Assembly (NCBI GenBank): GCA_013214985.1
Contig: JABSRY010000001.1
Span: 1 to 26,352, forward strand
Source of the DNA: Hyphomicrobiales bacterium
GTDB taxonomy: Bacteria > Pseudomonadota > Alphaproteobacteria > Rhizobiales > OSC116
Direction of reading: 5' to 3'
DNA: 26,352 nt
In this document: positions 1-26,352 of the stretch, piece by piece
How the letters are laid out: every line of letters begins with the position of its first letter
Position numbering within the stretch: position 1 is the first letter of the stretch
Made by a program: the position numbers and the translations under genes
Notes under the pieces: generated by a model
Database searches by the model: none
What the model was told of the DNA's origin: nothing
What the model saw: the letters and a program-made list of their open reading frames with translations, nothing else

Positions 1-36
1 TTCCGAGATCAAGTTACAGATAATTTCCGTATAATA

Positions 37-183
37 TCACATCAAGACTTTCGGGTCTTGGAGTGAGGCGTGTATAAGTGACTCAGGCGAAAATCGGCCA
101 TCATGAGATTTGACATCAAGTTTTGGAAATTCAACTTTAATTTTATCAATAATAGCTTGACGAAATATCATAATATTACTCAT
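37..183 (-). pseudogene. Mu gp37-like (tail terminator/neck) gene start, interrupted by in-frame TGA after 48 codons
   Basis: ATG at 183 overlaps the gpG stop (ATGA). Translation is MSNIMIFRQAIIDKIKVEFPKLDVKSHDGRFSPESLIHASLQDPKVLM*, and the frame stays open after the stop to position 1. The 'V.SH.GRF' pattern and position fit gp37-like proteins. Confidence 0.5.
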
Positions 184-620
184 GACAACACCTCATTGAT
201 AAACCCGTTAATGGTGTCCAAGATTTCCGATTCATCATCGGGACTAATGCCTAAATATGGCCTTGCGACAATACCGTCATCCTCACGGCCATATTGATGC
301 GTTGCTGCATAAATCAAATTAGACCCGACCGACACTTCATTTGATCCCACAATAAAAGTAATGCTATCAATCAAACTGCCATCGCTGTCTAATACGCTAT
401 GGCCACTATGACGGCTTTTTTTATAACCATCTGTCCAATCCGCCCACGGCGTACCATCAGGCGCGGTTTTAGTTTCTTCAAGCCGTCTTCGTGTTTGACT
501 TTCAACCAATCCACCAACTTGATCCAACAAATCAGTAATATGTAAATCAGCAACGCCATTCAGTTTATTAATCGCGGCATCAAGACCTGTTAAATTTAAA
601 TCAAAAGTAATTCCAGACAT
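180..620 (-). CDS. Phage virion morphogenesis protein (Mu gpG / tail completion S-like)
   Basis: Motifs 'TAPDGTPWA', 'L.DSDGSLIDSI', 'VGSNLIYAATHQYG', 'ARPYLGIS'. Confidence 0.9.
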   Translation of the reverse strand: MSGITFDLNLTGLDAAINKLNGVADLHITDLLDQVGGLVESQTRRRLEETKTAPDGTPWADWTDGYKKSRHSGHSVLDSDGSLIDSITFIVGSNEVSVGSNLIYAATHQYGREDDGIVARPYLGISPDDESEILDTINGFINEVLS

Positions 621-1033
621 TAGAGGCCTCTCTTAAAACGGCGAGGTGGTGCTTCTGAAAAAATGATCGTATTGACGGTTGATTGTTCTTCTTCTTTTCG
701 TGCCAAACCAAGCGTAAACAAACCAGACGCAACATCTTTTAAGAATTTACGGGCAATTGAATATCGCTCTTTAATATCATCCGTCATTAAACCGTCACCA
801 GCAGCCAATTCAAAAACCGCAATATCAACACAGTACGGCTTTAAAAGAGGCGGTACAGAACTAAGCGGCGTATTATACCGCTTGGCAATGTAGCCTTCCA
901 TAATCGAGCTTGCATTATTAAGCGCGTCATCGATGACAGCATCATTCATAACACCATCATGAGACTTGCTGCTCCAATAGCGCAACGTATCTTCGTCATA
1001 TTTATTTATGATGTCTTGCTTAACTGCGTACAT
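620..1033 (-). CDS. Mu gp36-like head-tail adaptor (DUF1320-like)
   Basis: N-terminal 'MYA...D', 'IEGYI..RY..PL', 'YCVDIA.F.L', 'RY..A.K.LKDVASG...LGL'; lies downstream of the capsid gene. Confidence 0.9.
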   Translation of the reverse strand: MYAVKQDIINKYDEDTLRYWSSKSHDGVMNDAVIDDALNNASSIMEGYIAKRYNTPLSSVPPLLKPYCVDIAVFELAAGDGLMTDDIKERYSIARKFLKDVASGLFTLGLARKEEEQSTVNTIIFSEAPPRRFKRGL

Positions 1034-1071
1034 TTTAAAAGCCCTTTAAAAGCTATTTAATGAAGGTTTAA

Positions 1072-1518
1072 TTAATCGTCTGAATTGTCAGAATTTTTAG
1101 CTGACTCGGTGGCGATTTCAACTTGTGCAAGCGCAAGAGTTTCAGCCGTTACTCTGAATTTCAAAATCTTAGTTAATTTTGTTACGCTAGGATTGCCATC
1201 TTGAAGTTTCGCTTCATCTGGTAAATCAATCAACATAGCCTTAAGCTCTGCATGATCTTCTTTACGCTTGGAGTTGATTTCTGCAATTTTTGCCGCATCC
1301 GCTTCTTTTTGCTCAGTTGTTTGTGCCGCTTTGATAACTTGATCTGCATCTAAATCATCAAGCATATAAGTCACAGATAACACGGGGTCATTTTTAAATT
1401 TTTCGAGCTGCTCTTTTGTAAAGTCTTCAATCTTAAGGGTCTGCTCAACACCTTTTGCAAATGAAACGCCATTACGAACACGCATAGCCGTTGCCACGAT
1501 AATTAATTTACCAATCAT
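1072..1518 (-). CDS. Mu gp35 / HI1506-like head accessory protein
   Basis: 'RVRNGVSFA', 'EQLEKFKNDPVLSV' and position after the capsid gene. Start moved to MIGKL (1518), which has GGTGA 5 nt upstream. Confidence 0.65.
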   Translation of the reverse strand: MIGKLIIVATAMRVRNGVSFAKGVEQTLKIEDFTKEQLEKFKNDPVLSVTYMLDDLDADQVIKAAQTTEQKEADAAKIAEINSKRKEDHAELKAMLIDLPDEAKLQDGNPSVTKLTKILKFRVTAETLALAQVEIATESAKNSDNSDD

Positions 1519-1544
1519 AATATTCACCATATTTATTTAGAGGA

Positions 1545-1572
1545 AGTGGTCAGGCAAAGCTGCCTAACCACT
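1545..1572 (-). promoter_or_regulatory. 12-bp stem-loop directly downstream of the capsid gene
   Basis: Minus strand AGTGGTTAGGCA-GCTT-TGCCTGACCACT (one G-U pair); no clear U-tract. Confidence 0.55.
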
Positions 1573-1599
1573 GATAAGAAGTTTAGGAACATGCAAAAC

Positions 1600-2499
1600 C
1601 TAAGCCTTCTTAAGCGCTGAAACTTTAACCGTTTTTAAAACGCGATACATTGAGTTGTCACCACCCGCAGCAAGTGTTTTCAGATCAAATAACTGAACTG
1701 CTTTAGAGCGGTTTTTATTACCAATAAGAATATGTGTTGGTGTAATATCCAACGGGTCACCATTCTCATTAACCAGATCGGCCATTGCATCAATCGCCGC
1801 GTTTACATTGGCTTCGGTCAATTCAGCTTTAGAGCCGTAAACCGTTTGCCAGAATGCATAGCCAACAGCACCTTCAACATCGGTTGAATAATAATTCTTG
1901 TTATTGTCATTAACTTTGTCGGATGTTTCAGGATCATCTTTTACGATAAATCTAGGCTTTTGTGCTTCTTGGAAAATCCAAGGCAGCACCGGTTGATTAA
2001 CATCGATCAAAATCCAAGGCTCTTCGATACCGTCTTGAAAGTTAGAAAATAACTGTTGTTTGCCAGCTACATAAATCGGATGATCATCATCAATAAAGTT
2101 TTGGCCATCAAAACAAGGTGACGTAAAGGAGGCAACAATCGCCTTAGTTAATAATTGTGTCGGCCATTTAGCAGCGGCCAAGCCCATGCCTTTAATGGCA
2201 ATTGCATAGCTGTTATGCTTATCGCGTTCAATTTTCTTACGAGGCACTTCAATAGTCGCTTCATAAGGTTTATTTCTGACTTTATAGTCATATTCACTAA
2301 GCGCTTTAACTTGCCTTGCGCCAAGCCATTCTTTTAATGAAGGTACTTCTGATAACCAGCTATAAATTTCTTCTTCATCATCAGAGCTGATTTTTTCAGC
2401 AAAAGGCATAACTAATGAAGTGTAAGACTTCAAACCCTTCTGAAAAGTAGCTTTAAATCCAGTGCGCAAACTGCGCATATTTTCGGATGACATATCCAT
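1600..2499 (-). CDS. Major capsid protein (Mu gpT family)
   Basis: 'F...FQKGL', 'S.DEEEIYSWL...P.LKEW.G.R', 'Y.ATIEV.R..IE.D', 'CFDGQNF.DDDHP', 'PWIFQE', 'GYAFWQ..YGS'; ~300 aa; likely start MDMSSEN at 2499. Confidence 0.96.
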   Translation of the reverse strand: MDMSSENMRSLRTGFKATFQKGLKSYTSLVMPFAEKISSDDEEEIYSWLSEVPSLKEWLGARQVKALSEYDYKVRNKPYEATIEVPRKKIERDKHNSYAIAIKGMGLAAAKWPTQLLTKAIVASFTSPCFDGQNFIDDDHPIYVAGKQQLFSNFQDGIEEPWILIDVNQPVLPWIFQEAQKPRFIVKDDPETSDKVNDNNKNYYSTDVEGAVGYAFWQTVYGSKAELTEANVNAAIDAMADLVNENGDPLDITPTHILIGNKNRSKAVQLFDLKTLAAGGDNSMYRVLKTVKVSALKKA

Positions 2500-2544
2500 A
2501 ATTCTATCCAATCTAAATAATAATAATTTTTGGGTTTTTAGCGC

Positions 2545-2937
2545 TTAAAGCTGAACCCAGACCAAGTCGTCAGAAAAATCGATGATTTTACCAGCGGGTG
2601 AGCGTGTGCCAGCGCCATCATCAGCAGCGACCGTTTCGTCATCAACCATGTAGGACATTTTACCAATGTCAGCAGCGGTAACGCCCGAAGGTTCAAAACC
2701 AAATACATTATTGCGCTCAACTGGCACCATTTTATCGCCATTCGCGCCAGTGCTGTTATTAACCAAAGTATCGCTTCGGCCATCTGCAATTAGGTTAAGC
2801 GCTGTTTTGGCAGGAATAGCAAAGCCATTTTCTAGCGCCACAAGTGCGCCTGTGTAAATAATAACGCCAGCTTTAACAGGGCGCACATAAACATTACCTG
2901 AGCGGGTTTGGGCGGGTTTGTTTCGAGTAAGAGCCAT
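2545..2937 (-). CDS. Putative capsid decoration/cement protein
   Basis: 'MALT.N', 'PVKAG..IY.GALVAL..GFA.PA', 'DIGK..Y.VDDETVA......RS.AG.I.....D.VWV'; sits between protease and capsid genes. Confidence 0.75.
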   Translation of the reverse strand: MALTRNKPAQTRSGNVYVRPVKAGVIIYTGALVALENGFAIPAKTALNLIADGRSDTLVNNSTGANGDKMVPVERNNVFGFEPSGVTAADIGKMSYMVDDETVAADDGAGTRSPAGKIIDFSDDLVWVQL

Positions 2938-2978
2938 TTGCTCATCTCCTTAAATTGTTAAAAGATCAGATAAATTAG

Positions 2979-3488
2979 CTATTCATCATTAGTCGCTAGA
3001 AATTCCTCATGAGAAATGCCCATATTCTTACAAATAGCTTTATCCATTTCAGAAAGTGATTTTCCATCGACATTTGGCAGTTTTGTATCGCCTGAAAGAC
3101 TTGAATTTGACGCTTTGATGCCATCAATCAGTTCTTTAACGTCCTTAAAACCCTTTTCAGTACTGCAAAGGCTTAAATATTGGTCTTTAACAGCGGGCAT
3201 GATTTTGCCAGTTTTTACCGCATCATCAATTAGTGAGTTAACGGCAACTACACGAGCGGCTTCCTCTTTTTTAGTTTTTTCAGATTGAAGTTTGTTTAGC
3301 TCGGCTTTAGCTTCAACTAACTCAGCACGCGGTGCAAATAATTTAATGTCAGGCGGCGTACTCGCTTTATTAAGTGCAAGTTCAGCGTCCTTTTTCATGG
3401 CGTTCAGAGCTTTCATCACGCTTTCATTGCTAGCATCAGGCTTTAAACCAAGCTCCTTGCATAGGGCTAAATATTCTTCTTCATTCAT
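2979..3488 (-). CDS. Nested in-frame scaffolding protein (Mu gpZ-like), internal start MNEEEY
   Basis: GGTGA Shine-Dalgarno 4 nt before an in-frame ATG at 3488, just after the protease domain; same layout as Mu I/Z. Confidence 0.6.
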   Translation of the reverse strand: MNEEEYLALCKELGLKPDASNESVMKALNAMKKDAELALNKASTPPDIKLFAPRAELVEAKAELNKLQSEKTKKEEAARVVAVNSLIDDAVKTGKIMPAVKDQYLSLCSTEKGFKDVKELIDGIKASNSSLSGDTKLPNVDGKSLSEMDKAICKNMGISHEEFLATNDE

Positions 3489-4010
3489 TTTATCACCTTT
3501 AGGGTTTGGAGTTTTTGACTGTCTGTTCTGTTTATTAAGCGCGGGCAATGCGACAAGGTTTGGCTTATGAACCAAGCCAATACTGGTTAATTTGAAAATT
3601 ATAAAATTTTTATCATGCCAAAATGCAGGGCTAATATAGCGATATTCTTTATCTGCAATCATTTGCTTGGCACTTGGTGTCCACTCAACTTTTGCAAAAA
3701 CCGCACCATCCACTATATAAAGAGACTTAACCCAACCAGAAGCCCGAACAGGCGCACCATCATAACTATCCCATTCGCTACCATGCTCATAATCCATTGG
3801 TAAATCGACCTTATCGTCATTAAAGTTTTTAACGATTTCTTCGGGTCTGTCATTATACCAATAGCGCCCATCACGGCCAATCACTCGACCAGCTGGTAGC
3901 ACCATTAATTCAGTAGGTACGTTTGCACCTTCGGTATTTAACTCAATTGAAGGCGCATAAACGGCAGTAGGTTCAGAATTTGTTTTATTAATTGCGTGTT
4001 TTTTTGTCAT
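2979..4010 (-). CDS. Mu-like prohead protease gpI (with C-terminal scaffold)
   Basis: 'LPAG...GRDGR', 'LP.DYEH', 'ASGWV', 'VEWT..A...IA.KEYRYISP.F', 'SIGLV.KPNL'. Confidence 0.95.
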   Translation of the reverse strand: MTKKHAINKTNSEPTAVYAPSIELNTEGANVPTELMVLPAGRVIGRDGRYWYNDRPEEIVKNFNDDKVDLPMDYEHGSEWDSYDGAPVRASGWVKSLYIVDGAVFAKVEWTPSAKQMIADKEYRYISPAFWHDKNFIIFKLTSIGLVHKPNLVALPALNKQNRQSKTPNPKGDKMNEEEYLALCKELGLKPDASNESVMKALNAMKKDAELALNKASTPPDIKLFAPRAELVEAKAELNKLQSEKTKKEEAARVVAVNSLIDDAVKTGKIMPAVKDQYLSLCSTEKGFKDVKELIDGIKASNSSLSGDTKLPNVDGKSLSEMDKAICKNMGISHEEFLATNDE

Positions 4011-4064
4011 GAGCTGACAATCGCATGCTCAAAAAATAATAAACAGTTGCGCAACTGCGCCACT
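4011..4064 (-). promoter_or_regulatory. Candidate activator-dependent late promoter of the head operon (Mu PI analogue)
   Basis: 24-bp motif 4041-4064 contains the perfect 14-bp palindrome CAGTTGCGCAACTG and is 23/24 identical to 11436-11459. TGnGATTGT lies at -15..-7 relative to the protease ATG. Confidence 0.7.
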
Positions 4065-4260
4065 TAAATAACTTTTAAAATGAGGGAATAACCAATTAAT
4101 ATGCAAATTACGCCAGAATGTAAATATGCATTATATAATAGGATATTAAAGTCGCCGTTAAAATACCCTTAAAAAGGGTAGAAACGCCAAATAGAAATTA
4201 AATACGCCATTATAGCTAAATTAACTACAAAGCTATTCTATGGGCTTTATTTTAGAAAAC

Positions 4261-4298
4261 TAGTGTAAGGTGATTTAAGTAGTGTAAGGTGATTTAAA
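4261..4298. repeat. Tandem direct repeat, 2 x 19 bp
   Basis: TAGTGTAAGGTGATTTAA(G) at 4261-4279 and TAGTGTAAGGTGATTTAA(A) at 4280-4298. Confidence 0.95.
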
Positions 4299-4474
4299 GC
4301 AATATGCCTCTCAGCATAAAAGCTTGAACAATAGATAGTCAGTGCACTACAATAAATGAAGGATAGTTGATCCGTCTGCTTGTTGACTTACTTAAGCTAA
4401 ATGTAAGTTTAAACGGTTCTAGCAGAAACCTAGTGGATTTCTTTGCAGTTTCTAAAACCGATAAGCACCACCAA

Positions 4475-5647
4475 CTATCCTTTTTCTATTTCTTTTATTG
4501 CGCGTTTCTTTTCTATTGGGTAAAATGCTTGCACATGCATGAAGCTAGCCTTAGATATATTCACCTCAACTTTAAACCATAACTTACCAACCAAATGTAA
4601 AATAGAATAATTCTTGCGGCGTTTGTCATGAAGAATATGCCCGTCATCAAGAATGGTCTGAATTTTGCCAAAATCATCAAATTTTAAATCAAACTTTTGC
4701 ACCTTGCGTGCTTCACGCTTTAAATTTAACGTATCCGTACCAATCATAATTGTAGACTTGTCAGTTTTGAATTTTTTGGCCATCCGTTCAGATATAGCAA
4801 TCGGAATATGTACCTTATTTTCATTTGGTAGAGCAGCAATGGTTTTAATATATTTCTCATCCGCCCATAATTCTTGAATAACCTTGCGGCCAGAAGCTTC
4901 ACCCGCCGTGGTAATGCGCCCCGTTAAATGTTGCATTAATGTATTGGCGCGGGCTTTGCCAGCATTGGTAGACCAGCCCGCATCAATATCAGCAGGAAGC
5001 TTTAATATTTCACCTGTGCGCTTATTGGTAAATTCTTTATATTCTATTTTAGGTGCGGATTTCTTAGGATCATATCCCTTACGTGCCGCCTCAACATTAG
5101 TAATTTGCCGAACGCGGCACTTACAACCCCAACCATTTGGGGGAAAATGCGTATCCCAATAAGCATGATTAACAGGCAATATCGTGCCCGCAATGGCGAC
5201 ATGATGTTCTCTATGATGTTCAGACGCGCCCAATTGATACATAAAATAAGGTAATGTTTTCTTGGTATGCTGGGCGCGTTCCCACTGTCCAGCAGCGCGG
5301 GCAGTTCTAATGTTAGCCCGATAAATGGTTTTAAGACGGCGGTCAGAACCCAATTGAACGGTTTTTAATTCACCCGTTAATGGATCTTCTCTAACCTGTT
5401 TACCCCACCAACCCTTTTCAATTAATTTAGGTTTTACACCTTCTTTAAAACCTTTACCTGATTTTTCGGACTTTATAAGTTCTGCTTGAAAGTCTTCTAA
5501 AATATCAAGCTGAGTGGCCTTAGCAACGCTCAAACTATGTGCGTGTTCTTCGCCCCAATTATCAAGCCAGCTAAAAGTAGGTTTTAAGGTTTTACGCTGG
5601 ATAAAGTCAATGCTTTGCTTAGAAAGTAAATCCGATAAATCAGTCAT
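4475..5647 (-). CDS. MuF (Mu gp30/gpF) head morphogenesis protein with C-terminal extension
   Basis: 'W.D.W.EEHA....VAKATQLDIL.D', 'KL..KGWWG', 'RL.TIY..N.RTA.AAGQW', 'HR.HH', 'H.P.NGWGCKCRV'; ~130 further residues follow the MuF domain. Confidence 0.93.
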   Translation of the reverse strand: MTDLSDLLSKQSIDFIQRKTLKPTFSWLDNWGEEHAHSLSVAKATQLDILEDFQAELIKSEKSGKGFKEGVKPKLIEKGWWGKQVREDPLTGELKTVQLGSDRRLKTIYRANIRTARAAGQWERAQHTKKTLPYFMYQLGASEHHREHHVAIAGTILPVNHAYWDTHFPPNGWGCKCRVRQITNVEAARKGYDPKKSAPKIEYKEFTNKRTGEILKLPADIDAGWSTNAGKARANTLMQHLTGRITTAGEASGRKVIQELWADEKYIKTIAALPNENKVHIPIAISERMAKKFKTDKSTIMIGTDTLNLKREARKVQKFDLKFDDFGKIQTILDDGHILHDKRRKNYSILHLVGKLWFKVEVNISKASFMHVQAFYPIEKKRAIKEIEKG

Positions 5648-7187
5648 GTTGATCACCTATCGCACGGGCGATAGTGCAACTCTCAGCCATAATTGTCCTA
5701 AAATCATTATTCTCTAATGTTGATAAATCCATTTCATCTATGATTTTTTGAACTTCTGCATAACTGGTAGCCGCATCAAATTTAGCCAATATCTTATCAA
5801 CCATTGAACCAGTAGCCACAACAAAGTCACTATATTGATCGGCTTCAAGATCATCTAATAATGTGTCGGCATTCACAGGCTGCTCAACCTTGTTTAAGGA
5901 TAATCTATTGATTGCCGCTTTTGGCTCAGTATTCAATTCCCCAACCGATAAAACTTTATCTTTTTTATCAGGCTCAGAAAACCCTAACCGCCCTCGAACC
6001 TCATTCATACTAACCACCAAACCTAAAGGAACAAGATTTTTGAGCGCATCTGTAATAGCAGCAACATCTTCTGCTTTTATGACTGGAAATGATATTTTTG
6101 GTGACTTTTGATCTGCGCCATAATTAATAAATACAAATACATCGATTAAATCCCGTTGAATAGTCGATGCCAAAATATCCGCATCACTCTCTAAAATATC
6201 TAATCTTACTTCATTATGTACATTCGCCTGAGCATTGCTTGACCCGTCTTCTGTTGTCATAGTCTGGCCAAGCACAGCCTTACTAATTAAACTCTCAAAA
6301 TATTTAGCCGCTTTTTCAAATATAATATCACCCTTAGCGGCAGTAGCGGCATGAACAAATTCTATATTCATACTTTCAGGAATAACCGCCGAACTATCAG
6401 AAGCCAAAGCTGCAACCGCCTTAGCTAATATGGCAATATCTTCTGGTTTAGTACCGCTGGGGTAACGGCCAAGGCGTAACGGCATACCAAACACTTCAAT
6501 GAATGCCATCCAATCCCGCGCACTAAAGCTTGAACACATCACCGACCAAAGCACCAAACGTGCTAAACCACCCCGAATAGGAATACCCGATTTTAACTTC
6601 GGAAAATGCGTAATGAATTTACCATATTCAAGCTCTATCGGGTCGCCATCATCTTGGCGCAATAATGGCCGTGATCTGCTTTCTTTATCAAACGTAAAAC
6701 TGCGTGGATCTACCCATTTATAATATTGTGGCAACCACATATTAGCCGTCATGGCATAAGTGATTTCACAAATAGAAAAACCCTTCGCCAATCCATCCAA
6801 AAGATCAGACATTAAGCCCTTAAATTCAGAGTTATTGACAAAGCCTTTAACCGTATCGCTAATTTCTAAGTCTTTTTTATCTTCACTGGCGGCTGTAACA
6901 ACAGCTTCTAAACCAACGACAGCACGCTTACGAGTACTTAATACTGAGCCATAATGAGGGCTACTTTCCTCAATTTCTTCTGCAACAGTTAAATAATCAA
7001 ACATATTGCCTTCGTTGGCCGACTTTATTAATGCCGCCGCCTTAGCTGGTGTTAAACTCAGCGCAACCGATTTGGTCTTAACCGATAAAACCCCATCTTT
7101 TGTAGGGGTGGTTTTTCGGGCTAATAATGATTTTGCATCATATTGCATTGGTAAACCACGATGGTCTAATATAAGTTTTGAGGTCAA
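5640..7187 (-). CDS. Portal protein (Mu gp29, DUF935-like)
   Basis: 'H..SVL.TRKRAV', 'L.DG..KGFS..EI', 'GGL.R...W', 'W..F.E.FG.PLR.G.Y', 'ISKAVLGQT.T', 'VH.EVR.D'. Confidence 0.95.
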   Translation of the reverse strand: MTSKLILDHRGLPMQYDAKSLLARKTTPTKDGVLSVKTKSVALSLTPAKAAALIKSANEGNMFDYLTVAEEIEESSPHYGSVLSTRKRAVVGLEAVVTAASEDKKDLEISDTVKGFVNNSEFKGLMSDLLDGLAKGFSICEITYAMTANMWLPQYYKWVDPRSFTFDKESRSRPLLRQDDGDPIELEYGKFITHFPKLKSGIPIRGGLARLVLWSVMCSSFSARDWMAFIEVFGMPLRLGRYPSGTKPEDIAILAKAVAALASDSSAVIPESMNIEFVHAATAAKGDIIFEKAAKYFESLISKAVLGQTMTTEDGSSNAQANVHNEVRLDILESDADILASTIQRDLIDVFVFINYGADQKSPKISFPVIKAEDVAAITDALKNLVPLGLVVSMNEVRGRLGFSEPDKKDKVLSVGELNTEPKAAINRLSLNKVEQPVNADTLLDDLEADQYSDFVVATGSMVDKILAKFDAATSYAEVQKIIDEMDLSTLENNDFRTIMAESCTIARAIGDQHD

Positions 7188-8773
7188 AACATACCCTTCC
7201 TTTTATTGCGCGAATATCGCGAATTAGTTCTAGAGGGTCGGCTGGCATAACGATCAGTTTCGCGCTCTTGGCTGGCTCTTGGCACTGGCAAATAAGCAAA
7301 TTCAACAGTCTCTTGCTTAGATGCAAACAAAGCCATCACCCCCGCAATAACACTATCACCATGCCGTTGCTTGCCATTTTTACCCTTTTTACGCTTTTCT
7401 GGAACGCGCGGAATACCCCGAATAATTTCTACGGATCGCAAATCAGCCTCGATGTCGGCATCACGCGGCAAACTTAAAACATCATCTTCAAGCGCGGCCT
7501 TAAATGGTGGCATATTATCCCGATACCAACTTTCTGATGCCTGTATTTCATGCACCATAGAGCCGTATCTATCACGGCAAGCTTCAGACATTTGCATGCC
7601 AATACCTCTTGCATCAAGCGCAATGCCTATTTTATTGGGTAAATGATCGCAAATATAAAATAAGATTTGCTGTTGTTCACTGAATGGTAAATTGTGGATC
7701 TCAATTAAGAATGGTGTATGTCTGGCTGTATTCTGCGAAATAGTAAGCGGCCAAAAATCAGAACCATCACCCGAACGGCCAAAATCACCACCCAAAGCAT
7801 GACGCAAGTTTTGTGGTAATTTATCAAGCAGTGGCTTAACTTCTTTTTCTAACCAGTCGCCAATTTCTTGCTCACGCATTATTGGGTTTACATGCTTAAA
7901 TTCATCTGGCCGCTCAATCCGAATAACCGGAATATCTTTATTCATCCGAGCATCAATTAAGGTATAAGGCAACCAGCCACCCGTGCTTGAACGCGGAATA
8001 ACATTTAATTCCTCATCAGCAGCATCACCGTAGAATGCCAAGATTTCAGCACGCCACACACCCTCTAAAACTCGGTTATATTCTTGATTGCTAACAAAAC
8101 AAATTCGTTCATAAAGACCCGCGTCAATCGCTTCATCAAAAGTCACACGCAATAAATTATACTTTTCAAACCCATCTCGATCTTTTCTAATATCTTCAAC
8201 AAGCTGATTAAATGGGTTATCAATACCATCATGGGTAGAAATAATTAAAACTTTACCGCCCCACATAATCAAAGCAAATGCCGCTTTTAATAACTCCACT
8301 AAATTATCATGAAATGCCGCTTCATCAATAATCACATAGCCCTGTTTACCACGCAATACACGCGGGCTAGACGGTAGCGCAACAATTTCAAAACCCGATG
8401 CGAAACTAATCCGAAACGCCTTAATATCCTTCTGGCCTTCATCATTATTAATCACATTAGAAAATATATATTCTTCAACGCTCAACGAAACATTTAATAA
8501 TGACTTCGCCCATTTAGCGCATTCATCAATAAACTCTCGTGCCATTTCAAAATTATAACCAATGTAAAAAACATCCATACCTTTAGATGATTTACGTTTA
8601 CTAGCATGCATCACAGCATCAGCCGCAGCCGCCCATGTAATACCAGTACGGCGCGACTTTTCATAAACCGTGACCGAATAAGCATCCGTACTGCTGAATA
8701 AATCCTTCTGATAAGGTAAAAATACTTCTGGTAAATCAAGATCACCGAGCGCAGTTTCAATTTTCATCATCAA
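7184..8773 (-). CDS. Terminase large subunit (Mu gp28-like)
   Basis: 'EKSRRTGITWA', 'LRGKQG.VIIDEAAFH', 'ISTHDG.DNPF', nuclease-domain 'GGDFGRSGD' and 'RHGDS..A'. Confidence 0.95.
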   Translation of the reverse strand: MMMKIETALGDLDLPEVFLPYQKDLFSSTDAYSVTVYEKSRRTGITWAAAADAVMHASKRKSSKGMDVFYIGYNFEMAREFIDECAKWAKSLLNVSLSVEEYIFSNVINNDEGQKDIKAFRISFASGFEIVALPSSPRVLRGKQGYVIIDEAAFHDNLVELLKAAFALIMWGGKVLIISTHDGIDNPFNQLVEDIRKDRDGFEKYNLLRVTFDEAIDAGLYERICFVSNQEYNRVLEGVWRAEILAFYGDAADEELNVIPRSSTGGWLPYTLIDARMNKDIPVIRIERPDEFKHVNPIMREQEIGDWLEKEVKPLLDKLPQNLRHALGGDFGRSGDGSDFWPLTISQNTARHTPFLIEIHNLPFSEQQQILFYICDHLPNKIGIALDARGIGMQMSEACRDRYGSMVHEIQASESWYRDNMPPFKAALEDDVLSLPRDADIEADLRSVEIIRGIPRVPEKRKKGKNGKQRHGDSVIAGVMALFASKQETVEFAYLPVPRASQERETDRYASRPSRTNSRYSRNKRKGMF

Positions 8774-9291
8774 TCCTCAATATTAAATATTCTATTTTTA
8801 ACGGTATCAATTGTATCTTGGGTAAACCCAAGTTCAGCACCGACTTTTTCAACCGCAACCGCAGCCTTGGCAATCGTCACACGTTGAATTTCTAAAATAG
8901 TTTCTTGGTCAATTTTCTTAGCTTTTGCCAAATCAACAGCCGATTTAGACAAAGTGCCAACATATTTCATCGGAACAGTACCGCCATTATTCGCAATCAT
9001 TTGAACAACACTAGTTTGGATAAGTTCAATAGTGGCACGGGTCATTTTGCTTTCACCCGCCTTGCCAATATCTTCTACAATCCGCTCGGACATTTCGCGC
9101 GCAATGTTGATTTTTTCCATTGTTTCATTAAAGCTCTTACTATAACGGCCAACGGCTGAACGGCTTATATCAGCGCCCCAATCCTGAATTTTCTTGACCA
9201 GAGCATCAATGCTTGTGCCACTACGCAAAGCAGCATCAATAGCCTTTTTAAGCTTTGGGTCTAGCCCATCTATACTTGAATTTCGTGCCAT
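8770..9291 (-). CDS. Putative terminase small subunit (Mu gp27, DUF3486-like)
   Basis: 'MAR.SSID.L', 'ISRSAVGRY'; directly upstream of the large subunit. Confidence 0.88.
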   Translation of the reverse strand: MARNSSIDGLDPKLKKAIDAALRSGTSIDALVKKIQDWGADISRSAVGRYSKSFNETMEKINIAREMSERIVEDIGKAGESKMTRATIELIQTSVVQMIANNGGTVPMKYVGTLSKSAVDLAKAKKIDQETILEIQRVTIAKAAVAVEKVGAELGFTQDTIDTVKNRIFNIED

Positions 9292-9301
9292 TAATCACCG
9301 C

Positions 9302-9598
9302 TCAATCTGGGCTTGGCCGAGTAACGCCATCGCAAATTTCTAAGCCTTTAGCGACATCTTGCCCGTACATTGTGATTTTTGCGACAATAACGCCAAATTC
9401 TAAAACCTCTTTTTCAATCAGTTTTTTGCTATCTAACCAATCAAAGTCATCCGATACCGTTCTTGTACTGGCTTTAATACCAACACCAAGCAAAGCATCT
9501 TTCATTAGACTTAAATTCATAGAATAACCAAGCGCACCCTCTAAATATCTTAAAATGGTCAAGCGGCGCTTGGCAGTTAATAGATCTGCATAGCTCAT
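9302..9598 (-). CDS. Mu gp26-like winged-helix protein
   Basis: 'RRL.IL..L', 'D..WL....L', 'A.IT..G.DVA.G.....GV.RPSP'. Confidence 0.85.
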   Translation of the reverse strand: MSYADLLTAKRRLTILRYLEGALGYSMNLSLMKDALLGVGIKASTRTVSDDFDWLDSKKLIEKEVLEFGVIVAKITMYGQDVAKGLEICDGVTRPSPD

Positions 9599-9960
9599 AA
9601 TTTATTATCCAATAAGTAGGTTTGAATTTCGCCAGTGGTTTTTGAAAGTGCCTCTAAACCACTTACAACACCAACCAATTGCTGGTTAATAGTTGCAATC
9701 TTAAGCTCAATTTCTTGAAGGTCATCTCTTGTGGCCAAATGCTCAATCTTGTTTTCTAGATCACGAATACGCTCTTTATTTCTAAGATCATCACGCTCAC
9801 GGGCTTTTGATTCATTAGCAAGTGATGTCTTTAAACCATCAAATTCATTTTTGGTAGCCTTGTTACGAACTGAAATAAAATGATAAATCGTAACGCAAAT
9901 CGCCCCGAAAATTTGCCAAGCAAAATCAAATATTTTAATATTTGTTCCTAAATCATTCAC
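9595..9960 (-). CDS. Mu gp25-like protein (DUF2730-like): N-terminal membrane segment plus coiled coil
   Basis: Hydrophobic residues ~8-30, 'RIRDLE.KIEHL.TRDDL..IE'; synteny upstream of gp26. Confidence 0.65.
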   Translation of the reverse strand: MNDLGTNIKIFDFAWQIFGAICVTIYHFISVRNKATKNEFDGLKTSLANESKARERDDLRNKERIRDLENKIEHLATRDDLQEIELKIATINQQLVGVVSGLEALSKTTGEIQTYLLDNKL

Positions 9961-10166
9961 TAGATATTCCCCTCAAATTCAACTTGGCACTGCATGCATT
10001 TAGTCGCATTTGGCATGGCTATTTTTCGGTTGATCGAAATTGGATCGCCACATTTTATGCAAAACTCACAAGATTTTCCGTATTGTTTGGTATGATGAAA
10101 TCTAGCAAGAGCCGCATCACGCTCTTTTTGTTCATTTATCTGTGCTGCATCTGCTATATCAACCAT
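9960..10166 (-). CDS. TraR/DksA-family C4 zinc-finger protein
   Basis: N-terminal D-I-A-D-A-A acidic tip motif, CIKC...CMQC, 'G.PI...R..A.P.A'. Confidence 0.9.
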   Translation of the reverse strand: MVDIADAAQINEQKERDAALARFHHTKQYGKSCEFCIKCGDPISINRKIAMPNATKCMQCQVEFEGNI

Positions 10167-10193
10167 TATTTACCGCCTCAATTTTCACAATTA

Positions 10194-10409
10194 TTATTCT
10201 TTCAACCATTCAAGCAGCCCATTATTATTGACCTTGCATAGTTCATATTGAGTTTTCAACCGCACCACTTGAGGCAATAATTTACCAGCCTTAAAATTAA
10301 CAACAGGGCATTTATTGGCTAGCGCTTCTGGTATTTTAGGGCTTAAGGTTTGACAGCCCGTCAGCAGTAACGCTGTTAATAGAACAAACAAATTTATCAG
10401 CTTCAACAT
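10194..10409 (-). CDS. Putative o-spanin lipoprotein (Rz1-like)
   Basis: Signal peptide with lipobox LTGC, downstream Cys residues, overlaps the 3' end of the preceding TM protein gene. Confidence 0.75.
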   Translation of the reverse strand: MLKLINLFVLLTALLLTGCQTLSPKIPEALANKCPVVNFKAGKLLPQVVRLKTQYELCKVNNNGLLEWLKE

Positions 10410-10635
10410 TTGCTTTCGCTCCTTTTTGTTTAATAACCGTTCTGTCTATTTTGGTTTGGTTAGTAATAATTTTAGCTTTGATCTCAAGCTTCTGGGCGGC
10501 TTGCCTGAAAGGTTCGCGACCATCTGAGACACCTTTGAAATAAACAATAAATGACACCGTTAAAATTGCGGCTAGTATGAATAGTAAGTGTTTAGGTAAC
10601 AAAGCCCATAATCTAATAAAAATGCTATAGGCCAT
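10336..10635 (-). CDS. Putative i-spanin (Rz-like)
   Basis: Single N-terminal TM helix, helical C-terminus with Cys; lies between endolysin and lipoprotein. Confidence 0.7.
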   Translation of the reverse strand: MAYSIFIRLWALLPKHLLFILAAILTVSFIVYFKGVSDGREPFRQAAQKLEIKAKIITNQTKIDRTVIKQKGAKANVEADKFVCSINSVTADGLSNLKP

Positions 10636-11293
10636 GCTCATTCACCTTTTTATTCCGCTCCATAATAATAAAGCCGAATACTGCAATGATGCCGATGATC
10701 GCCACCATAGGCCAAGTAATAGAGTTGAATATTCCACCAACTTGATCGGCAATATCGCCGCCCTTGGATGTAATGTCAGTTACCTTATTGATTGTTTTCT
10801 CAATGGTTTCAAATTGAGATACAGCAATACCACCAACACCAACCAATGAAGCAATATTAGTTTTGCTGTTAAGCTTAGTTTTTGGTAAACGAAAGCCCAA
10901 TAAATCTTTTCTTTTATAGCTACTAATTTTAACGGTATTGCCTTGGTTGCCACCCAATACTTTAATATGGGTATCAGTTTCGCCCATATAGAAAGCCACA
11001 TGCCCTTGCCATGATGAATTACCACGCTTAAAAATAACAACACAACCGACAACAGGTTTGCTGATTTTGCGCCCCCACTTTAAATATGATCGTGCATTTA
11101 AGGCACGGGTACTTGTTAAACCCGCTTTTTCTAAGCATGAGCCAACGAATGCAGCGCACCAAGCGGTTTCATCGTCTTTAACCCATGAATGGCCGACATC
11201 CGCAAAATATTGAACAATTTTGGGATTATCTTTTTGCCCTTTAACTTCTTTTGTACCTTGCTCATTCATTGCAATTTGTAAATATTTTTGCAT
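10625..11293 (-). CDS. Endolysin, TIGR02594-like (CHAP/NlpC-P60 fold) with C-terminal membrane segments
   Basis: 'G.KE..G...NPKI..YF', 'DDETAWCAAFVG.CL', 'ARSYLKWG', 'GHVAFY', 'VLGGNQ.N.V'. Likely start is MQKY at 11293; the ORF-track extension overlaps the promoter. Confidence 0.88.
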   Translation of the reverse strand: MQKYLQIAMNEQGTKEVKGQKDNPKIVQYFADVGHSWVKDDETAWCAAFVGSCLEKAGLTSTRALNARSYLKWGRKISKPVVGCVVIFKRGNSSWQGHVAFYMGETDTHIKVLGGNQGNTVKISSYKRKDLLGFRLPKTKLNSKTNIASLVGVGGIAVSQFETIEKTINKVTDITSKGGDIADQVGGIFNSITWPMVAIIGIIAVFGFIIMERNKKVNEHGL

Positions 11294-11317
11294 AATAATC
11301 TCTAAATTAAATTTAAA

Positions 11318-11378
11318 TAATTTAGAAACGCCATTCCTATCGATGTGGATGGGAAGTAGAAAAGGCGTTCCTAAACTA
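11318..11378 (-). promoter_or_regulatory. Long stem-loop in the endolysin 5' leader
   Basis: TAGTTTAGGAACGCC pairs with GGCGTTTCTAAATTA (15 bp, 2 G-U), plus a 6-bp inner stem and a 17-nt loop. Confidence 0.6.
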
Positions 11379-11405
11379 ATTCTAGAAAGTGGCTCTAGAT
11401 GCCAT

Positions 11406-11459
11406 GAAAATAATTTAGATATTTTTTGAAATAAAAAACAGTTGCGCAATTGCGCCACT
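11406..11459 (-). promoter_or_regulatory. Candidate activator-dependent late promoter of the lysis/packaging operon (Mu Plys analogue)
   Basis: AAACAGTTGCGCAATTGCGCCACT (11436-11459) is a near-copy of 4041-4064; minus-strand TAAATT at the same offset as the -10 of the other site. Confidence 0.7.
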
Positions 11460-11469
11460 GAGCATAGTT

Positions 11470-11895
11470 TTAATCGTCTAAAAACATATTAAGCTGATCT
11501 GTCGGCTTGATTTGAGTTTTACTACGCTTACGTTGGCGGGTCACAGTACTTTGCGCAACGCCTAAGAAATGGGCGATTTCTGCCCCAGATTTACCAGATT
11601 TTGTTAATTTGTCAATCTGCCTATGAATTTTGGCACGGCTGCCAAACAATGAAACAGGCACTTGAAACATAGTGCCACGGCTGTTATTTTCACCAACAGA
11701 AAAGTGTTTACAAAGCTTTTTAGCCTTGTCATGCCCAATAAGTAGAGACAATTCAGATTTAGCTTTGGGGTTAGAAGGGAAATACACTCTCTTGCCGCCG
11801 TAATTCTTGGCGATAAGAAGGGCAGAATGCGCATCAAGCACCCCTGCAATCTCCGCCAAAAGGCTCTGCTTTAAATGTATTTCATCTTGAGACAT
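11470..11895 (-). CDS. Mor/C-family transcription activator
   Basis: 'LAEIA..L...AL.IA..YGG.RVYFP', 'A.KL...F', C-terminal HTH 'SGAEIAHFLGVAQSTVTRQR'. Confidence 0.85.
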   Translation of the reverse strand: MSQDEIHLKQSLLAEIAGVLDAHSALLIAKNYGGKRVYFPSNPKAKSELSLLIGHDKAKKLCKHFSVGENNSRGTMFQVPVSLFGSRAKIHRQIDKLTKSGKSGAEIAHFLGVAQSTVTRQRKRSKTQIKPTDQLNMFLDD

Positions 11896-12159
11896 TTAGA
11901 TTGATACCAAACCAGTGGTTAAAAATTGAATTAAACCAAACAGCAAAATCACGCCAGCGCCGCCCAAAAGGGTCACAACTGCATCCCAAAAATCAAATTT
12001 CCCATAGTCGAGATAGTCGATCAGTTCCTTGCCAAAACCAAAAGCAAGTACGGCAGCATAAGCCCAGGTTAAACCGAGCGATAAAAACACCCCAGCAACA
12101 CAACCGCCACCCAAAAGGTGCAATTGCTTGTCATGTTTCATAAATCCTAAAATATTCAT
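11896..12159 (-). CDS. Small polytopic membrane protein (YfiM/VanZ-like motif pattern)
   Basis: Three hydrophobic segments with 'DK..H', 'KE..D', 'D...T..G'. Confidence 0.55.
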   Translation of the reverse strand: MNILGFMKHDKQLHLLGGGCVAGVFLSLGLTWAYAAVLAFGFGKELIDYLDYGKFDFWDAVVTLLGGAGVILLFGLIQFLTTGLVSI

Positions 12160-12623
12160 TTTTTATTCTCCTTATTACGTTCAATCATTTTCTTTAATGC
12201 CTCTACAATTTTATTAAGCTGTTTAGTATTCATCCAATCAGGTGAACTAATACCGTCAGGCGCATCATCGGTTTTTGTCATGCGGCGACAAAAAGCAAAT
12301 AACGCACTTCGTTCACCACTAACACCGCCAAGCTCGGCAAGTTTACGCCACAGCACAAACACATATTTGGCCTGTGGTTTTTTGGCCGTATTAGTATGGC
12401 GTTTAGCCTTAGTGCTATATTTTGCACCTTTTTTCTTGTATGAATTTTTCCAGCCTTTTGCCTTAAAACCATCAATAACTTTGTTCATCATGCGGTCTGA
12501 CATGCCTTTGCAACTTGTCCGACCTGTTAAGTTTTCAAGAAATAGCTGATAAGTATCATCATCCATCCCAACGTCTTTTTTGGCGATATGTATTTGCGCC
12601 AATAATGTATTACTAGCCATCAC
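12156..12623 (-). CDS. gemA: GemA / Mu gp16-like regulatory protein (DUF1018-like)
   Basis: 'LAQIHIAKK..G.DDDTY...L...TG..SC..M', 'I..LW', 'SAL.AF..R.T', 'IVEALK.M..R'. Confidence 0.9.
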   Translation of the reverse strand: MMASNTLLAQIHIAKKDVGMDDDTYQLFLENLTGRTSCKGMSDRMMNKVIDGFKAKGWKNSYKKKGAKYSTKAKRHTNTAKKPQAKYVFVLWRKLAELGGVSGERSALFAFCRRMTKTDDAPDGISSPDWMNTKQLNKIVEALKKMIERNKENKK

Positions 12624-12841
12624 TTTTTATCCCTTTTTAAAAAGGTTGTAAAAGCCTCTGAACAATCATTTAAATGCTCAAAGACGACAAATATTACTTC
12701 AATCAAGATGTTTAAAAAAATACATAAAATATATATTATTTGAACAACTAGATAACCCATCAAAGCACCTAGCAAAAAAACAGGCATCAATACCAGCCAA
12801 AACAAACCTTGTATCAGACCACCAAATATGATTTTAAGCAT
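12620..12841 (-). CDS. Hypothetical hydrophobic protein
   Basis: 73-aa ORF translationally coupled to neighbours (TGATG and GTGA overlaps); mostly hydrophobic. Confidence 0.55.
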   Translation of the reverse strand: MLKIIFGGLIQGLFWLVLMPVFLLGALMGYLVVQIIYILCIFLNILIEVIFVVFEHLNDCSEAFTTFLKRDKK

Positions 12842-13002
12842 CACTGCACCTCCTCACCACATTTAGAACAAGCGCCATTAACATCATCTTTTATTTCGCC
12901 ACATGAGTTACAAGAATATTCACACATACAGTCATCACAAAGTTGATCAACGCCGTCATATTCCTCGCAGCATCCATCACAGATAAAAACATCATCATCC
13001 AT
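12841..13002 (-). CDS. Small acidic Cys-rich protein, 53 aa, four CxxC pairs (not in ORF track)
   Basis: MDDDVFICDGCCEEYDGVDQLCDDCMCEYSCNSCGEIKDDVNGACSKCGEEVQ; AAGGGG SD; TGATG overlaps at both ends. Confidence 0.75.
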   Translation of the reverse strand: MDDDVFICDGCCEEYDGVDQLCDDCMCEYSCNSCGEIKDDVNGACSKCGEEVQ

Positions 13003-13163
13003 CACTTAGCCCCTTTTATCTGATAGTTGGTTTCAAAATAATCAGCCATTTTAGCTTTATGAGCTTCTTCTTGGCCGCTCATTGCCCTCAAAACTGCATC
13101 CCGTCTTATCTTTAAAATATTTAAAGTTTCGGCTCGCATCTTTTTTTGGAGTTGACTATCCAT
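13002..13163 (-). CDS. Hypothetical protein, 53 aa (not in ORF track)
   Basis: MDSQLQKKMRAETLNILKIRRDAVLRAMSGQEEAHKAKMADYFETNYQIKGAK; TGATG overlaps with gam and the next ORF; GAGG upstream. Confidence 0.7.
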   Translation of the reverse strand: MDSQLQKKMRAETLNILKIRRDAVLRAMSGQEEAHKAKMADYFETNYQIKGAK

Positions 13164-13693
13164 CACGCCACCTCGCTTAATTTTTCGTCATGAGGCTCAA
13201 TAGAAAAATTTTCACCTTCCGAACCGATGGTAATGCCTTTAATTTCAGCAACTGCATCCGCATCGGCAGCTATGGCATCTTTATCAATTGATAATTTTGT
13301 ACGGATAAACCGCTCTAAGTGGGCTTTTTTCAAAGCTTCAATAATAGCATCCACACCTTTAGTGTTCACCTTAGCTGGCAATGTGCGCCAATTAACATCA
13401 CCACTAGGGAATTGGTGAAACTTAACCTTGCCGTTACGGGTTAATTCATTACGGTTTGCTTCACAATAAGCTTGCACACCCCGCGTTAATTCAACAATTT
13501 TATTACGGACTGGGTCAGCTTGTTCCTCGTGTATTTTCTTGATACCAGCCATACCCTCAGCCATAGCCGCCTCAATTAAAATCAATTCACGGTTTAAATT
13601 ACCAAGCTTGGCAATAGCTTCGCTTGCTTCGTCACGATTTTGCGGCACACTAACAATCGCAGCATTCTTTAATATTTTCTTTGTCATTTTCAT
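13163..13693 (-). CDS. gam: Host-nuclease inhibitor Gam (Mu Gam family)
   Basis: 'VPQ.RDEA...I..LG', 'GVQAYCEANR.ELT..GK.K', 'G.V.WR..P', 'RFIRTK..IDKDAI', 'GI.I....E.F.IEP'. Confidence 0.93.
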   Translation of the reverse strand: MKMTKKILKNAAIVSVPQNRDEASEAIAKLGNLNRELILIEAAMAEGMAGIKKIHEEQADPVRNKIVELTRGVQAYCEANRNELTRNGKVKFHQFPSGDVNWRTLPAKVNTKGVDAIIEALKKAHLERFIRTKLSIDKDAIAADADAVAEIKGITIGSEGENFSIEPHDEKLSEVA

Positions 13694-13721
13694 AATCTTT
13701 CTTATGTGGTTTTATTCAAAA

Positions 13722-13955
13722 CTAATTTGTTAAATTCCCGTTACCAACTTGCTTAATGGTCTCTGTGAAATTGGCGGGTAATCGGTATATTCTTAAAAGT
13801 GAATTGTAAGCAGCCCTTAATGAGCCTATTTTAAAATCCATTTGAGCGGCGCTTAAAGTGCCTCTACTAACCTGTTTTTGACAATCAGCCTCAACAGTTT
13901 TAAGCGCCTCACTAATTCCCTCAATTTGGTGTTTAATTGAATATTCAACATTCAT
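13722..13955 (-). CDS. Hypothetical protein
   Basis: 77-aa ORF with ATGA overlap in the early operon. Confidence 0.6.
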   Translation of the reverse strand: MNVEYSIKHQIEGISEALKTVEADCQKQVSRGTLSAAQMDFKIGSLRAAYNSLLRIYRLPANFTETIKQVGNGNLTN

Positions 13956-14251
13956 GACACCAACCCTTCAATTTTGACCACAAGCCTATTGACTTTGTCA
14001 GCAAAATCACCGTTCCAATCAATTTTGGTTTGGACTTTCCGTTGAGCATCTGACACAAAATGTTTACTTCTTTTAATTAACAAGCCAATTTCAAAGCGGT
14101 TTTGAGATGTCATTTTCTTGGCTAAGTAAGCATAGGTAAATCTTGAAAATGAAAATTTACGTTGTGTTTTCACCATTTTTAAAAAACTAATGCCATAATC
14201 AGCCGCAACAACATCCGCAATTAATTTTAATTTTGGTTCAATATTTCTCAT
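13952..14251 (-). CDS. DnaA domain IV-like (DnaA C-terminal HTH) protein
   Basis: 'I...VA..YGIS...M...R....SR....YLAK.MT.....EIG....R....V..A..KV.......DF..KV..L' follows the DnaA domain IV pattern. Confidence 0.7.
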   Translation of the reverse strand: MRNIEPKLKLIADVVAADYGISFLKMVKTQRKFSFSRFTYAYLAKKMTSQNRFEIGLLIKRSKHFVSDAQRKVQTKIDWNGDFADKVNRLVVKIEGLVS

Positions 14252-14550
14252 GCTGCATCACCCCCATCATTAAAACCAACAGAAATAATCTTGCCGCCTT
14301 TGTTTTCTTTTTTTGATCTAAAAGCTAGTATTGTTGCCGATGACATAATCGGCTCATTATTTACTTCATGCTCAACAACCTTGTCAGACAATTCTAAAAA
14401 CAAATCTGCAATATCCTGACAATCCATCCAATTCAACAAAACACCGTGTTCACTGGCTAATCTAAATCTGCAGGACAAAAGCGTTAAACTTGCATGAAGA
14501 TCTTCGTTTTCTAAACTCTCCAAATATTCTTTATCTAAAATCTTTTTCAT
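14248..14550 (-). CDS. Hypothetical protein
   Basis: 100-aa ORF with GAGGA SD; coupled to the next gene. Confidence 0.65.
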   Translation of the reverse strand: MKKILDKEYLESLENEDLHASLTLLSCRFRLASEHGVLLNWMDCQDIADLFLELSDKVVEHEVNNEPIMSSATILAFRSKKENKGGKIISVGFNDGGDAA

Positions 14551-14611
14551 AACTGTTTCCTCATTTAAGGAGCAGTTGACATACGCAATACAAAACTATC
14601 TATCTGCTATA

Positions 14612-14989
14612 TTATTTCTGTTTGAAATTCGGGCAATTGGGGCATTGGTGTCTAAAAAATCCAAGCTCAGACCCTGACATGCGCCCATCACTAAGCCGTT
14701 GTTGGTTTTCAATGCACTGGCTTAAAGCAATCTCACAATCAAACACTCGGCAAGTAACCACTTCACGCATTAAGCTTGACCGAACCATATTTTCGGCATT
14801 GTCATAAACGCCTTTATATTTTCGGCTGATGATTTGGCTAATTTGCGAACCTGATATATCAAGTTTTTTGGCAACTTGATTTTGGCTAGTTTCATCACAA
14901 GCTTTTGAGAGCGCCTTAACCCAATCGGGCAAATCAAACCCCCATGCCAGTTCAGCTTTTGAAGTAGAAGTAATATTAGGCGTATTCAT
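14612..14989 (-). CDS. XRE-type HTH protein with Cys-rich C-terminus
   Basis: 'SQNQVAKKLDISGSQISQII..KY.G' HTH; C..C..C..CPNC; typical early gene of transposable phages. Confidence 0.75.
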   Translation of the reverse strand: MNTPNITSTSKAELAWGFDLPDWVKALSKACDETSQNQVAKKLDISGSQISQIISRKYKGVYDNAENMVRSSLMREVVTCRVFDCEIALSQCIENQQRLSDGRMSGSELGFFRHQCPNCPNFKQK

Positions 14990-15645
14990 GCCGCCACCTC
15001 TTTAACTTCTGGCACACCCATTACTTGATTGAGGTTCTGATCCCAAACCATTTTGCAACGCTGTATTTTTGGCTCTAATGGTCCAGTATCATTAATCAAC
15101 CAATAACGGGTTAGTTGCTTATTGCCATGGGGTTCGATAATTTTTAAATATCCAGCCTTATAAAGTGCTGTTAAATATCTTTTAACAGTCGATAATTCAA
15201 CCCCATCTTGCTTAACAAACTGCCTAACACCATCAACAATTACCTCAATTTCCTTTGGTACAACTGCTTCAATATCACGAGCATTAAACTTTTTTTCTAC
15301 CCGCATAGCAAACCACATTTGACTATTTAAAGTCGGTAGACTTTCACTACCATCACGCCTAAGCCTAGGCGCAATCATAACCGCTTTTAAAACTATAAAA
15401 TGATGCTGCATTTTACCCGTTGGCATTTTTTCACGTCTAATAATCTTTATATATTTAGCCTTCGTCAAGCGTTTCACATAATCATAAACCGAGGCGCTAT
15501 GATGTTTCGTGCGCCGATAAACTTCGTTCATCGTAAAACTCTGCTCATTCGCACCAAGCACCTTAATAATATCCCAATAAGCTTGGTGGCCACGCTTGGT
15601 TTTAAATTTTACTTGGTGGAATAAATCAATAGGAAGTTGTGACAT
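14986..15645 (-). CDS. Tandem winged-helix protein downstream of B
   Basis: Two repeats of 'W..(I/M)R....F....' and 'V..Y(V/L)..L.KA.Y(I/L)KII'; likely start MSQL just after the B stop. Confidence 0.7.
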   Translation of the reverse strand: MSQLPIDLFHQVKFKTKRGHQAYWDIIKVLGANEQSFTMNEVYRRTKHHSASVYDYVKRLTKAKYIKIIRREKMPTGKMQHHFIVLKAVMIAPRLRRDGSESLPTLNSQMWFAMRVEKKFNARDIEAVVPKEIEVIVDGVRQFVKQDGVELSTVKRYLTALYKAGYLKIIEPHGNKQLTRYWLINDTGPLEPKIQRCKMVWDQNLNQVMGVPEVKEVAA

Positions 15646-15646
15646 A

Positions 15647-16378
15647 TCAAGCTTTCCCCCCATTTGGCGCATAGCTATTGTTAAACCCGCCCTTCGCTTT
15701 AAATATAGCAAGGTCGATTTCCTTTAAATCTAGCCCTGTGCAAACATCACAAGCGGCATATATGTCCGCCATAACGTAACGAATAATACCTTTATTATGA
15801 CTGTTTAATTTTTCAATTAAATCCTTGGAAAAAGTTAATTCAGGCGCAAACTTCTCAACCAAAAGTTTTATATCTTCATTGCTAGCACGCTCGGCAACTT
15901 GCCATTTTAACACCCGATTATGCACCCGCTCTAATGAACGTATGTTCGATGGTAATTGACCTTCACCCAATAATATTATGGGGCAATTAGTCGCGTCACT
16001 AATCTCACGAATAAGCTCAATCTTTGGCACTTTCGCGCCATCGATTAAATAATCCGCTTCATCAATAATAATAGGGCGAATTTTCTGCTTTAATTCAAAT
16101 ATAATTCGAGCAACGCCATCAGGCACTGATCGAATGGAACTAATATGAAATTCTTTTGCCAAATTCTCAATCAATGTGCGCTTTGTCCAACTGCCACCAA
16201 CCGCTATATATTTAGCCTGATGTGCACTCATCGCCCAAATAGCCGAAGTGGTTTTACCAACACCAGACGCACCATAAAAACACGCAATAGAAGGTAAGCT
16301 ATCATCCGCATTCATCATATGCGTCATTAGATTGTTGAAGTTTTGAACATTGGTAATATGTGCGAAATTACTAGACAT
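15647..16378 (-). CDS. MuB-like DNA transposition ATPase (AAA+)
   Basis: Walker A GASGVGKT, Walker B IIIDEAD, 'PIILLGE', arginine finger region 'ERVHNRV'. Confidence 0.93.
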   Translation of the reverse strand: MSSNFAHITNVQNFNNLMTHMMNADDSLPSIACFYGASGVGKTTSAIWAMSAHQAKYIAVGGSWTKRTLIENLAKEFHISSIRSVPDGVARIIFELKQKIRPIIIDEADYLIDGAKVPKIELIREISDATNCPIILLGEGQLPSNIRSLERVHNRVLKWQVAERASNEDIKLLVEKFAPELTFSKDLIEKLNSHNKGIIRYVMADIYAACDVCTGLDLKEIDLAIFKAKGGFNNSYAPNGGKA

Positions 16379-16907
16379 TTTTACCTCCCAATTCTTTATT
16401 CAAAACATGAGCAGAACCCTTGCTTTTAAACCAATCGGCACAATATTTATTGAGCTCAACTTCACTAACACTCAGCTTTAAATAATCCGCATGAAATTTA
16501 CCGTTTAAGTCCCTCATAAATGAGCGGTATAAATCGCACATAATACGCTCGACTTTGCCAGTAAGATTATGGCGGTAGTAATTGTGATGGGATGACTCAA
16601 TGCCAAGTGTTGCAAGATGATTTCGAAACATCTTCGTTCCAAACTGAAGGCCGCTATCCATCATTATTTCATCAGGAAAATAACCCCAACAATTAATGCC
16701 TTCACCGATCATTCCTAAACCTGCGACATCAATTTCAACATCAAGGCGACTGAATAAAGGTAATGCCTCGTTATCATCTTCATTAAAAATTACAAACAAA
16801 CGTAACCTTCTATCCTTAGTGGCAATTAACACCCCACTACAGTCTAATTGCCATCGCCGCTTGACATTTGTGTCGCGCTCTGGCATTTTTTCATTATTTT
16901 TAGTCAT
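16371..16907 (-). CDS. Stand-alone DDE (integrase-core) domain protein, paralog of the adjacent transposase core
   Basis: WQLD...WGYFPDEIMMDSGLQF...GKVER: D(61)D(35)E; no DNA-binding domains; GAGG SD 6 nt before MTKNN; overlaps the B start. Confidence 0.8.
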   Translation of the reverse strand: MTKNNEKMPERDTNVKRRWQLDCSGVLIATKDRRLRLFVIFNEDDNEALPLFSRLDVEIDVAGLGMIGEGINCWGYFPDEIMMDSGLQFGTKMFRNHLATLGIESSHHNYYRHNLTGKVERIMCDLYRSFMRDLNGKFHADYLKLSVSEVELNKYCADWFKSKGSAHVLNKELGGKNV

Positions 16908-16941
16908 ATTGAACCTCAATCTTGACCTAATTAAAATTACC

Positions 16942-16971
16942 GATCATTGGATGCTTGAACATTCAATGATC
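16942..16971 (+). terminator. Stem-loop between A and the DDE-core gene; T-rich tail on the + (antisense) strand
   Basis: GATCATTGGATG-CTTGAA-CATTCAATGATC (12 bp with one G-U on + strand) followed by ACTTATTTTTT. Confidence 0.4.
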
Positions 16972-17003
16972 ACTTATTTTTACGCAGTACAAATTCTCTT
17001 AAG

Positions 17004-19193
17004 CTAGCTGTCATTAGCCGCTTTAATCGCTTCTTCCATTATCTTCTCAGATATATAATTGGCATTTTTCACATAGCCGTCAGCCCAGCGCTTATCTGCA
17101 GATAAAACATCATTACCAGCCTTAATATTGGCTAATATTTTATTGCATTTTATATAGGCATTAGCTCGCTGGATATGCTCAGGCTCAACTACCACCACTT
17201 TAGGATGCTGCACAATCTCAACTTCAACTTTATGCTTCTCAACCGTTTTATAACCGCCCAAAGCATCACCCGCCGCATCCAGCGCATCCGTGGTATAATC
17301 AACCTCGCGTTTAGGCAGCCTTGTAACATTATTAGCCTCTTTTACGGCTTCCGCCATAATACCCTCAACCAAATCACTAGGTTTGGCTTTGCGCGCTTGC
17401 GATTTAATATCTGCTAATGCCCTTCTATGCTGCTCTTTTTGGTCTTTTTGCTTGGCTTTAATCATTGCCCGTGGGTTTACTTTGCTAAGTGCAGGACACT
17501 CAGCCATGCTAATAAAACGCTTTTTATCTTCATCAAATAAATAAATAATGCCCAAATCATCAGGCGAATGCACCACATAAACCCTTGAATGAACTTCAAC
17601 CTCTGATGACCAGTAAAATTCTTTATCAATTCGGACACCGTGCTTAGTAAATGTCCGCACACCAGCAGTTGGTGCAAATAACAAATCAAGCGCGGCAATA
17701 TCTTTTATTTTTTTCAATTCTTTTGTGCAAGTATCTTGCTTCCCAAAAGGTGACATACCATTCATGCCAATGCCGCCATGCTCCCTACGGCCATACTTAA
17801 ATTCTGCCCATTGAGTACAATATTCTTGTAGCTTCTCAGGGGTGGTTTCTATGCAAAATAACTTCTCATTTTTTGTGCCCAATCTATTGGCAAAACTCTT
17901 TCTGGCTTCAATCTTTTTTCGGTCAGCAACACTATGCCCAATAAATCCTGGTATCATGCTCATAAGTTCATGGTTTATGGTTTTAATAACCCGCTCAACT
18001 GTACCCTTTTGCTCTGGGCTATAAGCGGTACATCGATGATGCACAATATTCAAATCTTTTAATGCGGTTATATAACGTAACGACACAAAATCACTACCAT
18101 TGTCGGTGGATATTTCTTCTGGAATACCCCATAATAATATTGCCATACGCGTAAGCGCTAATACCGCCTCAGTTTTCGGTGTTTTACTAATATAAATAAT
18201 CAAACGGCGGCTAAATACGTCAATCAATGCATATAATGTATAGCGCCCGTCTGTGGTTAATATATCAGTTGGCGAGGCATCAACTTCCCATTTTTGATTA
18301 AATCGCACCACATGAGCATTCATATTATTGCCAACAAGTTTTATATGATTTTTATAACCATCTGGGTCTAGCTCCATCATAAACGCATTTTCATATTCAG
18401 CCATAAAGCCGTTAAAAAACCGCGTTAAAGTGCGCTTATGTGGCATCTTGACCATCTTGCCGTTAAACTCAATTTCTGATCCGAATTGTAGGGTGATAGC
18501 CTCAAGCATTTGTTGCATACTAATTTGTGGCTTATTTAAATAATGAGCGCCGATTTGTATCTTAATTTTACCGCCTAATGCATTCTCAAAAAAGCCAGTA
18601 CCTTTACGTCCACCGCCTCGGCTGGCAAGGTTGCCAATTTTGTAAGAATTACGGTCTTTTAACCACCTATTTAAACTCGGTTTAGAGATGGATTTAATAC
18701 AGGCATGTTGAATACATTCAAAATTAGATTGCCCGCTATTATACATAAATATAAACGCTTTATCAGCGCGAGATTTTAAGCCTTTATGTTGGTTTCTGAA
18801 AATCTCCCAACAGCGTAAAATATCTAATTTTGCATCACGTTCTATAACTTCCTTGCTGTCCAAAATTCGGCTATTATCAATGTAAATAATTTCCTTTTCA
18901 GCCGCTTTTTTTGCGGTAGTTTCTTGTAGATATTCTGAGTTTTCATTAAGTACATTTTTAAATTGACGCACAATAAAATCATTCTGTGCAACTTCGGGAA
19001 AAACCGAAGGATTATATTCCCATCCACCACCCTTGCCAGAGCGTGGGCGAGCTAAATCTTCACCCTTGGATTGCCAGTTTTCGCGCTTGGCAAATTTATT
19101 TAAATGGCTCTTATCATTTGGCAAGCCTCTCAATTCCATATCAGCAATTTCTTGAGGTGTATAAAACACATTTTTAGGGATTAAATTGCTCAT
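17004..19193 (-). CDS. MuA-like DDE transposase
   Basis: N-terminal Mu-type wHTH ('EIA.....GLP......K.A.RE.W......RSGKGGGWEY'), triad WEVD / STDNG / KGTVER = D(58)D(35)E, C-terminal Mu-transposase barrel region. Confidence 0.96.
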   Translation of the reverse strand: MSNLIPKNVFYTPQEIADMELRGLPNDKSHLNKFAKRENWQSKGEDLARPRSGKGGGWEYNPSVFPEVAQNDFIVRQFKNVLNENSEYLQETTAKKAAEKEIIYIDNSRILDSKEVIERDAKLDILRCWEIFRNQHKGLKSRADKAFIFMYNSGQSNFECIQHACIKSISKPSLNRWLKDRNSYKIGNLASRGGGRKGTGFFENALGGKIKIQIGAHYLNKPQISMQQMLEAITLQFGSEIEFNGKMVKMPHKRTLTRFFNGFMAEYENAFMMELDPDGYKNHIKLVGNNMNAHVVRFNQKWEVDASPTDILTTDGRYTLYALIDVFSRRLIIYISKTPKTEAVLALTRMAILLWGIPEEISTDNGSDFVSLRYITALKDLNIVHHRCTAYSPEQKGTVERVIKTINHELMSMIPGFIGHSVADRKKIEARKSFANRLGTKNEKLFCIETTPEKLQEYCTQWAEFKYGRREHGGIGMNGMSPFGKQDTCTKELKKIKDIAALDLLFAPTAGVRTFTKHGVRIDKEFYWSSEVEVHSRVYVVHSPDDLGIIYLFDEDKKRFISMAECPALSKVNPRAMIKAKQKDQKEQHRRALADIKSQARKAKPSDLVEGIMAEAVKEANNVTRLPKREVDYTTDALDAAGDALGGYKTVEKHKVEVEIVQHPKVVVVEPEHIQRANAYIKCNKILANIKAGNDVLSADKRWADGYVKNANYISEKIMEEAIKAANDS

Positions 19194-19669
19194 ACGTCAA
19201 ATCCCCTCATACTTGCTATATGCTTATATTTTGCCTTATGATGTTTTTCCTGTTCAGCCAATTCAGCAGCTTTTTCTCTGATTTGCACCGATTTAATTAA
19301 ATGGCTAAACATCCCATCCACAACAATGCATTTAAACCCGTCCGCAAGTAATGATAATATCCGAATATCACCCGTCACTTGCATAAATGCTTCAAGCCTA
19401 GCCAAGCTAATCATATGACTTGGCCGCGTCTCAGCAGCATAAGCATCAAGCATGTTTTTAGAGAATGTCTCATTTAAAATAACGCTCATTTGTTCAGCAA
19501 TCTCTTCTCGGTTTAAAGGGCATTCAGACAAAGTTAAAGCAATCGCCTTGGCATATTTAGCACTGGCATCATGGGCTTTAACCGCCTGTTTCTCATATTC
19601 TTTGGTAATTTTGGCGGGCTGCCAACTTAGCAAATCACCCGTCAAATCATCCTTCTTCATCCGCGCCAT
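19190..19669 (-). CDS. Conserved transposable-phage protein upstream of A (putative DNA-binding)
   Basis: 'REEIAE.MS..L....SK.MLDAYAA.....H.ISL.RL.AF..VTGD'; AAGGAG SD before MARM. Confidence 0.7.
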   Translation of the reverse strand: MARMKKDDLTGDLLSWQPAKITKEYEKQAVKAHDASAKYAKAIALTLSECPLNREEIAEQMSVILNETFSKNMLDAYAAETRPSHMISLARLEAFMQVTGDIRILSLLADGFKCIVVDGMFSHLIKSVQIREKAAELAEQEKHHKAKYKHIASMRGFDV

Positions 19670-19705
19670 ACACAAAACTCCTTGGCTAAATGAATTGATT
19701 ATTTA

Positions 19706-20230
19706 TTAGGGCATTTCCCCTGTGATTAAATATTTACGCCATTCGCTACTAAGAGTTTGGCCAGATTGTTTGGCCAACGTTGCAAATTTTGTAACGCATT
19801 CATCAATAATTTTAATACGCATTTTTTCGAAATATGGATGCCCAGTGTTGGACTTCGAAATCATGCTATAAGAAGGCTTTTCTTTGCCGTTAAAACTTAC
19901 TGATATTTCGTCAGTATTCTGACTACAACGAATGAGGAAATGAATAGTGGGAACATGACCAAAATAGTGATCGAATGCGCTAGTATGTATTAACTTCTTT
20001 AATGCAATTATCGAATTTTCGGCGAAAACACCTATACTAGATCGGAATGAACCATGACATACTTGTATAAAAAACAATTCACCACATTCATGTGCATCAA
20101 GTAAGTAACCACCACATACAGGGCAATATACCCCATCAACATTACAAGGTTTTTCACAAACATGAAAAACTATTTGAGAGCGTGGTTCATTACAATAAAG
20201 ACAATTCGCATTTTTAAAAGACTTATTCAT
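19706..20230 (-). CDS. Hypothetical protein with Cys/His-rich N-terminus
   Basis: CLYC, HVC, CPVC, HEC in the first 50 aa; ATGA overlap with upstream ORF. Confidence 0.65.
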   Translation of the reverse strand: MNKSFKNANCLYCNEPRSQIVFHVCEKPCNVDGVYCPVCGGYLLDAHECGELFFIQVCHGSFRSSIGVFAENSIIALKKLIHTSAFDHYFGHVPTIHFLIRCSQNTDEISVSFNGKEKPSYSMISKSNTGHPYFEKMRIKIIDECVTKFATLAKQSGQTLSSEWRKYLITGEMP

Positions 20231-20430
20231 GCCACTTCTCCTAATGCTGACACCGTCACTATTTTAACAGCTTCAAGTCCGTTCCGTTTAACCGATACCT
20301 CAGCACTTATACGGCTGTTATAAAGTCTTGCCATCGCCAAATAATTTGTAAATGTTACTTTACCTCCACCAAAAGCCGCTGACGCAAACAACAAACCATT
20401 ACTATTTTTAATGCAATAACAATTGTTCAT
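20227..20430 (-). CDS. Hypothetical protein
   Basis: 67-aa ORF coupled by ATGA overlaps to ner and the next gene; GGAG SD. Confidence 0.65.
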   Translation of the reverse strand: MNNCYCIKNSNGLLFASAAFGGGKVTFTNYLAMARLYNSRISAEVSVKRNGLEAVKIVTVSALGEVA

Positions 20431-20720
20431 GCCGCTTCTCCTATTTTACTAGACCCAAGCATAATATTTCTGTTAGGGTAGTTTTGTTGAACACGGCGCA
20501 TGCCATTAGGATGATAGCGATCAGGCCAAATCTCACACAAAGGTATTTTAAGCCAACTGGCTAATGCCTTGTCTGCTTTAGGGAATGGTCTATCAAAAGA
20601 GACAGAAATGTCATAAAGATTTAATCCTAATTCTTTTTCAAGCGCGATGGCGGTATAGCCTTGCTCTTTGATTTCCGCCAATATTCTATGGCGTGACCAT
20701 GTTCGATTTATAACAGGCAT
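20427..20720 (-). CDS. ner: Ner-like DNA-binding protein (Ner/SfsB family)
   Basis: 'W.RH.I.A.IK..G', 'RP.PKA...LA..L......IWP.RY'; divergent from the repressor. Confidence 0.92.
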   Translation of the reverse strand: MPVINRTWSRHRILAEIKEQGYTAIALEKELGLNLYDISVSFDRPFPKADKALASWLKIPLCEIWPDRYHPNGMRRVQQNYPNRNIMLGSSKIGEAA

Positions 20721-20796
20721 ATTAGCTCCAATTTACAACAGTGTTTCGATCACTGTTTTTTGTTAATCTGTCTATTCGGTAAACTGAATAAAACAT

Positions 20797-20855
20797 AATT
20801 AGGGGTTTTTGTAAATACCTAATTAGGTTTTTGTGTATAATTAAGGGTTTTATGT
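20797..20855. promoter_or_regulatory. Immunity operator region: three AATTA-purine-TTTT-TGT repeats, 12-bp palindrome and TATAAT
   Basis: AATTAGGGGTTTTTGT (20797), AATTAGGTTTTTGT (20821), AATTAAGGGTTTTATGT (20839); ACCTAATTAGGT 20817-20828; TATAAT 20836-20841. Confidence 0.55.
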
Positions 20856-21286
20856 CTTATTCGGAGTTTAAAGACCGCTTGAAAATGGTGGTTAAAAAAA
20901 ATGGCGGAAATAAATATATAGCCACCAAGGCGGGTATGCCATTAGGAACGCTAAGTAAATATGTTACGGGAATATCAGAACCTACACTTTCGAACCTCCG
21001 CTTATTAGCTGATACATGCGAGGTCTCTATTGATTGGCTTGTTTATGGAGGTGATATGAATGAAGCGACACGACCAATCGTTAACCAAACACCCTTAGAT
21101 AAAAAAACTTTAGCTGATGCAATCGAAGTGCTAGAAACAGCATTAAATGAAAATGGTAGTACATTACCACCTAAACCAAAAGCAGAAGCCTTGATGTTAG
21201 CTTATGAAATATTATTAGAAGATGAAGATGGTAGCGACAGTAATAAAAGTACTGACTTTAAGAGCTTTTTAAAATTAGTCAGCTAA
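20852..21286 (+). CDS. Prophage repressor (XRE HTH, no S24 peptidase domain)
   Basis: 'IATKAGMPLGTLSKYVTG.SEP.L..L..LA....VS.DWL..G'; divergent from ner at the left end. Confidence 0.88.
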   Translation: MSYSEFKDRLKMVVKKNGGNKYIATKAGMPLGTLSKYVTGISEPTLSNLRLLADTCEVSIDWLVYGGDMNEATRPIVNQTPLDKKTLADAIEVLETALNENGSTLPPKPKAEALMLAYEILLEDEDGSDSNKSTDFKSFLKLVS

Positions 21287-21323
21287 TTTTTCTATGTATT
21301 TAATTTTAAAAGGAGATATTTCA

Positions 21324-21677
21324 TTGGATGAAAAGCAGAGCAAACTTAAAAATATTTTAAATAAAAATGAGGATTTTGAAGAAAAAGACACTAAGAACAC
21401 CAATGCATTGGTTCAAAATTTCACAAACAATAAAAACGTAACAGTAGTTGATAGCATTATTGTTAATACATTTAATCATGCAAGCGAGAAAGACAAAACT
21501 AGAAAGCCTTTACGCGAAAACAAGCTAATATTTTTAATAGAAAATGAACTTAAAAACATCAACAATACTATTGAAAAACTAACCCTCTGGGTGTTAGGTG
21601 TTGAGCTTAGTGTTTTAGATGGACTAACTGATACAGAATTACAAAAATTACACGATTTCTTAAAACACAATAGGTAA
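21324..21677 (+). CDS. AT-rich hypothetical protein co-oriented with the repressor
   Basis: GGAG 8 nt before an in-frame TTG; Asn/Lys-rich N-half, helical C-terminus. Confidence 0.65.
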   Translation: MDEKQSKLKNILNKNEDFEEKDTKNTNALVQNFTNNKNVTVVDSIIVNTFNHASEKDKTRKPLRENKLIFLIENELKNINNTIEKLTLWVLGVELSVLDGLTDTELQKLHDFLKHNR

Positions 21678-21702
21678 CTAACTGTTTTGTAACATAAAAT
21701 TA

Positions 21703-21753
21703 AACTGGGGCAAAAACAAAAAAACGCCCCAGTTATGCCCCAGTTCTTTTTTT
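21703..21753 (+). terminator. Intrinsic terminator of the repressor operon with a duplicated 3' arm
   Basis: AACTGGGGC (21703-21711) is complementary to GCCCCAGTT at both 21726-21734 and 21737-21745, followed by C and 7 T. Confidence 0.6.
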
Positions 21754-21804
21754 ATAAATTTCTTTTAAAACCGCTATAAACGCCTATTTAAAAGCCTTTA
21801 AAGC

Positions 21805-21999
21805 AGTATCACGCAAAACGCCTTTTTTATAAATTGGTCAATATTGGGCTGTTTTCTAGTATCAAGCAAAACGTCTAAGCTCTTTTTGGGATTTAAACTC
21901 AAAACTCGTAAAATCTTAGGGTTTTCGGGGTTCTTATCCCGATATATCCCGCATAATCCCACAATATCCCAGAATTATTTAGTATCAGTATAAGTGTCT
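21805..21999 (-). repeat. Three same-orientation 19-bp repeats, candidate transposase sites L3/L2/L1
   Basis: AGTATCACGCAAAACGCCT 21805-21823; AGTATCAAGCAAAACGTCT 21858-21876 (17/19 to the first); AGTATCAGTATAAGTGTCT 21981-21999 (13/19 to the second). Confidence 0.8.
21935..21970 (-). repeat. Four WATCCC hexamers at exact 10-bp period, candidate pac region
   Basis: TATCCC 21935, TATCCC 21945, AATCCC 21955, TATCCC 21965; 37-72 bp from the end. Confidence 0.75.
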
Positions 22000-22007
22000 C
22001 GTTACAG

Positions 22008-22876
22008 ATGGCGATTCACACCATTATGGGCGACAAAGTACAAATTTATAAGCGTCCCAACACGCCTTTCTGGCAATGTTCTACATTTTTACATGGCAAA
22101 AAAAGACGAGCCTCGACCAAAGAGGTGAGCTTATCTTTAGCAAAAGAGTTTGCTGAAGACTGGTATTTGGTTCTGCGCGGTAAACATCATCGTGGGGAAC
22201 TTAAAAATGAGAAACTCTTCTCATTTGCTGCCAAACAATTTACAAAAGAATATGATGTTATTACTCAAGGACAGCGAAGTTTAAAGTGGGTAAAGGGTCA
22301 CCATGACCGTTTACGGCTTCATTTGCTGCCGTTCTTTGGTGAACTTGGTTTGTCTGAAGTGTCAGCGGGTAAAGTTCAGGATTACCGCATATCCCGCATG
22401 GAAAGTGCGAAGGGCGGGAAACCTCCCGCTCGTAGTACTTTACATGACGAAACGGTCACCCTTCGACAAGTGCTAAAGACAGCCATGCGACATGGCTGGC
22501 TGAAACATTTACCCGATCTATCATCCCCCTATAACTCTCAGACGAAAATCTCGCATCGGGCTTGGTTTACGGCAAAAGAATATAAGCAGCTTTATGAAGC
22601 GACACGCAGACGTGCCAATAAGCCCAAAAACCCGTGCTTTAAGTGGAATGCTGAACAATTGCATGATTATGTGTTGTTTATGGCGAATACTGGATTACGT
22701 CCTGATGAGGCAAAATTATTGCAGTTCAGGGATGTTGAAATTGTGCATGATGAATCAACTGATGAAATCATACTGGAAATTGAAGTTCGCGGTAAAAGGG
22801 GCGTGGGGTTTTGCAAAAGCATGAACGGAGCTGTGCGTCCATTTGAGCGATTGCTTGAACGCTTACGTCTTGTTGT
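22008..22876 (+). pseudogene. Tyrosine recombinase/integrase, C-terminally truncated
   Basis: N-terminal arm-binding-like region, 'TGLRPDEA' (catalytic Arg) and 'RGKRG' present; no HxxR, H/W or Tyr motifs; the ORF runs into an IS6-like repeat at 22877 and stops at 22916. Confidence 0.88.
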
Positions 22877-23024
22877 GGCTCTGTCGCAAAAATTTTTGAA
22901 GGTTATTTTTTTGTAATTAAACACCAAGTTTTAGTGTCTATTTAACATAAAATTACTCTGAAATGCTTTTATGTTATTCTTTATTTCAAAATGCTAGGCA
23001 CTGAGAAAAATTTGCGACAGAACC
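22877..23024. mobile_element. 148-bp non-autonomous element (MITE-like) with IS6-family-type terminal inverted repeats
   Basis: GGCTCTGTCGCAAA 22877-22890 and TTTGCGACAGAACC 23011-23024 (13/14 complementary), similar to IS26 GGCACTGTTGCAAA and IS257/IS1216 GGTTCTGTTGCAAA; no transposase; no flanking duplication. Confidence 0.8.
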
Positions 23025-23109
23025 ACCTAAATATGTTGCTTGTTTTTTAACATGTTTATAGGCTCAGATGAAAATATCAATAAAAACCTAAAATCTTTGC
23101 GACAGAACC
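23025..23109. mobile_element. Residual end of a second IS6-like element
   Basis: A third repeat, TTTGCGACAGAACC at 23096-23109, coincides with the point where the TIM-barrel homology breaks. Confidence 0.7.
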
Positions 23110-23443
23110 CTTTCTGTAACCGAGTACCAAATTCAGACCATTTAACGGCTGTTAGGGGGCGTTCTTCGGGCGATAAATAAGGGCAAAATATAGCCTTCAT
23201 ATTTGTTGCACGAATAACCGCCATACAACCTTCAATATCGTTCTCTAACTCATCAATTCCAAAATGACCTGAAGTCATTTGTAAACCAGAAAGTTCCAGT
23301 GCATTGGTGAGCTTTTCTAAATCATTATATAGATCGCTAAACCCTTCGACTTGCTCATACCCCATTGAAGCTATCGTTTTCAATAGATCTGCCAATGAAG
23401 AAAAATTACGTGCACTATAAAGTTGGAATGAATATTTTTTCAA
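23110..23443 (-). pseudogene. Sugar phosphate isomerase/epimerase (xylose isomerase-like TIM barrel), C-terminal half missing
   Basis: 'SFQLYSAR.F', 'GY.QVEG', 'M.SGHF', 'PYL.PEERP.....W..FG..L'. After ~111 codons it reads into the IS6-like repeat, and the usual HNH and downstream metal ligands are absent. Confidence 0.8.
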
Positions 23444-23523
23444 TTTTCAATTTTTCCTTAATTTATTCATCAGTTTATTGAAAATCTGATGAATTGATTA
23501 TATTTTTAAATTTTTATGTCAGC

Positions 23524-24702
23524 TCAAAGATTTAGGCACTTTGTTAAGGCAACAATTAGAAGTCTTGCTTCTTCAACTGTGTTATAAACTTGAATCGAAA
23601 TTCTTATCATGCATCGGCCTCTCCATCTGTAGACGGGTATTTCAATGTTGAAGTCTTCATATAATGTCCGTTTTAAGTCATCTACATCACATTCAGGTAG
23701 TTGCAGCGCAATCATTTGAGGTGCACAAAATTCAGGAGTACTTAACAATGGAATTTTGGTTAAATTACTGATAATTTGTGCGGTTTCTTTTGCTAAAGCA
23801 TCTGCTTGTTTTACTCTCTCACTCCAGTTATGCCGTTTCATAAATTTAATGGCATCTGGTGTTGCTAACCACGCAGCAGGGTCACGCGTTCCTCTAATTT
23901 CAAAACAATCAATGAAGCGGCTATTCCCAAAACCACCCTGTTGCTCTGGCCCACCTAACTGTGTCTTCCAACCATGGCTGACCACAATTGGTTCAAGCAA
24001 CGGCTGGACTTTTTTCCTTGCCCACAAAAAAGCAGACCCTTTTGGTGCCATCATCCACTTATGACAATTACCACAATAAAAATCAGCACCAAGAGCATCT
24101 AAATCCAAATCTATTAAACTTGGTGCATGCGCACCATCAATTATACTTATAATGCCCCTTGAACGGGCCTCCGCCACAACATCTTTTATTGGGAATAATA
24201 ATGCTGTTGGCGAAGAAATATGACTCAAAAACAATATTTTGGTTTTCTCAGTCATTGCATTAATTAACGTATCGACAAATTGTTCTTTGTTAACAAAAGG
24301 TAACGAAATTTCCACCTCTACAATTTTTGCACCTGATCGTTTTGCAACCAACTCCCAAGTATTTTCTAGTGCGGCATATTCATGATTGATCGTTAATATT
24401 TCATCACCTGGCTGTAGTTTTAGCGAGTGCGCAACAATATTCAGACCTTCCGTTGCATTAATGACACCCACTAAATCCTCAGATGAGGCTCCTAGTTCTT
24501 TCGCTAGGGCCATTCTGACGGTTTTGAAATTATTAATAATGTCGCGTGATTGATCCAGAAATTCTACGGGTTGCTGCTCTAATTTCAATTGCCAAGCTTG
24601 ATATGCCTCAAACACGGGTTTTGGGCATGCACCAAATGAGCCATGATTCAAGAACACCATGTCTTTTTTTAATAAAAATAATTCGCGCATTTTTTTGGTC
24701 AA
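23524..24702 (-). CDS. PLP-dependent class V aminotransferase (isopenicillin N epimerase / L-cysteine desulfhydrase-like)
   Basis: 'FLNHGSFGACP', 'NATEG', 'SHISSPTA..FP', 'DGAHA', PLP lysine in 'GNCHKWM.APKG'. Confidence 0.9.
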   Translation of the reverse strand: MTKKMRELFLLKKDMVFLNHGSFGACPKPVFEAYQAWQLKLEQQPVEFLDQSRDIINNFKTVRMALAKELGASSEDLVGVINATEGLNIVAHSLKLQPGDEILTINHEYAALENTWELVAKRSGAKIVEVEISLPFVNKEQFVDTLINAMTEKTKILFLSHISSPTALLFPIKDVVAEARSRGIISIIDGAHAPSLIDLDLDALGADFYCGNCHKWMMAPKGSAFLWARKKVQPLLEPIVVSHGWKTQLGGPEQQGGFGNSRFIDCFEIRGTRDPAAWLATPDAIKFMKRHNWSERVKQADALAKETAQIISNLTKIPLLSTPEFCAPQMIALQLPECDVDDLKRTLYEDFNIEIPVYRWRGRCMIRISIQVYNTVEEARLLIVALTKCLNL

Positions 24703-24706
24703 TTTA

Positions 24707-25630
24707 TTACCCCTTTAAAGTTGGATCAAGCGCATCTCTTAATCCGTCACCAAATAATGTTGTCGCCAGGACTGTTACAGCCAATGCTAATGTTGGGAAA
24801 AGCGCTAGATGCCAATAAAAGAACATAAAGTCAATACCTATATTAATCATTTGCCCCCAACTCGGAAGTGGTGGAGCAATTCCAACACCTAAAAAACTTA
24901 AACCTGCTTCTAACATCATCGCAAGTGGAATGGCCTGAACAAAGCCAACAATAACTGGAGAAATTGAGTTTGGAATAAGATGTTTGAAAATTATGTATTG
25001 ATGAGAGCCACCAAGTGCTTTTGCTGCACGAACAAATTCTGCATCTCGTAATGCCATAACTTGGCCCCTCACTAACAAACAAACAGGCACCCAGCCAAAT
25101 AAAGCAGCAATTGCTACGATGCTGAGAAATCCACCACCTGTAAGTGCTGCTAAAAGCAGTGCAGCCATTAAAGGCGGGACAACTGAGAATATTTCCACGA
25201 TACGCATGACGAACCAGTCAACGGTGCCTCCGTAATATCCAGAAAGTGCGCCGAGTGGCAAACCTATAAATACGCTGAATGTGGCAGCGATAAATCCAAT
25301 GCTAAGGGAGATGCGCGCACCGTAAACAATGCGGGTGTAAAAATCTCTGCCTAAATCATCTACGCCAAACCAATGCTCCGCCGAAGGAAAGCTTAAGTTT
25401 TCCGTGAGGAATTTCTGTTCTTCATAGCTTGTTGGCGTAATGTAGGGCGCGAGGCCAGCCATCAAAATGATGATTAGTAAGATGGTACCAGACACGACCG
25501 CGCCTCTATTCGCAATAAATCGACGCCACGCATAATATAATGGATTTCTAGTAACTGGTAAGTTCTCAGTTGTTTCTACACCCGAATTTGACTTATTTAT
25601 TTCGGGTTGTGTTGCATCTAAATTCGTCAT
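24707..25630 (-). CDS. Peptide/nickel ABC transporter permease (OppC/DppC-like)
   Basis: 'HWFG.DDLGRD.Y.RI.YGAR.SL', EAA loop 'EFVRAAKALG', 'H.IPN', 'PSWG.MI'. Confidence 0.95.
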   Translation of the reverse strand: MTNLDATQPEINKSNSGVETTENLPVTRNPLYYAWRRFIANRGAVVSGTILLIIILMAGLAPYITPTSYEEQKFLTENLSFPSAEHWFGVDDLGRDFYTRIVYGARISLSIGFIAATFSVFIGLPLGALSGYYGGTVDWFVMRIVEIFSVVPPLMAALLLAALTGGGFLSIVAIAALFGWVPVCLLVRGQVMALRDAEFVRAAKALGGSHQYIIFKHLIPNSISPVIVGFVQAIPLAMMLEAGLSFLGVGIAPPLPSWGQMINIGIDFMFFYWHLALFPTLALAVTVLATTLFGDGLRDALDPTLKG

Positions 25631-26352
25631 TTAATAACTTTCCCTCCCAATCTAATTTTTGGGTTTAACATTGCGTAGACGATATCTGTTAAGAAATATG
25701 CGAAGCAGAACATAACTGTAATCATGAGAATTAAAGCCATTTCTAACGGGTAATCTCTCGTTTTAATACTTGAAACAAAGTAAGCACCGAGTCCGGGTAC
25801 TCTAAACATTGCCTCCACAAAAATACTACCTGTTGCAGTTCCTATAAACATTGGTAAAAATACAGTAACCATTGGAATTGCGGAATTACGTAAAACATGC
25901 TGAAAAATTACTTTTCGCTCGGGTAAACCCTTGGCACGTAATACCATAACAAAAGGCTTGTTAAGCGTGTCGAGCATTGCTGATCTAGTAAATCTGGCGT
26001 AGGTCGCTGTCGGAATTGCTGCATAAGCAATAATTGGTAATATCCATTTTTTCGGCTCTCCCCATCCGCTTGCAGGTAACCAGTTCAGCCACACAGCAAA
26101 AACTAAAATCAAGAGCATGCTTGAAACAAATACTGGAATTGTGAGACCAAGTGTTGAAATGCCTGAGGCAACATAATCAATCCAACTGTTGCGGTTTATG
26201 GCTGCTAATATTCCGAGCATTATGCCGAACAGTGTACTAAAAAGCACGCCGCCGCCGCCCAAAACTAGACTGGGAACCCACGCCCGCCCAAGTAGCTCTA
26301 AAACGGTTTCACCAGGGCTTTGATAAGATACGCCAAAGTCGAAGTGTAAAAC
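25627..26352 (-). CDS. Peptide/nickel ABC transporter permease (OppB/DppB-like), 5' part outside window
   Basis: The frame is open to the window edge (VLHFDFGVSYQSPGETV...); 'R.TRSAML..L.K.FV...RAKGL', 'H.LRN', 'VE..F..PGLG', 'RDYP'. Confidence 0.95.
   Translation of the reverse strand, partial: VLHFDFGVSYQSPGETVLELLGRAWVPSLVLGGGGVLFSTLFGIMLGILAAINRNSWIDYVASGISTLGLTIPVFVSSMLLILVFAVWLNWLPASGWGEPKKWILPIIAYAAIPTATYARFTRSAMLDTLNKPFVMVLRAKGLPERKVIFQHVLRNSAIPMVTVFLPMFIGTATGSIFVEAMFRVPGLGAYFVSSIKTRDYPLEMALILMITVMFCFAYFLTDIVYAMLNPKIRLGGKVIK

Follow-up and report, generated by a model that had tools for sequence, protein, structure and literature searches.

A selected, optional gene for a stand-alone DDE catalytic core, derived from a Mu-type transposase, is coupled to gene B of a Mu-like prophage

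What is the bare catalytic core of a transposase doing between the A and B genes of a Mu-like prophage? The locus lies in a window that is a whole contig of 26.4 kb, from a metagenome-assembled genome (MAG) of 3.43 Mb that is 75 % complete; identical DNA was found in two marine-sediment metagenomes. A Mu-like prophage occupies positions 1 to about 21.7 kb and is transcribed from the minus strand. Its genes encode, among others, a Ner-like HTH_35 protein, an HTH_3 repressor, a MuA-type transposase, a MuB-type AAA+ protein, Gam and GemA. The original prediction, made from the letters of the sequence, had described a 178-aa open reading frame with its own GAGG Shine-Dalgarno sequence between MuA and MuB and coupled to B, and both the frame and the coupling were confirmed (Table 1). 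We refer to this gene as the mini-core.

The TAG stop codon of the mini-core (16371-16373) is situated within the start region of MuB, 2 nt past the ATG of B at 16378, which gives an overlap of 8 nt. The mini-core codons for GGK serve also as the GGAGG ribosome-binding site of B. The gene is placed such that ribosomes terminating on the mini-core begin B. Read-through from A, or a fusion with it, was considered and rejected. The frames of the two genes coincide in the window but extra in-frame stops lie between them, and in the related prophage G006 described below the frames differ. Metatranscriptome contigs from the source sample overlapped MuA, MuB and other early genes and not the mini-core ORF, but these contigs were sparse and may derive from DNA carry-over.

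Table 1. Positions of the mini-core gene, its neighbours and its sequence elements in the window.
Feature	Position	Strand	Basis
Mini-core gene, stand-alone retroviral-integrase-type DDE catalytic core, 178 aa (P0001)	16371..16907	-	Homology, fold, ortholog P0004
MuA-type transposase, 729 aa (P0002), triad D305, D364, E400	17004..19193	-	Pfam rve 4e-15, Mu-transpos_C 6e-9, phrog_310 3e-87
MuB-type AAA+ transposition ATPase, 243 aa (P0003)	15647..16378	-	phrog_296 7e-41, AAA_22 1e-9
GAGG Shine-Dalgarno sequence, 6 nt 5' of the mini-core ATG (16907)	16914..16917	-	Read from the sequence; kept in L011 and L015
D22 codon, first Asp of the triad, strand beta-1, motif WQLD	16842..16844	-	Invariant in both mini-cores and all aligned MuA cores
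D84 codon, second Asp of the triad, after beta-4	16656..16658	-	Invariant in the alignment; adjoining TDNGSDF of MuA not retained
E120 codon, Glu of the triad, motif G-K/R-V-E-R-I	16548..16550	-	Both mini-cores; 36 residues past D84
First 19 codons, conserved at the nucleotide level, common to the short leader ORF of relatives without a mini-core	16851..16907	-	pS 0.10, pN 0.11 against pS 0.71 in the core; homologous uORF N-termini
Overlap of mini-core stop and MuB start (ATGTCTAG), translational coupling	16371..16378	-	Same layout in L011 and in uORF loci L013 and L015
Conserved hairpin just past the MuA stop, upstream of the mini-core or uORF	16942..16971	-	13 pairs, 6 with compensatory changes, 6 loci

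As shown by BLASTP, the mini-core protein was similar to the MuA of its own prophage (E 5e-8, 25 % identity over 120 aa), which was its sole other match in its own genome. Matches to the MuAs of related prophages reached E ~1e-11 and aligned residues 17-174 with residues 301-477. A profile of two mini-cores, the second being the ortholog P0004 introduced below, was compared with a profile of eight MuA cores using hhalign and matched with 98.5 % probability (E 2.3e-15, 144 columns). General family models detected the protein poorly. Pfam rve (PF00665) gave 16 bits for P0001, below the gathering threshold of 32.6, and P0004 had no match at all in Pfam. Phrog_310 matched at 7e-5 over profile positions 332-439 of 696 only, and the best NCBIfam match was IS481 (E 3e-6, 27 bits), restricted to the 59 residues 77-135. 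The homology call rests on the pairwise and profile comparisons, by which the core is closer in sequence to Mu-type cores than to other DDE families.

The five pairs of motifs that had been matched by eye with the neighbouring transposase all line up in the alignment. The three acidic residues and their exact D(35)E spacing were likewise upheld: D22, D84 and E120 correspond to D305, D364 and E400 of MuA, and the distance from D to E is 36 in both proteins. The E. coli Mu transposase has D336 and E392 (PMC3362531), which places the transposase of this phage among the 35-spacing kind. The absence of the DNA-binding domains, of the insertion after the Glu helix and of the C-terminal domain, as predicted, was evident from Pfam, the alignment and the profile comparison. 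The mini-core protein begins 18 residues before beta-1 and has no HTH_Tnp_Mu match; it stops about 15 residues past the last core helix and carries neither Mu-transpos_C nor domain III. The single gap of the mini-core against the MuA profile comprises 23-28 residues exactly after the Glu helix, where MuA has a conserved basic segment, 'GHxVxDRKxIEARKxF'.

Outside the triad the sequence has drifted far. Among 70 aligned columns that are near-invariant in the eight MuA cores, only 19 were kept in both mini-cores and 73 % were lost. D22, D84 and E120 are all within the 19 retained columns (hypergeometric P ~0.018 if retention was random among those columns). The W-x-L-D-x-S and G-x-V-E-R-I contexts were also retained in both. 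The triad-flanking motifs DASP, TDNGSDF and SPEQKG, which make contacts to DNA or metal in active enzymes, were lost, and the residues found there differ between the two mini-cores. The case for selection on the triad is thin, as it is based on two full sequences. The net charge of the two cores is -4 and -9, so that they are acidic, and there is only a short basic tail, which is conserved at the nucleotide rather than the protein level.

An RNase H fold with the topology beta1-beta2-beta3-alpha1-beta4-alpha2-beta5-alpha was predicted by structural modelling. AlphaFold2 was run on an alignment of 10 rows, containing the two mini-cores and eight MuA cores, and gave a model with pLDDT 78 and pTM 0.72. 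Its elements follow the canonical order of three strands, a helix, a strand, helices, a strand, the long Glu helix and a final helix. The top Foldseek matches of this model were integrase catalytic cores, IstA and TnsB, at a probability of 1.00. As the MuA-containing alignment could bias the model, AlphaFold2 was also run with only the two orthologs as alignment, and the pLDDT was then 49.5. The ESM Atlas holds an alignment-free model of the exact mini-core sequence (pTM 0.68), which superimposes on rve transposases with TM 0.65-0.70 over about 150 residues. The AlphaFold2, Foldseek and ESM Atlas results together indicate that the mini-core is a complete minimal integrase-type core. A complex of MuA residues 250-729, MuB and the mini-core was predicted from shallow alignments with a score of 0.00, which speaks neither for nor against binding.

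Is this gene a decaying duplicate or a gene under selection? One homolog of the mini-core was found among about 15 billion proteins. This protein, P0004, has 173 aa and 35 % identity (E 2e-21), and it was the sole other match when 1.84 billion cluster representatives were scanned exhaustively with HMMER; the clusters of P0001 and P0004 are both singletons. Its host is a MAG of the same genus (G006, contig JADGDI010000105.1). P0004 is flanked by a MuA of 736 aa and a MuB, and its stop is coupled to the B start in the same way. Its frame is intact and the triad is kept, instead of the frameshifts and random loss of the triad that a decaying duplication would display. In the region shared by the two mini-core prophages the protein identity is 45 % for A, 52 % for B and 26-65 % for other genes, and synonymous sites are saturated. 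Over codons 20-170 the mini-cores have 40 identities in 145 positions, with pS 0.71 and pN 0.49. The dN/dS of the core is at most about 0.36, as expected of a gene under constraint; the saturated synonymous sites and this ratio indicate a selected gene and not a decaying duplicate.

The ends of the gene behave differently from its core. The first 19 codons and the last 8 codons (pS 0.21) are conserved at the nucleotide level. Since this conservation is at the nucleotide level and these stretches are common to the leader ORF of relatives, the ends 'MTKxNEKMPE..NVKRRW' and 'GGKNV' are regarded as cis-elements rather than protein features. A third, partial variant was recovered from a plastisphere metagenome as a 970-nt contig over 16440-17410, with 76 differences and about 92 % nucleotide identity. 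These two full sequences and the one partial variant make up the known mini-cores, and all come from uncultured marine bacteria that belong to a single genus.

The mini-core was present in 2 of the 6 Mu-like A-B loci of the genus. The four loci from which it is absent are G002 C33 and C3 and G007 C2 and C109, two of which are degenerate. The word-indexed search of 5.8 billion clusters returned only the mini-core itself, tblastn of the phage collection found no relative, and scans of IMG/VR and JGI metagenomes with peptide patterns found no copy. A scan of GTDB genomes gave the G006 contig as the sole find. When the profile of the mini-core pair was run against 400 genomes of the class, it matched long MuA-like frames (516-854 aa) only, with no frames of IS3 or IS481 size and no mini-core. 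The DNA pattern AATGTCAARCGNCGATGG matched at least 131 loci in metagenome and viral contigs; among the matches listed, all were due to chance, and tblastn found no relative of A, B or the mini-core at them. In outgroup loci and in phages RC1 and MuM16-1, A is followed directly by B. The three-component transposition module suggested in the original prediction is not borne out as a general arrangement, as the mini-core occurs in two of six A-B loci of one genus and nowhere else among the collections searched. No characterised family in Pfam, PHROG, NCBIfam, PADLOC or the literature claims the protein. The known anti-phage defence models of PADLOC matched neither P0001 nor P0004, and full-text searches of the literature turned up no core-only gene described between genes A and B in a transposable phage. 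The split 'integrase/transposase' annotation of Ralstonia phage RS138 was considered as an analogue and rejected, as it looks like a frameshifted A gene.

The loci without a mini-core showed how the gene is built. All four have an A-B gap of 126-226 nt with a leader ORF of 17-25 codons that is likewise coupled to B. The ends of this leader ORF are homologous to the ends of the mini-core gene, both at the N-terminus (e.g. 'MTEINMKMAEQTANVK') and at the C-terminus, 'LG...V*', which lies over the B start. These homologous ends indicate that the mini-core is an in-frame module of about 153 codons within a conserved, B-coupled leader ORF.

The window A is closest to that of a locus without a mini-core (59 %), and the G006 A likewise (59 %). 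Informative sites supported the phage tree right up to the junction, by 64 against 15 and 6 in A and by 21 against 4 and 1 in B. A recombination tract linking the two mini-core phages was looked for in these flanks and not seen. As the flanks in A and B agree with the phage tree, the mini-core would have been present before the two lineages split and have been lost from their sisters, where it was apparently deleted. The apparent deletion junctions are after K16 in L015 and after R18 in L013 and L014; this difference, which rests on few codons, hints at independent deletions.

The prediction had also regarded the mini-core as a paralog of the neighbouring transposase. A recent duplication of the neighbouring A core was rejected, since no MuA core is nearer to the mini-core than the others are (22-27 % identity) and the mini-core branch is very long. 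The tree groups the two mini-cores together, outside all MuA cores and on long branches of 1.2-1.3 substitutions per site each. The distance between them is about 3.5 times that between the A cores of the same two phages. This faster evolution and the absence from four of the six loci of the genus indicate that the mini-core is dispensable. The gene between A and B is a selected, stand-alone and optional RNase H-fold DDE core gene that is derived from a Mu-type transposase and coupled to B.

For the role of the protein, the original prediction had proposed a dominant-negative or accessory transpososome subunit or a flap nuclease. How such a core might act is suggested by what it kept and what it lost. 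It would have originated from a Mu-type transposase core by removal of every DNA-binding domain, domains II-beta and III and the basic segment after the Glu helix, with beta1-3, alpha1, beta4, alpha2, beta5, alpha4 and alpha5 retained. Sitting in frame inside a leader ORF that in this phage clade couples MuB translation to upstream translation, it is expected to be produced early in the lytic cycle together with B. Without DNA-binding parts it could not find Mu ends alone, and recruitment to the MuA/MuB-DNA complex via protein contacts is therefore probable. The retained metal-binding D,D(35)E site might then act in trans on DNA that MuA has bound, e.g. to process branched or flapped intermediates of transposition. 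Isolated integrase cores act only on pre-formed branched substrates, and in this they resemble the proposed action of the mini-core on DNA already held by MuA. In the A/B transposition module, the mini-core would be an accessory that is optional and that purifying selection has maintained in two lineages. Such an accessory, metal-binding core acting in trans with the MuA/MuB complex is the reading that we favour, if only tentatively.

Nearly as likely as this reading, though doubtful when taken by itself, is a non-catalytic modulator or decoy that adjusts or poisons the assembly of transpososomes by binding to MuA (or MuB). Its targets may be the complexes of its own phage, as a matter of timing, or the complexes of competing Mu-like phages that share the cell, and the triad would be kept only for stability of the fold or metal-dependent folding. 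The acidic cores, the loss of the DNA-binding parts and of the conserved basic segment, and the decay of the motifs next to the active site, which differ between the two orthologs, are all consistent with such a role. Fast evolution and patchy presence are typical of accessories in conflict or regulation, and genomes of the genus often carry two Mu-like prophages (G002, G007). Pseudo-enzymes, however, usually lose their catalytic residues first, whereas the mini-core has kept the triad and the GxVER context despite the loss of 73 % of the MuA-invariant columns. It also lacks the C-terminal parts that are known for MuA protomer and MuB interaction. A third catalytic component, namely a trans-acting DDE nuclease that is built from a transposase core and cuts the strand or flap left uncut by MuA, analogous in function to TnsA of Tn7 but with a different fold, seems improbable; if true, such a nuclease would act as a switch or an accelerator in the decision between non-replicative integration and replicative transposition.

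It is also unlikely, though somewhat less so than the third-component proposal, that the gene is mostly a translated spacer. Its open frame would deliver ribosomes to the MuB start, and the core would be a passenger from an old duplication, heading for deletion and with little or no function as a protein. Relatives cope with the short leader ORF, which has the same two ends and the same B overlap, and the slightly different junctions (K16 in one locus, R18 in two) suggest repeated loss. In addition, conservation is strongest in the nucleotide sequence of the two ends, and of the nine syntenic genes compared only one had a higher dN/dS than the mini-core. Against this stands the core itself, with its pN below a saturated pS. 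After such divergence, a frame that was merely kept open would no longer show the similarity to MuA cores (E 1e-9 to 1e-11) that is seen in both lineages, nor would it have preserved the triad and the residues that define the fold, or fold with confidence. Least credible of all is an ordinary IS fragment of IS481 or IS3 type, inserted between A and B and unrelated to Mu transposition. The IS481 hit in NCBIfam would fit it, as would the distance from the Glu to the final helix, which is like that of IS and retroviral cores without the MuA-specific segment, and the ESM Atlas has many rve-only clusters of 170-200 aa. Yet the match to MuA cores is far stronger and extends over the full length, and the mini-core profile found only MuA-like and no IS-size frames in the 400 genomes. 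No terminal repeats or other IS parts were noted. In both of the diverged phages, the gene keeps exactly to the frame of the conserved leader ORF and its stop is coupled to B, and an intact ortholog of 35 % identity at the same position is contrary to a dead IS.

The favoured reading, a core acting in trans beside MuA and MuB, can be set against known systems. Subdomain II-alpha of MuA (Mu-type, phrog_310) is an RNase H-fold core to which the mini-core is homologous; the DDE residues of the two correspond in position, and both belong to the same module beside MuB. The mini-core differs from MuA as a separate protein of 178 aa that has no domain I, II-beta (Mu-transpos_C) or III. In MuA, domain I binds the ends and the enhancer, and domain III is the part that interacts with MuB and ClpX and holds a cryptic nuclease (PMC3362531). 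Because it has no end-binding domains and neither II-beta nor III, the mini-core does not qualify as a transposase of the MuA family. The retroviral integrase core (e.g. of ASV or HIV-1 IN) is also homologous, at 17-19 % identity. To our knowledge, integrase cores are never made alone in nature and are flanked by zinc-binding and SH3-like domains.

The Inh protein of Tn5 (IS50) is a transposase derivative that is encoded by the element and has no N-terminal DNA-binding part. It provides a model for trans-dominant control by a DNA-blind derivative, as the mini-core might be. Inh has no gene of its own but is translated from that of the transposase; it matches the remainder of Tnp residue for residue and retains the C-terminal region for dimerisation. 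The mini-core, by contrast, is a separate, highly diverged gene without the C-terminal domains. TnsA of Tn7 is encoded by a small extra gene for a putative nuclease beside MuA-like TnsB and MuB-like TnsC, and is thus a model for a second catalytic component by which the outcome of transposition is altered. However, TnsA has a restriction-endonuclease-type fold rather than an RNase H fold, its gene lies upstream of TnsB, and it has no relation to the mini-core in sequence or fold. Short 'integrase core domain-containing' ORFs of IS origin are rve-only and 170-200 aa long, like the mini-core. Such ORFs are recognised by the rve and rve_3 models and generally represent fragments of an IS or pieces of OrfB, while the mini-core falls below the Pfam rve cut-off, is nearest to cores of the Mu type and has a fixed, translationally coupled position in a phage operon.

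The mini-core is a lineage-restricted, optional, core-only paralog of a Mu-type transposase. DDE transposases and integrases are built from modules. A core that lacks domains for DNA binding and oligomerisation is considered useless, and catalysis occurs in trans within a multimer. A selected core-only gene in the A/B operon of a transposable phage would be a natural experiment on what a free core contributes, be it an extra nuclease, a structural filler or an inhibitor. The locus also illustrates a rarely documented route of gene birth, in which a leader ORF for translational coupling carries a catalytic domain in frame; in sister lineages this domain was apparently deleted cleanly. With two full sequences and a partial one from a single genus of uncultured marine bacteria, its general importance is modest for now. 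The spacer between A and the mini-core, which contains the hairpin listed in Table 1, had no match to an Rfam family. On the + strand, this hairpin resembles a terminator.

The junction between the transposase gene A and its ATPase partner gene B is occupied by a conserved cassette common to the Mu-like phages of the host genus, which probably exerts translational or attenuation control of B. It combines a hairpin and a ribosome-binding site with a short leader ORF, and the stop codon of this ORF overlaps the B start. The hairpin lies immediately 3' of the A stop codon and comprises 13 pairs, 6 of which show compensatory changes. In codons 1-19 of the leader ORF synonymous sites were conserved as well (proportion differing, pS, 0.10). 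Rfam held no family for the cassette.

Coordinates of the junction cassette, degenerate relatives and metatranscriptome matches
Feature	Sequence	Positions	Strand
A-B junction cassette	window	16851-17003	minus
A-B junction cassette, mini-core-bearing relative	L011	3336-3420	
A-B junction cassette, mini-less relative	L013	4728-4880	
A-B junction cassette, mini-less relative	L015	3298-3443	
Degenerate prophage locus L014	G002:C3	3151-5931	
Degenerate prophage locus L016	G007:C109	1253-3760	
Metatranscriptome-matched stretches	window	12679-14458; 16086-16236; 17621-17771; 20337-20530	

The prophages at L014 and L016, mini-less loci related to the window's prophage, look degenerate. Both carried a frameshift in the MuA C-terminus. 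L014 MuA had Lys in place of the catalytic Glu, and only a fragment of its B gene remained, with ACG as start; L016 had a stop inside the leader ORF.

The window MuA (17004-19193) has D(35)E spacing, with D364 and E400, like integrases and IS3/IS481 transposases. The corresponding residues of E. coli Mu MuA are D336 and E392 (PMC3362531). When the window MuA was compared with L011, L013 and L015 over alignment columns 100-200, six consecutive sites in this N-terminal domain united the two mini-core-bearing phages against their mini-less sisters. The phage-tree pattern was dominant outside this run, which may have arisen by chance or through a small patch of recombination.

Relatives were also detected in metagenomes. 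In a plastisphere metagenome (run X3), one contig was about 92% identical over window 16440-17410, which takes in the 3' end of A and the greater part of the mini-core gene, and in a second contig divergence began precisely at the A stop (17006). This metagenome thus contains both a third variant of the mini-core and a relative whose organisation differs.

In the metatranscriptome of the source sediment, contigs of 150-220 nt matched the early region with full identity at scattered places, MuA and MuB among them, and none lay within the mini-core; they could reflect low-level transcription or DNA carry-over. In two marine-sediment DNA runs, contigs linked window 20777 directly to 21776 or 21787, bypassing about 1 kb that contains the repressor-side genes (20831-21677), and the Ner region (20425-20841) had 3-5 times the depth of the remainder. 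These junctions and the raised Ner depth together suggest that relatives whose immunity region differs occur alongside this prophage.
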